From positions 261-64,260 of IMG/VR virus record IMGVR_UViG_3300049455_000007: 64,000 nt of DNA. One strand, written 5' to 3'. The position numbers and the translations under genes were made by a program. Positions 1 through 64,000 of this stretch are shown here, piece after piece (within the stretch, counting starts at the first letter, position 1; every line of letters begins with the position of its first letter). This DNA is from a virus (lineage: Duplodnaviria > Caudoviricetes). The notes beneath the pieces are model-generated. The model was not told where the DNA came from, did not search any database, and was given only the letters and a program-made list of their open reading frames with translations.

Positions 1-587
1 GGGGAGTTGTCCTCCACGGTTACCCGCGCCGAAACGCTGACCCAGAAGTTCCGCTTCCTCCCGGGCAGTCCGATGGCGCGCACGATTTCGTCGTACGTGC
101 TGCACCAGCGGTTGTTCTCAGCCAGTTCGTTCAGCCCGTCACCAAAATCCTCGAACCACGTCTGCTCGGTCGCCTGTTCCCGGCGGAGTTCCAGCATCTT
201 CTCGTGGCTGGCGTCCATCTGCGCATCCGTGATGGGCACCACGTCGAAGCGCGCCTTCACCCACACCCTGTCCTCGATGGCCTGTTGCCCGACGAGGGCG
301 CGGACCTCCGGCTCGTCCACCTCATCACGTGGCCGGGTGATGTACCCAAGCGGGGCAAGCAGGCGCTCGCCCTCGAACTCCCCGCAGTAGGTGGCAATGA
401 ACACGGGGGAAGTGTCGTCCAGCGCCGCCTCACTCCAGAGCAGGTACGTCTCCCCGAGTATCGGGTCCGGGTTCTTCAGCGCCAGGCCTTCACTGTCCAG
501 TTCTGCCATCCCGCGGGTGAGTCCCCGGCGCGAGAGGTCCGTGATGTACTCGGGCACGCCGATCATGGCTTCCTCGGTGGTAGTCAT
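1..587 (-). CDS. hypothetical protein, runs off the left edge of the window
   Basis: Manual translation from ATG 587 (MTTTEEAMIGVPEYITDLSRRG...) is open to position 1; RBS-like GAGAGGAAC upstream; absent from ORF track because no stop in window. Confidence 0.75.
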   Translation of the reverse strand, partial: MTTTEEAMIGVPEYITDLSRRGLTRGMAELDSEGLALKNPDPILGETYLLWSEAALDDTSPVFIATYCGEFEGERLLAPLGYITRPRDEVDEPEVRALVGQQAIEDRVWVKARFDVVPITDAQMDASHEKMLELRREQATEQTWFEDFGDGLNELAENNRWCSTYDEIVRAIGLPGRKRNFWVSVSARVTVEDNS

Positions 588-598
588 TGTCGTTCCTC

Positions 599-1525
599 TC
601 AGAAGCTCAGGCCGCGCATGGCGGGGGTCAGGGTTGGGTCGCTGATGGACAAGCCTTGGGCCTTCAGGACTCGGTTTGCATGTTGGGAGAGGCTGTTCAC
701 GTTGAACGCACGCACATCGCTGCTGTTCCCCGCATCCCCCGGGTACATGAAGGACAGGGTGATCCGGGCGTACGCGGTGGTGTTGACGAGCGCGGCATCA
801 CCAGCCCTGTCCATGACCGCACGTACCCCCTCCAGCCCCTGCGAATCCAGCGACCCCATCGAAGGGATGAACGCACTGGCCGTCACCAAGGCCCCGAACG
901 TGGGGGTTGGCAGGCTGTAGTTCTCCGTGAGTTCCACCAAGTCCTCTTCGAGGTCCCGCACCGTCATCTGGCTGATGATTTCCGCCTGCGCCCGGCGCTT
1001 CTGGTAGAACTGCGCGGCCAGCGCAAGCTTTGCGGAGGCCGACCCGACACCATCACTGACCGTGGGAAGCAGGCGTTCCGCCCACGGTGCCGCCTTCACG
1101 TACTGGGACACATGGCATGAACGGGTCGAGAACTCCTGCCCGCCGAGGGTCTGCCTGTCAGAGCGCATGACGTTATTGATCCTGACGAACGGGGTGGCAT
1201 TGCCGAACGGCCTTTCGGCCAGCACCCCCACCACGAACACGTCATCGCTGATGACGCCGACGACCGTGTTGCCGGTGGCTATGGGTGGATTGACCGGTGC
1301 GCCCTGCACATATTCGCCGGATGCGGCGATGTACCAGAGGTAGTGGCCGTCGAAGTACCGCTTGTTCTTGACCTCGACGATCGTGTTGAGCAGTCCATCC
1401 GAGGAGTGACCACCCAGTGACGGCACAAAAACACGGTTCAACCGCTGCACAAGGATTCGCTCCACCTCGACGGTGGGGTCCTGTACGGGGTCGACAAAGT
1501 TGGCGAGGTTGGTAGCCGGATACAT
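599..1525 (-). CDS. hypothetical protein (308 aa)
   Basis: Long ORF, RBS AGAAAGGT upstream, no recognisable motif. Confidence 0.8.
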   Translation of the reverse strand: MYPATNLANFVDPVQDPTVEVERILVQRLNRVFVPSLGGHSSDGLLNTIVEVKNKRYFDGHYLWYIAASGEYVQGAPVNPPIATGNTVVGVISDDVFVVGVLAERPFGNATPFVRINNVMRSDRQTLGGQEFSTRSCHVSQYVKAAPWAERLLPTVSDGVGSASAKLALAAQFYQKRRAQAEIISQMTVRDLEEDLVELTENYSLPTPTFGALVTASAFIPSMGSLDSQGLEGVRAVMDRAGDAALVNTTAYARITLSFMYPGDAGNSSDVRAFNVNSLSQHANRVLKAQGLSISDPTLTPAMRGLSF

Positions 1526-1545
1526 GGTGTACCTTTCTGGTTTGG

Positions 1546-1563
1546 CGGCTGGTCGACCAGCCG
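1546..1563. promoter_or_regulatory. 18-bp palindrome family copy 1
   Basis: CGGCTGGTCGACCAGCCG (perfect 22 bp 1544-1565), intergenic. Confidence 0.65.
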
Positions 1564-1573
1564 CCGATGGATA

Positions 1574-1783
1574 TTACTTGCGTGCGGACACGTTGATCCG
1601 CCCGGTGTACAGCACCTCTGCGTCAGGGTGCGATGACTCAAAGACGATGACGAAGGCGTTGCCGTCGCTGTCTATCTCCGAGATGTGGACAAGGTCCTGC
1701 CCGTCCACTTGGAACGCCACGCTGCGGGTGTCGAAGCGCTTGGCCCCGAACCTCCAGCGCAGCGGTAACCGTGGTGGGGTCAA
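1574..1783 (-). CDS. hypothetical protein
   Basis: ORF with 4-bp overlap to upstream gene. Confidence 0.6.
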   Translation of the reverse strand: MTPPRLPLRWRFGAKRFDTRSVAFQVDGQDLVHISEIDSDGNAFVIVFESSHPDAEVLYTGRINVSARK

Positions 1784-1980
1784 CGCTCCACGTCCTGAAT
1801 GAGGTCGCTGATGTTGGGCACGAACGCCTCATCGAAGCAGGTGCCGCACTGGATGGTGAAGTCCCCGAGCATGTCGAGGTTGATGACCACGTCAGAGCCG
1901 GACTGTGTAAGGTCCAACTCGTTCATGGACATCGTCCCCCCGCAGTCACAATCGGCGATGTATTTGATGCGGATAGCCAT
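1780..1980 (-). CDS. small Cys-containing hypothetical protein
   Basis: MAIRIKYIADCDCGG...CGTC; start chosen at ATG overlapping upstream stop. Confidence 0.65.
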   Translation of the reverse strand: MAIRIKYIADCDCGGTMSMNELDLTQSGSDVVINLDMLGDFTIQCGTCFDEAFVPNISDLIQDVER

Positions 1981-2255
1981 CAGCCCACCACATGGTCGTC
2001 GAGGTAGGTCCGCAGCACCCATGCCTGACGATCCAGCGGGCGCACCCCGGTGATGCGCCCCTCGTACAGGTCATCGGACAGGGAACGCAGGTGTTCCACT
2101 ACCTCCTGCTCTGGCACGCCACCGTGTGCGGCCAGCGCCTCCACGAGGATCGGGTTGTAGTGCGTCCACTGGGAGAACGGCGGGTCTATCGCCGGACGGG
2201 GGACGGGCAGGATTTCCATGGGCTGGGTGTCGACGGACAGGGTGTCGGTGTTCAT
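1980..2255 (-). CDS. hypothetical protein
   Basis: MNTDTLSVD..., RBS GAAAGG, ATGA overlap. Confidence 0.65.
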   Translation of the reverse strand: MNTDTLSVDTQPMEILPVPRPAIDPPFSQWTHYNPILVEALAAHGGVPEQEVVEHLRSLSDDLYEGRITGVRPLDRQAWVLRTYLDDHVVG

Positions 2256-2581
2256 TTGGAACCTTTCGCAATTTGACGCTCGATGGCGTCGGTGATGATG
2301 GAGTGCACGGCGGGGGAACCCTCCTCCCAGTCCACCTCCACGATGTCGTCGGCCAGCGCCCGGAGCTTTGCCGGGACGACCGAGCCTGTGGGGACGGCGA
2401 GGATGATTGGCTTGTCCAGCATCACGGACAGTCCCAGTTCCACCGCGAACTTGATGTCCGGCGGTCCCTCGGGCATGAGGGAAATGGTGAACGCGGACCC
2501 TGCAATCTTGGGTACGACTTCGCGCTCTACGCGCCTCGCCCACTCGATGAACTCCGGGTCGTTCATGATGTCGTCAGTCAT
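2252..2581 (-). CDS. hypothetical protein, weak nucleoside 2-deoxyribosyltransferase-like motif
   Basis: RBS GAAAGGA; segment VELGLSVMLDKPII resembles the ExGxAxAxGKP motif; function call tentative. Confidence 0.65.
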   Translation of the reverse strand: MTDDIMNDPEFIEWARRVEREVVPKIAGSAFTISLMPEGPPDIKFAVELGLSVMLDKPIILAVPTGSVVPAKLRALADDIVEVDWEEGSPAVHSIITDAIERQIAKGSK

Positions 2582-2611
2582 GACATTCCTTTCGGTTGGT
2601 TGGTAGCCGGT

Positions 2612-2882
2612 TCATTTGAACCACCTTAAACAAAAGACACAGAAGTCCTCCGGCAGATGATGTAGCCGACGGGGGAAGCCCCGCTCGGCCACCTGCAGAT
2701 TGTCCCTGCGGTTGATCTGGAACATGGCAGCGATCTCGTTGAGTTCAGTCTCGGTGTCATCTTCCGTAGGGTCCCCGCCTGCATCGCGCCATGCGGTCCA
2801 TGGTTCGTGCAGGGTAAGGACTGCAACGATGTCCCCCTCGCAATAGAGGGCACCGTCCCATTTGTAGGCGGAATGCTGAGTC
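2612..2882 (-). CDS. hypothetical protein
   Basis: In ORF 2612..2905; likely start near MTQHSAYKW (start approximate), downstream of promoter at 2980-3008. Confidence 0.6.
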
Positions 2883-2922
2883 ATTGCCCGTCGTGCTCCA
2901 TTCAAAGTGAAAGGTGCGGTGG

Positions 2923-2940
2923 CCGCTGGTCGACCGTCTG
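2923..2940. promoter_or_regulatory. 18-bp palindrome family copy 2
   Basis: CCGCTGGTCGACCGTCTG, downstream of promoter. Confidence 0.75.
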
Positions 2941-2979
2941 CACCCGGAATGAGGGCATAGTTCTACCCCTCTACTCTCA

Positions 2980-3008
2980 AGTATACCAGACTTGGGAAGT
3001 TTTGTCAA
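2980..3008 (-). promoter_or_regulatory. sigma70/SigA-type early promoter
   Basis: TTGACA-17 bp-TATACT with TG extension. Confidence 0.85.
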
Positions 3009-3029
3009 GCGTGGGTAGGGGTGCGCGCC

Positions 3030-3809
3030 TCACGCACCCTGCGCATGCTGCTCCTGCCCCTGTTCAGGGACCTGTGCCACGGGCTGCTGCTGTTGCTGCT
3101 TTTGCTCCCGCTGCATGCGCTTCAGTTCCGCCATAGCGATGTCGTAGTGGTCGATGTACTGCTGCGGGATGCGGCCCGACGGGGCAATCTCAAACCCCTG
3201 CTCGGCGAGCCACGTCCGTATGTGCAGCCGCTCTTGGGCGGACCTGCCCTCCAGTCCGTGACCGGGCTTCAGCTTCCCCCGTGGCGACTTGTCCTTCTTG
3301 TGGTGAGCGCGCTTCTCGTGCTGTGCCGGTCGAGCATGCCCCCCCCTCGCCTCGTCGAAGTCATCCAGCAAGTGCTGCGGCACCGTCTTGTTCAGCGGGA
3401 GGTCGATGCCATGCGATGCCAGCCAATCCCGGAACGCCTTCCGCTCCGCTGTTGAGCGCCCCGCCATCCCCCTCCCCTCGGTCTGCCTCGGGGCAGGTGC
3501 CTCGGTCAGCGGTCGGCGGACAAGGCGGGGGTACTCATCCAGCGGGTGCACGACCGGCTCGGGCACCACCTCGTTTGCTTCGTCGTCGATTGTGATGCTG
3601 CCATCGAGAATGCGGAGGATTTGTTTCGCGTGCAGAGAGCTACTGTGCACTTCCTCCCCATACCTAATGGCCCGGTCCACACGGTGCTGCAATTCGAGAC
3701 TGCGCTCGATAGCGGCTGACGCAATTCGTGGCAACTGGTCATCGCCCCCCATAGCCATGAGCAAATTGTTGGCCTCAATCAGATCATTGAGTTTCACGTG
3801 GTGTTTCAT
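3030..3809 (-). CDS. Lsr2-like DNA-binding protein with two tandem Lsr2 C-terminal domains
   Basis: AFRDWLASHGIDLPLNKTVPQHLLDDF and HIRTWLAEQGFEIAPSGRIPQQYIDHY match the Lsr2 IREWAxxNGxxVSxRGRIPxxVIDAY pattern; RBS AAGGAAG. Confidence 0.8.
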   Translation of the reverse strand: MKHHVKLNDLIEANNLLMAMGGDDQLPRIASAAIERSLELQHRVDRAIRYGEEVHSSSLHAKQILRILDGSITIDDEANEVVPEPVVHPLDEYPRLVRRPLTEAPAPRQTEGRGMAGRSTAERKAFRDWLASHGIDLPLNKTVPQHLLDDFDEARGGHARPAQHEKRAHHKKDKSPRGKLKPGHGLEGRSAQERLHIRTWLAEQGFEIAPSGRIPQQYIDHYDIAMAELKRMQREQKQQQQQPVAQVPEQGQEQHAQGA

Positions 3810-3984
3810 CACTAGCTTCCTTCCTTTGGTTTCCTGCCTGCGTGAGTAATTCCCGGAGTTGGTACGTGGTGATCTTCCCGACCATCGACCCGTAGGACTG
3901 TTGCCCGAAGTCGGCTTCATCGCAGAGGGCGAGGATGGCCTTCAGCACAGGGTGTGTGCAGTCGTCGGCCCTATTCCGTGTCAT
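3784..3984 (-). CDS. hypothetical protein
   Basis: 66-aa ORF filling gap between flanking genes. Confidence 0.55.
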   Translation of the reverse strand: MTRNRADDCTHPVLKAILALCDEADFGQQSYGSMVGKITTYQLRELLTQAGNQRKEASDETPRETQ

Positions 3985-4285
3985 TGGGGATAACCACGGG
4001 CCGCTGATCCAATGGGCGTGGCCGCTGGGGCGGCGTGCCCTTATGTGTGAAATAGCAGACCTGCAATATCAATGACGTTGATACGCCATACCTAGCCGCG
4101 AGTTCCCTAGTCGGGACACCCTGCTCAAACTCCCGCTGAATAGCGGTCATTGCACCTGCTGCGAGCTTTCGGGGGCGTCCGGATAGAGGGTCAATGTAGC
4201 GCCCCTCGGCTACATGCTGGGCTTGCTCCGAAATGCGTGCTCCTGCCCGCTCGTTGCTGATCCGTGCTCGTTTAGCTGCGCTCAT
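3971..4285 (-). CDS. helix-turn-helix DNA-binding protein
   Basis: IQREFEQGVPTRELAARYGVSTSLILQV HTH pattern. Confidence 0.7.
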   Translation of the reverse strand: MSAAKRARISNERAGARISEQAQHVAEGRYIDPLSGRPRKLAAGAMTAIQREFEQGVPTRELAARYGVSTSLILQVCYFTHKGTPPQRPRPLDQRPVVIPNDTE

Positions 4286-4318
4286 TACTGTGGGATTCCT
4301 TTTGTGGTTGGTGCGTCG

Positions 4319-4336
4319 CAGATGGTCGACCACCTG
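4319..4336. promoter_or_regulatory. 18-bp palindrome family copy 3
   Basis: CAGATGGTCGACCACCTG, downstream of promoter. Confidence 0.8.
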
Positions 4337-4362
4337 CGGTTATGTTTGGACACAACTTCCCA

Positions 4363-4391
4363 AGTCTACATACACTTGGGAAGTTTGGCAA
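4363..4391 (-). promoter_or_regulatory. sigma70/SigA-type early promoter
   Basis: TTGCCA-17 bp-TAGACT; overlaps 12-bp inverted repeat AACTTCCCAAGT. Confidence 0.75.
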
Positions 4392-4397
4392 GTCATG

Positions 4398-4688
4398 TCA
4401 TTCTTCCTCCTCCTTCGGTTTGGTGAGGTCCTTGAACTTCCGCTTCCAGTCCCGGCGGGCTTGGCGTTCGGCGGTCCTGCGCTGCCGTTTGGTGATCCGG
4501 TCCATGGCACGCCTGATCCGCACGTACTCCTCGACCTTCTCGTCGAGTGACCGCAGGTCCGGTGGCTTCGGCAGTTGCTTCGGCGGGTCCGGCGGCTTCT
4601 CCGGCGGCTTGGGTTCACGGCGGATGAAGGGCACGATGAACACGAGCGACATGGCCAGCACTAAGACGATGGCCGCGAGCGTGTTCAC
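4398..4688 (-). CDS. membrane protein with Pro/Lys-rich linker
   Basis: N-terminal hydrophobic helix LAAIVLVLAMSLVFIVPFI; GTGA overlap start. Confidence 0.65.
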   Translation of the reverse strand: MNTLAAIVLVLAMSLVFIVPFIRREPKPPEKPPDPPKQLPKPPDLRSLDEKVEEYVRIRRAMDRITKRQRRTAERQARRDWKRKFKDLTKPKEEEE

Positions 4689-4768
4689 CGTCCCCGCCGC
4701 CACCGCTCGTAGTAGGCACGGATCAGCACCCGCACCTGTTCAATGACACCCTGCTTACGTCGAGCCAT
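4685..4768 (-). CDS. 27-aa basic micro-protein
   Basis: MARRKQGVIEQVRVLIRAYYERWRRGR, read manually; 4-bp overlap with next gene. Confidence 0.45.
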   Translation of the reverse strand: MARRKQGVIEQVRVLIRAYYERWRRGR

Positions 4769-4782
4769 GACTGATTCCGTTC

Positions 4783-5088
4783 TTAGAAGAAGTCGGCTGG
4801 GTCACCATCACCGATCGCCTCCTCGGCGGCGTCGAAGTCGCCCTGATTGATGGCCTGCCGCACCTTTGCCCGGCGCTCCTCCGTGGTGGGCACGGGCTTC
4901 TCCCCGACGATGAGGCGCTGGCCATAGCCGGTGCCGAGACGGCCGACGCTGTTGTGCTGGAAGTGGTTTTCACAGAGGTAGGCCCACGGTCCTTCGTCGG
5001 TCTTGGCGTCATACAAAGCGTCGACCGGACCTTCGGGGTGGGGGTAATTGCACTTCGGTAGTTTGGTGACGTAGGCGGTGTCGCTCAT
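4783..5088 (-). CDS. hypothetical protein
   Basis: MSDTAYVTKLPKC..., RBS GAGAGGA. Confidence 0.7.
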   Translation of the reverse strand: MSDTAYVTKLPKCNYPHPEGPVDALYDAKTDEGPWAYLCENHFQHNSVGRLGTGYGQRLIVGEKPVPTTEERRAKVRQAINQGDFDAAEEAIGDGDPADFF

Positions 5089-5228
5089 GATGGTTCCTCT
5101 CTCTGGTTGGATTGTTCTTCCTCGTCGTCGAGCACCCGTTCCAGCAGGCGTCGGCCCCAAGGTGTTATGTGGTCCGGGCTAATCAGCCGGAGCGCGGCGC
5201 GGACACGGACAATGGTGTACTCACTCAT
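5085..5228 (-). CDS. small hypothetical protein (47 aa)
   Basis: MSEYTIVRVRAALRLISP..., RBS AAAGGA, ATGA overlaps at both ends. Confidence 0.55.
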   Translation of the reverse strand: MSEYTIVRVRAALRLISPDHITPWGRRLLERVLDDEEEQSNQREEPS

Positions 5229-5439
5229 CGCGTTCCTTTCGTGAGTTCCTATACAGACGCAGCGCCCGGTTGTGCGCCGTCCGTGCCCTCACTGCTTCCA
5301 CGTGGGCCGCGCTGATGGCATCCGCCAGCCCGCCTTGGAAGCCCTGAAACTTCGCCGCGATCATGGCTAACTCGCGCTCCGTCACCCAGATCGGAACCCG
5401 GGGCGGCTTGGGTTTGGAAGATGGTCGACCGTCTGTCAC
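5221..5439 (-). CDS. hypothetical protein
   Basis: RBS AAAGGAGG; first codons overlap an 18-bp palindrome copy. Confidence 0.65.
   Translation of the reverse strand: MTDGRPSSKPKPPRVPIWVTERELAMIAAKFQGFQGGLADAISAAHVEAVRARTAHNRALRLYRNSRKERDE
5418..5435. promoter_or_regulatory. 18-bp palindrome family copy 4
   Basis: AAGATGGTCGACCGTCTG. Confidence 0.8.
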
Positions 5440-5591
5440 CGTGGCTTACCTCCTTTGTGTATCAGGGGCTTCGGTGGTGGCCAGACAAGGTCGTTGCGCT
5501 TGACCCGCCCACACCCGGGCACCTCGCAGGTGATGTACCGCGCTCCGTAGAGGAACGGCATAGCACTCATGTAGTGGCCCTCGCGCTTCAT
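5436..5591 (-). CDS. small hypothetical protein (51 aa)
   Basis: Manual ORF MKREGHYMSAMPF... with 4-bp overlaps at both ends. Confidence 0.5.
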   Translation of the reverse strand: MKREGHYMSAMPFLYGARYITCEVPGCGRVKRNDLVWPPPKPLIHKGGKPR

Positions 5592-6604
5592 TGGCCCTCC
5601 CCGTGGGCGATGCCATCGGGCAGCCGCTTCAGGTCCCTGATGTAGCGGTGGAATGCCTTCGCCATCCTGTAGTCAGGGTCCACTCCCACCGCCACATCGA
5701 GGTACTGCTCCGCATCCAGCGTCCGTCCCTGCATCCACGACATCCACGCCTGTGCCACGAGCAGAGGCAGGCGGTGCCGGTCGCACGTCCACTGCATGAG
5801 GTTGGCGATGAGTGACGCCGCCGCCATCACCCTTTCGGGATTGGGTTGGATGTCGCTCTGTCCGGTGATCGCATCCCCGAACTCCATGGGGTCCATGGTG
5901 CTGCTGATCGTGTCCACCATGAGCCGGTCACGAAGCATAGGGTTCTGGAAGCAGGCAATGAGGCGCACTGCCTCCGGTTCGGTGGCCCCGAATCCGCGCT
6001 GGAGCAGTGACTCGTACAGCGCCCGCTCCTCCGTCACGTACGGCATGTGCCATGCGTCCTCGATACGGCGGGGGTACTCGGGTATGCGTGCCACCCTTTC
6101 GTCGATGGCCTCCGTCACCTCCTCGGTGAGCGCCGTCGGCTCGGGAATGACCAGCCCCTCCGGCTGGAGCGGGATTCCATTGAGAACCAGTGACGCGGCC
6201 AACTGGGAGTCCTTCACCTCCTCGATGTCATGCCATTGGCCGCTGCCGTACACGTGATACCGCCCGCCCTTCACCAGCACCCCGGGGTTCACGGTCATGG
6301 GGGTGAGGGCATCGAGCGCCAGCATGGTGAGTATGTTCACGTGCTCGTATGGTTCGTGATCGCAGCCCGACTCAGTCTCGGTGTAGAACACCATCACCAG
6401 CGCTTCCGGCTTCAACTCCAACATCTGCGTGATGATGGCAGAGACGTACTCGGCAATGTTCTCCTCGTCCCGCAGGTGCTCCATGCCCAGCGCGGCCTGC
6501 ATCTGGTTGTCCTTGATGGTGATGAGGACCAGTATCTCCTCCGGCTCACGGTTCATGAGCGTTGGGATCAGCGCGAGTAAGTCAGCGGGTGTGGACAGTT
6601 CCAT
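5588..6604 (-). CDS. DUF4192-like protein
   Basis: N-terminus LSTPADLLALIPTLMNREPEEILVL and C-terminal helical region (AWMSWMQG...A...DPDYRMA) fit DUF4192 pattern. Confidence 0.7.
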   Translation of the reverse strand: MELSTPADLLALIPTLMNREPEEILVLITIKDNQMQAALGMEHLRDEENIAEYVSAIITQMLELKPEALVMVFYTETESGCDHEPYEHVNILTMLALDALTPMTVNPGVLVKGGRYHVYGSGQWHDIEEVKDSQLAASLVLNGIPLQPEGLVIPEPTALTEEVTEAIDERVARIPEYPRRIEDAWHMPYVTEERALYESLLQRGFGATEPEAVRLIACFQNPMLRDRLMVDTISSTMDPMEFGDAITGQSDIQPNPERVMAAASLIANLMQWTCDRHRLPLLVAQAWMSWMQGRTLDAEQYLDVAVGVDPDYRMAKAFHRYIRDLKRLPDGIAHGEGQ

Positions 6605-6606
6605 GG

Positions 6607-6957
6607 CTACTCCGTGCTTTCGTTTGCAAGCGGGATAGTGTCCCCGCGATTAAAGTACAGCGGCGCGTTTGGCATTTCCCTGACCCAGACGGTGGGGATG
6701 GGCGCGCGCATATCCACTGAGGACACCGTGAACACGTCACCGAGGATGAACACCCGGGTCCCGGCCCGGAGGGTCCTGATGGGGGTGTCCTCCCCCTCCC
6801 GTGGGTCAGGGAGGAGGCTGTCCACGTCAAAGCGGAGGGCCTGTAGTGACCGGACGAAGCTGTCGATCGCATCATTGATCGACCCGATCGACCCGAATTG
6901 GGCGAAAGGGTCGGGCACCCGCGCCTCCGGGTCACCCCAAGGATCGGAGGTGGTCAT
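6607..6957 (-). CDS. hypothetical protein
   Basis: MTTSDPWGDP..., ATGA overlap. Confidence 0.6.
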   Translation of the reverse strand: MTTSDPWGDPEARVPDPFAQFGSIGSINDAIDSFVRSLQALRFDVDSLLPDPREGEDTPIRTLRAGTRVFILGDVFTVSSVDMRAPIPTVWVREMPNAPLYFNRGDTIPLANESTE

Positions 6958-7478
6958 GGCCGTGGGGAGTCGGTCGACCAGTTGGCGTTGTCCCGCAACA
7001 CGCCCCGGTATTCCGGCGGTACGTCCCCGCCACACCACAGCCCGCGCTTGGTGATGGTGATGCCGTCCGCGATGATGCTGAACTCCCGCCCGCCATACCC
7101 ATGCTCGGGTCCCCACGTGTAGACCGTCCCTTCAATGACCATGAGTTCGCCGTTCGCATACTGTGCCATGCGCCCGGTCCAGAACACGCAGTGAAAACAG
7201 ACAGTCCCGCCCTTGGTGAGGTAGTTGGCATCGGGCCGGAACCGCAGGCCGCAGTTGGTGCATGTGATGACCGGCCAGTTCCTGCGCGGGCCGGGGTCCA
7301 CCGCCCTCCACTGTGACCCGCCCTCGGTGCCCGTCCACTCGGTGATCCACAGGTGCCCGCCACTCCCTTCGAGTGGCATGGTCTGGTGCGGTCCGATGTG
7401 CCCTTCATCCCGGGTGCAGGTGTGCACCTGCCGGTCGTAGAACAGAGGTTTGCTGACGTTGCCGCAGATCATGGTCAT
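6954..7478 (-). CDS. Cys/His-rich hypothetical protein (CxxC pairs)
   Basis: CTNC, CFHC motifs; RBS CAGGAG. Confidence 0.7.
   Translation of the reverse strand: MTMICGNVSKPLFYDRQVHTCTRDEGHIGPHQTMPLEGSGGHLWITEWTGTEGGSQWRAVDPGPRRNWPVITCTNCGLRFRPDANYLTKGGTVCFHCVFWTGRMAQYANGELMVIEGTVYTWGPEHGYGGREFSIIADGITITKRGLWCGGDVPPEYRGVLRDNANWSTDSPRP
6967..6984. promoter_or_regulatory. 18-bp palindrome family copy 5
   Basis: GAGTCGGTCGACCAGTTG. Confidence 0.65.
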
Positions 7479-7807
7479 TCTCCTGTCGCCAATGACCGCA
7501 GGATGCGGGCCATGAGGTCGGTGTCATCAGTGCCAATGAGTGACGAGGTCAGTTCGATGATGGCCCGGTCGTATTCGGTGTTCTCCCCGCCATCGCTGAG
7601 CAGGTCAGCCGCATTCATGAGCACGGTGTATGCCCGGATGTGTGGCTGCACCTGCAACCGGGGGAACTGCTCGTGCGTCATGCAGTCCGGGCAGGTCACA
7701 TCCGTGGGGAAGGGGGAGTAGCGCGTGACATCCGGCGACTCGCAGGCAATGAGGGGTGGTGTCTCTAGGTCCAGCGCATAGTGGATCAGTGTCTGGTTGG
7801 CAGCCAT
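7475..7807 (-). CDS. hypothetical protein
   Basis: ORF in tightly packed operon. Confidence 0.65.
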   Translation of the reverse strand: MAANQTLIHYALDLETPPLIACESPDVTRYSPFPTDVTCPDCMTHEQFPRLQVQPHIRAYTVLMNAADLLSDGGENTEYDRAIIELTSSLIGTDDTDLMARILRSLATGE

Positions 7808-7813
7808 TGGGTT

Positions 7814-8215
7814 CTACTTCCTTGCAGTTGGTCGACCAGTTGCCGTGGGCTTCCGGCCATTCTTTATGAGTTGCTTCGTCGTTCGCGAGCGCACAATCCT
7901 TTTAACGGCACGCACGAACATGCGGTGACCGCGCTCGGCCTCCGCCAGCGTGGAGTACCTGTTCATGAGGTTCTCGAATCCGCCCATGTCGTCGTCCTCG
8001 AAGACAATCGTCTCGAAGATCAGTGGCGGACCGCCGGGCCAGAAGTTGTGGTCCAGACCCAGCCACACGGTGGACACCCGGTACATGTGGCCACGCAGCC
8101 GGATGTAGTCGAGGCTGATATGCCGGTCGTGCTCGAAGGCACGCGCCCACTCCATCTGCGTCATGGGCCTGCCGTTCATGGCGTAGTAGCGCGGGCCGAA
8201 GTCCTCAGCCCTCAC
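7814..8215 (-). CDS. hypothetical phage protein
   Basis: VSTVWLGLDHNF...PPLIFETIVF; start at GTG approximate. Confidence 0.65.
   Translation of the reverse strand: MRAEDFGPRYYAMNGRPMTQMEWARAFEHDRHISLDYIRLRGHMYRVSTVWLGLDHNFWPGGPPLIFETIVFEDDDMGGFENLMNRYSTLAEAERGHRMFVRAVKRIVRSRTTKQLIKNGRKPTATGRPTARK
7825..7842. promoter_or_regulatory. 18-bp palindrome family copy 6
   Basis: CAGTTGGTCGACCAGTTG. Confidence 0.75.
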
Positions 8216-8366
8216 GGCTAGCCGCCAGCCGTTCGATGATGGCATCCGCCGCGTCCCTCAGCGCGAGCAGGTCCAGCGGGTCCGGGTCCTTGCCCCGGAT
8301 GTCATCCCTGATGATGCGCCGGGCGATGGCGTTCAGGTTCCGGTTCAGTGAGCGCATGCTGGTCAT
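8205..8366 (-). CDS. small hypothetical protein (53 aa)
   Basis: Manual ORF MTSMRSLNRNLNAIARRII..., ATGA overlap. Confidence 0.55.
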   Translation of the reverse strand: MTSMRSLNRNLNAIARRIIRDDIRGKDPDPLDLLALRDAADAIIERLAASREG

Positions 8367-8746
8367 GGCAGCACCATCTGCTCCCCGGCCGGGAAGTAGT
8401 GGCGCTGGAACCGCCAGCCCGGGGTAAGGGTGGACCAGTACAGGCCGAACCGTTCAGTGGCAATCTCCCGTGCCCGCTCGTAGTCCGGTGCGGTGATGCG
8501 CACCCAGCCCTTCGCGTTGCAGTCAGCCCACAGCGGGTGAACCTCGCTGTTGTACTGCACCCCGAACGTGAGGAAGAAGTCATTCCCGGTGGCGAGTTGC
8601 CGGGTCCGGGTGTACGCAGCCTTCCGGGCAAGGTGCACATACGCCACGGTGAGGCGTGTGGTGTCCGTGGGGCGGGTGCATGGCTGTCCTGCGGGGACAT
8701 GGCAGGCAGGGCAGGGCACGGCGGCGATGACCTTGGCGGTGTCCAT
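8363..8746 (-). CDS. zinc-finger protein
   Basis: CPACxxxxxxxC...HLAR, same pattern as 51732..51893. Confidence 0.65.
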   Translation of the reverse strand: MDTAKVIAAVPCPACHVPAGQPCTRPTDTTRLTVAYVHLARKAAYTRTRQLATGNDFFLTFGVQYNSEVHPLWADCNAKGWVRITAPDYERAREIATERFGLYWSTLTPGWRFQRHYFPAGEQMVLP

Positions 8747-8749
8747 GGC

Positions 8750-9115
8750 TCAGCGCTTCTCAACCGAGACGGACACGGTGCCATCCGGCCGGTCACCGAT
8801 GAGCACCAGCCTGTAGTCCCAGACCCCGCCGTGCACGGCGGTGAGCGCTTCGAGAATGACACCCTCGTGCGATGAGCCACTGTCCTCGGGAATGAGGTAG
8901 CAGCAGAGGTAATGGCCCCCGGTCACCATCGGAAAGTACGTGGTGTCCTTGAAGCCATTGAGGTAGTACACCGGCAGTGCCCGGGCACCGCCGGAATCGT
9001 AGCGGTCGAACAGCGCGGACATCGCATGCCCGAGGCTGTCGAATACCTCGATGTTGTACTCATCGTTTACCAATGAGTCGTAATTCGGTCCGTGGAATGT
9101 GGCGATCACAGTCAT
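8750..9115 (-). CDS. hypothetical protein
   Basis: RBS TAGGAG, 121 aa. Confidence 0.7.
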   Translation of the reverse strand: MTVIATFHGPNYDSLVNDEYNIEVFDSLGHAMSALFDRYDSGGARALPVYYLNGFKDTTYFPMVTGGHYLCCYLIPEDSGSSHEGVILEALTAVHGGVWDYRLVLIGDRPDGTVSVSVEKR

Positions 9116-9147
9116 TGCGGATAGCTCCTATTCAGTTGGTGGTGTGG

Positions 9148-9165
9148 CAGACGGTCGTACGTCTC
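9148..9165. promoter_or_regulatory. 18-bp palindrome family copy 7
   Basis: CAGACGGTCGTACGTCTC. Confidence 0.75.
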
Positions 9166-9170
9166 CCGGT

Positions 9171-9407
9171 TCAGTGCCCTGTGGTGGGCCGTGCATCTGT
9201 GAAGTGGTCCTGCCCAGCATGCCGAAGATGCCCGGCAATGGCGGCAGGGCCGGTGAATCTGCGCCCGCAGGAGCAGGCATACGGGTGACCCTTGCGGCAG
9301 TTGTCCTGCCATGAGCCACCCTCGTACCCGGCCTTGCCGCAGATGGTGCACTTGACGCGCCCCCGGTGGTGGTTGCCGATGGGGGTGAACAGTTCATCGT
9401 CAGTCAT
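9171..9407 (-). CDS. zinc-finger protein (C2H2-like)
   Basis: CTIC...CSCGRRFTGPAAIAGHLRH. Confidence 0.6.
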   Translation of the reverse strand: MTDDELFTPIGNHHRGRVKCTICGKAGYEGGSWQDNCRKGHPYACSCGRRFTGPAAIAGHLRHAGQDHFTDARPTTGH

Positions 9408-9543
9408 GGATGCCCGTCTGGGTGGTGAGGCCGAGCGCGGCAATTGTCTTGGCCACTTCATCACGGACGGTGAGAAGCATCGCGAGTACATCAGGCCCCA
9501 TCGTGGATGACGGGACGATTACTGGGGGTGTGGTGGTAGCCAT
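9400..9543 (-). CDS. small hypothetical protein (47 aa)
   Basis: Manual ORF MATTTPPVIVPSS... Confidence 0.5.
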   Translation of the reverse strand: MATTTPPVIVPSSTMGPDVLAMLLTVRDEVAKTIAALGLTTQTGIHD

Positions 9544-9602
9544 GGAAAATGCCTGTCTGCGAGTGCGAATTAGGGGTGAACGCTGGTGGGTTACTGACAG
9601 TG

Positions 9603-9827
9603 TCAGTATGCGCCGCGCTGATAGGCAAGTTCCGCGTCGACATGGGTGAGGAAACGGTCGACGTATTCGTCCGCAACGTGGGTGTCACCGTTGCGGATCG
9701 CGGCCAGCGCAGTGGCCAGCAGCCAGCGCTGGGAGGCGAGCATCCCGTTCATGTGGGCACGCTTGGTTTCGATGTCGTCGATGGTGTGCGACATGCTGAT
9801 TTCGCGGGCAGTGAGGTCGGTAGCCAT
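9603..9827 (-). CDS. hypothetical protein
   Basis: MATDLTAREISM..., downstream of promoter 9917-9945. Confidence 0.65.
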   Translation of the reverse strand: MATDLTAREISMSHTIDDIETKRAHMNGMLASQRWLLATALAAIRNGDTHVADEYVDRFLTHVDAELAYQRGAY

Positions 9828-9861
9828 GATGATTCCGTTCTGTGGTTGGTAGCCCGGTCGG

Positions 9862-9879
9862 CAGATGGTCGACCAGTTG
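9862..9879. promoter_or_regulatory. 18-bp palindrome family copy 8
   Basis: CAGATGGTCGACCAGTTG, downstream of promoter. Confidence 0.8.
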
Positions 9880-9916
9880 GTGAGCGGGTTTTGGGCATAC
9901 CTCACCCGCTACTCTA

Positions 9917-9945
9917 AGCGTATCATGTTTGGGTAGAGATGTCAA
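9917..9945 (-). promoter_or_regulatory. sigma70/SigA-type early promoter
   Basis: TTGACA-17 bp-TACGCT. Confidence 0.75.
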
Positions 9946-9971
9946 GTCGTGGGAGGGGGCGGCCTCGCTCA

Positions 9972-10277
9972 TCACCAGCCCGGAGGACGGAGGTTCCGCT
10001 TATCGCTCACGTGCCATGACTGCGCAAGCAGTGCCCTGAAATGTACATCCCACTCCTCGTGTTGCTGTGCGTGGTGTTCATGCTTGGCATTGAGCGGGGT
10101 CAGATTGAACGTGCGGTTTGGTGGCGGGAAAGCCCGAGGGGGACGGACCGATTTCCTGATCCAATCCCACGCCTTGTCCATGACATGCGGCTGCTGTTCA
10201 TACGAGAACAGGACGGCCAAGAACAGTGGCGTGAACACGATGATGACGATAAGGGTGCCGATGATGGTGCCGATCAT
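9972..10277 (-). CDS. membrane protein
   Basis: N-terminal TM helix IIGTLIVIIVFTPLFLAVLF. Confidence 0.65.
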   Translation of the reverse strand: MIGTIIGTLIVIIVFTPLFLAVLFSYEQQPHVMDKAWDWIRKSVRPPRAFPPPNRTFNLTPLNAKHEHHAQQHEEWDVHFRALLAQSWHVSDKRNLRPPGW

Positions 10278-10660
10278 GACCCGCCCCTGATGTCGCGGTC
10301 ATACCAGTGGTTCGGCCCCCCGCACAGGTGGGCGGACAGGCCGTGCTCGCACACTTCCACCGCAGGCTCCGGCCATGGTGCGGAGTTGTAGCCGTCCTCC
10401 CATGCGTCGCACAGTTCCTGAATCTCCCAGTCAGCGGCACCATCGAAGGTGCTTGGGCCGGCAGTCCTGCCGTCCTCCCATACGTCGCCGTCCGACAGTG
10501 GTCTGGTTGACATCTCCACCACGTCGCGGGGAGTGATGGCCCCCGCCCATTCCCCTGACAGTGGCGACTCCTGCGGACTGACTTCACCAGCGGCGATGCC
10601 GTTGGTGGCGTACTCTAGACCGTTGCTCTTGGCCTTCGCCAGTTGTTCAAACCAGTCCAT
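10274..10660 (-). CDS. hypothetical protein
   Basis: RBS AAAGGAG; 128 aa. Confidence 0.75.
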   Translation of the reverse strand: MDWFEQLAKAKSNGLEYATNGIAAGEVSPQESPLSGEWAGAITPRDVVEMSTRPLSDGDVWEDGRTAGPSTFDGAADWEIQELCDAWEDGYNSAPWPEPAVEVCEHGLSAHLCGGPNHWYDRDIRGGS

Positions 10661-10700
10661 GACTGGCTCCTTTCGTTGGTTGGTAGCCTGATGAAATGGG

Positions 10701-10731
10701 GCAGGCGGGCGGCTACCAACGACCCGCCTGC
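10701..10731 (-). terminator. GC hairpin (terminator or switch) with GTTGGTAGCC loop
   Basis: Stem GCAGGCGGG/CCCGCCTGC directly after stop of 10739..10930; weak U tract. Confidence 0.55.
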
Positions 10732-10738
10732 GCCCGGT

Positions 10739-10930
10739 CTATGTGGCGGACGTACGACCGTCTTCGATACGGGCACGGAGGACAGGGTCGATCCTGTTCT
10801 GCAGGCTGGTGACCTGCGCCTCCGTGAGCATGTCCGAGTCGACGATGGCGGTCAGCGCATCATCAAGTTCCTGCGCGGTGTACGCCTCGGGATTCTTGGC
10901 GACGGCCTTGGCCTTGGTGAGCGACATCAT
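10739..10930 (-). CDS. hypothetical protein
   Basis: MMSLTKAKAVAKNP..., RBS GAGGAAG. Confidence 0.6.
   Translation of the reverse strand: MMSLTKAKAVAKNPEAYTAQELDDALTAIVDSDMLTEAQVTSLQNRIDPVLRARIEDGRTSAT
10747..10764. promoter_or_regulatory. 18-bp palindrome family copy 9
   Basis: CGGACGTACGACCGTCTT. Confidence 0.65.
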
Positions 10931-11163
10931 CACTTCCTCCCGTGGTGGATGAGGGTGCCGACGTGCTCGTGTGTGCCGCCACGCCGGAACATGATGCGCT
11001 CCCATGGGGCATCCCCATTGCCCATGCGAAGCCCGCAGTACGAGTGCTCCTTGCGCAGTTCCCGCATGGAAAACACCGGGTACTCGCCGTCATGCAGTGA
11101 CCACTCCGCACGGGAGACGTCACCTGCATGGCACTCGGGGCAGTCCTTCATGCGTGCCATCAC
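10930..11163 (-). CDS. hypothetical protein (CxxC)
   Basis: 77-aa ORF with overlap start. Confidence 0.6.
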   Translation of the reverse strand: MMARMKDCPECHAGDVSRAEWSLHDGEYPVFSMRELRKEHSYCGLRMGNGDAPWERIMFRRGGTHEHVGTLIHHGRK

Positions 11164-11342
11164 GCACCTGCCCTACGGGTGGCGCGGTGCTCGATGATGC
11201 TCTGCCATGCGTCGCACCCGTTCATGAGCAGGGACATGCGGGAACGGGCGGGACGGTGCGGGTCTGCGGCAACGTCCATCGCGGTGCGGAACCACCACAC
11301 CAGCGCAGCGTCAACGTCGGCGAATGTGCGCTCGTCCATCAC
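11160..11342 (-). CDS. hypothetical protein
   Basis: MDERTFADVDAALVWW..., GTGA overlap. Confidence 0.55.
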   Translation of the reverse strand: MMDERTFADVDAALVWWFRTAMDVAADPHRPARSRMSLLMNGCDAWQSIIEHRATRRAGA

Positions 11343-11500
11343 GCACCTGCCTTCGGGGAGTACGGGCACTCGCTGGTGCTGGCATGCCAGTGGTGGCACT
11401 CGTCGCACCAGAGCAGTGATGCGCCTGACGGGACGGTCGAAAGCGTGGCGACCCATGCGGTGAAGGGTGCGTCGAGGAGTGGTTTGCGGTTGGTAGCCAT
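11339..11500 (-). CDS. small hypothetical protein
   Basis: MATNRKPLLDAP..., RBS GAAGGA. Confidence 0.6.
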   Translation of the reverse strand: MATNRKPLLDAPFTAWVATLSTVPSGASLLWCDECHHWHASTSECPYSPKAGA

Positions 11501-11539
11501 GATGATTCCTTCGGGGTTGGGTTGGGTTGGTACGGGTGG

Positions 11540-11557
11540 CAGATGGGCGACCATCTG
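11540..11557. promoter_or_regulatory. 18-bp palindrome family copy 10
   Basis: CAGATGGGCGACCATCTG, intergenic. Confidence 0.8.
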
Positions 11558-11580
11558 CCACCCTCGGTTTGGTAGCCGGT

Positions 11581-11781
11581 CTATTTGGTGCCAGTGACCT
11601 TGCGGTTCTGGCTGTAGCGGATGATGACGTGCATGCTCGGGTCAGCGTCCGCATTGCGCTTGCTCATGTAGCGCCCGGTGCTGGGGTCGAGGAAGTCCTT
11701 GCCCTCGTTCCAGTCAGCCTTCGCCGCCTTCGCGGTGGTGTAGTCGCGGCCATATGCGGGGGTGACTTCGAACCATGCCAT
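11581..11781 (-). CDS. hypothetical protein
   Basis: MAWFEVTPAYGRDY..., RBS GGGAAG. Confidence 0.65.
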   Translation of the reverse strand: MAWFEVTPAYGRDYTTAKAAKADWNEGKDFLDPSTGRYMSKRNADADPSMHVIIRYSQNRKVTGTK

Positions 11782-11786
11782 GGCCG

Positions 11787-12176
11787 TTACTTCCCGTCCG
11801 TCAGGACGCCACGGAACACGTACCAGCCATCGCGGGCGGGGACGGCCAACTCCGTGTGCTCGTCCACGGTCGGGTAGCGCGTGGCTGTGCCCACGTACTC
11901 CACCCGTACGTTGGATGAGGCGACCTGCAGTTGCTTCCATGCCTGCGTCTTGTCCCATGCGGCCCACGCTTCCGTGGCGTGGACACCCTGCGGGTCCCCG
12001 CAGATTCGGTTGCCGTCGAGGTTGCAGTCCCAGCCGGGATCATCCTCGCTCATGGCGTGGGACACGGCGGGTGCGGGGGTGGGCGGTTGTGCCGCACCAG
12101 CGCTGGCCGTGAAGGCGATGATGCTGAGGCCGATGGATGCGGCGATGAGTGATGCGCGGTTCTGGTTGGTAGCCAT
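11787..12176 (-). CDS. secreted/membrane-anchored protein
   Basis: Signal-peptide-like N-terminus (SLIAASIGLSIIAFTASAGA) then EDDPGWDCNLDGNRICG. Confidence 0.7.
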   Translation of the reverse strand: MATNQNRASLIAASIGLSIIAFTASAGAAQPPTPAPAVSHAMSEDDPGWDCNLDGNRICGDPQGVHATEAWAAWDKTQAWKQLQVASSNVRVEYVGTATRYPTVDEHTELAVPARDGWYVFRGVLTDGK

Positions 12177-12206
12177 GTGGTGAGTCTTTCTGTGATGGGC
12201 CGACCG

Positions 12207-12224
12207 GAGACGGTCGACCAGTTG
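12207..12224. promoter_or_regulatory. 18-bp palindrome family copy 11
   Basis: GAGACGGTCGACCAGTTG, downstream of promoter. Confidence 0.8.
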
Positions 12225-12260
12225 CCGCCCTGCCAAAGGGCATGGAAGGGCGAAGTAACA

Positions 12261-12289
12261 ACATTACCGTATTTGACAAGGTTTGTCAA
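12261..12289 (-). promoter_or_regulatory. sigma70/SigA-type early promoter
   Basis: TTGACA-17 bp-TAATGT; second TTGACA 10 bp upstream. Confidence 0.75.
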
Positions 12290-12306
12290 GTCATGTCAAG
12301 TAGTGA

Positions 12307-12468
12307 CTAGGGCTTGGCGGCATGCACCGACCAGCCAGCGTCGCGGATGACGTGCTCCCACTCGTCCGCTCCGTCGTTGCGTACGCGGGACATGACGATC
12401 GTGTAGCCGCACCAGTAGCAGTGGTGCTCGTTGATGTAGGCGCAGCGGTCGCACCGGTCATCTTCCAT
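12307..12468 (-). CDS. small Cys-rich protein (53 aa)
   Basis: Manual ORF MEDDRCDRCAYINEHHCYWC..., RBS GGAGG. Confidence 0.55.
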   Translation of the reverse strand: MEDDRCDRCAYINEHHCYWCGYTIVMSRVRNDGADEWEHVIRDAGWSVHAAKP

Positions 12469-12473
12469 GAGGG

Positions 12474-12695
12474 TTACCTCCTTCCATGGTGGGAGACATC
12501 CTCGGCGAAGACGGATTCAGTGGTGCCGGTCCGGTACAGCGAGGTGCCTTCAGTGACTCTGAACGTGACAGCGGCTGACCTGCCGGAACCGATCACTGAC
12601 GTGACTACGCCCGTGACGGTTCCGCCCGTGACGCGTGGACGGTAGTCGATGACGTCACCGGAGTGGATGAGCGGACGGTCTGGGAAGAAGGACAT
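12474..12695 (-). CDS. hypothetical protein
   Basis: RBS TAGGA; 73 aa. Confidence 0.65.
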   Translation of the reverse strand: MSFFPDRPLIHSGDVIDYRPRVTGGTVTGVVTSVIGSGRSAAVTFRVTEGTSLYRTGTTESVFAEDVSHHGRR

Positions 12696-12722
12696 GGCAT
12701 TCCTAACGGGAGGGGAAAACGG

Positions 12723-12740
12723 GAGATGGTCGACCGTCTG
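12723..12740. promoter_or_regulatory. 18-bp palindrome family copy 12
   Basis: GAGATGGTCGACCGTCTG, intergenic. Confidence 0.8.
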
Positions 12741-12798
12741 CGCGGATCAGCGCAGGCACGTCGGAGGAGCGCCAACCTGGTAGCTGGCGCATAGGGGA

Positions 12799-12828
12799 AG
12801 GCCCCCGCCTGTCCTAGCGCGGGGGCCT
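12799..12828 (-). terminator. hairpin after first early gene
   Basis: AGGCCCCCGC/GCGGGGGCCT 10-bp stem; poor U tract. Confidence 0.5.
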
Positions 12829-12837
12829 CCTACCGGA

Positions 12838-13620
12838 CTACGCCTTCAGGCTCGGGTAGACGTCGGCGAGGATAGCGCTGACCTCCTTGGCCACACCGGA
12901 CCATTCCTTGGTAGCGCGAAGGGCAAGGATCTGCTTGACCAAGAGCTTGGCCGTAGCCTTGACGTCATCCTGCAGGCTGGGGCCTGCGGGGGCCTCGGGG
13001 GCCTTGTCCGTACCCGTTGCGGCACCCTCCGGCAGGAGGGCTGACGTACCCGTGGCGGGGGCCTTGGGGGCCTCCACGGGGGCCTTGCCGTTCGCGGCCT
13101 TGAGGGCCTCCAGTTCGAGGGCCTTGGCTTCGAGCGCGGCCTTCTTCTCCTTCTCGACGAGCCGCTTGGCCTTCTGGTCAGCGCGGGAAGTTGCGTCGAA
13201 GGAACCCTCGACCAGCGCGACATCATCCGCGTCCGGCACAGACAGAAGGCCAGCGCGGTCCTTCACGTGCAAAGCCTGACCGGCCAGCGCATACGGCCGA
13301 AGCGTCCCTACAGGCATTCCGAGAACCTTCGCGGCACCCGTGATGTTATACGGGTAACGCTTCGTAGCAACAGCCTCATGCGTCGCCGTCCGGTAGGCGA
13401 TACGCGACATCCAAACAGCCGCAACAGCGCGGGCCTGAACGGCCGATTCGATGGCCTTGGTCTGGGAGTCGTGCTCGGCCCGCTCCTTGTCGAACGCGGC
13501 ACGTAGCGCGTCCAACGTGCCGGTCTGAAGGGTAGCGACGTCGACGACCGTGCCGTCAACGGGTGTGATGTCGGTTCCTGCGGGTGTTGCGGGTGTTGCG
13601 GGTGTTGTGTTGGTAGCCAA
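12838..13620 (-). CDS. Ala/Lys-rich hypothetical protein, first gene of early operon
   Basis: TTG start, MATNTTPATPATPA, RBS GGAAGG, followed by hairpin. Confidence 0.75.
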   Translation of the reverse strand: MATNTTPATPATPAGTDITPVDGTVVDVATLQTGTLDALRAAFDKERAEHDSQTKAIESAVQARAVAAVWMSRIAYRTATHEAVATKRYPYNITGAAKVLGMPVGTLRPYALAGQALHVKDRAGLLSVPDADDVALVEGSFDATSRADQKAKRLVEKEKKAALEAKALELEALKAANGKAPVEAPKAPATGTSALLPEGAATGTDKAPEAPAGPSLQDDVKATAKLLVKQILALRATKEWSGVAKEVSAILADVYPSLKA

Positions 13621-13646
13621 TTGGGGCGACCTTCCTATGCGTGGGG

Positions 13647-13664
13647 CAGACGTACGTACGTCTG
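13647..13664. promoter_or_regulatory. 18-bp palindrome family copy 13
   Basis: CAGACGTACGTACGTCTG (perfect 22 bp 13645-13666), downstream of promoter. Confidence 0.8.
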
Positions 13665-13700
13665 CCGACCTAGTGCGGGCCGGAATTGGCCCGCACTTTC

Positions 13701-13729
13701 AGTAGTATGTACGTAGGTAGACATGTCAA
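13701..13729 (-). promoter_or_regulatory. probable early promoter of first leftward gene
   Basis: TTGACA with a weaker -10 (TACTAC at 16 bp spacing). Confidence 0.5.
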
Positions 13730-13745
13730 GCGATAGGAACCTAAT

Positions 13746-13816
13746 CGTTACCGTTTCGTTACCAAAAATGGCCGTTTTAGGTGGGTTCACCGGCGTGTCG
13801 TTACCATTCCGTTACC
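13746..13816 (+). repeat. four CGTTACC direct repeats in two pairs with 11-bp spacing
   Basis: Copies at 13746, 13757, 13799, 13810. Confidence 0.75.
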
Positions 13817-14211
13817 ATTCCGCGTGGGTTGTGGAGGTTAGGCCCCCACCCACCCGCAACGGACGGCGCGCCGCGCCAGGTTAACGCTGCCCGTCCCCCT
13901 ACCCGTGTTGGCCCCCGGTGTAATCGGTATACATGTTGGGAAGTTCTGCATTTTTTTAGCGAAAAGTGCCGATAAGGCTCCTTTTCCCACGGGCGGGGAG
14001 AATGACGTCCCGGAAAGAAACGCATTTCTTTAGCTTTGACCCTTGTTTGGGGGGCTGAGGGTGTCATTTCCACGGAAAATTCGTGCCCCTGCGTGGGTGT
14101 CACATGGTTCCGGGGGCCTGTGGCGGGCAGGATAATAAATGTGTACGTTTACTGCAAACCAAAAGGGGCACCCGTGCGGCAGAACCGGCAGGACTGTGTG
14201 GAGTGGATCAT

Positions 14212-14307
14212 ATGAGGAGGCCGACCCGCTTCGACGCGGTCACGTGGTTCTCCCTCGGCTGGGTCGCCGGGATCGGATTCGCGTGGCTCACGCTGACGTT
14301 CCGGTGA
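14212..14307 (+). CDS. micro membrane protein
   Basis: MRRPTRFDAVTWFSLGWVAGIGFAWLTLTFR. Confidence 0.5.
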   Translation: MRRPTRFDAVTWFSLGWVAGIGFAWLTLTFR

Positions 14308-14675
14308 CCGAAGCCGGGTGGGACTACATGGGCATCCCGGCCCGCTGGGTGGACGGGGACACCGACTGGATGTGGGTGGAGAAGGAAATCGACAACGGCT
14401 TCCGGGTGTTCACCACCGTGAGGCACCTGCTGGAGTTCCGCATCTGGGGGGCCGACACGCCCGAGCGGGGGAAATTCAACTACGGCGCGGCAACTGCGCG
14501 GGCTGCGCAATTGTGCCCGGTGGGCGTCCCCGTTCAGGTGCAGACGTTCAAGCCCCGGCCCGAGGACAAGTACGGGCGCTGGCTGGTGCGCATCCTGCTC
14601 CCCGACGGGCGCTGGCTTGATGAGGTCCTGATCGGGGAGGGGCTGGCTGTCCCCTATTTCGGGGGTCCGCGATGA
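14304..14675 (+). CDS. thermonuclease (SNase-like) family protein
   Basis: VDGDT, RIWGADTPE, DKYGRWL, LIGEGLAVPY motifs. Confidence 0.8.
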   Translation: MTEAGWDYMGIPARWVDGDTDWMWVEKEIDNGFRVFTTVRHLLEFRIWGADTPERGKFNYGAATARAAQLCPVGVPVQVQTFKPRPEDKYGRWLVRILLPDGRWLDEVLIGEGLAVPYFGGPR

Positions 14676-14770
14676 GCGACCGGTTCTGGATTTCCCTGCT
14701 GTTCTGGATTTCCCTGCTGTTCGGGCTGGCAGCTTTGGTATTTGTTGTGGCTGCGCTGGCGGGCCGGTGA
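14672..14770 (+). CDS. micro membrane protein with tandem FWISLL duplication
   Basis: Manual ORF MSDRFWISLLFWISLLFGLAALVFVVAALAGR; 18-bp tandem repeat 14684-14719. Confidence 0.55.
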   Translation: MSDRFWISLLFWISLLFGLAALVFVVAALAGR

Positions 14771-14988
14771 TCGAGGCGCTGATCGCAACTTCGGCGCTCT
14801 GGGCGCTCGTCATCGGCTGGGCTGCCGCGCGTGGGGTGTGGTTCCTGCTGTCCCGGCGCGAATACAGGGGGCGTCCCGGGCGGAATCGCACGAACTGGGG
14901 GCATGCCCGGTGCGGGGTCTCAGCCGCTCCGTCCCGCCCGGGACCTCAAAAGGCTATCAAACGGGACGCGATATATCGCGTTAGATGA
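14767..14988 (+). CDS. membrane protein
   Basis: N-terminal hydrophobic helix, GTGA overlap. Confidence 0.55.
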   Translation: MIEALIATSALWALVIGWAAARGVWFLLSRREYRGRPGRNRTNWGHARCGVSAAPSRPGPQKAIKRDAIYRVR

Positions 14989-15170
14989 GGCCGAACACCC
15001 GCAGAACCACGAGCAACACGATGAGGGCAAGGACTGCCCAGACGATTGAACCGGCGTTCATGGCTCCTCCTTGGCGTGATGGACACCACGATACGCCCGC
15101 TAACCTCCTGCCCCCGGAGGCAGTCCGGGTGCATGATGTTACTGTCATACACTTTCCGAAGGGAAACACC

Positions 15171-15329
15171 ATGTGTGAAGCAGATGACCGCAACAGGCAG
15201 GCGCTGTTCGTCCTTGAAAACGAATGGGGGTGCGGGCGCATCGACGTTGGCCGCATCCGGCAGATTCTCAGGGGTGAGGACTGCGACCACGCCGAATGCG
15301 GGGAGGAACCACTTGCACGTACCGGATGA
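15171..15329 (+). CDS. small hypothetical protein
   Basis: MCEADDRNRQALF..., RBS GAAGGGA. Confidence 0.55.
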   Translation: MCEADDRNRQALFVLENEWGCGRIDVGRIRQILRGEDCDHAECGEEPLARTG

Positions 15330-15501
15330 GAACCTTCCCCGCTATCGCCGCCTCATGGCGCTGTACCGGAAGGTGGACCGGATCGGGAACAACCGGTCCA
15401 ACCATGGCGACTATGCCGGGGCCAACGCCGCATGGCATCGTGCCGCACAGATCAAACATGCCGCGCAGGACCTGCGCGTCGCTGGCTCGAACGGCAAATA
15501 G
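15313..15501 (+). CDS. small hypothetical protein
   Basis: TTG start with GGAGG RBS; start uncertain. Confidence 0.45.
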   Translation: MHVPDENLPRYRRLMALYRKVDRIGNNRSNHGDYAGANAAWHRAAQIKHAAQDLRVAGSNGK

Positions 15502-15519
15502 CAGACGGCCGACCGTCTG
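15502..15519. promoter_or_regulatory. 18-bp palindrome family copy 14
   Basis: CAGACGGCCGACCGTCTG, immediately upstream of RHH gene RBS. Confidence 0.8.
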
Positions 15520-15531
15520 CAAAGGAGCACC

Positions 15532-15687
15532 ATGCCCAGACCCGCCCTCGGGCCGTCCAAGAAGTCCGAAATAGTCTCCGTCCGCCTCACCAAGCGCGAG
15601 GTCGCGGACCTGACCAGCCGGTACGGGTCCGCTGCCAAGGGGCTGCGGGCGCTCTACTCCGCCTCCAAGAGGGAAGCAAAGAAATGA
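15532..15687 (+). CDS. ribbon-helix-helix DNA-binding protein (51 aa)
   Basis: Manual ORF MPRPALGPSKKSEIVSVRLTKREVADLTSRYGSAAKGLRALYSASKREAKK; alternating beta-strand VSVRL then helix; RBS AAGGAG. Confidence 0.6.
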   Translation: MPRPALGPSKKSEIVSVRLTKREVADLTSRYGSAAKGLRALYSASKREAKK

Positions 15688-15965
15688 CTGAGAAGCACTA
15701 CGTGATCGTCCCGTCCATCCAGCGCTTCCGCAACTGGGCGATGGACAATATTCGGGATGAGGAGTGGTCCCATGTCGGTGCCCGCATCCACACGCCCACC
15801 AAGGAGTACCGCGCCGTCACGGCCATGCACCATTTGCGCGGCGCGACCCTGACCCCGGAGACGATCCACTGGGCGGACGGCTGGTTCATGGGCCTGTCCA
15901 ACAATGGTGCTGTCGAGATGGAGCAGTACGTCGAGATGTGCATCGGCGCGGGGCCGGTCAAATGA
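15684..15965 (+). CDS. hypothetical protein
   Basis: MTEKHYVIVPSI..., ATGA overlap. Confidence 0.65.
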   Translation: MTEKHYVIVPSIQRFRNWAMDNIRDEEWSHVGARIHTPTKEYRAVTAMHHLRGATLTPETIHWADGWFMGLSNNGAVEMEQYVEMCIGAGPVK

Positions 15966-16144
15966 GCGAGCAGCCCGACGAACGTCTGCAGCTACAGCTA
16001 CACACCCACATTTCCATGCCCATCAACGCCGACGGCTACGGACCCGAGATGGACGAGGATAAGGTCGTGGACACCATCTGCTGGTCCTGTCTGGAGACAT
16101 GGCCCTGCGCCGCATACCGTTCGGGCCACCCTGCGGGAGAATGA
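15962..16144 (+). CDS. small hypothetical protein
   Basis: MSEQPDERL...CWSCLETWPC; ATGA overlap. Confidence 0.55.
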   Translation: MSEQPDERLQLQLHTHISMPINADGYGPEMDEDKVVDTICWSCLETWPCAAYRSGHPAGE

Positions 16145-16180
16145 ACACAGTCCCGCCTCCGCTGAAAGAAGGAACACCCA

Positions 16181-19054
16181 ATGCCTGAAGGTGTGCTCTA
16201 CTGCAGAATCACCGGTCGCCTCCGCGCGATAAGCGGAACGAATGAGGACGGGACGCCCATCTTCCACGGAGCGGCGGGGCGGGGAACCATTACCTGCAAC
16301 ACCCGCGTCACCCGCAACACCACCCCCGGGCAGGTGGAGACGTACTTCCCCGACCCGATCCCGTTCAGTATTGACGCTGACGGGTACATTTCCCGCGATG
16401 GTCTGCCGTTCATTATGGTCATGGCACCGTCCCCCGCGCTGAACCCGCCCGACTTCAACTACCGCATCCGGATCGAGTTCAACAACGGCAAGCGGTACGG
16501 GTCTTACAGCTTCAACGTTGTCCCCGGCGGCGAAGTGGACCTCACCGATGTCATCCCTGTCGCAATAAACGCCGGAGTCCCGTCGGTCATTGGCCCGGCA
16601 GGCCCGCAGGGGGAACCCGGCGCTGACTCGACCGTCCCGGGTCCGCAGGGTCCGACCGGACTGACCGGTCCCCAAGGCCCCACGGGTGCCGACGGCGCGG
16701 ATTCATCGGTGCCCGGACCGGCTGGTCCGCAGGGCGCGCAAGGCCCTCCCGGCTTGGACGGAATGGACGGAGCGGATGGCGCGGATTCCACTGTCCCCGG
16801 TCCTGCCGGTGCCACTGGTCCACAAGGACCCGCTGGAGTGGACGGGGCCGATTCCACGGTTCCCGGCCCGCAGGGACCGCAAGGCCCAGCCGGGGCCGAC
16901 GGCGCTGACTCCACCGTTCCCGGTCCTGCCGGGGCGCAAGGCCCTGCCGGGGCTGATGGCACAGACGGCAATGACGGGGCACCCGGACCAGCCGGGGCCA
17001 CGGGAGCAACCGGAGCAGCGGGTCCCACCGGATTGACCGGGACCACCGGATTGACCGGTCCGCAGGGCGTCAAAGGCGACACGGGTGACGCCGGGCCGAC
17101 GGGAGCCACTGGACCGACCGGACCCACCGGAGCCGATTCCACGGCACCCGGACCTCAGGGTCCGCAGGGACCTGCCGGGGCGGACGGAGCCACTGGCGCA
17201 ACCGGACTCACCGGCCCGGTGGGTTCTACGGGTTCTACCGGCTCTACCGGTGCCGCCGGAGCTACGGGAGCGGCCGGACCGGCCAACACTCTGTCCATCG
17301 GCACGGTCACCACCGGAGCCGCCGGTTCCAGCGCAGCGGCAGCCATCACCGGAACCGCGCCCAGCCAGACCCTCGGCCTGACCATCCCCACCGGAGCCAC
17401 CGGAGCAACTGGCCCCACGGGTGCCGACGGCCCCACCGGGTCCGCCGGGTCCACTGGAGCGGCGGGAGCCACTGGTATCCAAGGCATCCAAGGTCCGACA
17501 GGAGCCACGGGTTCTACCGGAGCAACCGGCTCGACGGGTGCAACCGGCCCGGCGGGGTCCACCGTCCTGTCCGGCATGACCGACGCATCCATCACCTCCC
17601 CGGCCAACACTGATGTGCTCTCGTACGACTCCTCCATCTCGAAGTGGAAAAACGCGCCCGTCCCGGTAGGCCCATCGCCGTCGGTAAGGGCGTCGTCCAC
17701 CAACTCAGGTTCCTCAGGAACCAGCGCGTCGGTGACGGTGCCTGCCACCGCAGTCGTCGGCGACGTTCTGCTGATGTTCGTAGGTTCCAATTACGCCGCG
17801 AACTCGGGTCCCTCCGGCTGGACGGCCCTCAGTGTGACGAGCGGAGGCTGGCACAATGCTGCCGTCTACTCGAAAATTTGCGCATCGGGTGACATTGGCG
17901 CGACGGTGTCAGCCACCTTGGCAGGATCAGAGTTTTGGGATGCTCACTGCTTGGTGGTGAAGGACACCGACGGCATCGTCAACGTGGCGGCAACTCAGAC
18001 GATTGCCTCGCAGGACACTCTGGCGACCTTAGGAGTGCAGGGCTGGACTCAGCGGGACACCATCTTCATGTTCGGCTCAGCCCGCAAGGCGAACAGCAGT
18101 GTGACTTTCCCGTCGCCTGCCGTGAACGTGACCTCGCGTCCGGCGACTGAGTCTCTCGGATCGGCGGTTTACCGGAGTGCGCCACCCGGGGTTCCGGTTA
18201 CTCCAACGACAACGGCCACCTATACGGCCACGAGTGTCGGAACGGGCACGGCCTCGGGGTTTGGCGTCGCTGTACTGCGGGCTGTCGCACTCGGGACGCA
18301 GGGAACACCGGCGTCGATCACTTCGATCAACGACACAACGGGTTCATCGACGACGCCATCGTTTAAAGTCTGGACCAACGTTGCTTCGACCACGGACCCG
18401 GTCATCTGGTCCGACTCCTCGGGTACGTCAAACCGCACCAGCCTGCGGGCGTCCGTCGGAATCAGCGCCAGCCAGAGCGCACTCGAAGCAGGTGTCTATT
18501 CCGGAGGAACCTTCTACAAGAGGTTCGCCGTTTCGGGCGGCGGTGCCATCACGCGGCTGAACGATGTCGACTTCACCGTCGCGGCAAGCAACGCCAACCC
18601 GCAGGACATGATTGCGGCCGGGGTGTACGGCCAGACCACCACCTTCGACCGGGGCATGACGTTCCTGAAACGGAACAACACCGGATCGTACTGGCCCGCG
18701 TGGAACTTCCACCCGTACGGCTACTTCGGCCAGCCGCTCACCCAGACCTCGAACTACACGTTCGAACCCCGGGATTCCGCGGCCATCATGAACGGCTCGT
18801 CCCTGACCTGCACGCTCCCGGACCCGACATCCACGGGTATCTCCGGGCGCAAGTACGAAATCAAGAACATCCACGCCACCGCAGCGTCGGTCGCCTCGGC
18901 GGGTACGTCCAAGACCATCGACGGGGCAGCGAGCGTATCGCTGGCGCAGTGGGAAGCAATCACCGTCATGACCGACGGTGCCGCGTGGTTCATCATCAAC
19001 AAGGTCGCAGCACCCAGCCCGGCCATCGCACTCTCACTCGTCTTCGGAGGATAA
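16181..19054 (+). CDS. collagen-like fibre / minor virion protein 1 (957 aa)
   Basis: Long Gly-X-Y tract (about aa 140-460) flanked by N-terminal anchor-type and C-terminal beta-rich domains. Confidence 0.85.
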
Positions 19055-19057
19055 ATC

Positions 19058-19423
19058 ATGGCCGGTCAGAACATCATCGTTGCGGCATCCATCTCGCCGC
19101 AGATCATCAGGTCCGCATACCTGCCCATCACCACAGAGGCGGCGCAGTACACGGTTCCGGCGTCAACGTCGGTGAAGGTGACTTCGGCCACCATCTGCAA
19201 CGTGACCGGCACTGCGGTCACGGTGTCGCTATCGCTCTGCCCTACGGGCGGCACGCTGGACGGAACGCACCGCTTCCTGAACAGCTACTCGCTCCCGGCC
19301 AACGACACGATGGAACTGTCGATGATCAGTGGAGCCATGCTGGGTCCGGGTGACATCATCGGCGGGCTGGCAGGCACGGCCAGCGCCGTCGTCCTCGTGG
19401 TGACGGGCACGGTGCACGCATGA
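19058..19423 (+). CDS. fibre-associated minor structural protein
   Basis: beta-rich, directly follows fibre gene. Confidence 0.65.
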   Translation: MAGQNIIVAASISPQIIRSAYLPITTEAAQYTVPASTSVKVTSATICNVTGTAVTVSLSLCPTGGTLDGTHRFLNSYSLPANDTMELSMISGAMLGPGDIIGGLAGTASAVVLVVTGTVHA

Positions 19424-20106
19424 GGCCGTCAGTGAAGGGGGCTGACCTTATTGCCGCCGCAGCCGCTGGCGGGAATGCGGCATACCGGGACAGCGGGCTT
19501 ACTTGGGGAACCAGCGCCTCGGCCAACCAATGGACGCCCAACGGAACCGTAGCGGGTGACCTGCTGGTGTACTTCGTCTGGTCTGCCGGTACGACGGTGG
19601 TGGCCGGGCCGAATGCTCAGGGGGCTTGGGCACTGGCGGCTGCCACGTCCGGGGCTAACCTTCTTGGCACCGAGCAGAACCTTGCCGTGTACCTCAAGAC
19701 GGCCGTGGCAGCGGACGCTGGTTCAGGCAACCATCCCACTTTCACGCTCGGAGCCTCCGCCGACTGGTACGTGGCCAGTGTGGCAGTGTCCGGCTGGACG
19801 AAAGTGTCCGCCGCCGCGGTGGCACGGTCTGATTCATCGGGCACCCGCCTCGATTTCGGGGCGCTCCCGGGAATGCGGGCCGGTGACCTTGAGGTGTTCC
19901 TCGGGGCCGGTCGCGTAGGCAATCTGGAAGTCACTGTCGCAGGGGCCACGACCCGGCAAAAGCGGACCAACGATCCGAACCTGTCCATCGCCCTCGCCAC
20001 CGGCGCAGGCGCAATCTCTAACTTCGGCAGTCCCCTTCTTGGTGCCCACACGCTGGGCTCTGACTCGGCGACCAGTTGGATCATAGGCAGCGTATCCATC
20101 TCGTAA
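19420..20106 (+). CDS. fibre-associated minor structural protein
   Basis: GDLLVYFV pattern like the GDVLLMFV module in the fibre; Ala/Gly/Thr-rich. Confidence 0.65.
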   Translation: MRPSVKGADLIAAAAAGGNAAYRDSGLTWGTSASANQWTPNGTVAGDLLVYFVWSAGTTVVAGPNAQGAWALAAATSGANLLGTEQNLAVYLKTAVAADAGSGNHPTFTLGASADWYVASVAVSGWTKVSAAAVARSDSSGTRLDFGALPGMRAGDLEVFLGAGRVGNLEVTVAGATTRQKRTNDPNLSIALATGAGAISNFGSPLLGAHTLGSDSATSWIIGSVSIS

Positions 20107-20114
20107 GGAGAAAA

Positions 20115-20696
20115 ATGAAAGCAGTGAGATTCGCGAAGGGGGTGCAGCCACTCCTAGTGCCGATTGAATCGGTCCACCAACACCAGAGCAATCCGAACAA
20201 CGGCGACCTCGATGCGCTGATTGAGTCCATACAGGTCAACGGTTTCGTAACCGCCGTCACCGCCGACGCCAAGACCGGCAACATCATCGCCGGGAACCAC
20301 AGATATCAGGCACTGCACGCACTCGGGGCCAAGGAAATCCCGGTCATCTGGGTCGACCACATGGACGAGACTGGCGCGGTCCGCTACATGGTCGCGGACA
20401 ACCGCACCGGCAAGCTCGCCATCCTCGACGACACCGCTGTGGCAGCCCTGCTCACCGGGCTGAACGAAACCGACCTCGGGCTGGCCGGTACGGGCTACGA
20501 CGAATCCGCGTACCAGCGCCTGCTGCTGGAAATGAACTCGGACCCCGAAATCCCCGGTGGCGGGTTCGGGGACGCCGCTCCCTCGGGGCTGTATCAGGTC
20601 ATCGTGGACTTCGAGGAGGACCGGGATTCGCGGGATACCCTGTTCGCCGAACTGGCCGAACGCTTCCCTGAGCAGGCCCGCGTGGCGGACCTGTGA
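20115..20696 (+). CDS. ParB/Srx N-terminal domain protein
   Basis: NPN..D.DALIESIQVNGF...IIAGNHRYQALHALG...ADNRT; no HTH visible. Confidence 0.85.
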   Translation: MKAVRFAKGVQPLLVPIESVHQHQSNPNNGDLDALIESIQVNGFVTAVTADAKTGNIIAGNHRYQALHALGAKEIPVIWVDHMDETGAVRYMVADNRTGKLAILDDTAVAALLTGLNETDLGLAGTGYDESAYQRLLLEMNSDPEIPGGGFGDAAPSGLYQVIVDFEEDRDSRDTLFAELAERFPEQARVADL

Positions 20697-21409
20697 AATA
20701 CATGGGCGGCAAGACCCGCGTGGCATCGCAAATCTGCGCCGTCATGCGTGCCCGCAGCAGGGGTTCGGACACCTACGTGGAACCCTTCCTTGGCGGCGGG
20801 TCCGTGGCTGCGCTCATGGCCCCCGAGTTCAGGACGGTCCACCTGTCCGATGCCAACGAATCCCTCGTCATGCTCTGGCAGGAAGTCCTGTCCGGCTGGA
20901 AACCACCGGGGCACATCACTAAGCCGCAGTGGGAGGCGCTGCGGGCAGACGTACGACCGTCTGCCCTGAAGGCGCTTGCCGGGTTCGCGGCATCCTTCGG
21001 GGGCAAGTGGTTCGCCGGGTACGCCTCCAGCCCGGGACGGAACTACGTCGCCGGGTCCACCCGGCAACTGGTGAAGCACGCGAGCGGGTTCCGGCACGCC
21101 GAAGTCAGGCACCTCGACTACATCGAGGCCGGAGCGTTCGTTGGCCCCGGCACCGTCGTCTACTGCGACCCCCCATATGAGGGCACCACCGGATACGGCG
21201 CGGTCGGGTCATTCCACTCCGCGCAGTTCTGGGACACGATGCGGGAATGGACCGGGCGCGGGGCCAAGGTCTTCGTCTCGGAGTACACCGCCCCCGATGA
21301 CTTCGTGCCGGTGTGGCGGCTGAAGGTTCAGGTGTCACTGGCCAAGGACGGCAACACCGATATCGGAACCGAGCAACTGTTCACGTACCGGGAAGGAACC
21401 AATGGGTGA
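20693..21409 (+). CDS. DNA adenine methyltransferase (Dam/D12 class)
   Basis: MKYMGGK, YVEPFLGGGSV (motif I), VYCDPPY (motif IV). Confidence 0.9.
   Translation: MKYMGGKTRVASQICAVMRARSRGSDTYVEPFLGGGSVAALMAPEFRTVHLSDANESLVMLWQEVLSGWKPPGHITKPQWEALRADVRPSALKALAGFAASFGGKWFAGYASSPGRNYVAGSTRQLVKHASGFRHAEVRHLDYIEAGAFVGPGTVVYCDPPYEGTTGYGAVGSFHSAQFWDTMREWTGRGAKVFVSEYTAPDDFVPVWRLKVQVSLAKDGNTDIGTEQLFTYREGTNG
20946..20963. promoter_or_regulatory. 18-bp palindrome family copy 15
   Basis: CAGACGTACGACCGTCTG inside methyltransferase gene. Confidence 0.75.
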
Positions 21410-21944
21410 GAAAGAAGCCCGGATCATGACCGGCGCAAAGGCTTTTGCACAGGCTGTGGAAAACGGGGAGGAACCCAACGCGGACCTCGTCATTCAGGAG
21501 ACGCAGACCAAGGCCGAATCGGCGCTGGCGCTGCGCATTGCTGGCACCTCATATACGAATATCGCCAAGGCTCTGGGCTACTCATCGGCCACCCGGGCAC
21601 GGCTCGCGGTCGAACGGGTGCTGGCCGCGTCGGCGGACTCCCCCGAGGACCGCGACCAGCAAAGGGTACTGGCGGACAAGCGGCTTAACCGGCTGCTCCA
21701 GTCCGTCATGGCAAAGGCCGTGGACCCGAAGGACCCGGACCACCTCGCCTACAACGCGAGGGCGCTGGCGATCACCGACCGCGTCATGCGGCTATGGGGT
21801 GTGGACGCCCCGGCACAGGTGCAGATCACCCCGACCGACGAGCACCTCCAGCAGTACGTTGCGCACATGATGGCACTGGCCCGGAGGGAACCCGAAGCCG
21901 AGGAAGCCGAAATCATCGACGCCGACCCCATAGAACCCGAATAG
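21402..21944 (+). CDS. HTH protein, probable terminase small subunit
   Basis: ALALRIAGTSYTNIAKALGYSS HTH; position upstream of TerL. Confidence 0.6.
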   Translation: MGEKEARIMTGAKAFAQAVENGEEPNADLVIQETQTKAESALALRIAGTSYTNIAKALGYSSATRARLAVERVLAASADSPEDRDQQRVLADKRLNRLLQSVMAKAVDPKDPDHLAYNARALAITDRVMRLWGVDAPAQVQITPTDEHLQQYVAHMMALARREPEAEEAEIIDADPIEPE

Positions 21945-21953
21945 GAGGACTGA

Positions 21954-22046
21954 ATGTTTGTGCTGGGCGCTGTAGTTGGGGCTGCTTCCGCAGTTGTCGG
22001 AGTGTGGCTGTACGTCGTGCGGCTCTTGAAGAAGGAGATTCACTGA
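21954..22046 (+). CDS. micro membrane protein (30 aa)
   Basis: Manual ORF MFVLGAVVGAASAVVGVWLYVVRLLKKEIH, RBS GGAGG. Confidence 0.5.
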   Translation: MFVLGAVVGAASAVVGVWLYVVRLLKKEIH

Positions 22047-22456
22047 TGGTCAACCACTATCCTGACCTGCAGGGCTGGTCCGACCGGGACGAGGACCCGG
22101 AGTGGATGGAGAACGCCATTGCCCGCGTCCGGGCACGGCAGAAGAAAACGAGGGTGTCGACCAACCGGCGGAACCCGACGTGCATCTCGTACGACGATCC
22201 GTTCCGGGTGCTGCTGAACGAGGCTGCGGACCGGCGCGACATCTCCCTAGTCGCCTACATCCGACGCGCGACAGCGGCGTTCATCGCGCACGATCTGGGC
22301 ATGCCGTACACGGAAGTGGTCAGGCACACCGCGAAGCCGAAACCCCGGAATCCGGTGCAGATGTCATTTCCCGAAGGGCTCTCCTACGACGACGGGCGCG
22401 GGATGGGACCATGGCTGATAGACGGCCTCACGGAGGTAGGTAAAGCCGATGCCTGA
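22046..22456 (+). CDS. putative RHH-type DNA-binding protein
   Basis: LLNEAADRRDISLVAYIRRA pattern; RBS AAGGAG. Confidence 0.6.
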   Translation: MVNHYPDLQGWSDRDEDPEWMENAIARVRARQKKTRVSTNRRNPTCISYDDPFRVLLNEAADRRDISLVAYIRRATAAFIAHDLGMPYTEVVRHTAKPKPRNPVQMSFPEGLSYDDGRGMGPWLIDGLTEVGKADA

Positions 22457-23966
22457 CTACAGCAAGTTCCCCTCGCTGGACGAGTGGAAGAACTGGGACC
22501 CGAAATCCAAGGACAAATTGCTCGCCATGGTGGCGAGGGCGGATCGGGACCGGGAGGTCTGGTACTGCAAGAAGGGCCGGTCCTGCGACGGTAAGCCCCA
22601 CGACGAGTACGACTATCGCCATGCCCGGGGTGACCAGTGGCCCCCCGGGGATGCGGACTGGCTGGTGTGGCTGCAGAAGGGCGGGCGCGGTTCGGGCAAG
22701 ACCCGCTGCGGTTCTGAATGGATACGCAAGGTGTCCGAGTCCATCGCATACACCTCGATCATCGGCCCGACCCTCCCCCACGTCCGCGACATCATGGTGG
22801 AAGGCGAATCCGGCCTGCTCGCTGCGTTCGAGAAGGCCAAGGTCAATGCGCTGTGGGAGCCGTCCAAGCGCAGGATCACCCTCCCGGGCAAGGGCCGGTA
22901 CAAGGAGCACCGCATTCAGGCGTTTACCGGCGAGGAACCGGACCGCCTTCGTGGTCCTAACCACGGCGCGGTCTGGCTGGACGAACCTGCCCACTACCCG
23001 ATGATCGAAACCGTCTGGGACATGATGATGATGGGCCTGCGCTTCGGTAAGCGGCCCACCGTTCTGTGCACCACCACGCCGCTGCCCACGAAGTGGCTGA
23101 AGGAACTCATCGAGACACCGACTACCCGGGCCGTCACCGTGTCCACCTACGCCAACATCGACAACCTCGCGCCGACCTTCCGTAACGTGGTGCTCTCCAA
23201 GTACGAAGGCACCCGGCTTGGCCTGCAGGAACTCTACGGCGAAGTCCTCGAAGACATCGAGGGCGCACTGTGGACGTGGGACATGATCGAGAACAACCGG
23301 CCCGTTGCGGAGATCACCCACAAGGATATGGACCGGATCGTGGTCGCCATCGACCCCGCTGGCACGTCCTCGAAGAAGCGGGATGAAACCGGCATTGTGG
23401 TCATCGGCATCAAGGATGACCACTTCTACGTGTTCGCTGACCACTCCGGCCACTACACCCCTGACGGCTGGGCATCGGAAGCGTGGCGGGCGTATGACCT
23501 GTATCAGGCAGACCTCATCGTTGCGGAGAAGAACTACGGCGGCGAGATGGTGCTGTCCACCCTGCGCACCAAGCGCAAGGACGGCAAGGTTGATCTGGTG
23601 CATTCCCGGCGCGGCAAGGTGCTGCGCGCCGAACCCGTCGTCGGTCTTTACGAGCAGGAGCGTGTGCACCACGTCCGGGCGCACGTCGAACTGGAGCAGC
23701 AGATGACTGAGTGGGTGCCGGACATGCACGACTCCCCCGACCGGGTGGACGCGCTGGTGCACGGCATCACAGAACTGAACACCGGGCTGGCCCCCGCACA
23801 GATCGCCGTCCCGTCCGGGCGGACCCTCAAAGGCGAAAGCCTTCAGTCCGTCCCCGGCAACCGGGGTGCCCTGTTCGGCTACCACCCACGCATCTCCGAC
23901 ACAGCGTTGGACGTGGGCTGCGAGGCCGCTGAACACGGTAAGGTGCGCGAGGAATCCCTGACATAG
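22449..23966 (+). CDS. terL: terminase large subunit
   Basis: GGRGSGKT Walker A, VWLDEP Walker B, RIVVAIDPA nuclease motif, PDRVDALV. Confidence 0.95.
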   Translation: MPDYSKFPSLDEWKNWDPKSKDKLLAMVARADRDREVWYCKKGRSCDGKPHDEYDYRHARGDQWPPGDADWLVWLQKGGRGSGKTRCGSEWIRKVSESIAYTSIIGPTLPHVRDIMVEGESGLLAAFEKAKVNALWEPSKRRITLPGKGRYKEHRIQAFTGEEPDRLRGPNHGAVWLDEPAHYPMIETVWDMMMMGLRFGKRPTVLCTTTPLPTKWLKELIETPTTRAVTVSTYANIDNLAPTFRNVVLSKYEGTRLGLQELYGEVLEDIEGALWTWDMIENNRPVAEITHKDMDRIVVAIDPAGTSSKKRDETGIVVIGIKDDHFYVFADHSGHYTPDGWASEAWRAYDLYQADLIVAEKNYGGEMVLSTLRTKRKDGKVDLVHSRRGKVLRAEPVVGLYEQERVHHVRAHVELEQQMTEWVPDMHDSPDRVDALVHGITELNTGLAPAQIAVPSGRTLKGESLQSVPGNRGALFGYHPRISDTALDVGCEAAEHGKVREESLT

Positions 23967-23983
23967 CCGGTACGCTCATTACC

Positions 23984-24292
23984 ATGGTGGAGATTGTCGT
24001 CGTACTCGCGGCTGTCGTAGTCGGCACGCTGTCGATTGCGCGGCTCACTCGCCTCGTCACGCAGGACAGTTTCCCTCCGTCGGCGTGGTTTCGCTCGAAG
24101 TGGGATGCCCTGACCGACGACGGACCATGGTCGACGTTGGCCCATTGTCCGTTCTGCATATCCCTCTGGATTGCGATTCCGGTGATTCTCTGGGGCTGGC
24201 TGTCCAACCTGCACATCTCATGGTGGCTGTTCAACGGCTGGATGGCGGTCTCCTACCTCGCCGCGATCGTCGTTATGAATGATGGGGAATAG
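23984..24292 (+). CDS. DUF1360-like membrane protein
   Basis: ARLTRLVTQD...CPFCISLW pattern, three hydrophobic segments. Confidence 0.65.
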   Translation: MVEIVVVLAAVVVGTLSIARLTRLVTQDSFPPSAWFRSKWDALTDDGPWSTLAHCPFCISLWIAIPVILWGWLSNLHISWWLFNGWMAVSYLAAIVVMNDGE

Positions 24293-24294
24293 AC

Positions 24295-26166
24295 ATGGCA
24301 CGGACCCGCAGGGATGAGACACCGAAGACCAATTCTCTTGTGGCGTCGGCGGCGCGGATCGGCAAGAGCGGGCAGAAAAGCTATACCCGCATCGCCGAAT
24401 CCATTGCGTGGCAGGAGGAGTCGTGGCGTTTCTACAACACCATCGGCGAGTTCCGCTACATCTGCGACTGGGTTGGCTCCATGCTTTCCAAGGCACTGCT
24501 GTACGCCACCGTAAAGTCGGGCGGCGAACGCACACCGGTCAAGAGCGGCCCCGTTGTGGACATCATGGAGTCCCTGTTCACCGATGACGACGGCCGCGCC
24601 GAGATGCTCCGCCAGATCGGCATCCACATGTCCGTCACCGGGGAGCTTTACATCGTCTCCTACCCGAACCCGGACCAGTTCGGCGGGGTCGACGATGTGT
24701 GGGAGATAGCGACACCGTCCGAAATCAACAAGGCCGACGGCGGCAAGTGGCGGGTCAACGAGAAGATTCTCGACATGGACCCTGACGACGTGCTCGTCAT
24801 CCGCGTTTGGCGTCCGGACCCCAAGAAGCCCATGCGGGCAACCGCACCCGCGAAGGCAGTGCTGCCGATCCTTGGGGAGATTTACGGCCTCACCCAGCAT
24901 GTCGCCGCGCAGATTGACTCCCGGCTTGCAGGCGCTGGCATCCTGCTGGTGCCTTCGGAGATGACCTTCCCGGCCCCGCCCCCCCTTGATGGGCAGCCCG
25001 AGCGCGTCGCCAATGATGCCGAGGACCTGATGCGGGTGCTCGCTGATGCAATGGCAGCGTCCATCCAGAACCGTGAGGACGCATCGGCGCTGGTGCCCAT
25101 CGTCATCAAAGCTCCCGCCGATGCCATCGCCGCGATCAAGCACCTGACGTTCTGGACGCAACTGGACGAGCACTCCATCGAACTGCGCAAGGAAGCGATC
25201 AGCCGCCTCGCCCTCGGCATGGACCTGCCCCCCGAGATTCTGCACGGGCTGTCGCGGACGAACCACTGGTCGGCATGGCAGGTGGATGAGGCTGCGATTA
25301 AGTCGCACACCGAGCCGCTGCTGAAGCTGGTCACCACGGCACTCGCGCAGGGCTACCTGCGTCCGCTGCTTCTGGATGAGAAGACCATCGACCCGGTCAC
25401 GCTGCGCACCTACAGCATTGGCGCGGACTCCTCCGAGATGCGGCTGCGGCCCGACCGTTCCAAGGAAGCAATGGAACTGTACGACCGGGGCGAAATGTCC
25501 GGGGAGGCGCTGCTGCGCGAAACCGGCTTCGATCTGCAGGACGCCATGGACGACGCGGAGCGTCAGAACTGGCTGCTGCGCAAGGTCGCCTCCGGCTCCA
25601 CGACCCCGGACATGGTTGACGCCGCCCTGCGCGCACTCGGGCTGGACCTTGCTGTGGTCCGGGATTCCTCCGGCGAACAGCCCGGCTATCCGGTCGATAC
25701 GCAGGAGGCCAGACCCGCGCCGTCACTGCAGGATCATCCGGTCAAAGACATCCCCAACCGGGAAATATCGCAGCGCCGGGGCGATGCCCGGGAGCAGGGG
25801 GGCGTACCCTCCGCAGACCGCACGTCCGCCGCCGCCCTGATCGCCGCCTCCGAGCAGGTAGTGGTCCGGGCGCTGGAGCGCGCCGGGAACAAGTTGAAGA
25901 ACAAGATGCAGGTGAAGCCATCCTGTGCTGCGACCGACATCTATAAGTTCATCAAGAGCGAGGACACCGCGTTCCTCCTCGATGATGCGTGGACCCATGT
26001 GGCCACCATTGCCGAGCGCCACCACATACCCGGCGGCTGGCTCGAAGGTGTCCTGAGCGACTACTGCACGCAACTGCTGCGGGATCAGACGCCGCACAGC
26101 TTCGGGTCCTTCAACACCTACATGGTGACCAATCTGATGCTCGCTGAGGAGAAGGTGCCCGCATGA
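24295..26166 (+). CDS. portal protein
   Basis: 623 aa after TerL; WQEESWRFY...GEFRY, DSRLAGAGILLVP, NHWSAW typical of actinophage portals. Confidence 0.85.
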   Translation: MARTRRDETPKTNSLVASAARIGKSGQKSYTRIAESIAWQEESWRFYNTIGEFRYICDWVGSMLSKALLYATVKSGGERTPVKSGPVVDIMESLFTDDDGRAEMLRQIGIHMSVTGELYIVSYPNPDQFGGVDDVWEIATPSEINKADGGKWRVNEKILDMDPDDVLVIRVWRPDPKKPMRATAPAKAVLPILGEIYGLTQHVAAQIDSRLAGAGILLVPSEMTFPAPPPLDGQPERVANDAEDLMRVLADAMAASIQNREDASALVPIVIKAPADAIAAIKHLTFWTQLDEHSIELRKEAISRLALGMDLPPEILHGLSRTNHWSAWQVDEAAIKSHTEPLLKLVTTALAQGYLRPLLLDEKTIDPVTLRTYSIGADSSEMRLRPDRSKEAMELYDRGEMSGEALLRETGFDLQDAMDDAERQNWLLRKVASGSTTPDMVDAALRALGLDLAVVRDSSGEQPGYPVDTQEARPAPSLQDHPVKDIPNREISQRRGDAREQGGVPSADRTSAAALIAASEQVVVRALERAGNKLKNKMQVKPSCAATDIYKFIKSEDTAFLLDDAWTHVATIAERHHIPGGWLEGVLSDYCTQLLRDQTPHSFGSFNTYMVTNLMLAEEKVPA

Positions 26167-28445
26167 TCCGCACAGACCGCTTTACGGTTGACGTAGACAC
26201 CTTCGCCGCAGACCGGAGGAACATCCTCGAACGCTCCGACGCCCGGTTCGCCGGTCCCGTCCGCACATCCCTGATCCGGCTGGGCCTGCCCCGCTGGGAC
26301 GAGAACATCATCTCGATGGCGCTGGACATTTTCGACGAGACGGCCCGTTCCGAAATCGACCAGTGGAACCCGATCATCGACGACATGCGCGATGAGTTCA
26401 AGCGGGAACTTGGTGCGGCCCTCGCCAAGACGAAGGCTGCCCCGCCAGAGCAGTTCGACGTGCAGGTCGAGCGCATGACGAAGTGGCTCTCCACCTACTC
26501 CGTGAACGCCGGGACCGAAGCGGCAACCACCTCCGATACCGAAACGCACGTCGGGCTGGAGTGGGTCACGATGGACGACTCGCACGTACGTGATACGCAT
26601 AGAGAGGCCAGAGGCGAGACAGTCCCTTCCGGTCAGCCGTTTGAGGTCGGCGGGTTTGAACTGCTTTATCCGGGTCAACCAGTAGGACCCCCAGAAATCT
26701 GGATCAACTGTAGATGTGTTGCTCGTCCGGCCATGCTGGAAGGATTCAAGGTGAAAACCACAGAGTTCACATCAGAGGAGCAGCAGACGGTCGACCGTCT
26801 GCCGGAAGATTCACCAGATTCACCAGATTCACCGGGATTCACCTCGGTCACCGCCGCTGTAGAACCTGCGCCGGTGGTCCCTGCACCGATGATGCCAGTG
26901 GAGCAGAAGAAGGAACCCGTGCCTTGGTACGGTGTGCTCGCCCCGGAGGGCACCCCCTCCGGGGACGGGAGGCAGTTCGACGTGAACGGCCTGACCCACC
27001 GTGATCTGCCACTGCCACTGAAGGCGATGTTCGTGGACGACGATGGCCACAAGGGTTCAGTCATCGTGGGCCGCATCGACAACATCTTCCGCGACGGTGG
27101 CCTCGTCAAGGGTGAAGGTGTCTTTGATGACTCCGCGTTAGCCGCCGAGACGGTCCGCATGCTGGCCGAAGGCATGTGGCGCGGAGTGTCCGTGGACATC
27201 GACGACATGCAGGCCACGCTTTCCGAGGATGGGTCGGTATCGTCTGCCAGTGGGCGCATCTGTGCAGCTACCATCTGCGCCATCCCTGCCTTCGCGGAAG
27301 CATTCGTCGGGCTGGGCCGCTGGGCTGACGTTCGGCAGACGGTCGACCAACTGCCCGGGGAGGATGTTTCACGTGAAACATCCTTCGCGTCAGAGGGGTC
27401 ATGGGATGGGAGCGCCTCCCGGTTCTCCAACGAACAGTGGAAGAAGTCCTGCATCCTGCACGTCTGCGATGGTCCTGAAAAGTCGTGCCATAAACTGCCC
27501 ATCCGCGAGCCGGGCGGGGCACTCTCCCGCGCCGGGGTGCACGCCGCTGCCGGACGGATCGGTCAGGCACACGGAACCCCCGAGCAGATCGCTGCCGCTA
27601 AGTCGAAGCTGCGCGGTGCGTACAAGGAACTGGGCGAAACACCGCCGGACAGCCTGACGGCTGCACACACAGGAGAGATGATGACACTCACAGCAGCAGT
27701 CGAAGCCCCGGTCCTTCCCGCCGACTGGTTCAAGGACCCGGCCCTGCCCGGTCCCACCCCGTTCACAGTCACGGACGACGGGCGCGTGTACGGGCACGTT
27801 GCCACATGGGAGGCGTGCCACATCGGCCAGCCCATGACTGAGACCGAGTGCACCACCGCGCCGCACTCCGAGACAAACTACGCATACTTCCTCACCGGGG
27901 AAGTGCAGACCGATGTCGGCCCGGTCAACGTCGGCCAGATCACCATGGGTGGCGGGCACGCCAGCGACCGCATGGGGGTCCGGGCTGCGACCAGCCACTA
28001 CGATTCCACCTCCAGCGCCGTCGCGGACGTGACTGCCGGGGAGGACGAGTACGGTATCTGGGTCGCCGGGGCGCTGCGCTCCAGTGTCTCGGATGAGGAA
28101 ATTCATGCCCTGCGTGCCGCCGCGATTTCCGGAGACTGGCGTCGGGTGGCGATCGGCCGGGAAGGGAATCTGGAGATGGTCGCGGCGCTGGCCGTCAACG
28201 TCCCGGGCTTCCCGATCCCGCGCCCGTCCATGCTGGTTGCTTCCGGCGGCGAGGCGATGTCACTGGTGGCGGCTTCGATCCCGCTGGCGGAAGGGCAGGA
28301 CACGGGGGATAGCATTGAGATTCCGTCGACTCCGGCGGAGAAGTTCAACGCAGCGCGTGCCAAGTTCCGGCACCTTCAGGTTGCGCGGGCGAAGACAGCG
28401 TTTGTCGTGGATGAACAGGTACTGACGAGTGTGGGCGGAGAGTAG
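26163..28445 (+). CDS. MuF-like / capsid maturation protease fusion
   Basis: MuF motif WVTMDDSHVRDTH...INCRC; protease region GVLAPEG..SGDGR...GVSVD; extra C-terminal domains. Confidence 0.85.
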   Translation: MIRTDRFTVDVDTFAADRRNILERSDARFAGPVRTSLIRLGLPRWDENIISMALDIFDETARSEIDQWNPIIDDMRDEFKRELGAALAKTKAAPPEQFDVQVERMTKWLSTYSVNAGTEAATTSDTETHVGLEWVTMDDSHVRDTHREARGETVPSGQPFEVGGFELLYPGQPVGPPEIWINCRCVARPAMLEGFKVKTTEFTSEEQQTVDRLPEDSPDSPDSPGFTSVTAAVEPAPVVPAPMMPVEQKKEPVPWYGVLAPEGTPSGDGRQFDVNGLTHRDLPLPLKAMFVDDDGHKGSVIVGRIDNIFRDGGLVKGEGVFDDSALAAETVRMLAEGMWRGVSVDIDDMQATLSEDGSVSSASGRICAATICAIPAFAEAFVGLGRWADVRQTVDQLPGEDVSRETSFASEGSWDGSASRFSNEQWKKSCILHVCDGPEKSCHKLPIREPGGALSRAGVHAAAGRIGQAHGTPEQIAAAKSKLRGAYKELGETPPDSLTAAHTGEMMTLTAAVEAPVLPADWFKDPALPGPTPFTVTDDGRVYGHVATWEACHIGQPMTETECTTAPHSETNYAYFLTGEVQTDVGPVNVGQITMGGGHASDRMGVRAATSHYDSTSSAVADVTAGEDEYGIWVAGALRSSVSDEEIHALRAAAISGDWRRVAIGREGNLEMVAALAVNVPGFPIPRPSMLVASGGEAMSLVAASIPLAEGQDTGDSIEIPSTPAEKFNAARAKFRHLQVARAKTAFVVDEQVLTSVGGE
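26784..26801. promoter_or_regulatory. 18-bp palindrome family copy 16
   Basis: Perfect CAGACGGTCGACCGTCTG in MuF-protease linker. Confidence 0.8.
26808..26843 (+). repeat. 9-bp tandem repeat GATTCACC(A/G) x4
   Basis: Encodes DSPDSPDSPG linker directly after palindrome copy 16. Confidence 0.7.
27336..27353. promoter_or_regulatory. 18-bp palindrome family copy 17
   Basis: CAGACGGTCGACCAACTG, 11 bp from parS. Confidence 0.8.
27365..27380. promoter_or_regulatory. parS: perfect bacterial parS site
   Basis: TGTTTCACGTGAAACA, within 24-bp perfect palindrome 27361-27384; reads DVSRETS in protein. Confidence 0.85.
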
Positions 28446-28447
28446 CA

Positions 28448-28594
28448 ATGGGATGCAACTGTGGATCGCAGAAGGCTGGCAAGGTCACGTTCAAGGTGAC
28501 GCACGCCGACGGCAGCACCAAGGTCGTCAATTCCGAAGTTGAAGCCAAGGCGTCGGTTGCACGCCGCGGTGGGGGCTACGTCAAGCAGGGCTAA
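28448..28594 (+). CDS. small MGCNCG-type protein (48 aa)
   Basis: Manual ORF MGCNCGSQKAGKVTFKVTHADG... Confidence 0.7.
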   Translation: MGCNCGSQKAGKVTFKVTHADGSTKVVNSEVEAKASVARRGGGYVKQG

Positions 28595-28633
28595 CAGGAA
28601 CACGCCGTCCGTATTGTGGACGGCGTGTTCCTG
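28595..28633 (+). terminator. 16-bp stem hairpin before capsid operon
   Basis: CAGGAACACGCCGTCC/GGACGGCGTGTTCCTG. Confidence 0.65.
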
Positions 28634-28741
28634 TAGCGTCTAGGATTTGTCCCAGCAGGACACTCCCCTTATGGCCGTAGGCCGTGTGTCGAATTTTGTT
28701 GTACCCCCACACGTAACTGCGTCCCATAAGGAGAAGCCATC

Positions 28742-30400
28742 ATGGGTGCCTTTGTAATCCCAACGGACATCGAGTCGCTTGATTCCGACGCCCTCGTTGA
28801 AGCCGTAGACGGCGCATTCGCCGCAGGCCGCGCACTTTCCGCGCTCCCTGACGAGCAGATCACCGACGAGCAGGCCGTCGAACTCGACGCCCTCTATGAG
28901 TTCCACACCGCAGCTTCCACCGTTCTCGCCGCGCGTCAGAGCGCCGCCGAGGAACGGGCTAACCGCCTTTCCGCCTCCCGCTCCGCCTTCGCCGAGTCCG
29001 CTGTAGAGGACGAAGTGGTTGAGGAAGAGGAGGAAGCCCCGGTAGAAGAGGAGGAAGCCACGGCCCCGACTCCAGTCAAGGACACCGCAAGTGCCCGTCG
29101 CTCCTTCGCTTCCCGCGCCGCACGCGCCACCCCGCCTGCGCAGAAGAAGGTCGCGGTCCACACCGCGCCCAGCGCCTCGCTGACCGCCGCCGCGGACGTG
29201 CCGTCATTCTCCGCCGGGCAGAAGTTCGACAACCTCAATGAGGCCGCCAAGGCCATCGGCGTGTCACTGAACAACCTGCCCAAGAACGCCCCCAAGGGGA
29301 CCTTCAGCCGCAACGGCGCAGTGGTTATCACCCTGCCGGAGAATAAGTTCAACCAGAACGAGTACCGCGGCCGGGACTCCGAGATGCTCCTTGACGCGGC
29401 CAAGGAGTCCCGCCTTGAAGGCGGCTCGCTCGTCGCGGCCGGTGGCTGGGGTGCGCCCTCGGAAATCATCATGGACTTCTGCTCCGGCGAAACCACGGAC
29501 GGGCTGATCAGCCTTCCCGAGGTCACCATCACCCGCGGTGGTGTCCAGTACACCAAGGGTCCGACCTTCGCTGACGTGATGGCTGCGACCACCGGCTTCT
29601 GGGACATGACCGAAGCCACCGCCGAGGCGGGCACCGAACAGAAAACCTCGCTGCGCCCGGAGATCCCGGACTTCGTCGAGAAGCGCCTCGACGCAGTCGG
29701 CGTCATGATCGAGTCCGGCCTGCTGCTCCGTCAGGGCTGGCCGGAAGTCATCGCCCGCTACGCCGAACTGGCCCTCGTCGTGCACCAGTACAAGATGCAC
29801 GCCAAGACGATCAACCAGATTCTCGCCTTCACCGGCGCGGCCGTCCCCGTTCCGAACGGTTTCGGCAACGCCGTGGACGTACTGAACGTCCTCGACGTGG
29901 TCGCCTACGGCGAGCGCCAGCGCACCGCGCTGGCCGAGAACGCCACCCTCGAAGTGGTGCTTCCCCGCTGGGTGAAGGGCGTCCTGAAGGCCGACCTCGC
30001 TAACCGCATGGGCGCGGACATCGAGTTCTTCAACATCACGGACGCACAGATTGATGCTTGGCTCGCCGCCCGGGGCCTCCGGGTGCAGTGGCTGGCCTAC
30101 TGGCAGAACTTGGACACGGACACGGACGGGATTGCCACCAAGTACCCGGCCACCGTCGAGGCGATCATGTACCCGGCCGGTACGTACGTCCGTGGCACCT
30201 CCCCTGTCATCACGCTGGACACCGTGTACGACTCCGTGAACCTGAAGAACAACGACTACGTGCACCTCTTCACCGAGCAGGGCACCGTCGTGACCAATCC
30301 GTGCTACACCGGACGCCGCATCTCGCTCCCGCTTGTTGCCAACGGACGTACGGGTGCTGCTGACCTCACCGGCGGCCTCTTCGTTGACCCCACCCCGTAA
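28742..30400 (+). CDS. major capsid (hexamer) protein with N-terminal scaffold region
   Basis: Acidic coiled-coil N-terminus, SLVAAGGWGAPSEIIMDFC, RGGVQY; position. Confidence 0.85.
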   Translation: MGAFVIPTDIESLDSDALVEAVDGAFAAGRALSALPDEQITDEQAVELDALYEFHTAASTVLAARQSAAEERANRLSASRSAFAESAVEDEVVEEEEEAPVEEEEATAPTPVKDTASARRSFASRAARATPPAQKKVAVHTAPSASLTAAADVPSFSAGQKFDNLNEAAKAIGVSLNNLPKNAPKGTFSRNGAVVITLPENKFNQNEYRGRDSEMLLDAAKESRLEGGSLVAAGGWGAPSEIIMDFCSGETTDGLISLPEVTITRGGVQYTKGPTFADVMAATTGFWDMTEATAEAGTEQKTSLRPEIPDFVEKRLDAVGVMIESGLLLRQGWPEVIARYAELALVVHQYKMHAKTINQILAFTGAAVPVPNGFGNAVDVLNVLDVVAYGERQRTALAENATLEVVLPRWVKGVLKADLANRMGADIEFFNITDAQIDAWLAARGLRVQWLAYWQNLDTDTDGIATKYPATVEAIMYPAGTYVRGTSPVITLDTVYDSVNLKNNDYVHLFTEQGTVVTNPCYTGRRISLPLVANGRTGAADLTGGLFVDPTP

Positions 30401-30412
30401 GGAACTGATGAC

Positions 30413-30445
30413 TGAGGGGGACGGTGCGGCCCACCGCCCCCCTCA
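30413..30445 (+). terminator. hairpin after major capsid gene
   Basis: TGAGGGGG..CGGTG/CACCG..CCCCCTCA. Confidence 0.55.
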
Positions 30446-30474
30446 ATCCAGAACCTTCGGAAAGGGGGTAGGCC

Positions 30475-31224
30475 ATGACAGCACGGTTCGCAATTGACGC
30501 ACCGGTACGCGAAAGCATCCGGGGCGGTCTGTTGTCCGTGGCGCGGGTAATCGACGCGCCAAAAGAGGCCCTGTACGTCGGGGTGAAGTACCTGCGGGGG
30601 GATAACACTCCCCCGGTGCCGGTCCCGGATATTGGCGAGGATAAAGAGTTCGCCATCTTCGAGGACGCGGTTGAGGCGGAACCGTTCACGCTCTACAAGG
30701 GTGTGGATTACGCGATGCTGCTCGGTGCCCAGACGGACGTTGCGGGGCATTTCACAGCCGGGGAAAGCTACGGCGTCGAAAAGGCACTGCAGGCCGGTGT
30801 GCTGAACGATCAGGCAACGGACCTTACGCCGACCGCGGGGACTCCGGTCACCAACATCAAGTACGCAATCGGGCTGCTGGAGCAGTACGCCGCCGATAGC
30901 TACGTGGGACTGCCCATACTGCACGGCAACAGGCAAGCGGTGGCCCTGATGGGCCAGTACGTGACCGACACCGGCGGCTTCAAGTTGTTCACCAAGCAGG
31001 GCACGCCCATTGCCAATGGCGGAGGGTACGGTCCTGACGGGCCGGACACCGCAGGCGCTGGCGAGGCGTGGCTGTACATCACTGGCGGGATCACGATCCT
31101 TCGTGGACCGCTGGACGTGTACCCGGCGCACAACCTGAAGAGCAACCGAAACCTCGCACTGGCGGAACGTACCTACGTTCCCGTTGTGGACAGTTTCGTT
31201 GCGGCGATCCTCGTCGGAATCTAA
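30475..31224 (+). CDS. major capsid pentamer protein (probable)
   Basis: Follows hexamer gene; GGLLSVA, PFTLY, TxxGTPIANGGGY, ERTYV pattern. Confidence 0.7.
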   Translation: MTARFAIDAPVRESIRGGLLSVARVIDAPKEALYVGVKYLRGDNTPPVPVPDIGEDKEFAIFEDAVEAEPFTLYKGVDYAMLLGAQTDVAGHFTAGESYGVEKALQAGVLNDQATDLTPTAGTPVTNIKYAIGLLEQYAADSYVGLPILHGNRQAVALMGQYVTDTGGFKLFTKQGTPIANGGGYGPDGPDTAGAGEAWLYITGGITILRGPLDVYPAHNLKSNRNLALAERTYVPVVDSFVAAILVGI

Positions 31225-31236
31225 GGAGAAGATCAC

Positions 31237-31578
31237 ATGACAACGAAAATCAAATTGGCTGACGACGAGTCCCACGTTGAGGGCCGCTCGGCTGCCAAGG
31301 CAAAGGAACTGCTGGAGAAGGCCAAGCTCCTTGGCCTTGAAGGCCGGATCAGTACCACCGGCTTCGGCTACATCGTCCCCACCGCAATTCTTGGCGAGGG
31401 CGCTGCACAGACGGAAGGCGAAGGCTCCTCCGAGGAGTTTGACCCATTCACAGCATCCGTTAACGAGGTCAAGGAACGCCTCGCGAATGCAGATGACATC
31501 GAGCGGGAGCGCGTGCTCGCCGCTGAACGAGACGGCAAGGCCCGCAAGGGTATCCTCGCCGACACCGAGGGAGAGTAA
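31237..31578 (+). CDS. head-associated hypothetical protein
   Basis: C-terminal EVKERL...ERERVLAAERDGKARKGIL module. Confidence 0.7.
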   Translation: MTTKIKLADDESHVEGRSAAKAKELLEKAKLLGLEGRISTTGFGYIVPTAILGEGAAQTEGEGSSEEFDPFTASVNEVKERLANADDIERERVLAAERDGKARKGILADTEGE

Positions 31579-31582
31579 GTAA

Positions 31583-32476
31583 ATGGGAAAGTCGAAGAAC
31601 ACTTCGTACCTCCGCGGTCGTCGGATGCGGGCAACCGTCCTCGACGCCGCTGGCATGCCCGTCTTTGGTGATGACGCTGTCGTCACCACGAAGGGCTACA
31701 TCACCGTGGCGTACGTCACCAACTCCCAAACCAAGGGCGACGCGATCAACGTCACCAATGCCTCCGGGGAATCCTGCATCAGCGAAGCCGCAACCCCCAC
31801 GGTGAGCGGATACACGGTGGAGGCCACGTTCTGCGAGGTCGACTACCGGCTGTTCGAGATTCTCACCGGCCAGCGCGTGCTGCTGGACGACAACAGCGTG
31901 GCCATTGGCATCGCCGAGTCCGTCGATGTCGACCTTGCAACGGTGAACTTCGCGCTGGAACTGTGGCTCGGCTCCAAGGACGCGGGCGTGTACGGCTACG
32001 TGCTCACCCCGTTCCTGCGCGGCGGGATCATCGGCGACGTGTCGGTGGATAACGCCGCCATCACCTTTAAGATCAGCGGCATGACCACCCGCAGCGGCTC
32101 GGCATGGGGTAAAGGCCCCTACGCGGTGCAGACTGTCAGCGGCGTCCCGGCTGTCCTGAAGGACGCGGTCACCGCGCACGAGCACCGGCGCTGGCTGTCT
32201 GTGGATGTTGCGCCTCCGGCCGTCTTTGAAGGCAGCACCCCGCTGCTGGACCCGGCGGACCCGGCGGTCACCAACCTCACCACGACCCCGACCGGACTCT
32301 CCGTGCTCATCGCTCCGGTGCCTTCCGGCACCGATCCGATCATGTACGAGTTCGGCGACGGCACATGGGACTACGCAGCGACTGGCACATACACCCATGT
32401 GTACCCGGCTGCCGGAACGTACACGATCACCGCGCGCCGCGGCCTCTCCACGTACTCGGAGCCGGTCACGGTCTAG
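31583..32476 (+). CDS. major tail protein with C-terminal PKD/Ig-like domain
   Basis: RGRRMRATVLD..G; C-terminal YEFGDG..HVYPAAGTYTIT. Confidence 0.85.
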   Translation: MGKSKNTSYLRGRRMRATVLDAAGMPVFGDDAVVTTKGYITVAYVTNSQTKGDAINVTNASGESCISEAATPTVSGYTVEATFCEVDYRLFEILTGQRVLLDDNSVAIGIAESVDVDLATVNFALELWLGSKDAGVYGYVLTPFLRGGIIGDVSVDNAAITFKISGMTTRSGSAWGKGPYAVQTVSGVPAVLKDAVTAHEHRRWLSVDVAPPAVFEGSTPLLDPADPAVTNLTTTPTGLSVLIAPVPSGTDPIMYEFGDGTWDYAATGTYTHVYPAAGTYTITARRGLSTYSEPVTV

Positions 32477-32483
32477 CAAGACG

Positions 32484-32526
32484 GAAATGGTGGGTGTGCT
32501 GTCCGGGGCGGCACGCCCACCATTTC
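32484..32526 (+). terminator. intrinsic terminator-like hairpin
   Basis: GAAATGGTGGGTGTGC/GCACGCCCACCATTTC then ACTTT. Confidence 0.7.
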
Positions 32527-32555
32527 ACTTTCCGGAACTACCCGAGGGGGCAGGC

Positions 32556-33455
32556 ATGACCACGCTCGCAGAACTACAGGACAGCCTCGACCTCTGGATT
32601 ACACAGGTGCAGGGCCGCTACATCAACGAGGACTGGGAGCCGGTCACCGAGGGCTACGGGGCGCAGTGCTGGGACTTGGCGGCGAACTGGTCCAAGTGGC
32701 TCGGCCTGCCGGTCATAAACACGGGGGGCGGCGGACGCTGGCCCGGATGGGCCGGGAACATGGTCGATTCGTTCCCCCAGTCCCCCGAGGTGGACGCAGC
32801 CTACCAACTCATCAGTCCAGATCAGGATGGCCTCCCCGCTGACATCCCCGTCTGGGGGGACACCTACTGGTGGTACCCAAAGACGCACGTCGCGGTGCTC
32901 GTGCGCGATCCCGGCAGCGGCTGGCTGACTTGCATGTCGCAGAACAGCGTCCCCTCACGCGGCGACAACCCTTACCCCAACTGGACGACCGGCCCCACCA
33001 CGCTTCAGGACCTGCCCAAGGCGGGACTCATCGGTTTCATCAGGCCCCGCACGGGACTCACAACACCGGAGGATGACATGGCAAATGTGCCGCAGGAAGA
33101 ATGGAACGCCGTGAGGGACGCGGCCTACCGCATCAGCGGGGTCATCACCGACCCCCATGCCAAGGTGCTGACCACCGCGGACCTCGGTGCTATCGCCGAC
33201 GCCGTGCTGGACGACGCGACGGACCTGCCCGGTGGCGGCAGCACATCGCCCCGGACCAAGGTGAAGTTCCAGAAGCAGGAGTTCAACGTCCTTGGGGCCA
33301 AGCTCGACGCGCTCGCCGGGGCAATCGCCTCGCTGGCCGCCGCACAGCCCGGGGTCCCACTCACCAAGGACGAAATCCTTGGGCAACTGGACAAGTCCGT
33401 CAAGGACGTACTCGGGGACTACACCCCGGCGTTCGTCAAAACCGATTCCGCGTAG
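32556..33455 (+). CDS. endolysin (CHAP-type peptidoglycan hydrolase)
   Basis: YGAQCWDL (Cys), THVAV (His), SQN; helical C-terminal tail. Confidence 0.8.
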   Translation: MTTLAELQDSLDLWITQVQGRYINEDWEPVTEGYGAQCWDLAANWSKWLGLPVINTGGGGRWPGWAGNMVDSFPQSPEVDAAYQLISPDQDGLPADIPVWGDTYWWYPKTHVAVLVRDPGSGWLTCMSQNSVPSRGDNPYPNWTTGPTTLQDLPKAGLIGFIRPRTGLTTPEDDMANVPQEEWNAVRDAAYRISGVITDPHAKVLTTADLGAIADAVLDDATDLPGGGSTSPRTKVKFQKQEFNVLGAKLDALAGAIASLAAAQPGVPLTKDEILGQLDKSVKDVLGDYTPAFVKTDSA

Positions 33456-33466
33456 AGCCGCATAGT

Positions 33467-33506
33467 GAAAACCGCAACACTGGTGGCAGTCGCCGTTGCG
33501 GCTTTC
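33467..33506 (+). terminator. hairpin after endolysin
   Basis: GAAAACCGCAAC/GTTGCGGCTTTC. Confidence 0.55.
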
Positions 33507-33601
33507 TTCGCGGTTGGGAGCTTAGCGTTGATGATGATGCTAATGATTCAGGCGTCTGGGGTCCTGCTGGAGTTGCTCGCACGCATGATGGAGGAAATAC
33601 G

Positions 33602-34345
33602 ATGATCTGGCCCATTCTCTGGCCCGGCGGCGAAGCACCAGAAGGTGCCGACCCGGACATGGTTGCCCGCGCCGAAATCCTCGCCGCACAGACACTGCGT
33701 CTGCTCACCCTGAACCGCGTGGGCGGGGAGTCGATCACGGTCATGCCGCGCGCGAAGACCTGCCGTGCCCCGCGCTTCAGCACCACCCTGTTCTGGCACC
33801 CGATCATGCTGATGGACATGTGGGATTCGGGGATGTACGGGAACTGCTTCTGCGCCTCGGACTGCTTCTGCCCCACGGCACCCACCGTGCTCCTCACCGG
33901 TCCGGTCGGGCGGATCGACGAAGTGAAGGTTGACGGCGTGGCTCTGCCCGACACCGCCTACTACGTGAAGGACGGCAACCATCTTGTCCGCACCGACGGG
34001 AAGCGCTGGCCCGCGTGCTCCGGTACGAACTTCACCGTAACGTACCTGAACGGCCACGAGGTTGACGAACTGGGCCAGTACGTCGGCGGCCTGCTCGCCA
34101 CCGAGTACCTCATGGCGATGACCTCCACGAAGAACTGCCGCCTGCCTGCGAACGTCACTACCGTGACCCGGCAGGGCATTTCAATGATCCTCTCCACCGG
34201 TATGTTCCCCGACGGGACCACCGGCATCAAGGAAGTGGACGCGTACCTGATGCAATGGAACCCGTACGGGCTGCGCACCCGGCCCGAGGTCTACTCCCCC
34301 GACCTTCCCCGCCCGTCTGTCATCACATGGAAGGCGACGCCGTGA
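33602..34345 (+). CDS. head-to-tail adaptor
   Basis: RLPANVTTVTRQGISM...TGIKEVDAYLMQWNPYGL; RBS GGAGG. Confidence 0.8.
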   Translation: MIWPILWPGGEAPEGADPDMVARAEILAAQTLRLLTLNRVGGESITVMPRAKTCRAPRFSTTLFWHPIMLMDMWDSGMYGNCFCASDCFCPTAPTVLLTGPVGRIDEVKVDGVALPDTAYYVKDGNHLVRTDGKRWPACSGTNFTVTYLNGHEVDELGQYVGGLLATEYLMAMTSTKNCRLPANVTTVTRQGISMILSTGMFPDGTTGIKEVDAYLMQWNPYGLRTRPEVYSPDLPRPSVITWKATP

Positions 34346-34848
34346 TGACACTGCGGGAAATGATTGCGATCCTGCTGGAGGAACTGTCCTCCGCGCTGGA
34401 TGATGCGGACATGCTGGAGTCGATGTGCACCGTCACCGCGTTCCCCGGCACCGCGGTTCCCGTGGACTACGTCGGCGTGGATGCGTCGTGCGGTTCCATG
34501 GCATGGGTCCGGCACGTCACCTCCTACCCGACCGTGCGCTTCCCGAATGCGGACGCGTCACTGGAGAACTGCCACTCCACACTGGCGCACATCCTCGAAG
34601 TCGGCATGCTGCGGCGCTCCCCGATCCCCGAATCGGACGGCAAGTCCGTGGAACTGCCCGACGATCTGGAGCACCTCAACTCCGCCTTTGACCTCGCCGA
34701 CGACATGGTCCTGATGAAGCGCGCCATCACCCGCGCTGCGCAGAGCATCGCCTTCGTCATCCTTGGCACCTACACCCCGGCCGGTCCCGAGGGCGGGGCC
34801 GTCGGCGGCACATGGAGCTTCACCGTGGGGGATGACGAAGATGCCTGA
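34342..34848 (+). CDS. neck/tail terminator-like protein
   Basis: Position between adaptor and tail chaperone; LEVGMLR...GPEGGAVGGTW. Confidence 0.6.
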   Translation: MMTLREMIAILLEELSSALDDADMLESMCTVTAFPGTAVPVDYVGVDASCGSMAWVRHVTSYPTVRFPNADASLENCHSTLAHILEVGMLRRSPIPESDGKSVELPDDLEHLNSAFDLADDMVLMKRAITRAAQSIAFVILGTYTPAGPEGGAVGGTWSFTVGDDEDA

Positions 34849-35335
34849 TCCCATACTGCTGCACATCCACGAGGAGGCCGTCCGGTCGTACATCCAGCCC
34901 GGCGGAGAGGTCAACGACCTGCTGAACAGGCTGGCGAAGGAGGTCAAGCGCTATTCGTACCTGTACATCTTGGGCGGGCACGTCCGCTCCGGGCGTCTGC
35001 TGGGCGGCCTGAACTGGAAGCAGGCATGGTCCACGGGGCCGCTGTCCGCCGTCTCGCGGGCGGGGTCCTCCGCGAAGCACACCGAGTATTTCATGTTCAC
35101 CACCCGACCCGAAATCAAGGCCCACGGGCCGTTCATGCTGGTGCCCAAATACCGGAAGGCGATGCAGGTCTCATCTGCCTCGAAGGGTGCCGGTTCGGAA
35201 CTGTTTGCTGTATGGAACGCCAATGGCCGCAAGAGGGGGAGGGGTTTCTTCCGCGCCCAAGAGGTTCGGGGATACAGGGGCCACCCGTTCCTGCAGGAAG
35301 GTCTTGACGCGGCCTTAGCCAAGGAACGCCTTTAG
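34841..35335 (+). CDS. neck/tail completion protein
   Basis: VRSGRL ... VRGYRGHPFLQEGL, HK97 gp10-like pattern. Confidence 0.55.
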   Translation: MPDPILLHIHEEAVRSYIQPGGEVNDLLNRLAKEVKRYSYLYILGGHVRSGRLLGGLNWKQAWSTGPLSAVSRAGSSAKHTEYFMFTTRPEIKAHGPFMLVPKYRKAMQVSSASKGAGSELFAVWNANGRKRGRGFFRAQEVRGYRGHPFLQEGLDAALAKERL

Positions 35336-35404
35336 CCCCGATAGTCTGGGGCTGTTCGGTCGACCGATACCCAACTAGGAGACAGCAATGCAGGAGACGC
35401 CAGT

Positions 35405-35851
35405 ATGAAAGAGTTCGTTACCGCAGCGGCGGATACCCTCGGGGAGGTCGACGAGGAATCAAAAATCACCTTCAGGCATGATGGCAGGGACATTACCTTC
35501 TTCGAGCCGTCCACCGGGCAGCAGGCCATCATGCTTGCTATGGGCGGCAGGGCCATGAACACGAAGACCATGGGCATGTTCATCCAGCTTTTCTTCGAGA
35601 TGGCCGAGGATGACACCGCACGCTACCTCCAGAGCCGTCTGCTTGACCGCAACGACACCTTCGATATTCAGGGTGAGGGCGGCATGTTCGACCTCTTCGA
35701 GGCTCTTACCGAGGAGTGGTCGGCCCGCCCTACCCGAGAGCCGTCCGACTCGCCCTCACCGCGGCGGGCGAATGGGCGCGCATCGACGGGCACTACACGG
35801 GCCAAGGCGTCGACCTCCTCAGGCTCCCGTTCTCGCGCTTCCTCAACGTAG
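35405..35851 (+). CDS. tail assembly chaperone
   Basis: Upstream of tape measure; EEWSARPT. Confidence 0.75.
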   Translation: MKEFVTAAADTLGEVDEESKITFRHDGRDITFFEPSTGQQAIMLAMGGRAMNTKTMGMFIQLFFEMAEDDTARYLQSRLLDRNDTFDIQGEGGMFDLFEALTEEWSARPTREPSDSPSPRRANGRASTGTTRAKASTSSGSRSRASST

Positions 35852-35985
35852 TACTGGTCTGGGTACTGGAGCGTCTCAGCGGTGAGGATGCGGAACAGTG
35901 GCTGGATGAATTGGACGGACCCCTCCCCGGCCAGCCGGACAGGTTCGCGGGGGAGGACGAGATGGAACAACTGAAGTACCTGTAA
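35728..35985 (+). CDS. tail assembly chaperone extension (-1 frame)
   Basis: Overlapping -1 frame AVRLALTAAGEWARIDG... ending before tape measure. Confidence 0.6.
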   Translation, partial: PYPRAVRLALTAAGEWARIDGHYTGQGVDLLRLPFSRFLNVVLVWVLERLSGEDAEQWLDELDGPLPGQPDRFAGEDEMEQLKYL

Positions 35986-36000
35986 CAGGAAGAGGTCCCC

Positions 36001-39000
36001 GTGGGAATCGGACGCCAAGTAGCCGACGCGTACATTGAAGTGCACGGGGACCTCTCCAAGTTCCGCCGGGACCTCGCTGAGGGTTCCGGTGCGGAGGCTG
36101 AGGCGATCAAGGGGGCCGACAAGTTCACGAAGGCGTGGGCTGACCGCGTCAAGCAGGGCGTGAACGAGAAGTGGGCCTCCATTGTCGACGCCATGTACTC
36201 GGACAAAAAGCTCGACTGGGACCGGATGATCGGTGCCTTCGACTCCCGGAACCTCGACGAGGCCGAAACCAAGATCACCGAGTTCATGGACAAGATGAAG
36301 GCGGCCGGGAAGCTCACGCAGGATCAGTTCGACGGTGCCAAGAAGTCCCTCGACGGTGTGCTCGAAGGCATGCGGGAGCAGAACAGGCTGCTGGACCGGC
36401 AGGAGCAGGAGACCCGGGGCTTGGGGATGGCCACCGACGCGAACCGGACACTGTTCGCCGAGGCCAACGCGGAGAACGAAAAGTGGGCACGCACCTTCGA
36501 GGGTATGTTCAAGAACAACCAACTTGCCAAGATCGAAGAGGACTTCAAGGGCATCGCCAAGGCCATGAACGAATCCGACTGGTCGAAGTTCACGAATGGT
36601 TTCGACAGCATGCAGGAGGCTTCCCGCCGGGTGCGGGAACTCAACGCCCTCATGCACGAGCAGGGCCGCATCACTGATGAGAACGCGGCGAAGGTGCAGA
36701 GCAGCATCGACCAGTACATTCAGGGCGAGAAGGACAAGTCCAAGGCGATGCGGGACTCGCTGGACGAAACCAACCGGCTGAGGAAAGCGCAGGACGACTA
36801 CAACGCCTCCCTGTCCGGGATGGCCCGCAACATCCACTTCGGTGAACTGGAAGGCCAGTTCAAGCAGCTTGCCCGCGCCATGGACTCAAACGACTGGTCC
36901 CATTTCGCCAAGGGTGCTGCGAACGCGAACGAAATGCAGGCCCGCATTGGCCAAGCCGCCGATGAAATGCACCGGCTGGGCCGGATGAGCGATGAGGAGT
37001 TGTCGCTCGTGAACAGCCGGGCCAAGGAGGCTGCAGGCAACTTCCGCCTGTTCTCCGGGGAACTGGCGAAGGCGGAGGCGATCATGGCCCGCTCCTCCTC
37101 CGGCGGCGGCGGCGGGGGTAAGTTCAAGAGCATGCTGGGCGGGCTGGGCGATGCAACCCGCGGCCTGCGTGAACACCTGCAGGGCTTCGCCGGGTTGAAC
37201 GTGTTCGGGGACATGATCGAGGGCGGTCTGGAGTTCCTCCACAACCTTGACCGCATCGCCGTCAGCGCCTCGCTGACCACGCTGAAACTCACCACGATGG
37301 CTTCGGTCGTGGGGTCGGCGCTCACCGCACTGTTCCCCATCGCAACAGACCTCGGCGGGATCATCGGCGGCCTTGGTGCGGCTTTGCCTGCGTTCGCCAC
37401 CGGCCTCGGGATCATGGGCTTCATTGCCATAGAAGCGCTGGGCGGCTTCGCCAAGCAGTACAAGAAGGAGATTCTGAAGTTCAAAGAGGACCTGCTGAAG
37501 GAGGTCATGGTCGGGCTTGACCCCGCCTTGAACAGGTTCAGGGACCAGACGCTGCCGACCCTGAAGAAGAACTTGGCGGACGCCGCCGGAGCCATGGGCC
37601 GGATGTTCGGCACCATCCTCGACGCCATCACCAAGAACGCCAACAACGACCTCATGACGCTGATGTTCAAGCGGATGAACGACGCGATGGACAAGTCCCA
37701 CGTCGGCGTCGAGGCGCTGGTCCACATCTGGGCGGTGCTCGGCGAAGTCGGCACCAGATTCTTTGACCGGTTCGCGACCGGCTTCAACGACATGGCGACC
37801 CAGTGGGCGGACTTCATTGATAAGTCCGCAGCCAACGGGGACATTGAGAAGTGGATCAACAACATGATCGACGGCTTCAAGGACCTGTTCCGGGCCTTCG
37901 ACGGTGCATTCGGCATCATCAACGCGGTCTCCGACGCCGCGCGTGCGGCTGGGTTCGGCGGCCTGAAGACCTTCGCCGACGCCCTTCAGAACGCCGCCGC
38001 CGCAATGCAGTCCATCGCATTCCAGAAGACCCTCTCCATCTACCTCGAAGGTATGCACGGGCTGGTGGGGAAGCTCGGCGACGCCCTGAAGGGGCTGGGT
38101 CCGGCGGCTGAGTCATTCGCCCCGACCGCCCTCGTGGCGCTGGGCAGCATCGGTGATGCCGTGTCCAAGTTGATCGGGTACGTCGGGGACATCTTCAAAA
38201 ACCCGGCGTTCCAGTTGGGCGTGAACAACTTCACCGCCGGTATTGCGGATGCGGTGCGGAAACTGGAGCCTGCGGTGAAGCCCTTCGGGGACTCCCTCGG
38301 CAACGCGCTGACCCTGCTTGGGATGATCGTCGGTTCCGTCGCGGGGATTGCCACGGCGTTTACTGTCACCCTCGGCCCGGTGCTGGACAACATGTCCGCG
38401 AAGATGCAGACTCTCGTCCAGCCGCTCGCGGATGCGGCGTCGAAGTTAATCACGGACATGAAGGGTCCGCTGGATGCGATCAACCGTGAAATCGTCGGAC
38501 CGCTGGTCGAGGGCATCCGGGACAAGCTGCTCCCGGCGCTGACCGGCCCGGGCGGGTTCACCGAGAAGTTCGGCGACTTCGCCACCAAGGTCATCACGGA
38601 CATCGGCCCCTCATTCAGGATCGTCGTCAACGAGGTGCTGCCCAACCTTGTGAAGGTCGCCACCGAAGTGCTGGGGCCGCTCGGGAGCCTCGTCGACCTC
38701 CTGTCCCCGACACTTGCGGCGACGGTGGGAGCCATCGGGACCGCCCTCGGCAATATGGCCAACGACATCAAGGTGCTCAAGAGCGAACTGCCGATCACCG
38801 AACTGTCGATTTTCAAGGCGTTCAGCCCGGAGGTAATCCAGAAGCAGATCGAGCAGGAGTCGGTCAAGCCGCAGAGGTGGAGCGAAATCCTCGCCATCTT
38901 CTTCACCAAGAACATCCAGACGGGCATGGAACTGGCGTGGACGGAGAAGATTTATCCCGCCATCGTCAAGGCCGATGACTGGGTGTGGGACAAAGCCACG

Positions 39001-40920
39001 GATGCCATCGACAAGCTGTTTACCGGCCACAACACCCAGACGGATCAGGCCCAAAGGAACCGGAAGTGGGTTGCATCCCTCTTCGGCATCCCCGACGCCG
39101 ACCAGTTCGACAAGGACGTGAACCAGTGGTTTGAGGACAACATCTTCAAGCCCACGCGCGAAATCGGCCCGGAAATCGGGCGGCTGTGGGACAAAACCAT
39201 CGGCTCGCTCTGGGACACCGTGTTCAACGGCAAGGGCGGGGGCGACAAGGGCACCGGCTCCGGCACGGGCGGCGGCTTGGGCAGTAGCGGTGCGGGTGGG
39301 CGCGGCCGTGGGGTCACGGGCAAGCTGGACCCGAACATCCTTGTCGGCACCCCGGCGGACACGGAGACGGCGTGGAAGACGTGGGGCGACGACATCATCG
39401 GGCGCATCCAGAAGATTCCGGGTGACATCTGGCAGGGCTTCCTCGACGGCTTCAACAGCCTGTCCGGCGGTGCTACCGGTATGGTGACGGCCATCGTCCA
39501 GAACTTCACCGGCTGGGTTCAGTCCGTGAAGGACTTCTTCGGCATCGCGTCCCCCTCCACCCTGATGCTGGGGATGGCCGGGGACATCGTGCAGGGCTTC
39601 ATCGACGGCTTTACTGACATCGGCACGAGGGTCGGGCAGGCGTGGGCCAACGTCGGCACGACCATCTCCACCAAGGTCGAGGAAATCAAGACCAACCTCG
39701 TTCAGTTCGGCACGGAGGTGCAGACGAACTGGGACCTGTTCTGGGGAGGCTTGGGCACGACGATCCAGACGAAGTGGACCGAGTTCACGACGTGGATTTC
39801 CACCACCACCGAGCAGATCAAGACCAACCTCGCCCAGTTCGGTACGGACGTGTCCACGAACTGGAACACGTTCTGGGGCGATGTTGGCACCTTCCTGCAG
39901 ACGAAGTGGACCGAGTTCACGACATGGGTTTCCACGAAAACGGAGGAAATCAAGACGAATATCGCCACCTTTGGCGAGACCGTCAAGACAAACTGGAACA
40001 CGTTCTGGACCGATGTCGGCACCACGATTCAGACGAAGTGGACCGAGTTCACGACGGCCATCAGCACCAAGGCCGAGGAAATCAGGACCAACCTCTCCAC
40101 CTTCGGCGAGAACGTCAAGACGAACTGGAACAACTTCTGGACCGAAGTGGGCAACAAGGTGTCCACCGCGTGGGAGGGCATCAAGTCCGGAGTCACGACC
40201 GGGATCGAGAACGTCATGACCTCTGTCCGGGAACTGCCGGGGAAGATCACCGGGGCGTTCTCGAACATGTGGCAATTGATGTCCGACGTGGGCAACAACA
40301 TCGCGAACGGACTGAAGGCCGGTATCGACGGTGGCGTCAAGTGGGTCACGGACGCTGCGACAACCTTGGCGAATGCTGCGGTCGACGCGGCCAACACCGC
40401 GCTGGGCAACAAGTCCCCGTCCAAGGTGTTCCGGCAGATCGGCCTGTTTACCGGCGAGGGCTACGTGCAGGGCATGAACTTGTCCGAGGCTCCGGTCGCG
40501 CTGGCCGCTGCCTCGATGGCGGCTGCCGCGACGGGCGGCATGCAGGCCCAGATCGACCCGCTCCGCAACACCATGCAGGCAATGGTCGACGCGCTGACAG
40601 GCCCGCTCACCGCGGACCTGTCCCAGTCACAGATGTACATCACGGGCAGGGACGCGGCGCAGGGTCTGGCCGACGGGCTGAAGGCCAACCGCTCCGCCGT
40701 GCACACCGCGCTCGGCACGTTGGGCGCGTTCACCGTGCCTTCCCAGTCGGTTATCACTGTCAGTGGTGCCATCGAATCGGCAGTTGGTCGACCGTCTGCC
40801 GAATCGGGCAACCACCTGACTATTGCGCAGGGGGCCATCAACATCACCACACCCACCCAGAATCCGGAACTGGTGGCCGCCAAGGTCATCGACGGCTTCT
40901 CCAACTTCTCCAGCTTCTGA
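36001..40920 (+). CDS. tape measure protein (1639 aa)
   Basis: Longest ORF, helical, Trp-periodic repeats, starts VADAYIEV. Confidence 0.95.
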   Translation: MGIGRQVADAYIEVHGDLSKFRRDLAEGSGAEAEAIKGADKFTKAWADRVKQGVNEKWASIVDAMYSDKKLDWDRMIGAFDSRNLDEAETKITEFMDKMKAAGKLTQDQFDGAKKSLDGVLEGMREQNRLLDRQEQETRGLGMATDANRTLFAEANAENEKWARTFEGMFKNNQLAKIEEDFKGIAKAMNESDWSKFTNGFDSMQEASRRVRELNALMHEQGRITDENAAKVQSSIDQYIQGEKDKSKAMRDSLDETNRLRKAQDDYNASLSGMARNIHFGELEGQFKQLARAMDSNDWSHFAKGAANANEMQARIGQAADEMHRLGRMSDEELSLVNSRAKEAAGNFRLFSGELAKAEAIMARSSSGGGGGGKFKSMLGGLGDATRGLREHLQGFAGLNVFGDMIEGGLEFLHNLDRIAVSASLTTLKLTTMASVVGSALTALFPIATDLGGIIGGLGAALPAFATGLGIMGFIAIEALGGFAKQYKKEILKFKEDLLKEVMVGLDPALNRFRDQTLPTLKKNLADAAGAMGRMFGTILDAITKNANNDLMTLMFKRMNDAMDKSHVGVEALVHIWAVLGEVGTRFFDRFATGFNDMATQWADFIDKSAANGDIEKWINNMIDGFKDLFRAFDGAFGIINAVSDAARAAGFGGLKTFADALQNAAAAMQSIAFQKTLSIYLEGMHGLVGKLGDALKGLGPAAESFAPTALVALGSIGDAVSKLIGYVGDIFKNPAFQLGVNNFTAGIADAVRKLEPAVKPFGDSLGNALTLLGMIVGSVAGIATAFTVTLGPVLDNMSAKMQTLVQPLADAASKLITDMKGPLDAINREIVGPLVEGIRDKLLPALTGPGGFTEKFGDFATKVITDIGPSFRIVVNEVLPNLVKVATEVLGPLGSLVDLLSPTLAATVGAIGTALGNMANDIKVLKSELPITELSIFKAFSPEVIQKQIEQESVKPQRWSEILAIFFTKNIQTGMELAWTEKIYPAIVKADDWVWDKATDAIDKLFTGHNTQTDQAQRNRKWVASLFGIPDADQFDKDVNQWFEDNIFKPTREIGPEIGRLWDKTIGSLWDTVFNGKGGGDKGTGSGTGGGLGSSGAGGRGRGVTGKLDPNILVGTPADTETAWKTWGDDIIGRIQKIPGDIWQGFLDGFNSLSGGATGMVTAIVQNFTGWVQSVKDFFGIASPSTLMLGMAGDIVQGFIDGFTDIGTRVGQAWANVGTTISTKVEEIKTNLVQFGTEVQTNWDLFWGGLGTTIQTKWTEFTTWISTTTEQIKTNLAQFGTDVSTNWNTFWGDVGTFLQTKWTEFTTWVSTKTEEIKTNIATFGETVKTNWNTFWTDVGTTIQTKWTEFTTAISTKAEEIRTNLSTFGENVKTNWNNFWTEVGNKVSTAWEGIKSGVTTGIENVMTSVRELPGKITGAFSNMWQLMSDVGNNIANGLKAGIDGGVKWVTDAATTLANAAVDAANTALGNKSPSKVFRQIGLFTGEGYVQGMNLSEAPVALAAASMAAAATGGMQAQIDPLRNTMQAMVDALTGPLTADLSQSQMYITGRDAAQGLADGLKANRSAVHTALGTLGAFTVPSQSVITVSGAIESAVGRPSAESGNHLTIAQGAINITTPTQNPELVAAKVIDGFSNFSSF
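40781..40798. promoter_or_regulatory. 18-bp palindrome family copy 18
   Basis: CAGTTGGTCGACCGTCTG near 3' end of tape measure. Confidence 0.75.
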
Positions 40921-40930
40921 GGGGGCAGGC

Positions 40931-42148
40931 ATGTTTGACGGGTACCTGAATGTTGGCGGGGTTGAGATACTCAACGTCGCGCGCACGTTCGCATATGTCA
41001 CGCAGCACATGCCCGGCGTCACCGTGCACTGCAACCAAGAAGCGCTGCGTGATGCACTCGGGCACTCCGTGTACACCAGCCCGGAGGATGACTCAGCGCC
41101 GTGGTATCAGGGCAACCGCGTGGCTGCGGGGCGCTTCTACGGTCTGTTCCCGCTGGGCGCGCAGGGCGCGGACGACTCCACCCGGAGCATGAAACTGACG
41201 CAACTGATCGGCGACGGGGCGGTGCACACGATGCCCCGCCACGGCCCCCGGGAAATCCGGGTCAAGGCCGTCGCTTTTGCACAGGACTACGAGGCCCTCA
41301 GTGAGGGGCTGGCGTGGCTGCGGGATGTGCTCGCCGGGGAAGGCTGCTCGGACCCGACCAAACTGGGCTGCCTCGGCAAGGAGGTCGTCATGTACGCGGC
41401 CGTGCCGACGGACTCCGCGGAGGAGGTGGAGTTCCGGCGCACCTTCCATCAGGTCGAGACAACGGACGGGCCACAGGTCACGAAGGTCTACCCGTCCAAG
41501 TCGGGCGTGATGGTTGGCGTGGAGTTCACCCTGACCGCGGGCGTGCCATGGGCGTTCACGACGGCGGCGTCCGTCGCGACACTGAACATGGACACGGCCC
41601 TGAACTTTCAGGACCCGGTCGGGGAGAACTGCTCCCCGATGAACATCGCCTACGACCAGTACATCGACGATCCCTACTTCACCGGGATTTCCCGGCCGCC
41701 ACAGCCGCCCGTGATCGCGCCACCGAACATCCTCGCCATCCATTCATGGCGGCGGCTGACGGCGGCGATCCCGGCGTACATGACGCAGCGCTGGGGCAGG
41801 ACGGTCCCGCTGGTGCGGGTGTGGACTTCCGCTACGGCGGCGCAGTTCCTGCGCGTCAGGTTCTACCGGCAGGGGAGCGGGCTGGACGGCTGCGACTTCG
41901 ACGGGGAGTTCCTCGTCTCCTATATCCCGGCGTGGTGCATGCTGACGCTGGACGCTATCCGCCGGTCCGCGACGATCCGGCGGCCGGACGGGTCGGTGGT
42001 ACCCGCCGGGCACCTGCTGTTCGGTTCGGACGGCAGGCCGTTCCAGTGGCCGAGCCTTGGCTGCCAGTACACGTACACCATGACTGCTGACCTGATGCCG
42101 GGGCAGGCGAACGTGTCCGTGTACTTGGAAGCGGCGGTGAGGGAGTAG
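40931..42148 (+). CDS. minor tail protein (distal tail-like)
   Basis: MFDGYLNVGGVEILN..., follows tape measure. Confidence 0.8.
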   Translation: MFDGYLNVGGVEILNVARTFAYVTQHMPGVTVHCNQEALRDALGHSVYTSPEDDSAPWYQGNRVAAGRFYGLFPLGAQGADDSTRSMKLTQLIGDGAVHTMPRHGPREIRVKAVAFAQDYEALSEGLAWLRDVLAGEGCSDPTKLGCLGKEVVMYAAVPTDSAEEVEFRRTFHQVETTDGPQVTKVYPSKSGVMVGVEFTLTAGVPWAFTTAASVATLNMDTALNFQDPVGENCSPMNIAYDQYIDDPYFTGISRPPQPPVIAPPNILAIHSWRRLTAAIPAYMTQRWGRTVPLVRVWTSATAAQFLRVRFYRQGSGLDGCDFDGEFLVSYIPAWCMLTLDAIRRSATIRRPDGSVVPAGHLLFGSDGRPFQWPSLGCQYTYTMTADLMPGQANVSVYLEAAVRE

Positions 42149-43278
42149 TGGCGCTGTCATGTGAGGTCCACAGTGCGGAACTCTACGACCGCGGCGGGAA
42201 ACGCAAGATCGGATCGCTGGGGCCGCTGACCCGGGTGAAGTGGGAGCGCCGCCGCGATGACATTTCCATGGCGACGGTGTGGGTGTCCACCGTCAGTCCG
42301 GAGTGCGCACAGGTCCTCGGGCTGCTGGAGACGAACCGCACCGAACTGGTGATCTTCCGCGGCAATAAACGCGTCTGGGAGGGGCCGGTGGAAAGGATCA
42401 CCTATCAAGGCTCCTCCGTGGAGGTTGAGGCGAAGGACGTGATGTTCTACGTCCAGCGCACCATCATGCGCAACGAGTACGACAACCGCTTCCCGAATGT
42501 GGGGCTGGTGCTGGACCGGGTCCAGCGGATCATGACGGCGGAGTTGGCCCGCAAGGAAGCGCTGGACCCGGCCGCGAACATCCTGCCGCACATCCGCTAC
42601 ATCTACTCCACCACCCCCGGAGTCGTGGACGCCCGGACGGCGGCGTGGACTCAGCCGTACGAGATGACGGTGTTCGCCCACGTCGACAACTTAGCGTGGC
42701 GCGGCGGGCTGGACTACACGGTCATCGGGCGATCCATCATGTTCTTCGACGTGCACGCGCGCATCGGCCAGACGCCGATGGTCACCGGGGACGACTTCAT
42801 TGGCGACCCGGTCATCACGCAGTACGGCACGGAACTGACGACGCACGTTGTGATGACGGACGGGAAGGGGCACTGGGGCGAGGCCGGTGGCATTGATCCC
42901 TACTATGGCGAATGGGAAGTGCTCCATCAGGCGTACGACGAGAACGCGGTCGTCGATCCATTGCACAACACCCCGCCGACGGTTGCGGAGATGACTTCGC
43001 AGGCGAAGCGGTCCTACCTTCAGGGGAAGCGCCCGCCTCTGGTTGTCCGCATCCCTGACAACACACGCCTCAACCCGAACGGAGTCCTGACGGTGGATGA
43101 CCTTGTGCCGGGTGTGTGGATTCCACTGACCGCTACCCTGCCGGGTCGCACCCTTAGCCAGATGCAGAAGCTGGATAGTATGACCGTTGAGGAGACCGCA
43201 GGGAACGGCGAGGAAATCAAGGTTGTCCTTTCCCCCGCATATCCCGAAAGCTATGTGGAGGTACCGCCGACGCCATGA
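42148..43278 (+). CDS. minor tail protein (tail hub/Tal-like)
   Basis: W.RRRDDIS.A..., position. Confidence 0.8.
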   Translation: MALSCEVHSAELYDRGGKRKIGSLGPLTRVKWERRRDDISMATVWVSTVSPECAQVLGLLETNRTELVIFRGNKRVWEGPVERITYQGSSVEVEAKDVMFYVQRTIMRNEYDNRFPNVGLVLDRVQRIMTAELARKEALDPAANILPHIRYIYSTTPGVVDARTAAWTQPYEMTVFAHVDNLAWRGGLDYTVIGRSIMFFDVHARIGQTPMVTGDDFIGDPVITQYGTELTTHVVMTDGKGHWGEAGGIDPYYGEWEVLHQAYDENAVVDPLHNTPPTVAEMTSQAKRSYLQGKRPPLVVRIPDNTRLNPNGVLTVDDLVPGVWIPLTATLPGRTLSQMQKLDSMTVEETAGNGEEIKVVLSPAYPESYVEVPPTP

Positions 43279-44024
43279 CAATAAACCCAATCAGCTTTGA
43301 CCCGTACCTCGGATGGGTGGACATCACCGATCCGGACAACGTCCCCGAGGGCGTGCGCACCATCAACGCTTCGGACCTGCTGCGCTATGAGAACCTCGGC
43401 TCCGTTTCCGCCGACAGGATCAACCAACTCATCACGGCTGCCGCGACAGTAGCCGCGCCAGCATGGGCCGACATCACGGGCAAGCCGCCGACGTTCACCC
43501 CGGCCACGCACACGCACGCCGGAGGGGACATTGCGCTGGCGTCGACCACACAGCCGGGCGCGCTGTCGGCCGCGGACAAAACCAAACTGGACAACGCCAC
43601 CGCGGCGGCTACTGCTTCCCGTGTGGTCATCCGGGACGGGGCGGGCCGGGCGGCTTTCGCTGCACCGTCGGCCTCAGGGGACGCCGCGACCAAGGGCTAC
43701 GTCGACGGTCTCTTCGTCGATACCGGGTGGCTGACTGTGGCGCTCAGGTCCCCGTGGACGCAGTCGACTGCGTTCGGTTCGACCGGCCTGAAGCTCAGGG
43801 TCAAGAACGGCACCGCGTTCCTGAACGGCCGCATCGAGAACACCTCCGCGTGGCTGCTCGGTGATGTCCTCGTTGACGAAATCGAGTCCCTGAACGCGGC
43901 CGTCCGAAACCCCACCAACCGGGCCGTCGGCGTGAACTGTATCGTCCAGACCGACGGCGTTGTCATCGTCACCGTTGCCGGTGGTCCCGGGGGGCAGACC
44001 CTCTCCTGCTCGTGGCCCACGTAA
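43275..44024 (+). CDS. minor tail protein
   Basis: THTHAGGDI, GALSAADKTKLD, DAATKGYVD fibre-type motifs. Confidence 0.75.
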   Translation: MTINPISFDPYLGWVDITDPDNVPEGVRTINASDLLRYENLGSVSADRINQLITAAATVAAPAWADITGKPPTFTPATHTHAGGDIALASTTQPGALSAADKTKLDNATAAATASRVVIRDGAGRAAFAAPSASGDAATKGYVDGLFVDTGWLTVALRSPWTQSTAFGSTGLKLRVKNGTAFLNGRIENTSAWLLGDVLVDEIESLNAAVRNPTNRAVGVNCIVQTDGVVIVTVAGGPGGQTLSCSWPT

Positions 44025-44038
44025 TGAGGGCCGGATAG

Positions 44039-46195
44039 ATGGTGCAGCGCGCGCCGCGTGACGAACGCGAATGGCGGTCGATGGTCGAGCGCGGCATCCG
44101 GGAGGCCCGGGCTGGCATGCGGCCTCTGGTGGCGGCGGCCGTCGGCGGCGTCGTGGACACCATTGATCAGACCGCCGCCCGGCACCCCACTGCGCCCATT
44201 GAACTGACGTACCAGACGGCGCTGTACATCGACGTGTCCAGCCGCCACCGGGTCCGGTTCATGCTGGACTTCCCGGATGTCACCAAGGCCACCGACGGCA
44301 CTGATATTCCCATCTCCCAGTACGAACTGTGGGGAAAGCCGGACGGCTCTGCGCTGCTCGCGGCGACCACCGACGCGGTGCCAGCCATGGCCGTCCCCGG
44401 CCTGACCATGCCCGGACTTGCCGGAACCCCTGCCAACGTGGCCGCCGAGGCGACCGTCCTGCCGTGGCGGCTGCTCTCCACATCCGTCGGGTCAGCCTTC
44501 CGCGCCGACAGCTTCATCCCCAGCAGCACGTGGCGTTTCCGCGTCCGCGCCATCGGGACCAACACCGTCGTTCCGGGTGAGTGGTCCATCGAGGTCATCG
44601 TGCAGATGCTCGCCGATGTCACGCCGCCGCCGCAGCCCTCCCCGCCGGTCCTGACGGTGCAGCGCGGCACGATCACAGCCGCATGGGACGGGCTGTCGGT
44701 GTCAGGGGCCATGCCCGCGGACTTCAAGTACTGCATCCTTGCGCACGGCACCACGTCCTCCCCCACGACCGAGATTGCGCGGTTCGGGCGCGGCGGTGGC
44801 TTCAAGGTCGTCGCGAACATCCCCTACTACGACCCGCAGTTCTTCCGGCTGCAGGCCGTGGACGAGTCGGGCAACCACTCCCCATGGTCCGAGCAGTCGG
44901 TGGACTACACGACCCCGCTGGTGGACAAGGACATCATCCTGTCCACCATCGACGCGGCCAAGACGTACCTGAAGAACATCAACGCGGGTGTCTCCATCCT
45001 GCCCAACACGATCATCACCGAGCACCTTGTCGTGACGGAGGAGATGACCGCTGCGCTCGCGAACTTCCTGCACGTCAAGGCGGACATGCTGGAGGCCAAC
45101 GAAATCTGGGCCGACGCGGCATGGTTCGGCGTGGCCGACGCGATCCTCGTGCGCTCGGACATGTTCGAGGGCAAAGCATTCACCGGCGGCACGTTCACGG
45201 GCAGCATCTTCCGGACCAGTGTGGAGGAGTACTCCGGGATCAAGCTGGACGCGGACGGGCTGCGCCAGTGGGACGTGAACGGCAACCTCACGGTGTCACT
45301 GACCTCCAACGGCATCGACGAGAACCTGCTGATCGGCGACCTCGCAACCTCGATCGTGGGTGACCCGGGGATCAAGATACAGAACCACTCCTCGTGGGGC
45401 CTCCCGGCGATCCTGTACTCCTACGACGGCGGGATCGGGGTGGAGCAGGCCGCGTCCTTCATGCGGTACACCATCACGGGGGACCCGGAGTTGGTGCACC
45501 GGGCACCGAACCGGGAAATAATCGGCGGGACCGGGCTTGGCTTTGTCCGGGTCGAGGGGGACCTGATCCTGTCCCTCGGCACCCCGAACCAGCAGAAAAT
45601 CCGGTCAGAAGCTCCGCTCCACCTCTCTGCATGGTCCCCGGTCGACGGGTATCACTCGTTGACGATCAAGGGCAAACTCGTCAATATCATCGCGGACGAC
45701 GGTGACATCGTGCTGAATTCCGGCGCGCAGTACGTGCAGGCCCCCGGTATCTACGACAAGACGACCGGCCTTGGCGCGAACGTTTACATTTCCGAGGACG
45801 GCGGAATGTTCCGGTCCACCTCCGCGGCGAAGTACAAGATCATGCCGCGTGAGATGGATGTTCCGGCGTCGCTGCTGGATGTTCCGATGAAGGACTGGGT
45901 TGACCTGCACTCCGCTGAGGAGTTCGCGGTGCTGCAATACGAGAAACCGCGGCCGCTGTCCGACGCGGATGAGAAACGGCTGGAGTCCATCAGCCTCCGC
46001 CGCATCCCCGGAGCGATCGCTGAGGATGTCGTGGCGGCTGGCGGGTCACAGTTCGTGGTCTACGGCAACGACGGCGAGGTGGAGGGCCTCATGTACGAGA
46101 GGTTCGCACTGGCCCGGACGGCGTTGCTGTATCAGGAGGTCCTTGCGTTGCGTGTACGCGTAAGCGCATTGGAGAAGACACAAAATCAACAGTAG
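44039..46195 (+). CDS. minor tail protein with Fn3-like domains and C-terminal intramolecular-chaperone-like region
   Basis: WRFRVRAIG, FRLQAVDESGNHSPWS; STSAAKYK...GAIAEDV...YERF, C-terminal coiled coil. Confidence 0.8.
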   Translation: MVQRAPRDEREWRSMVERGIREARAGMRPLVAAAVGGVVDTIDQTAARHPTAPIELTYQTALYIDVSSRHRVRFMLDFPDVTKATDGTDIPISQYELWGKPDGSALLAATTDAVPAMAVPGLTMPGLAGTPANVAAEATVLPWRLLSTSVGSAFRADSFIPSSTWRFRVRAIGTNTVVPGEWSIEVIVQMLADVTPPPQPSPPVLTVQRGTITAAWDGLSVSGAMPADFKYCILAHGTTSSPTTEIARFGRGGGFKVVANIPYYDPQFFRLQAVDESGNHSPWSEQSVDYTTPLVDKDIILSTIDAAKTYLKNINAGVSILPNTIITEHLVVTEEMTAALANFLHVKADMLEANEIWADAAWFGVADAILVRSDMFEGKAFTGGTFTGSIFRTSVEEYSGIKLDADGLRQWDVNGNLTVSLTSNGIDENLLIGDLATSIVGDPGIKIQNHSSWGLPAILYSYDGGIGVEQAASFMRYTITGDPELVHRAPNREIIGGTGLGFVRVEGDLILSLGTPNQQKIRSEAPLHLSAWSPVDGYHSLTIKGKLVNIIADDGDIVLNSGAQYVQAPGIYDKTTGLGANVYISEDGGMFRSTSAAKYKIMPREMDVPASLLDVPMKDWVDLHSAEEFAVLQYEKPRPLSDADEKRLESISLRRIPGAIAEDVVAAGGSQFVVYGNDGEVEGLMYERFALARTALLYQEVLALRVRVSALEKTQNQQ

Positions 46196-46205
46196 GAGAC
46201 GAAGC

Positions 46206-46349
46206 ATGGATAGTGGCGTGGATTCAAACGCAGTAATTCAGAAGATGGCAGTGAAACTCGCCAACACCGAGGTTCGCACCGCCATGCTGGAGGTGGCGCT
46301 GGAATCAGCGCAGGCGGAACTCTCCAGATTGAAGGCCGAATCAACGTAA
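46206..46349 (+). CDS. small coiled-coil protein (47 aa)
   Basis: Manual ORF MDSGVDSNAVIQKMAVKL..., RBS AGGAG. Confidence 0.55.
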   Translation: MDSGVDSNAVIQKMAVKLANTEVRTAMLEVALESAQAELSRLKAEST

Positions 46350-46423
46350 TGGTAATACCGGGGCACCGACGGACAGTGCCCTATTGTGTGGAATAGAGCG
46401 CATGCTCTACGGAGGGGGCAAGT

Positions 46424-46861
46424 ATGACGGCAGTACAAAAGAAACAAAAGAAACAGCGCCCGGGATGGTTGCTCCGTGAGCCAAAGGCGATCAGCGCAGC
46501 GCAGATCATCATTAACTTCGCCGCAGCCGGTTCAGGTCTACTCGCAGCACTCGGTGGCAGTCCGGTCCTCATCACCGGGCAGATCGGTCCGTTCCTTGCC
46601 TTCATCGTCGGCGCTGTTCTTATCGTCGGCGGTATCACCGGAGCCTTGGCTGTTCTGCTCGGGCACTGGTGGCTGGAGCGCGTGGCGCTGCTCGTCATGG
46701 GACTCGGCTGGGTCATGCTGCTCCCCGCCTCCCTCACTTATGCCTTGAGCGGCCGCAGCACCGGGGTGTGGCTGGTGGTGGCGCTGATTTTCGCGGCCCT
46801 CGGAGATGTCTACAAAAGGTATCGCCGCATCGAATGGGCATACCTTGATCCGGCGCGATGA
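46424..46861 (+). CDS. holin-like membrane protein (4 TM)
   Basis: Four hydrophobic segments, basic termini. Confidence 0.65.
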   Translation: MTAVQKKQKKQRPGWLLREPKAISAAQIIINFAAAGSGLLAALGGSPVLITGQIGPFLAFIVGAVLIVGGITGALAVLLGHWWLERVALLVMGLGWVMLLPASLTYALSGRSTGVWLVVALIFAALGDVYKRYRRIEWAYLDPAR

Positions 46862-47163
46862 GGGGCCGACACATGACACCTGAACTCATCACGGCAATCA
46901 TCGGAGTCGGCGGCCTCGCCGCGATCATCCCGAAACTCATCGACGGCTGGATCGCATGGCGCTCCGGCCGGGCGAGGACAGAAAAGTACCGCAACCAGTC
47001 GATCCTAGAACGCCTTGCTGATGCGGAGAAGCGCGCGGAGAACGAGGCGGATTTCCGCAGGGCGCTGGAGGAGTACGCAGGGCATCTGCGCATACTGCTC
47101 ATCGGAGCCGGGGTCACCGTGGAGCGCCTGCCAATATGGCCGGTCCGCCACGTCGACCGCTAG
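46858..47163 (+). CDS. membrane protein (1 TM + coiled coil)
   Basis: ELITAIIGVGGLAAII then helical region. Confidence 0.65.
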   Translation: MRGRHMTPELITAIIGVGGLAAIIPKLIDGWIAWRSGRARTEKYRNQSILERLADAEKRAENEADFRRALEEYAGHLRILLIGAGVTVERLPIWPVRHVDR

Positions 47164-47178
47164 AAAAGGGAGAAGTCA

Positions 47179-47505
47179 ATGACTGAGGAAAACTACGGGC
47201 GGCACACTGCAGTGCCTTCCAATGAGGAAGTGCCTCCCTCCAAGGAGGCGATTGTTGAAGCGGACGAGGCCACGGGCACCCCGCCGCGCATCGCTGCCAA
47301 GACGCGCACCGCCGTCTATGTCGGGGCGCTCATCTTCAACACCATCTGCCTTCTGGTGTTCGGGCTGCTGCCTATCTTTGACATCCTTGACCCGGGGAAA
47401 GCGGCGCAGGCCATGAACGTCATCATCACGGCGATCAACTTGGTATCGGCGGGCCTCGCCGTGGGCTACCGTCCGACACGCCCCGGCTCTCCCGTGAAAC
47501 CCTGA
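47179..47505 (+). CDS. holin-like membrane protein (2 TM)
   Basis: RTAVYVGALIF..., VIITAINLVSAGLAV. Confidence 0.65.
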   Translation: MTEENYGRHTAVPSNEEVPPSKEAIVEADEATGTPPRIAAKTRTAVYVGALIFNTICLLVFGLLPIFDILDPGKAAQAMNVIITAINLVSAGLAVGYRPTRPGSPVKP

Positions 47506-47542
47506 GAAGATTCAGAAGAACAGTTCCGAGTAAGGAAGCCCC

Positions 47543-49324
47543 ATGTCCATTCCAGCAGGAGTAACCACGGCGACCGTCCACCATGACGCGCCTGTCTCAT
47601 TCGGCGGCGAGCCGGGGCGGGTCATGGCGCGCTTCACTCCTTCGGCGACGCTGATCTGGGAGGCCACAGGCACTCCGCTAGCCGGGTTCTTCGATGCCAT
47701 CTCCCCGGAGAACGGGGCACCGCTGGAGGTTGAACTCCCGCACACGGACCAGCCCGGGTTCGTGGATGGTTCCGGCAACACCATGACGAACTGGCACTAC
47801 TCGGTCAAAATCTGGTTCTTCAAGGACGGTCAGAAGATCAGCTTCCCGTCCCGGGACTTCCAGTTGTCCACAGGTCAGTCCGACGTGGACCTCGCGCTGA
47901 TCCCGTGGGGGCTGGCCGTGGACCCGACGGTCGCGCCGATGGCCTACGTGACGAGCGTGAACGGCCAGACCGGCGACCTTGAAATCGCGTCATTGCAGGG
48001 TCCGCAGGGTCCACAAGGCATCCAAGGTATCCAAGGCATTCAGGGCATCCAAGGCATTCAGGGTGAAATCGGTCCCGGTGGTGAGGGGTCCGTGGGTCCG
48101 GCCGGACCCACGGGAGCTACCGGACCCACGGGGGCCACGGGTGCTACCGGAGCACCGGGAGCCACGGTACTGTCGGGGCTTACCGACGTCGATGTTGCCG
48201 GGGTCACCGACACGCAGCTTCTCATGTACTCCACGTCGGCGGGCAAGTGGGTGCCCACCGCGAAGTTTCTGGAAACACTCGACGCGCTCACGGACGTGGA
48301 CACGACCGGCGTCACCGACAACCAGTCGCTCAAGTGGAATTCCGGGACCGGCCAGTGGGTGCCGTACACGCCCAGCGCCGGGGTCACCACCCTCGCTGCG
48401 CTCACGGACGTGAACGTCGCCGGGGCTGCCAACAACCAGATTCTCAAGTACGACTCCGGCACCTCGAAATGGATACCGACCACGCCGAGCAGCGGCGTGG
48501 CGTACCCGCTGCTCGTCGCCGTCCCCGGAGGCAACTCGTCCAACTCGGCGGCCGTCGCCATCACGCACGGGTCAGGGTCCGCCAACCCGCCCGGATTCCT
48601 CGCGACCATGCGCACCACGGCCCCGCTCCTTAAGCTGCAGAACTACGTCAGCGCCACAGGCAACACGGAAGACCTGTTCTGGGTGAACGCCGACGGCACA
48701 ACGGTCATCAACACCCGCGGGGACGCCCAGCTTCCTGCCCTGCGCGTTACCTACAACTACGGCGTCCTCGGCAGCAGCTTCGAGGTCCGGAGCGACGGGG
48801 CGCTCACCAAGATTCAGGGCCAGAACGTAGCGCTGCAGTTCGGCGGCACCGCATGGCCTTCCGGCGGCTACACCCAGCGCGTCGGTCTGGCAGTCACGGA
48901 CAACATCGCCGGGATAGCGCGCCTCTGGGTCAAGGCGTACGGTTCCTTCGCCAATGACGGATGGGCCACCCCGAACCAGATCACAGGCTATGTCACCAAG
49001 ACAGCGAATTTCACACTCACGCAGTACGAGGAATTCGTCATCTTCAACGGCTCATCCATCACGTGCACGCTGCCCGCGGCGAACGGCACATACATGGCCG
49101 GGCGCATCTACACCATCCAGAACATCCACGCGACAAGCCTCGCGATCTCGGGCACCATCGACGGCAACGCCTCCGTCACACTCGGCCAGTACCAGACCAT
49201 CCAGATCACGAGCGACGGCACCAACTGGCACCAGACGGCTGGATCGAACCGCAACCCCATCACCGTATCCGCGTCGGCACCCGGTTCCCCGGTCAACGGC
49301 GACATCTGGTTCGACATCTCCTAG
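47543..49324 (+). CDS. collagen-like fibre / minor virion protein 2 (593 aa)
   Basis: Short Gly-X-Y tract, three LxxLTDV repeats, C-terminal module paralogous to fibre 1. Confidence 0.8.
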
Positions 49325-49333
49325 GAGGACACA

Positions 49334-50170
49334 ATGGCAGGCAACTACGTAGATTACCCGTCGTACCGGATGCCATATGACCGGGACGGCACGCAGGTCT
49401 ACAAGATCACTTCCTCGAACGTCATCACGGCGGTTTCCGCGGCGAACATCCTGATCATGAACAACGAGAACAGTGACTCCTATGCTCCGGGAGGCTACTC
49501 CAACTTAGACAAGATCGCGTTCATTTTCCCGGAACTGCGTGACCTTGACGGCTATTTCATTATCGGACCCTCGACCATTCAGGCCGCCACTTCGGCGGAC
49601 ACCACGAACGGGGTGGACGGGACGTGGACCAACCTTGGCGCGTCCACGTCCCCCACAGTGGGGGTTATCCCCGGCTTCCGGACGTCGATCAACACGTCCG
49701 CCGCAGCCGCCGGGATCAAGGCGATCCGATTCGCCTTCACCGGGTATGAGGACATAAACGGCCTGCACCTGTTCGGCAAGATCACAGCAGGGCAGAACCC
49801 CAACCGGCTGATCCTCTGGCACCCGACCCTCGACCAGCGCGCCGGGGCCGCATACTTCGACTGGGGCGACGTGCGGCGCTCGGCAGCGGCCACCGACCGG
49901 ACGTTCAGGGTGAAGAACAACTCATCCACCCTGACCGCCAACGGGGTCAGCGTCTCCTTCGACGTCCTGTCCGACGCCTCCCCGACGCTGCTGGCGGGGC
50001 AGCATTCGCTGTCGCTGGACGGCACAACGTTCACCAACACGGTGACTATCGGCGCTCTCGCTCCGGGCGCGATTTCGGGGACCGTGACGGTCAGGCGCAC
50101 CATGTCCGCCACCGCCGCGCTGTCGCTCTGGGCGCTCCGCGTCGTCTCCTCCGCGACCTCATGGACATGA
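49334..50170 (+). CDS. fibre-associated minor structural protein
   Basis: beta-rich, RBS AGGAGG. Confidence 0.7.
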   Translation: MAGNYVDYPSYRMPYDRDGTQVYKITSSNVITAVSAANILIMNNENSDSYAPGGYSNLDKIAFIFPELRDLDGYFIIGPSTIQAATSADTTNGVDGTWTNLGASTSPTVGVIPGFRTSINTSAAAAGIKAIRFAFTGYEDINGLHLFGKITAGQNPNRLILWHPTLDQRAGAAYFDWGDVRRSAAATDRTFRVKNNSSTLTANGVSVSFDVLSDASPTLLAGQHSLSLDGTTFTNTVTIGALAPGAISGTVTVRRTMSATAALSLWALRVVSSATSWT

Positions 50171-50171
50171 C

Positions 50172-51101
50172 ATGGCCGTAAGCCCAGATGCCGTCGAATA
50201 CGTCCTACTAAACGTCGGGGTCCTCGACCAACCGGCTCCCGCGGCGGCGGAGCCGGTCCTGATGAACGTCGGCGTACTGGATGCTCCCAGCCCGGCGGCG
50301 GCGGAGCCGGTCCTGATGAACGTCGGCGTCCTCGACCAACCGGCCTCAGCGGACGCGGAGCCGGTGCTGCTGAATGCACTCAACACCACCCGCACGAATC
50401 AAATCAAAAACCCGTCCTTCGAGGTCGACACCACGGGCTGGACCTTTCAGTCTTCCACCACGCTCACAAGGGATACGACGCAGTTCAACACGGGCGTCGC
50501 CTCGATGAAGGCCGTTTCCACAATAGGCAACATCAGGGTGGCCGTCTACGGCGCCACCAGCGGCTCCGGAGTGGCGGCCAACGCCGACAGCATCGCCGTC
50601 ACCATCGGCCAGCAGGTCACGGTCAGCGCTTGGGTCAAGGTCGCCTCCGGCACCGCCCAGCACCGGGTCAAAATTCACTGGTTCAATTCCGGCGGCTCAT
50701 TCCTCTCGGACAGCGACGGCGCGCTCATAGCCATGAGCACAAGCTGGCAGCGCCTGCAGGTTACAGCCACCGCGCCTGCCAATACCGCAAAATTTGGCAT
50801 TTCCGTGCAACAGGACGCCGCGGCCACAACGTTCATCGACTCGGTCCTCGCGGAAATATCACCCGCGCTGGGCGACTACTTCGACGGGTCCATCGCAGCG
50901 CCCAGCGGCTACCAGCACGCATGGACCGGCCCCGCGAACGCATCGACCTCCACCGAGACACTCACCACCGTCGCCTTCAAGCAGCGCGAATCCGGGGCAT
51001 GGGTCGCGCACACCGCCGTCCCCAAAGTCCGGGTCGCCGGGGCATGGGTCGTCAAACGCCCGAAGCGCTGGAGCGGCACGGCGTGGGTTGATCTGCCCTA
51101 A
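50172..51101 (+). CDS. minor structural protein with 18-aa repeats and CBM4-like domain
   Basis: EPVLMNVGVLD repeats; NQIKNPSFEVDTTGW. Confidence 0.7.
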   Translation: MAVSPDAVEYVLLNVGVLDQPAPAAAEPVLMNVGVLDAPSPAAAEPVLMNVGVLDQPASADAEPVLLNALNTTRTNQIKNPSFEVDTTGWTFQSSTTLTRDTTQFNTGVASMKAVSTIGNIRVAVYGATSGSGVAANADSIAVTIGQQVTVSAWVKVASGTAQHRVKIHWFNSGGSFLSDSDGALIAMSTSWQRLQVTATAPANTAKFGISVQQDAAATTFIDSVLAEISPALGDYFDGSIAAPSGYQHAWTGPANASTSTETLTTVAFKQRESGAWVAHTAVPKVRVAGAWVVKRPKRWSGTAWVDLP

Positions 51102-51143
51102 AAGACTCCCGGCGCTGGAGCGTCTCCCTGCGCCGGGCAAGAT

Positions 51144-51192
51144 AAAACCCCCCACCGAATCGTGCGCCCTCTCAATTCGGCTGGGGGGTTTT
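51144..51192. terminator. bidirectional intrinsic terminator between convergent arms
   Basis: AAAACCCCCCACCGAAT...ATTCGGCTGGGGGGTTTT. Confidence 0.85.
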
Positions 51193-51204
51193 GTTGTCTA
51201 TCGG

Positions 51205-51222
51205 CAGACGGTCGACCGTCTG
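51205..51222. promoter_or_regulatory. 18-bp palindrome family copy 19
   Basis: Perfect copy extended to 28 bp (51200-51227) next to bidirectional terminator. Confidence 0.85.
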
Positions 51223-51227
51223 CCGAT

Positions 51228-51614
51228 TCAGATGTCCGTCATGGTGATGCGGAACCGGTAGTGGTGCGGGCGCAAGCAGCGCTCGCCCGAGTGGGTCATG
51301 AACGGCCCGACCACGTACTCGTCGGAGTCGTCCGGGAGGATGCCCCGGCCTCCATTCACCAGCCCGTCGATGTAGTACTTCATCGTGGGCTGGAGGTTGT
51401 TCACGTCCCGCCGGATTCTGCGCGGGTAGGAAACCTCCACCTCGAACCGGACCTTCTCATGCTTGCCGAGCGGTCGGCCATGCGCATTCCCGAGGGCGCG
51501 GAGCACAGCCTTCCGGTCGTTCTCGGCGGCCCAATGCAGACGCTGGTTCGCGTTAAGGTGGTTTGATTCATGCAGCCAGAGGTTCCAGACGTGCACGGTC
51601 AAAGCACTAAGCAT
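51228..51614 (-). CDS. rusA: RusA-like Holliday junction resolvase
   Basis: RRDVNNLQPTMKYYIDGL..GILPDDS. Confidence 0.75.
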   Translation of the reverse strand: MLSALTVHVWNLWLHESNHLNANQRLHWAAENDRKAVLRALGNAHGRPLGKHEKVRFEVEVSYPRRIRRDVNNLQPTMKYYIDGLVNGGRGILPDDSDEYVVGPFMTHSGERCLRPHHYRFRITMTDI

Positions 51615-51735
51615 CCTTCCTGATCCACTCCGAGTCGTCCATGACCTTCCACGCAAGGTCGCATGCGGGGCACTCACCCCGGGGCTTGATGTCCCTAGTT
51701 AAGTGCCAGTGACGGGGAGGGTCGGACTTGCTCAT
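51607..51735 (-). CDS. small hypothetical protein (42 aa, CxxC)
   Basis: Manual ORF MSKSDPPRHWHLTRDIKPRGECPACDLAW... Confidence 0.5.
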   Translation of the reverse strand: MSKSDPPRHWHLTRDIKPRGECPACDLAWKVMDDSEWIRKDA

Positions 51736-51893
51736 GACAACTGCCCGTTGTCGTTGTCACGGTTCTGGAGTTCGTACCAGCGGGCCATGTGGATGCCGGT
51801 CTTGAACGGAGTCCCGTCCGGGTTGACGCAGCCCAGCCCGACCCCGGCCTTGCAGAACGGGCACTGTACGTCCTGATTGGTTTTCGTTGCCAT
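51732..51893 (-). CDS. zinc-finger protein
   Basis: CPFCxxxxxxxC...HMAR. Confidence 0.6.
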   Translation of the reverse strand: MATKTNQDVQCPFCKAGVGLGCVNPDGTPFKTGIHMARWYELQNRDNDNGQLS

Positions 51894-51937
51894 CGCTACT
51901 CTCCCCTTCAATTTGATGACCGTCTGGAGCACGCCCA

Positions 51938-52288
51938 TCAGAGGTCACTCTCCATGTAGTCGGCATGCTCCGCACAGTAGTCGCCGTCGTGCTCAACAAC
52001 ATTGGTGCAATATTCCGGCGGTTCAGGGTCAACGTACATGCTGCCGGGGTGGATCAGGAAGGCGCAGTGGTAGACAGACCGGTCTGCCTCCTCCTCCGCT
52101 TCATTGATTGCTTCCTCGGCCTCCTGCATGAGGTGGACGGTCGGGCACGGCCACATGGTCAGACAGTGCGAGCAGTGCCAGTTCCTTGCAGCGGCCATCC
52201 TCTTGACCTTGTGCAGGCTGGCCACCGCCTTGATGGATTCGCGGGCCAGCCGGTTCGCGCGCTCGTCCAGCGTCTCGTCCTCGGCCAT
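51938..52288 (-). CDS. Cys/His-rich hypothetical protein
   Basis: CSHC..WPC; C-terminal HC..C..C..H. Confidence 0.6.
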   Translation of the reverse strand: MAEDETLDERANRLARESIKAVASLHKVKRMAAARNWHCSHCLTMWPCPTVHLMQEAEEAINEAEEEADRSVYHCAFLIHPGSMYVDPEPPEYCTNVVEHDGDYCAEHADYMESDL

Positions 52289-52833
52289 CAGAAATCACCC
52301 CCGCCACCACTGTCGCTGCTAAAGCTGCCGCCGCTGTCCGAGGAACCGGAGCCGCTGTCGCAGCTTGATCCGCTGTCATAACTGCTGCTGGATGACCCAC
52401 CGTCGTAGCTGCTGCTTGGGGTGGGGTCGCAGTTGTTCGGAGTGGGGTCGCCCAACAGGTAGCCCGCGGCGAGCATGCCCATGGCGTCGTAACCGGGGGA
52501 CGGGTCACTGTTCCGGGGAGCGTCGGTCCTGAAGCCCGGACGACCGGGTGCCGGGATGCTGGCGCGGCGGACAGGGCCATCCTTGCGGCGGACGACTTTG
52601 CTGGTGCGATCAAGGCCGCGGATAACCCGGGAGCGCTTCTCTTCGAGGCGGCGCTGCTGGTCGGCAACATCCTGTGCCCGCACGCGCTTCCGGCTCAACT
52701 CTTCGCGCACAGCTTCCCGCGCCTGTTCCTTGCGCCGGTTGCTGGCGACCTTGATGAAGATGGCGATGACGCCCGCCACGGCCACCACCGTCGCGACGAT
52801 GGGAGTCACCGGGCTGGTGAGTAGTTCATTCAT
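52288..52833 (-). CDS. membrane protein with Ser/Gly/Asp-rich tail
   Basis: N-terminal TM; SSSYDGGSSSSSYDSGSS C-terminus. Confidence 0.65.
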   Translation of the reverse strand: MNELLTSPVTPIVATVVAVAGVIAIFIKVASNRRKEQAREAVREELSRKRVRAQDVADQQRRLEEKRSRVIRGLDRTSKVVRRKDGPVRRASIPAPGRPGFRTDAPRNSDPSPGYDAMGMLAAGYLLGDPTPNNCDPTPSSSYDGGSSSSSYDSGSSCDSGSGSSDSGGSFSSDSGGGGDF

Positions 52834-53384
52834 TGCTCGACTACTTTCAGATCGAAGATGTCCACCTCGGACTCGTCGGCTGGCCAGCGCCGCTCGTCGC
52901 TGGCTGCACCGGGGTTCGCTTCGAGGTAGTCGACAAGGTCGCCCCCGTCGATTTCTTCGACGTCCATCCCCTGCTGGCCGAGCCACTGCTGTAGGTGCTG
53001 CCGGTCCACGGTGGCACGGCAGGAGTAGAGCATCCGCTCCCGCTCGGTCCAGTTGTACGTGATGCTCCGGGCCGTACGCTGCTCATCCAACTGCTTCTCC
53101 AGTTCGATGTAGCTGTCCGACGGCGGGTCGGTGACGTAACCGCCGGGGCCTTCCGGGTCATGCTGGTCGACACCCCGGGGCGGGTCCTCGTCCTTGATCC
53201 AGTCCTCAAACAGGTCAGCCTCATGGCCGTAGCCACCCCCGCGGAGCGCGGTGATGATGTCCTCGTCGGGGTAGGAGAACTCGGTGTGCAGTTCGTTGAG
53301 TTCTTCCATCATGGCGGTGATGTGCTTGTCGCAGGTGTCGGTGATGCGCAGGTTCTTGGCGTCCGGGGTTGGTAGCTCTTTCAC
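52830..53384 (-). CDS. acidic hypothetical protein
   Basis: 184 aa, RBS AAGGA. Confidence 0.7.
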   Translation of the reverse strand: MKELPTPDAKNLRITDTCDKHITAMMEELNELHTEFSYPDEDIITALRGGGYGHEADLFEDWIKDEDPPRGVDQHDPEGPGGYVTDPPSDSYIELEKQLDEQRTARSITYNWTERERMLYSCRATVDRQHLQQWLGQQGMDVEEIDGGDLVDYLEANPGAASDERRWPADESEVDIFDLKVVEQ

Positions 53385-53393
53385 GGTGGTTCC

Positions 53394-53567
53394 TTAGTCT
53401 TCGATCGGTTCTGTGGAAATGGTAACGGTGTCGCCTGCCGGGGTCTGCCCGGAGACGGTATGGCCGATGGTCAGCGCGTGCACCATGGCCTCGCCGCTGT
53501 CCTCAGCGGTAAAGTCGCAGGACCTGCAGGACAGGTCCGCCATCAGTACGAACTCCCCAGCATTCAT
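53394..53567 (-). CDS. small zinc-binding hypothetical protein
   Basis: Manual ORF MNAGEFVLMADLSCRSC...H...GH. Confidence 0.5.
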   Translation of the reverse strand: MNAGEFVLMADLSCRSCDFTAEDSGEAMVHALTIGHTVSGQTPAGDTVTISTEPIED

Positions 53568-53806
53568 GGCCACTCCCTCGTAATAGTTCCTTCGCCAAGT
53601 TTCCCGCCCTCAACGTAGAACGCAAGCGTCATGTTGCTGCCTGCGCCCTTGACGAGCCGGATGTTGGAAGCGGCGTGCCGCTTCCGGCCTTCTTCCTTGA
53701 TTGCCATGACAATTTTGTCGTCACTGGCGTTGCCATTCAGGAGGATGTCCTGCGGCTTGCTCATCCCGGGAAGGCCGAGTCGGGTGAACTTTATCCTCGT
53801 TTGCAA
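53564..53806 (-). CDS. hypothetical protein
   Basis: 80 aa; downstream of palindrome copy 20. Confidence 0.6.
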   Translation of the reverse strand: MQTRIKFTRLGLPGMSKPQDILLNGNASDDKIVMAIKEEGRKRHAASNIRLVKGAGSNMTLAFYVEGGKLGEGTITREWP

Positions 53807-53837
53807 AGCACTTCTCTTTCGTTGTCTCTTCGGTTGG

Positions 53838-53855
53838 CAGTTGGTCGTACGTCTG
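53838..53855. promoter_or_regulatory. 18-bp palindrome family copy 20
   Basis: CAGTTGGTCGTACGTCTG, intergenic. Confidence 0.75.
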
Positions 53856-53862
53856 CCGAGGG

Positions 53863-54039
53863 TTACTGCGGGTTCTCTTGCTCAATCAGGCTCACCATGT
53901 CGTGGTGGTGGATCACGTGGATGGTGCTGGGGGTGGAGTCGTTGAACCATCCGTCCATCCCTCGCTGCCACACGTGGGACGTCTTGGTGGTGTACTTGCC
54001 GTCGGCGTACGCCTTGGTCACTGCCGGGTTCGTGCTCAA
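53863..54039 (-). CDS. small hypothetical protein
   Basis: Manual ORF, TTGA overlap start. Confidence 0.45.
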   Translation of the reverse strand: MSTNPAVTKAYADGKYTTKTSHVWQRGMDGWFNDSTPSTIHVIHHHDMVSLIEQENPQ

Positions 54040-54281
54040 AACGCCGCTCCGTTCAGGGCTTCTGCCAGTCCCAGCGCAGTGATGCCCGGAAGGTCCATGT
54101 GCTCACTGCCCTTGGCCTTGAAGTGCACGCGCACACCGACCACCTGCTCCTTGCCAGCGAACACCGGATGCACGTCCTTGGAGGAGTCGTAGGGGACGGC
54201 GTGGGATATGTCGTCGACGGCGAGCACGACGGGTCCGGTGCTCGTCTGGATCAGCGCGAACTGGGGATGGTGGTGGGTCAT
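54036..54281 (-). CDS. hypothetical protein
   Basis: MTHHHPQFALIQTSTG..., RBS GAGAGGA. Confidence 0.6.
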   Translation of the reverse strand: MTHHHPQFALIQTSTGPVVLAVDDISHAVPYDSSKDVHPVFAGKEQVVGVRVHFKAKGSEHMDLPGITALGLAEALNGAAF

Positions 54282-54586
54282 CCGTTTCCTCTCTTTTGGT
54301 CGGTGATGTCCCGACGGTGGGTGGCATGGGCACTGCACAGGTAGCGTTCCAAGCCCTGATAGATGCGGATGTGGGTGGCGCTGGCGACGACAGCAGACCC
54401 CTCGTAGGCGCAGTCGTGGCAGACGATGCTTCTGGCTCCCCGGTATCTGCGGTACTTGATTTTGTGCGCGTCGTCGTCCTCGTCCTTCTTGGACTTCTCC
54501 CGGACGTGCTTCGTCGGGACTTCCTCCAAGCCGGGGAGGGGCGTGTCCTGCCACTCAGGTGCTGGTTTCTTGGGGAGCAGGCTCAC
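54278..54586 (-). CDS. Cys-containing hypothetical protein
   Basis: CHDC...CSAH; GTGA overlap. Confidence 0.55.
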   Translation of the reverse strand: MSLLPKKPAPEWQDTPLPGLEEVPTKHVREKSKKDEDDDAHKIKYRRYRGARSIVCHDCAYEGSAVVASATHIRIYQGLERYLCSAHATHRRDITDQKRGNG

Positions 54587-54828
54587 AGCCACAGCCAGTC
54601 GACCCGCACCCAATTGATCTGGTTCGGCTGGAGCATCAGGAGGTGGGCGTAGCCCTGCGCCTTGCCAGCCGCCTCGGCGAGCAGGGCCTGCTCATGGCCC
54701 ATCACGTTAGCCTCCCGGGCTTTCTGCCACTCCGCGCTGGTGATGGCGTACTGCCGCGTGTACTCCGGCTGCGCCTTCCCGGGGATGATACCCGCTGTAA
54801 CTTCGAGTAGTGCTCGTGCTTCCTGCAT
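54583..54828 (-). CDS. hypothetical protein
   Basis: MQEARALLEV..., RBS AGGAG. Confidence 0.6.
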   Translation of the reverse strand: MQEARALLEVTAGIIPGKAQPEYTRQYAITSAEWQKAREANVMGHEQALLAEAAGKAQGYAHLLMLQPNQINWVRVDWLWL

Positions 54829-54836
54829 GGCGTCTC

Positions 54837-55892
54837 CTATTTCCTTGCGCCCGGCACCTTGGTGATGCCGAGCTTCTTGTACCCACTGCGGGTGCGGGCT
54901 TTCATTTCCACCGCGCCGACCTCGGTCCACCGGATGTTGTATGTCCCAGTCGAACCCGTCACGCCGTCGAGGGTCCGCTTATACGCGGCCTCTTTCTTCT
55001 TGGCCTGCGCCTTCAGTTCTTTGACTTCCTCCCACATCTCCACAGCGGCGATGATATTCGGATCTTCCAGCAGACCTTCGACATCGGTATCGTGACCCCG
55101 GCATGCGGTGGCGTACTCGCAGTACGACCAGCACCATTCGCGCGGCATGTCCCGGGATGCGTCCTCGTTGTGCATCACCGCGTACTTGACGTCGTTAACC
55201 CACTCGTCGATGAACGTGATGACATCCTCGGTGTAGAGGTGCATCACACCGTGCGGGATCACGTCCTTGCCGGAACGGTCGAAGTACACATCGCCTACGA
55301 TGATCGGATGGCTCGGGTCCAGCAGCCCTGCCTCGATAGCCGCCTTCGCGTAGGCGTGCACTTGGTAGATTTGCTGCTGGCTCGGGCCGGTCTTCTTTAT
55401 GGTTTCCAATTCAGCCTTGGACTTGCCGTCGAGAACGCCCTGATAGAACCCTGCCTCGGGGTCCTGCACATCGAACGGGATGACGATGTCCGGGTGGGCA
55501 CCCGTTCCGCCGCCGGACGGGAGCGGGAACCACAGGTCCTCTTGGAACAGCCAGCCCGGGTGGTCGATCAGCAACTGCGCTTCGATGGCGGCACCGGCCA
55601 CGGTCCCGAAGAACGCTGCGGTCTTGTCCCGCTTGTCGGAGAACGGGGTCTGCTTCATCATCAGCGCCGCGTAGTTCCGGCAATGGCCCAAATTGGAAAC
55701 ACCCAGCATGAAGTCCTGTTGCTGCTGGGACCGGGCGGTGCTGTTGCTGGCATGTTGAATCGCATCGTGAAACGCCATAGCTGCGGCCTCACCTACCTTT
55801 TTCAGGTCGATGCCAGCGTGCTCCTCGTTGTGCATGAGCACGTCGAGGACGGCGTCGTTCAGGTCCGCTGCCTGCTCATCTTCGTCGACCAT
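54837..55892 (-). CDS. Cas4/RecB-family PD-(D/E)XK exonuclease
   Basis: SNLGHC, HPD, DGK, QxxxY, C-terminal CWSYCEYATAC. Confidence 0.8.
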   Translation of the reverse strand: MVDEDEQAADLNDAVLDVLMHNEEHAGIDLKKVGEAAAMAFHDAIQHASNSTARSQQQQDFMLGVSNLGHCRNYAALMMKQTPFSDKRDKTAAFFGTVAGAAIEAQLLIDHPGWLFQEDLWFPLPSGGGTGAHPDIVIPFDVQDPEAGFYQGVLDGKSKAELETIKKTGPSQQQIYQVHAYAKAAIEAGLLDPSHPIIVGDVYFDRSGKDVIPHGVMHLYTEDVITFIDEWVNDVKYAVMHNEDASRDMPREWCWSYCEYATACRGHDTDVEGLLEDPNIIAAVEMWEEVKELKAQAKKKEAAYKRTLDGVTGSTGTYNIRWTEVGAVEMKARTRSGYKKLGITKVPGARK

Positions 55893-55962
55893 GGTGGTCC
55901 TTTCGGAAATGCCACAGGGGACAGGCAGCTTGGGGTTTACCTGTCCCCTGTGGGGAATGCGG

Positions 55963-55980
55963 GAGACGGTCGACCGTCTG
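55963..55980. promoter_or_regulatory. 18-bp palindrome family copy 21
   Basis: GAGACGGTCGACCGTCTG abutting Rad52-like stop codon. Confidence 0.8.
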
Positions 55981-56652
55981 CTAGTTCACTGCCTGCTCGG
56001 CCTTCATCTGGAGCGCCCGGTTCAGCAGGGCTTGGTTCGCGTCCCGCTGTTCTGGGGTCACGTTGTACTCAGCCTCGTCGACGATGATGTCCTTCGGCTG
56101 CTCCTCCTTGGCCTGATCCTCCGCCCGCTGCTCCGGGTTGGGCCGGGGCCACAACTGGTCCGGCGCGAACACGCGCTGGACGATGTCGGTCGTGCGTCCG
56201 GCGTTATACAACGAGAGTCCGTACTGCGTGCCGAGGAAGATGGCCGCGCGCTTCAAGGCATCGGACTCGGCGGACTTGATCGCCATGTCCATCGACTCGG
56301 TGATGTCCGGCTGGGATGATCCTGCGATCGCGGCCTCGGTGTAGACGGCACCGGTCTGGTGGATGGTCAGACGTACGACCGCCTTGGCCGTGACCTTCTG
56401 GTTCATCTTGTTGCCGCTGCGCTGTGCGACCTCGCGCACGTCGAGGATTTCGGATTCCAGCAGTTCGGAGGAGAACCCGCCGAAGCCGAACACCTTGATG
56501 AGGGACGCCTTTACGTCCCACGCTTCGAGGTAGGACATGTTGTCCCGCTTGGATACGCGGGCCGGGTTGAGCGGGGACATTAGGGCCAGTTGCTGGTGCC
56601 ACGTCAGCGGGCTAAGTCTGGGGTTGGTCTGCAGTTCAGCGTCGGTAGTCAT
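55981..56652 (-). CDS. Rad52/Rad22-family single-strand annealing protein
   Basis: SYLEAWDV...VFGFGGFS, KSAESDALKRAA..LGTQYGLSLY. Confidence 0.85.
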   Translation of the reverse strand: MTTDAELQTNPRLSPLTWHQQLALMSPLNPARVSKRDNMSYLEAWDVKASLIKVFGFGGFSSELLESEILDVREVAQRSGNKMNQKVTAKAVVRLTIHQTGAVYTEAAIAGSSQPDITESMDMAIKSAESDALKRAAIFLGTQYGLSLYNAGRTTDIVQRVFAPDQLWPRPNPEQRAEDQAKEEQPKDIIVDEAEYNVTPEQRDANQALLNRALQMKAEQAVN

Positions 56653-56658
56653 GTTTCT

Positions 56659-56687
56659 ATTTTATCCCATATCTTCCCAAGTGTCAT
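56659..56687 (-). promoter_or_regulatory. promoter, probably leaderless, for Rad52-like gene
   Basis: ATGACA-17 bp-TAAAAT, ATG 6 nt after the -10, no SD. Confidence 0.6.
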
Positions 56688-56754
56688 ACTCTATCCACAC
56701 TCTGGACAGGTGCCCGGGGCCGGGTGGAACCATCGTCCACCCGACCCCTGACAT

Positions 56755-56961
56755 TCAGCGCCGGGCTTCTGCGCTCTGCTTTTTCCCTGCTACGCCGTCA
56801 AAGAAACGGTCCCGCCTGAACGACTGCCACTCACCCTCGATCACCGTGACGGTGCCTGCCACCATCTTTGACCAGAGTTCATACTCCGGGGTGTCCGGCT
56901 CGGGCCGGAGCTTGCTGTACCGATCGGCAAGGCTGGTGAAAAATCTGCGCGGCATTGTCAT
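56755..56961 (-). CDS. hypothetical protein
   Basis: MTMPRRFF..., ATGA overlap. Confidence 0.55.
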   Translation of the reverse strand: MTMPRRFFTSLADRYSKLRPEPDTPEYELWSKMVAGTVTVIEGEWQSFRRDRFFDGVAGKKQSAEARR

Positions 56962-57191
56962 GCGATCTGTGGTCCCTTCATGCTTCCTCCTACTGTCATT
57001 CCTATCCATGTCACACCCATAGCGGCCAGAGCGGTGACGCCAATGGCATCAGAGAATGCCCACTGAATAGCCTCCGCTAAGTCCATGTCCCCGACAATTC
57101 CATACGGATAACACTGCATTCCGACGGCAATAACGGATGCAATATCCACCCATTCAGGAATGTTTACCTCGATACTTAGGCCCAGTCCCAT
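56958..57191 (-). CDS. hypothetical protein (AT-richer)
   Basis: 77-aa ORF with atypical base composition. Confidence 0.45.
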   Translation of the reverse strand: MGLGLSIEVNIPEWVDIASVIAVGMQCYPYGIVGDMDLAEAIQWAFSDAIGVTALAAMGVTWIGMTVGGSMKGPQIA

Positions 57192-57206
57192 CGAGTGTTC
57201 CCCTCA

Positions 57207-57518
57207 TCATTCATTTATGAAGTGGATACCCCCGTCATTATCGAAGAGCACCAGTCCCATAAAGGTCTGAATCGGAACGGTCGACGGCTCATCCACGCTG
57301 ATCCCCACAATGTAACCCCGATCACGTGCGCTGTCAGGATGGGAGTGTGCCCACTCGTGACATGTGCGGCATAGGCCAACGAGATTGCCCTCGGCATGTC
57401 CGCCTTCGCGTCGCCGCTGTCGGTGGTGAATCTGGTAGCCGCGCCCACCACAGCGGGCGCACTGCCTGTTCTGTCGCTCCCAAACCTTGTCCCGTGCACT
57501 GGTTGGGATGGCGCTCAC
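57207..57518 (-). CDS. HNH endonuclease
   Basis: CARC...HHR...NLVGLCRTCHEWAH. Confidence 0.85.
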   Translation of the reverse strand: MSAIPTSARDKVWERQNRQCARCGGRGYQIHHRQRRREGGHAEGNLVGLCRTCHEWAHSHPDSARDRGYIVGISVDEPSTVPIQTFMGLVLFDNDGGIHFINE

Positions 57519-57949
57519 CGACGCACCACCCACGGTGTCTCTACCCGGCGACTCGTCCTGACGGTAGCCAGCCCGAGGATGCGCCGCCGCGTGTAGACGG
57601 AGTCGAGTGACCGCCCCAGCGCCACGGCGATCTGTTCGTAGCTCTGGCCGGTGATGTTCTCGCGCAGGTACTTGTCCTCCTCGGCGGACCAGCGCCGGTA
57701 CTTACTGGTCTGCAACTCCTCCGGCGGTCTGGCAGACGGTCGACCGATGCCCCGCTCCTCACGGTCGCGCTTCTTCTGCCTGTTCACGCAGTCGTGGCAC
57801 GCCTTGCGCCGCGCCCCGACGCCTGAGATAACCGGGAAGCTGTCGCCGTCCGCCAGTTGCCCGCACCGTAGGCAGGTGCGGGCAACCAGCGTGCGCTGGC
57901 CGACGGAGAACGGACTGTAGGGTCCGCGGCTCGGCAGAGCATCCTTCAT
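57515..57949 (-). CDS. zinc-ribbon + Myb/SANT-like HTH protein
   Basis: CLRC...CHDC then RWSAEEDKYLREN...SYEQIAVALGRSLDSVYTRRRILGL. Confidence 0.75.
   Translation of the reverse strand: MKDALPSRGPYSPFSVGQRTLVARTCLRCGQLADGDSFPVISGVGARRKACHDCVNRQKKRDREERGIGRPSARPPEELQTSKYRRWSAEEDKYLRENITGQSYEQIAVALGRSLDSVYTRRRILGLATVRTSRRVETPWVVRR
57733..57750. promoter_or_regulatory. 18-bp palindrome family copy 22
   Basis: CAGACGGTCGACCGATGC inside Myb-like gene linker. Confidence 0.65.
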
Positions 57950-57955
57950 GTCGCC

Positions 57956-58165
57956 TCACTCAAAGCGGTCCTTCGTGTCCTCCTCAGTGGTGCCGTGCAC
58001 CTCGGCCTCGGCGTCCTCAGAGTCCTCGGCCTCCAAGTACACGGCGAACAGCCCGCCGTCGGTAACATCAAACCCGCCGGTCACGTTGTGCTCCCCCTCG
58101 ATGACGCCGATGACGTGTCGCTTGCCCGCGCTGTCCCAGAATCCGACCACCGTAAATCCAGTCAT
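57956..58165 (-). CDS. small acidic hypothetical protein
   Basis: RBS GGAGG. Confidence 0.6.
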   Translation of the reverse strand: MTGFTVVGFWDSAGKRHVIGVIEGEHNVTGGFDVTDGGLFAVYLEAEDSEDAEAEVHGTTEEDTKDRFE

Positions 58166-58416
58166 TGCCCCGCCTCCGGAATGGTGATGATGTACGACGG
58201 CAGGTCATCCGGCCTGAACATCAGGGGCGGGGACAGTTCCAGTCCCTGCCTCACGATCCACGCCTCGAACGCCTTGAACACTTCCTCCGTGAGGATTACC
58301 TGCACGGTGGACAGGTCACTACCTGCATAGACGATCGGGTACTTGGTTTCGTCCTCATCACCCAGTGGTAGGCCAGCCTGCACGCGGTTCTCGCGCCGTT
58401 GCTTATCGGTCGTCAT
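58162..58416 (-). CDS. hypothetical protein
   Basis: RBS GGAGG, ATGA overlap. Confidence 0.6.
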   Translation of the reverse strand: MTTDKQRRENRVQAGLPLGDEDETKYPIVYAGSDLSTVQVILTEEVFKAFEAWIVRQGLELSPPLMFRPDDLPSYIITIPEAGQ

Positions 58417-58868
58417 GGCAATGCCTCCAGAATCCTTCGGATGGTCGGGTACATGTCCTCGTCCACACCCAAGTCGGACAGGATCGCCAGCACCTGATCT
58501 TTGGTCAGGTAACGCGGGTGTGGCCGGGCCAGCCGGGGACGGTATGGTGATTCCTCCCGGTCCTCGACGTAGCCCTTCAGCACATAGACCTGCTGGCCGC
58601 TTCGCCGCTCCTGCAACCGGGCAACACGATCGGCCCGGTGCAGGTGCGTAAGGGCGGAAGAGGCCGGGCCGTGGCCCAACGACAGGTGGTCCTCCACTTC
58701 CTTCACGGTCATGCCCGCCGTGGTGTGCGTGGCAAGGAGGGCGAACACCTGCGCCTGTCGCTTGCCCGTGATTCCCATACTGTCCTCACGCTCGGCCCGC
58801 TCCCGGGATGTCTCCGAGCCTGACCAGCCGCTTCCCTTGCTCCCGTACGGGATGATGCCTTCAGTCAT
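58413..58868 (-). CDS. winged-helix DNA-binding protein
   Basis: RQAQVFALL...GMTVKEVEDHLSLGHGPASSALTHL. Confidence 0.65.
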   Translation of the reverse strand: MTEGIIPYGSKGSGWSGSETSRERAEREDSMGITGKRQAQVFALLATHTTAGMTVKEVEDHLSLGHGPASSALTHLHRADRVARLQERRSGQQVYVLKGYVEDREESPYRPRLARPHPRYLTKDQVLAILSDLGVDEDMYPTIRRILEALP

Positions 58869-59394
58869 TTGCTACTTTCCGCAGGTGTCCCTGCTCGTCG
58901 TACTCGTACACGCGGCTATGGCGAACCGAGCACTTGAACAGCACGCCCTTGCCCCACGGGATCATGCGGTAGTCGCGGGTAATGCCGATGATCCATTGCG
59001 CTGGCTTCTCCTCGACCGCACCCTCGGACTTCCAACTGCCGTCGGGCATCTTCTCGTCGGGTGCCCGGCGGTGGACCTTGCGGTTCAGGTGCGGGCAGTA
59101 AAGCATTGCCGCCTCCGCACACTCCACATGGAACGGCGGGTCGGTGTACGCCCCGTTGCCAGCGGAGATTGGCCCGCCCACAAAGGCGATCCAGTAGTCC
59201 AAGTCCTTCCCGCAGATACCGCACAGCCGGGCCATGCCGCACCGGATTACCGTCTCGTTGTTGACCACCATGAAGTTCGGCTCGCCGTCCGGCTTCAGGT
59301 TCATGATGGGGATGGGGACCTTGCGCCGGTAGTCCAGATTCAGGTCCTTCATCCTCTCGGGGATGGCATCGGTCCAGTCCCAGTTCTCACTCAC
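58861..59394 (-). CDS. Cys-rich hypothetical protein
   Basis: RLCGICG...PPFHVECAEAAMLYCPHL. Confidence 0.7.
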   Translation of the reverse strand: MSENWDWTDAIPERMKDLNLDYRRKVPIPIMNLKPDGEPNFMVVNNETVIRCGMARLCGICGKDLDYWIAFVGGPISAGNGAYTDPPFHVECAEAAMLYCPHLNRKVHRRAPDEKMPDGSWKSEGAVEEKPAQWIIGITRDYRMIPWGKGVLFKCSVRHSRVYEYDEQGHLRKVAND

Positions 59395-59630
59395 TGCAGC
59401 CCCAGCCTTTCCTGAATGGCGTCTACTTGGATGTCAGTGCCCGCCGCCTGCAAGAGCGCTTCGAGCGCAATCATGTTGGCGGTGCGCAACTCGTACGCCA
59501 CGGCCATCCTGCTCTGGGATTCAAGGATGAGGCCCAGCCCGTCGCGCTGGTATAGCTCCCGCTTGCCGATCAGTTCCCTGATGTTCTGGACGCCATTGTT
59601 CACAGCCTCCGCATAGGGGTTGCCCTTCAT
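59391..59630 (-). CDS. hypothetical protein
   Basis: MKGNPYAEAV..., RBS AAGGAG. Confidence 0.6.
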   Translation of the reverse strand: MKGNPYAEAVNNGVQNIRELIGKRELYQRDGLGLILESQSRMAVAYELRTANMIALEALLQAAGTDIQVDAIQERLGLQ

Positions 59631-59743
59631 TCGGTGTTCTCCTTCTCGCGTTGTGACTGTGCCAGCAAGGCGTCGTAATCCCCGCCCATTCGTATGACCC
59701 AGTCCCGCAGGGCCATCCTCCACGTGCGCATTTCCTCAGTCAT
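59627..59743 (-). CDS. small hypothetical protein (38 aa)
   Basis: Manual ORF MTEEMRTWRMALRDW... Confidence 0.45.
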   Translation of the reverse strand: MTEEMRTWRMALRDWVIRMGGDYDALLAQSQREKENTE

Positions 59744-60170
59744 CAGTGACATCCACTTCCGCCGTGACGATTTCAATGTGCGTGTGCCACGTGAACGGGA
59801 ACTCCATCACCCATCCCGGGGCGTCCATGGAGTTGCCGTCCTCGTCGGCGTCACCGACCACAACGTAGTCACCAATCAGGGGCACGGTGAAGTCGGTGAG
59901 TTGCATCCCTTCGAGGGTGGCGTACAACTGCATGGCCCGCAGGTTGATGATGTCCGGGAGGTTTTCGCTGTCGAGGCGGAACAGGCCCTCGTCGTCGTAG
60001 AAGAATGAGAGGTGCTTGTCCCCGTCGCCGACGGTGGACATGGAGAACATGCCGCCGTTGCGGTTGCCGCCGAACACCAGCGCTGTCATCGACTTGTAGT
60101 CGTTGTTGGCATGGTCGGCCCAGCGCAGCGGCTGGGTCTTGTCCGACGGGATGATGATTGCCTTGGACAT
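59736..60170 (-). CDS. DUF3846-like protein
   Basis: MSKAIIIP...YDDEGL...NLRA...LIGDYVVVG. Confidence 0.6.
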   Translation of the reverse strand: MSKAIIIPSDKTQPLRWADHANNDYKSMTALVFGGNRNGGMFSMSTVGDGDKHLSFFYDDEGLFRLDSENLPDIINLRAMQLYATLEGMQLTDFTVPLIGDYVVVGDADEDGNSMDAPGWVMEFPFTWHTHIEIVTAEVDVTDD

Positions 60171-60188
60171 TTCGATTCCTTTCGATGG

Positions 60189-60206
60189 CAGACGGTCGAC
60201 CGTCTG
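60189..60206. promoter_or_regulatory. 18-bp palindrome family copy 23
   Basis: Perfect copy, intergenic after helicase. Confidence 0.85.
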
Positions 60207-60221
60207 CCGGGTTGGTAGCTC

Positions 60222-61457
60222 TTAGTTGTAGCGGGCGTGGTGGTCCTGCCGCTCTTGGCTGATGACGGCTCTCGCTCGCGGGCTGATGGTGTCACCGCTC
60301 CACGGGAGTATCCCGCCGCGCCATAGTTCACGCGGCCACTCCCTGCCCGTCTCACGGTCCCCACGCCACCTTTGGATATTGGTGAGTTGGGGATTCTCGG
60401 AGTCGGGGTACATCCCGAACCCGAACTCGGGCCAGCCGAGCAGTGCAGCCGAACCACGCGGGGACATGTCCCGCTGTCCGTTGGCTCCGGTGCCCTTCGG
60501 CGAGTGACCCTCCATGATGAGCGCCAGCCCACGATCACGTAGGGAGTCCAGCGCCGTGATGACCGGCGCGGCTTCCTGATCGTTGTTGATCCCGGTGGAC
60601 ACCATCTTGTAGATCGGCCCGATGGCCAGTACCTGCGGCTCGTGCTCGTCCACGAGCCGGTGAATCTCTCCCAGTGTTGCGTCCCTCGTTATGTCGATCC
60701 TTCCTTTTGCGTGGATGTGAATCCTTGGGGCGGGGTTGTTGCCCCCCATGCGGTGGATGTTGTGCACCATACCCCGGGTGTGTGACCGCCACTGCGCCTC
60801 GGTGTTCTCCGCGTCCACCACCAGCACGGTGAGCGGTTCGTCCAGCATGTTCAGCGTGGTGGGGTGGATACCCGCCGCCATGCAGATGACCAACTGCCGG
60901 ACCCACGTCGTCTTTCCCCCACCCTCGAAGCCGGTGATGATGAGCCTGTCACCGCGTTCGAGCAGGTCCGGGATCAGCCAGTCGTGGTCCTCCGCCACGG
61001 CAAGGATTTCTTCCAGCGTCTTTGTCGTCATCCGGTTCTTGCCGGTGGAGTGCAGGTCCTTGATGGCCTCGGCCACCATCTGGATCGCCTGCGACGGCGC
61101 GATCGTTTCATCCCTCGCCGCGCTCATAAGCTTCGTGGCGATGGACTCCATGCGACGGCGGGTTGCCACCTTCTTCACCTGCTCGGCGTAGAAGGTGATC
61201 GACGCCGCCGACATCGTCTCCTGCTGCATGCGGTACAGGTCAACGAGTTGGAGTCCCCGGTGCCCGGACTCCGATGCCTTGGCATGCACGGACATCGGTT
61301 CGACCGGCTCCCCATCGTTGATGAGTTGCATGATGGCCCGGAAGTAAGCGGTGTGTGACGAAAGCTCGAAGTCCTCCGGCTCGATCATGTCCGCCGCGAA
61401 GCGGGCACTCGCCGGTTCGAGCAGGCAGGCACCGATCACTGATTCCTCGGGTGTCAT
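60222..61457 (-). CDS. DnaB-like replicative helicase
   Basis: DnaB N-terminal domain (EESVIGACLL), Walker A GFEGGGKT, VVDAEN, GWPEFG. Confidence 0.85.
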   Translation of the reverse strand: MTPEESVIGACLLEPASARFAADMIEPEDFELSSHTAYFRAIMQLINDGEPVEPMSVHAKASESGHRGLQLVDLYRMQQETMSAASITFYAEQVKKVATRRRMESIATKLMSAARDETIAPSQAIQMVAEAIKDLHSTGKNRMTTKTLEEILAVAEDHDWLIPDLLERGDRLIITGFEGGGKTTWVRQLVICMAAGIHPTTLNMLDEPLTVLVVDAENTEAQWRSHTRGMVHNIHRMGGNNPAPRIHIHAKGRIDITRDATLGEIHRLVDEHEPQVLAIGPIYKMVSTGINNDQEAAPVITALDSLRDRGLALIMEGHSPKGTGANGQRDMSPRGSAALLGWPEFGFGMYPDSENPQLTNIQRWRGDRETGREWPRELWRGGILPWSGDTISPRARAVISQERQDHHARYN

Positions 61458-62278
61458 CGACGGTTCTCCGGTATCCATGAGTGCATCGGGTGGACGATCG
61501 ACTGGTTAGAGGGCTTCCAGCCCCTGCGTTCCGCATCCGTCTGCGCCCGGCGCATCCAGTTCCGCCATGTGGTTTCCCAATTCTTCTTCTTGCCCCCCTC
61601 CCCATGCCAGTAGTCCACGAACGCATCCGTCTCACGCTTGGCATTGATGGCGGGAGCGTGCTCTTTGGCCCACGCCTCCCGCTCGGGAGACAGTCCGAAC
61701 TCAGCCGGGACGGCATGCGCAGCCGCTGCCTTCGGGGCCTTCGATGGAGCGGCGCTACTAATGGATGGTTCATGGATGGTTAAAGGACGGTTTGTAGGAC
61801 ATCCGTGTCCGGCCTGAATGTCTCCAGTGTCCGGCCTAGATGTCTCAGATGTCCGCCCGGACACGGGTGACCGGTCACCCGTGTCCGCCCTGCCCCCCAG
61901 TTCTGGCCGGACACTGGTGTCCGGGCGGACATCCTGTCCCCCCAAGATTGGCTCCAAGATTTCCTGTCCGATGTGCTCGTCCGGGGTGGCCTCGACATCC
62001 AAGCACAGGTCCCAAACGATGGGCCTGCGGTTGGTCGGGATGTGCGCGACCATCTGCTGGTCACCGCGTTTGATGAGGCCCGCCGCCTCCAGTACGGCGA
62101 GCTTCCTGCGTACTGTTCGGGACGAGGTCCGTGCGTACGTTGCGAGCGTGTTCTGTGCGGCATACGCCACCGTGCCATCCTCGTGCGCATGATCGGCAAG
62201 GCCGACGAGGATAAGGGCTTCCACCGGGTCTGAGACGGGGGCCTTCTTCAAGGCCCAAACCATGGCTTCTATACTCAC
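61454..62278 (-). CDS. replication initiator (N-terminal HTH, lambda O-like architecture)
   Basis: LILVGLADHA...QNTLATYARTSSRTVRRKLAVLEAAGLIKR; central repeats; C-terminal WETTWRNW; upstream of helicase. Confidence 0.8.
   Translation of the reverse strand: MSIEAMVWALKKAPVSDPVEALILVGLADHAHEDGTVAYAAQNTLATYARTSSRTVRRKLAVLEAAGLIKRGDQQMVAHIPTNRRPIVWDLCLDVEATPDEHIGQEILEPILGGQDVRPDTSVRPELGGRADTGDRSPVSGRTSETSRPDTGDIQAGHGCPTNRPLTIHEPSISSAAPSKAPKAAAAHAVPAEFGLSPEREAWAKEHAPAINAKRETDAFVDYWHGEGGKKKNWETTWRNWMRRAQTDAERRGWKPSNQSIVHPMHSWIPENRR
61805..61925. repeat. iteron-like direct and inverted repeats (candidate origin)
   Basis: GTGTCCGGCCT at 61805 and 61827; perfect 30-bp palindrome 61858-61887; CCGGACAC-T-GGTGTCCGG. 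Confidence 0.65.
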
Positions 62279-62397
62279 TGCTGCTACTTGTCCCCTTAGT
62301 TGGTTGTGCGGTTGCTTCGTTGCACCGGTACCATAGGAGATACCCCCCCCTATGGGTCCTACCGGTTGAGTCACATCCGCACGGTTTGGTTGAAATC

Positions 62398-62434
62398 AAA
62401 AGCGCCCCTGCCGTCCAAAGCTGGGGGCGCTTTT
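62398..62434. terminator. bidirectional-type intrinsic terminator
   Basis: AAAAGCGCCCC/GGGGCGCTTTT. Confidence 0.75.
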
Positions 62435-62537
62435 TCATTTGGTTCCGATAGCCTATCGCAAGCGTTATGCCGCGCTTCTTGGTATGCTGGAGGTTCGGTT
62501 TACATTCAGAGGTTGGTAGCCAAAGGTTGTACCGAAC

Positions 62538-62576
62538 GACGAAGCCCCCGCCACTAAAACCGCCGGGGGCTTCGTC
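62538..62576 (-). terminator. 13-bp stem hairpin after 62587..62862
   Basis: GACGAAGCCCCCG/CGGGGGCTTCGTC. Confidence 0.65.
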
Positions 62577-62586
62577 ATGCCCGGGG

Positions 62587-62862
62587 TTAGTGGGAGGCGA
62601 ACTGTTCCCGGAGTTCCGGGAACTGGGTGAAGTATTCCTCCACCTTCCGTGCGGCCTTTTCAGACTCGGTCAGGCGGCGGGTGTAGTTGAGTCCCTGTTC
62701 CACGAACTTCGCCTCCGTGATCTGGTTCAGTTCGTCCCGGTGGTTGTTCAGCACCTCGCGCTCAGCCTCGTTGCGCAGACGGTTTTTTTTCTGCTGCACG
62801 GTTTCGTCCGTTACGACTTCCTCGTTGTCCGTAACGGGGGCTTCGATCGTTCCTGTTGCCAT
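62587..62862 (-). CDS. hypothetical protein (helical)
   Basis: RBS AGGAG; 91 aa. Confidence 0.7.
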   Translation of the reverse strand: MATGTIEAPVTDNEEVVTDETVQQKKNRLRNEAEREVLNNHRDELNQITEAKFVEQGLNYTRRLTESEKAARKVEEYFTQFPELREQFASH

Positions 62863-62903
62863 CGGTGGCTATCTCCTGATTGTTGTGTGGGTTATGTGGG
62901 TTG

Positions 62904-62921
62904 CAGACGGTCGACCATCTG
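62904..62921. promoter_or_regulatory. 18-bp palindrome family copy 24
   Basis: CAGACGGTCGACCATCTG, intergenic after SSB. Confidence 0.85.
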
Positions 62922-62932
62922 CGGATTGGCTA

Positions 62933-63487
62933 TCAGAAAGGCGGCTGTTGTCCGCCGCCGGGCCAGCCCTGCTCAGGCCATTGGCCCTGCTGTGGCTGCC
63001 CCTGCTGGGTATAGGCTGGCTGGCCCTGTGGCTGTCTGTACGGGGCTTGCACTTCAGGGTTGGGCCATCCGCCCTGCTGTGGCCGTTGGCCCGGCTGTGC
63101 GCCCTGTGGCGGCTGTCCCTGCACGGGCTGCTGGTCACTGTGAGGAGTGGCGCGGAACGTCAGGGAGGGGGAGATGCTCACCGCATCAATCTCTGTGGAC
63201 GTACGCTTCACACCATTGTGCTCGAAGTCGCGGTTATAGAACACGCCGACGACATGGACGAGGTCCTTATCGCGGACAGAGTTCACCAGATTCTCCGCAG
63301 GCTTGCGCCACAGGCTGGCGTTCGCCCAGAGAACCTTGTCCGGGTCGTCACCCCAGTTTCCCTGTGCGTCCTTCTTGCGTGCATTGCACACGAGGCGGAC
63401 GTTGGCGACGGGTACACCGTCAGGCGTGAAGCGGAGTACGGGGTCACCGACTACACGGAACTCTCCGAACATGGTGGGTAAGGCCAT
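62933..63487 (-). CDS. ssb: single-stranded DNA-binding protein
   Basis: DPVLRFTPDGVPVAN...WRKPAENLVNS; Gln/Gly/Pro tail ending PPF. Confidence 0.95.
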   Translation of the reverse strand: MALPTMFGEFRVVGDPVLRFTPDGVPVANVRLVCNARKKDAQGNWGDDPDKVLWANASLWRKPAENLVNSVRDKDLVHVVGVFYNRDFEHNGVKRTSTEIDAVSISPSLTFRATPHSDQQPVQGQPPQGAQPGQRPQQGGWPNPEVQAPYRQPQGQPAYTQQGQPQQGQWPEQGWPGGGQQPPF

Positions 63488-63490
63488 AGG

Positions 63491-63784
63491 TTATAGGTCC
63501 CCTTTCTGGGATTGTTCCCACGTGAAATATACATCGCCGTATCGGATACCGTCGTGTTCTACCGTGGAGTTTCTGACAGCGACCACGATGTGGCCGGTGT
63601 CCTGCACGAACGGGTGGCGGGTGTATCCTCGAACGGATTTCACGCGCGACTCAGGTACGTGGCTGGCGGCAAGGACTGCCTCATCGGGATGCTTGGCCGC
63701 AAGATTCGCTGCGGCATCCCAGTCGTAGTCCTCGCCACGGGATGCACGTGGCGGCAGTTTGCCGACTAGCTTCCCTTGTGTCAT
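63491..63784 (-). CDS. hypothetical protein
   Basis: MTQGKLVGKLP..., RBS AGGAG. Confidence 0.65.
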   Translation of the reverse strand: MTQGKLVGKLPPRASRGEDYDWDAAANLAAKHPDEAVLAASHVPESRVKSVRGYTRHPFVQDTGHIVVAVRNSTVEHDGIRYGDVYFTWEQSQKGDL

Positions 63785-63930
63785 GTGTGTTGCTCTCCTC
63801 TGGGTGGGGGGCGGTGGCCGCGCTTCGTGCGCGGCCCCCGCCGGATCACTCTTTACAAGTCTACCATTGTTCTTGCCAACAGTAGACATTCTTCCGCTAG
63901 GAAATGTGGCCAGTTTCGACAAGGCCAAGA

Positions 63931-63969
63931 TCGCGCAGGGGCGGCTACCAACCAAAGACCCCTGCGCGA
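63931..63969 (-). terminator. GC hairpin with GTTGGTAGCC loop
   Basis: TCGCGCAGGGG/CCCCTGCGCGA 11-bp stem; resembles 10701-10731. Confidence 0.55.
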
Positions 63970-64000
63970 CCTTTACCCGGTCGAGGGATTAGTCCTCCTC

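Follow-up and report, generated by a model that had tools for sequence, protein, structure and literature searches.

Background

Host-type parS sites are known in the virulent Bacillus phages phi29 and Nf, and in phi29 they are bound by the host protein Spo0J, promoting entrapment of the phage genome in the prespore (Meijer et al. 2005, EMBO J 24:3647, as summarised in PMC2731898). In the phi29 sequence we find four TGTTTCACGTGGAACA sites, and the connector (portal) gene has one of them at its 3' end; overall the phage has 4 plus 1 sites. A different arrangement is found in phage and plasmid parABS elements such as those of P1, N15 and the extrachromosomal Cluster A mycobacteriophages (PMC7157519), which likewise pair a centromere-like site on phage DNA with a ParB-type clamp for positioning or partition. 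These are temperate plasmid-prophages that encode their own ParA and ParB and carry a private parS beside those genes. For phages of Arthrobacter and of other Actinobacteria, our literature search on parS found nothing beyond such phage-encoded parABS systems.

Chromosomal parS is also well described in Actinobacteria: the sites of Mycobacterium tuberculosis and M. smegmatis (PMC2346475) and of Corynebacterium glutamicum (PMC7083940) agree with the core sequence considered here, and in C. glutamicum a single parS suffices to load SMC and to let ParB spread across 32 kb (PMC7083940).

The DNA analysed here (hereafter the window, 64,000 nucleotides) comes from a complete 64-kb virus record of an uncultured soil phage with kinship to Arthrobacter phages, so that its host, to judge from these relatives, is presumably an Arthrobacter. 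Neither ParA (AAA_31) nor HTH_ParB, tyrosine integrase or resolvase was detected in the record, and no repressor module was detected in the phage. As in phi29, we are thus apparently dealing with a virulent phage without its own ParA/ParB and without a lysogeny module, which carries a host-type parS inside a gene; moreover, the TGTTTCACGTGGAACA sequence of phi29 is the same variant that occurs in relatives of this phage. The reader of the site in phi29 is the host Spo0J/ParB, and the same reader is proposed here. Recruitment of host ParB, which the initial annotation had put forward, is therefore less novel than was implied there, because phi29 is a precedent. The two cases differ in several respects: phi29 has four to five sites, whereas the window has one and its relatives none to three, so that several dispersed sites are not found here; phi29 has Spo0A boxes as partner sites for a host regulator, and none was identified in this phage; and, unlike those of phi29, the in-gene sites of actinophages recur as (D)VSRET in linkers, convergently in several lineages. 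From the parABS cassettes the phage is set apart by its lack of ParA, HTH-ParB and integrase and by a site with the sequence of the universal chromosomal parS; a parA-parB gene pair with a site beside it does not appear in its sequence. Finally, all 16 bp of the site agree with the chromosomal parS of Actinobacteria (PMC2346475, PMC7083940), but the latter forms mostly intergenic clusters near oriC, whereas that of the phage stands alone, in frame and within a late structural gene.

The parS site and its surroundings

The features of the locus are collected in Table 1. The 16-bp palindrome is an exact match to chromosomal-type parS, TGTTNCACGTGAAACA, the nucleation site of ParB/Spo0J, and it has no second match in the window even when up to three mismatches are allowed (0.09 expected from shuffles). 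The initial annotation had described a perfect parS within a 24-bp palindrome, 11 bp from a phage palindrome, forming an AT-rich island in the GC-rich capsid protease gene, where it encodes the linker DVSRETS. Each of these points holds: the GC content of the site is 37.5%, against roughly 63% for the genome, and it is read in frame as D401-V-S-R-E-T-S407 of the MuF/protease protein, in an indel-rich linker at the junction of its modules. The chance expectation given there, 1.5e-5 per 64 kb, is correct arithmetic for a uniform composition; recalculated with the actual base composition it drops further, to about 3e-6.

Table 1. Coordinates of the parS site, the gene that contains it and other features of the window
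Feature	Position	Strand	Remarks
ParB_N-only (ParB/Srx-fold) protein	20076..20696	+	N-domain match alone, weak; no HTH
D12 adenine methyltransferase	20693-21409		adjoins ParB_N-only gene
MuF-like + capsid maturation protease fusion gene, 760 aa	26163..28445	+	between portal and major capsid genes
Copy 17 of the 24-member 18-bp palindrome family (CAGACGGTCGACCGTCTG type)	27336..27353	.	part of Q-T-V-D-Q-L
Gap between 18-bp palindrome and parS, 11 bp	27354-27364
Perfect 24-bp palindrome AGGATGTTTCACGTGAAACATCCT	27361..27384	.	encloses parS
parS TGTTTCACGTGAAACA	27365..27380	.	sole exact match in window; core kept in relatives
14-bp parS core GTTTCACGTGAAAC	27366-27379

The arms of the palindrome around parS reach 17 nt, imperfectly. 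Outside the 16 bp of parS it is peculiar to this phage, although 22 bp of the palindrome recur in Microbacterium phages, and the flanks outside the core vary among relatives and are absent from the chromosomal consensus.

The 18-bp palindrome also adjoins parS in five IMG/VR relatives (L002, L003, L142, L147 and L181), at a spacing of 11 to about 38 bp, while parS in the Arthrobacter and Microbacterium phages stands without it. The suggestion that this neighbouring phage operator gates the site is thus not supported, the palindrome being found beside parS in the closest relatives only, with variable spacing, and missing in the Arthrobacter and Microbacterium phages.

Conservation of the site at the DNA level

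A megablast comparison of the region with cultured phages gave no match, its relatives being reached at the protein level only, and no prophage relatives of the protease were found among 185,579 species genomes. The positional conservation that the initial annotation had proposed to look for in related phages is indeed present: the 14-bp core occurs at the same spot in nine diverged homologues (54-78% amino-acid identity), where GTTTCACGTG[A/G]AAC is the sole fully conserved block of an indel-filled linker. The codons for V, S and R are GTT, TCA and CGT in 9/9 homologues, although in this phage they account for just 9.7%, 7.6% and 11.9% of their respective codon families, and the probability that the peptide VSRE is by chance encoded as GTT-TCA-CGT-GAA is 3.2e-4. 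Among 303 invariant amino-acid columns, just 19.5% use the same codon in every sequence, and nowhere but at V-S-R do three of these columns stand in a row. The sole core variant seen in the homologues is an A to G change (GGAAC), which turns E into G in the peptide and which is also found in chromosomal parS clusters and in phi29. By these alignments the DNA sequence as such is conserved, under selection, in this lineage.

Recurrence in other phages

Exact cores are present in seven of nine cultured Arthrobacter phages, with one to three copies each, in several genes and frames; a reversed-pattern control gave zero in all the cultured Arthrobacter phages. Ranunculus and BruhMoment have three exact cores each, within portal and protease genes, and MellowYellow has one site. 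The cores of Tank, Rizwana and Mimi (192 kb and otherwise very different) are located elsewhere, at positions with an ambiguous coding frame; over the core, the longest open frame gives VSRET for Rizwana and FHVK for the other two. Every copy within portal, protease or DNA-binding-protein genes reads VSRET, usually preceded by Asp. The related IMG/VR loci (684 kb) hold 7 exact and 8 one-mismatch cores; over the same 684 kb, 419 control palindromes of the same composition gave no exact match.

An unrelated gene of Microbacterium phages, for a 'DNA binding protein', contains the same 22-bp palindrome, read there as DSDVSRETSV, and on the sequence comparison the presence of parS in these phages is a case of convergence. 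In addition, 482 cultured phage records match a 30-nt query around the site, which also matches many phage records with Listeria, Clostridium and Bacillus hosts. An IMG/VR scan for the exact 16-mer returned at least 119 contigs, at least 93 of them with a single site; some of these resemble chromosomal origin regions, and the scan was not counted as evidence.

The site is not universal. The close cultured relatives SilentRX and AWGoat and three IMG/VR relatives (L004, L145 and L146) have neither parS nor a remnant of it, so that the site can be dispensed with. The homologous protease is also encoded by five non-Arthrobacter actinophages, which have no site or a one-mismatch site only.

Together, the DNA-level conservation with rare codons and the recurrence in cultured Arthrobacter and Microbacterium phages uphold the earlier identification of a real parS. 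Pure coincidence, or a neutral remnant such as a piece of host chromosome picked up and not yet decayed, would fit the single copy in the window, the relatives without site or remnant and the mosaic-junction location, where recombination could have brought the site in, but is scarcely credible given an expectation of about 1e-5 per genome or lower, independent copies in many phages against zero exact matches of the control palindromes, and a core that persists through lineages with otherwise scrambled synonymous positions.

The reader of the site

The core is the chromosomal parS of the order that was sampled around a Microbacterium genome: of the 301 genomes in this sample, which may not include Arthrobacter, 225 have it in clusters, with typically 1-12 clustered copies per genome and zero in the control. 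No Micrococcaceae record was among the 120 genome matches listed. The extended palindrome of 22-24 bp was also considered as a host consensus and rejected, flank position -1 alone being biased (T 52%, G 31%).

Our reading is that a host-type parS is probably maintained here by purifying selection on the DNA, with host ParB as its likely reader. Host ParB is the most economical candidate because the site is a chromosomal-type parS under selection, the phage has no ParA or HTH-ParB of its own, and the core is clustered in the sampled order.

A protein encoded by the phage itself, either the ParB_N-only protein or another DNA-binding protein, might instead read parS, in a role that might be genome organisation, packaging or late-gene control; we regard this as unlikely. 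The ParB_N-like protein is encoded by this phage and by all 8 related Arthrobacter phages, the parS-bearing Microbacterium phages carry a homologous ParB_N-only protein, and phage proteins with the ParB fold are diverse and poorly understood (PMC12704722). The initial annotation had already noted that this protein shows the N-terminal domain without HTH, and we agree: the ParB_N match is weak, HTH_ParB occurs nowhere in the record, and sequence profiles show no DNA-binding domain in the protein. Its arginine patch reads GNHR where GERR is expected, and the gene, 6.7 kb from parS, stands beside a D12 methyltransferase, the usual methylase-associated context of such genes (PMC12704722). An AlphaFold2 model from a 6-sequence alignment was unusable (pLDDT 38.6). 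Protein and site, moreover, do not co-vary: SilentRX and AWGoat have the ParB_N-like protein without parS, and Mimi has parS without the protein. Last, the site and the universal chromosomal parS are the same sequence, down to the natural GGAAC variant, and a system private to the phage would have no reason to keep this.

Selection on the peptide (D)VSRET, which might be a prohead-protease cleavage site or a short linear motif in head proteins, with an incidental resemblance to parS, is very unlikely. The common reading of the copies in portal, protease and DNA-binding-protein genes would suit this, as would the location of several copies in portal and protease proteins, since in other phages such proteins are known substrates of the protease. 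However, the third frame of the site holds a TGA, so that VSRET is one of just two possible readings; four codons are invariant though rare (P about 3e-4 per site); the E-to-G change alters the peptide yet leaves a valid parS; in Tank and Mimi the longest frame gives FHVK, or the site may be non-coding; and chromosomal parS has the identical sequence.

An mRNA hairpin, acting as a translation pause between the MuF and protease modules or as an RNase site, is highly improbable: a 44-nt stretch in the window does fold at -23.7 kcal/mol (z-score -5.0), but in relatives retaining the core the fold is no stronger than that of shuffled sequences (z between -0.4 and 0.0), so that the 14-bp sequence and not the long stem is conserved, and the copies are spread over different genes and frames.

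Proposed mechanism and significance

If host ParB is the reader, the following sequence of events can be proposed. The linker that carries parS in the structural gene would be disordered and would tolerate its translation, (D)VSRET. After injection, a dimer of the host chromosomal ParB would nucleate at the phage parS, close as a CTP-dependent clamp and then slide across the flanking phage DNA, so that phage genomes would be handled like origin-proximal chromosome, with ParA-driven separation, DivIVA polar tethering and SMC loading. A single site on a linear, free-ended genome may retain ParB clamps poorly.

Arthrobacter and Microbacterium do not sporulate and form no endospores, and the purpose described for phi29, spore entrapment, is therefore not simply transferable. 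The host of phi29 sporulates, whereas the presumed actinobacterial host does not form endospores, so that prespore entrapment cannot be the purpose here. By analogy with phi29, and speculatively, the most likely pay-off would be that unintegrated phage genomes are retained and partitioned in cells whose lysis is delayed, for which starved, slow-growing or carrier-state cells are candidates. The same binding could alternatively pay off by titrating ParB, or as a mark of 'self' against plasmid-restricting condensins.

A broader reading, which we offer tentatively and hold to be rather doubtful, is that an in-frame (D)VSRET host centromere in disordered linkers is a widespread, convergent strategy by which phages load host ParB-CTP clamps for a purpose other than spore entrapment. 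As part of this broader reading, SMC, ParA and DivIVA may also be loaded through the ParB clamps, and the purpose might be to tether replication or packaging at the pole, to partition unintegrated genomes in the carrier state, or to give phage DNA a 'self' label against the plasmid-restricting condensins MksBEFG/Wadjet.

If host ParB does load on the phage DNA, this would be a lytic phage exploiting the chromosome-segregation machinery of a non-sporulating host, and the single worked example (phi29, Spo0J and spore entrapment) would be extended to another phylum and another biology. The question is also relevant to the behaviour of ParB-CTP clamps and SMC on DNA molecules that are small, linear and present in many copies. 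For annotation, a rule would follow that GTTTCACGTGAAAC inside genes of Firmicutes and Actinobacteria phages is probably a functional DNA site, beyond its codons. Testable material is at hand, since cultured SEA-PHAGES isolates with 0, 1 or 3 sites share the same laboratory host, and an in-frame parS can be silenced by synonymous recoding.

A chromosomal-type parS in the protease gene and in genomes of a bacterial order

The window carries one chromosomal-type parS, located in the gene of a MuF-like/head-maturation-protease fusion that stands in a row between the portal and the major capsid protein genes (see Table). In the fusion the site is translated as D401-V-S-R-E-T-S407. The 16-mer, the 24-bp palindrome around it, the linker reading and a neighbouring 18-bp palindrome (27336-27353), eleven bases upstream of parS, are all present as described in the initial annotation.

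Table. Features of the window and parS cores in cultured phages
Genome	Feature	Position	Remark
Window	18-bp palindrome family, CAGACGGTCGACCGTCTG type	1546-62921	24 sites (e.g. 26784, 27336, 51205, 60189), many perfect
Window	ParB_N-only protein, the phage's sole ParB-fold protein	20076-20696	ParB_N match below Pfam threshold
Window	Portal	24295-26166	
Window	MuF-like/head-maturation-protease fusion, 760 aa	26163-28445	
Window	Perfect 24-bp palindrome	27361-27384	parS at its centre
Window	parS, TGTTTCACGTGAAACA	27365-27380	sole match in 64 kb even with three mismatches allowed
Window	Major capsid protein	28742-30400	
MellowYellow	1 exact core	protease gene	
Beagle	1 exact core	protease gene	
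Ranunculus	3 exact cores	portal C-terminus and two in protease gene	
BruhMoment	3 exact cores	all within protease gene	
Tank	1 exact and 1 one-mismatch core	other loci	
Rizwana	1 exact and 1 one-mismatch core	other loci	
Mimi (192 kb)	2 exact cores, identical flanks	other loci	
SilentRX	0 cores		no remnant (portal-protease region examined)
AWGoat	0 cores		no remnant (portal-protease region examined)
Paschalis NC_047976.1	GGATGTTTCACGTGAAACATCC, identical 22-bp palindrome	42254-42279	gene 67 'DNA binding protein'

In the order that was sampled around a Microbacterium genome, the 14-bp core of the site serves as chromosomal parS. Exact cores occur in 225 of the 301 genomes sampled (control, 0), typically 1-12 per genome and grouped within a few kb; one Microbacterium genome has seven exact cores plus a variant inside 4 kb, and nine cores are present in a Leucobacter genome. 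The flanks of the chromosomal cores show a T/G preference at position -1 only. The same 16-mer is the parS of mycobacteria (PMC2346475) and of Corynebacterium, where one site supports 32-kb ParB spreading and SMC loading (PMC7083940) and polar DivIVA anchors ParB-parS (PMC7083940; PMC4255298).

The candidate reader of parS

Host ParB would be the most economical reader of the site. Reading by a phage-encoded protein instead is unlikely: a similar N-domain-only protein is present in Microbacterium phages, which favours it, but ParB_N homologues occur in 8/8 related Arthrobacter phages, including two without parS, and Arthrobacter phage Mimi has parS but no ParB_N homologue. The phage protein had been described as an N-terminal domain without HTH, and in fact only ParB_N is matched, while HTH_ParB is not detectable anywhere in the record. 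Its alignment to solved structures of ParB and Noc is confined to the N-domain, and it has GNHR in place of the GERR arginine patch of ParB; its structure prediction is too poor to be used (pLDDT 38.6). Its gene is directly followed by that of a D12-class N6-adenine DNA methyltransferase (window 20076-21409), upstream of the terminase. Phages commonly have a ParB-like gene beside a methyltransferase, with no relation to partition (PMC12704722), and the two proteins are probably a DNA-modification or anti-defence pair and not a partition system.

Selection on the DNA of the core

The protease, portal and capsid proteins served to retrieve IMG/VR relatives. Positional conservation of parS among related phages is borne out: GTTTCACGTGAAAC or GTTTCACGTGGAAC lies at the homologous position in all relatives that cover the spot at 62% identity or more, the IMG/VR locus L004 excepted, and the core is likewise at the homologous position in MellowYellow (54% identity). 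The core is the sole fully conserved block, and the linker around it is rich in indels and substitutions. In a codon-aware alignment of nine homologues, with 303 invariant amino-acid columns, a single codon is kept throughout in 19.5% of these columns, nearly always a preferred GC-ending one; V-S-R at parS is the only run of three single-codon columns, and its codons GTT, TCA and CGT make up 9.7%, 7.6% and 11.9% of their families in this phage. Given the peptide VSRE, the probability of GTT-TCA-CGT-GAA is 3.2e-4. In 684 kb of related loci there are 7 exact and 8 one-mismatch cores, and 419 control palindromes of identical composition have 0 exact matches.

The only tolerated change in the core is A to G; because it alters the peptide (E to G) yet yields a GGAAC half-site, which is found too in chromosomal parS clusters and in phi29, the comparison indicates that selection acts on the DNA site and not on the peptide. 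A peptide motif VSRET was rejected on the codon and recurrence evidence, and so was chance: conservation among relatives, the island in a variable linker, codon choice and the controls all argue that the occurrence of parS is more than accidental. An mRNA hairpin is stable at parS in this phage only (-23.7 kcal/mol, z -5.0), and was rejected since in relatives with the core the folding does not differ from that of shuffled sequence.

The position of parS coincides with a mosaic junction in the protease fusion, with a Cys/His-rich module downstream (window 27381-27650). The domain after parS (SWDGSASRF...CHKLPIREPGG) is shared by the window and the IMG/VR loci L003, L139 and L141, and is swapped for unrelated sequence in L002, L142, L147, L181 and MellowYellow; the locus L132 shows this junction as well.

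Recurrence in cultured phages

At the protein level the closest cultured phages are all Arthrobacter phages (MellowYellow, Beagle, Ranunculus, BruhMoment, SilentRX, AWGoat, Tank and Rizwana), with 46-56% identity in the protease fusion. Nine cultured Arthrobacter phages were scanned over their whole records; seven contain the exact core, and the reversed-pattern control gave 0 in every record. In five actinophages that infect other hosts and encode a homologous protease there are 0 exact cores and one GTTCC variant. The two copies in Mimi (MN234211.2, at 19715 and 192375), whose flanks are identical for 14 bp or more to either side, are part of a repeated segment and therefore count as one independent site.

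Only two readings of the core are possible, because the third frame contains TGA. Copies in portal and protease genes are always in the VSRET frame, usually preceded by GAT (Asp). The copies at other loci, some of which may be non-coding, have an ambiguous coding frame: in Tank and Mimi the longest open frame that spans the site gives FHVK, in Rizwana VSRET. The palindrome in Microbacterium phage Paschalis, common to dozens of Microbacterium phages, reads DSDVSRETSV in an acidic linker of a gene unrelated to the protease, which indicates that the in-frame solution arose or spread in unrelated genes of phages on another genus of the same order.

Of 50,697 cultured phage records, 482 were matched in blastn by a 30-nt stretch around parS, by host Listeria 89, Arthrobacter 84, Clostridium 67, Microbacterium 65, Bacillus 44 and Gordonia 25; host-type parS may be far commoner in phages than the phi29 example implies. 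Microviridae are among the matching records.

The adjacent palindrome

The proposal that parS is gated by the adjacent palindrome finds no support: the gap between them varies from 11 to about 38 bp in relatives, and in the Arthrobacter and Microbacterium phages parS occurs in the absence of this palindrome. In the closest relatives the protease-linker copy is retained beside parS and is often the perfect variant CAGTTGGTCGACCAACTG, in frame as Q-L-V-D-Q-L. The two motifs may lie together simply because foreign codons are tolerated in only this part of the gene.

Possible role and precedent

In the mechanism that we propose, host ParB would nucleate at parS, form a CTP clamp and slide across much of the 64-kb genome; movement by ParA, polar tethering or SMC loading of the coated DNA could follow. 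The phi29 analogy makes it most plausible that the phage would benefit by having unintegrated genomes retained and partitioned in cells that delay lysis. Alternatively, hundreds of replicated phage copies might titrate ParB, or the site might shield the DNA from plasmid-restricting condensins. parS is dispensable in some relatives. Arthrobacter and Microbacterium hosts are non-sporulating.

A host-type parS on a phage is of a kind already known from phi29, where host Spo0J on phage parS sites helps to trap the genome in the prespore (PMC2731898). In phi29 (NC_011048.1) we found four identical TGTTTCACGTGGAACA sites, at 10445, 15903, 17243 and 18760, against five by the count in the literature (PMC2731898). 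The 3' end of the connector (portal) gene holds one of the four, a parallel to the portal C-terminal copy in Ranunculus. No description of host-type parS in Arthrobacter, Microbacterium or other actinobacteriophages was found in the literature, which covers phage-encoded parABS; the recurrent in-frame (D)VSRET embedding and the wide occurrence in cultured phages are possibly an unreported, broader pattern.

Lifestyle and ends of the phage genome

The parent IMG/VR record has 64,260 bp (the window being bases 261-64260), direct terminal repeats and a completeness rated 100%; GC in the window is about 63%. A Lsr2-like early protein fits an actinobacterial host. A tyrosine integrase, a resolvase and a ParA-type ATPase were looked for in the phage and none was found, nor was any prophage relative of the protease among 185,579 species genomes; the phage therefore looks lytic.

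The ParB-like gene lies at 20.1 kb in this record versus 3.3-4.7 kb in cultured relatives. To judge from gene order, the left physical end of the latter would correspond to about 15.7 kb of this record (window about 15500-16200), and for this reason its 'terminal repeat' may be an assembly overlap and not true ends. Upstream of the packaging genes, a 957-aa ORF (window 16181-19054) contains collagen triple-helix repeats in six stretches (Pfam E 2.8e-34).
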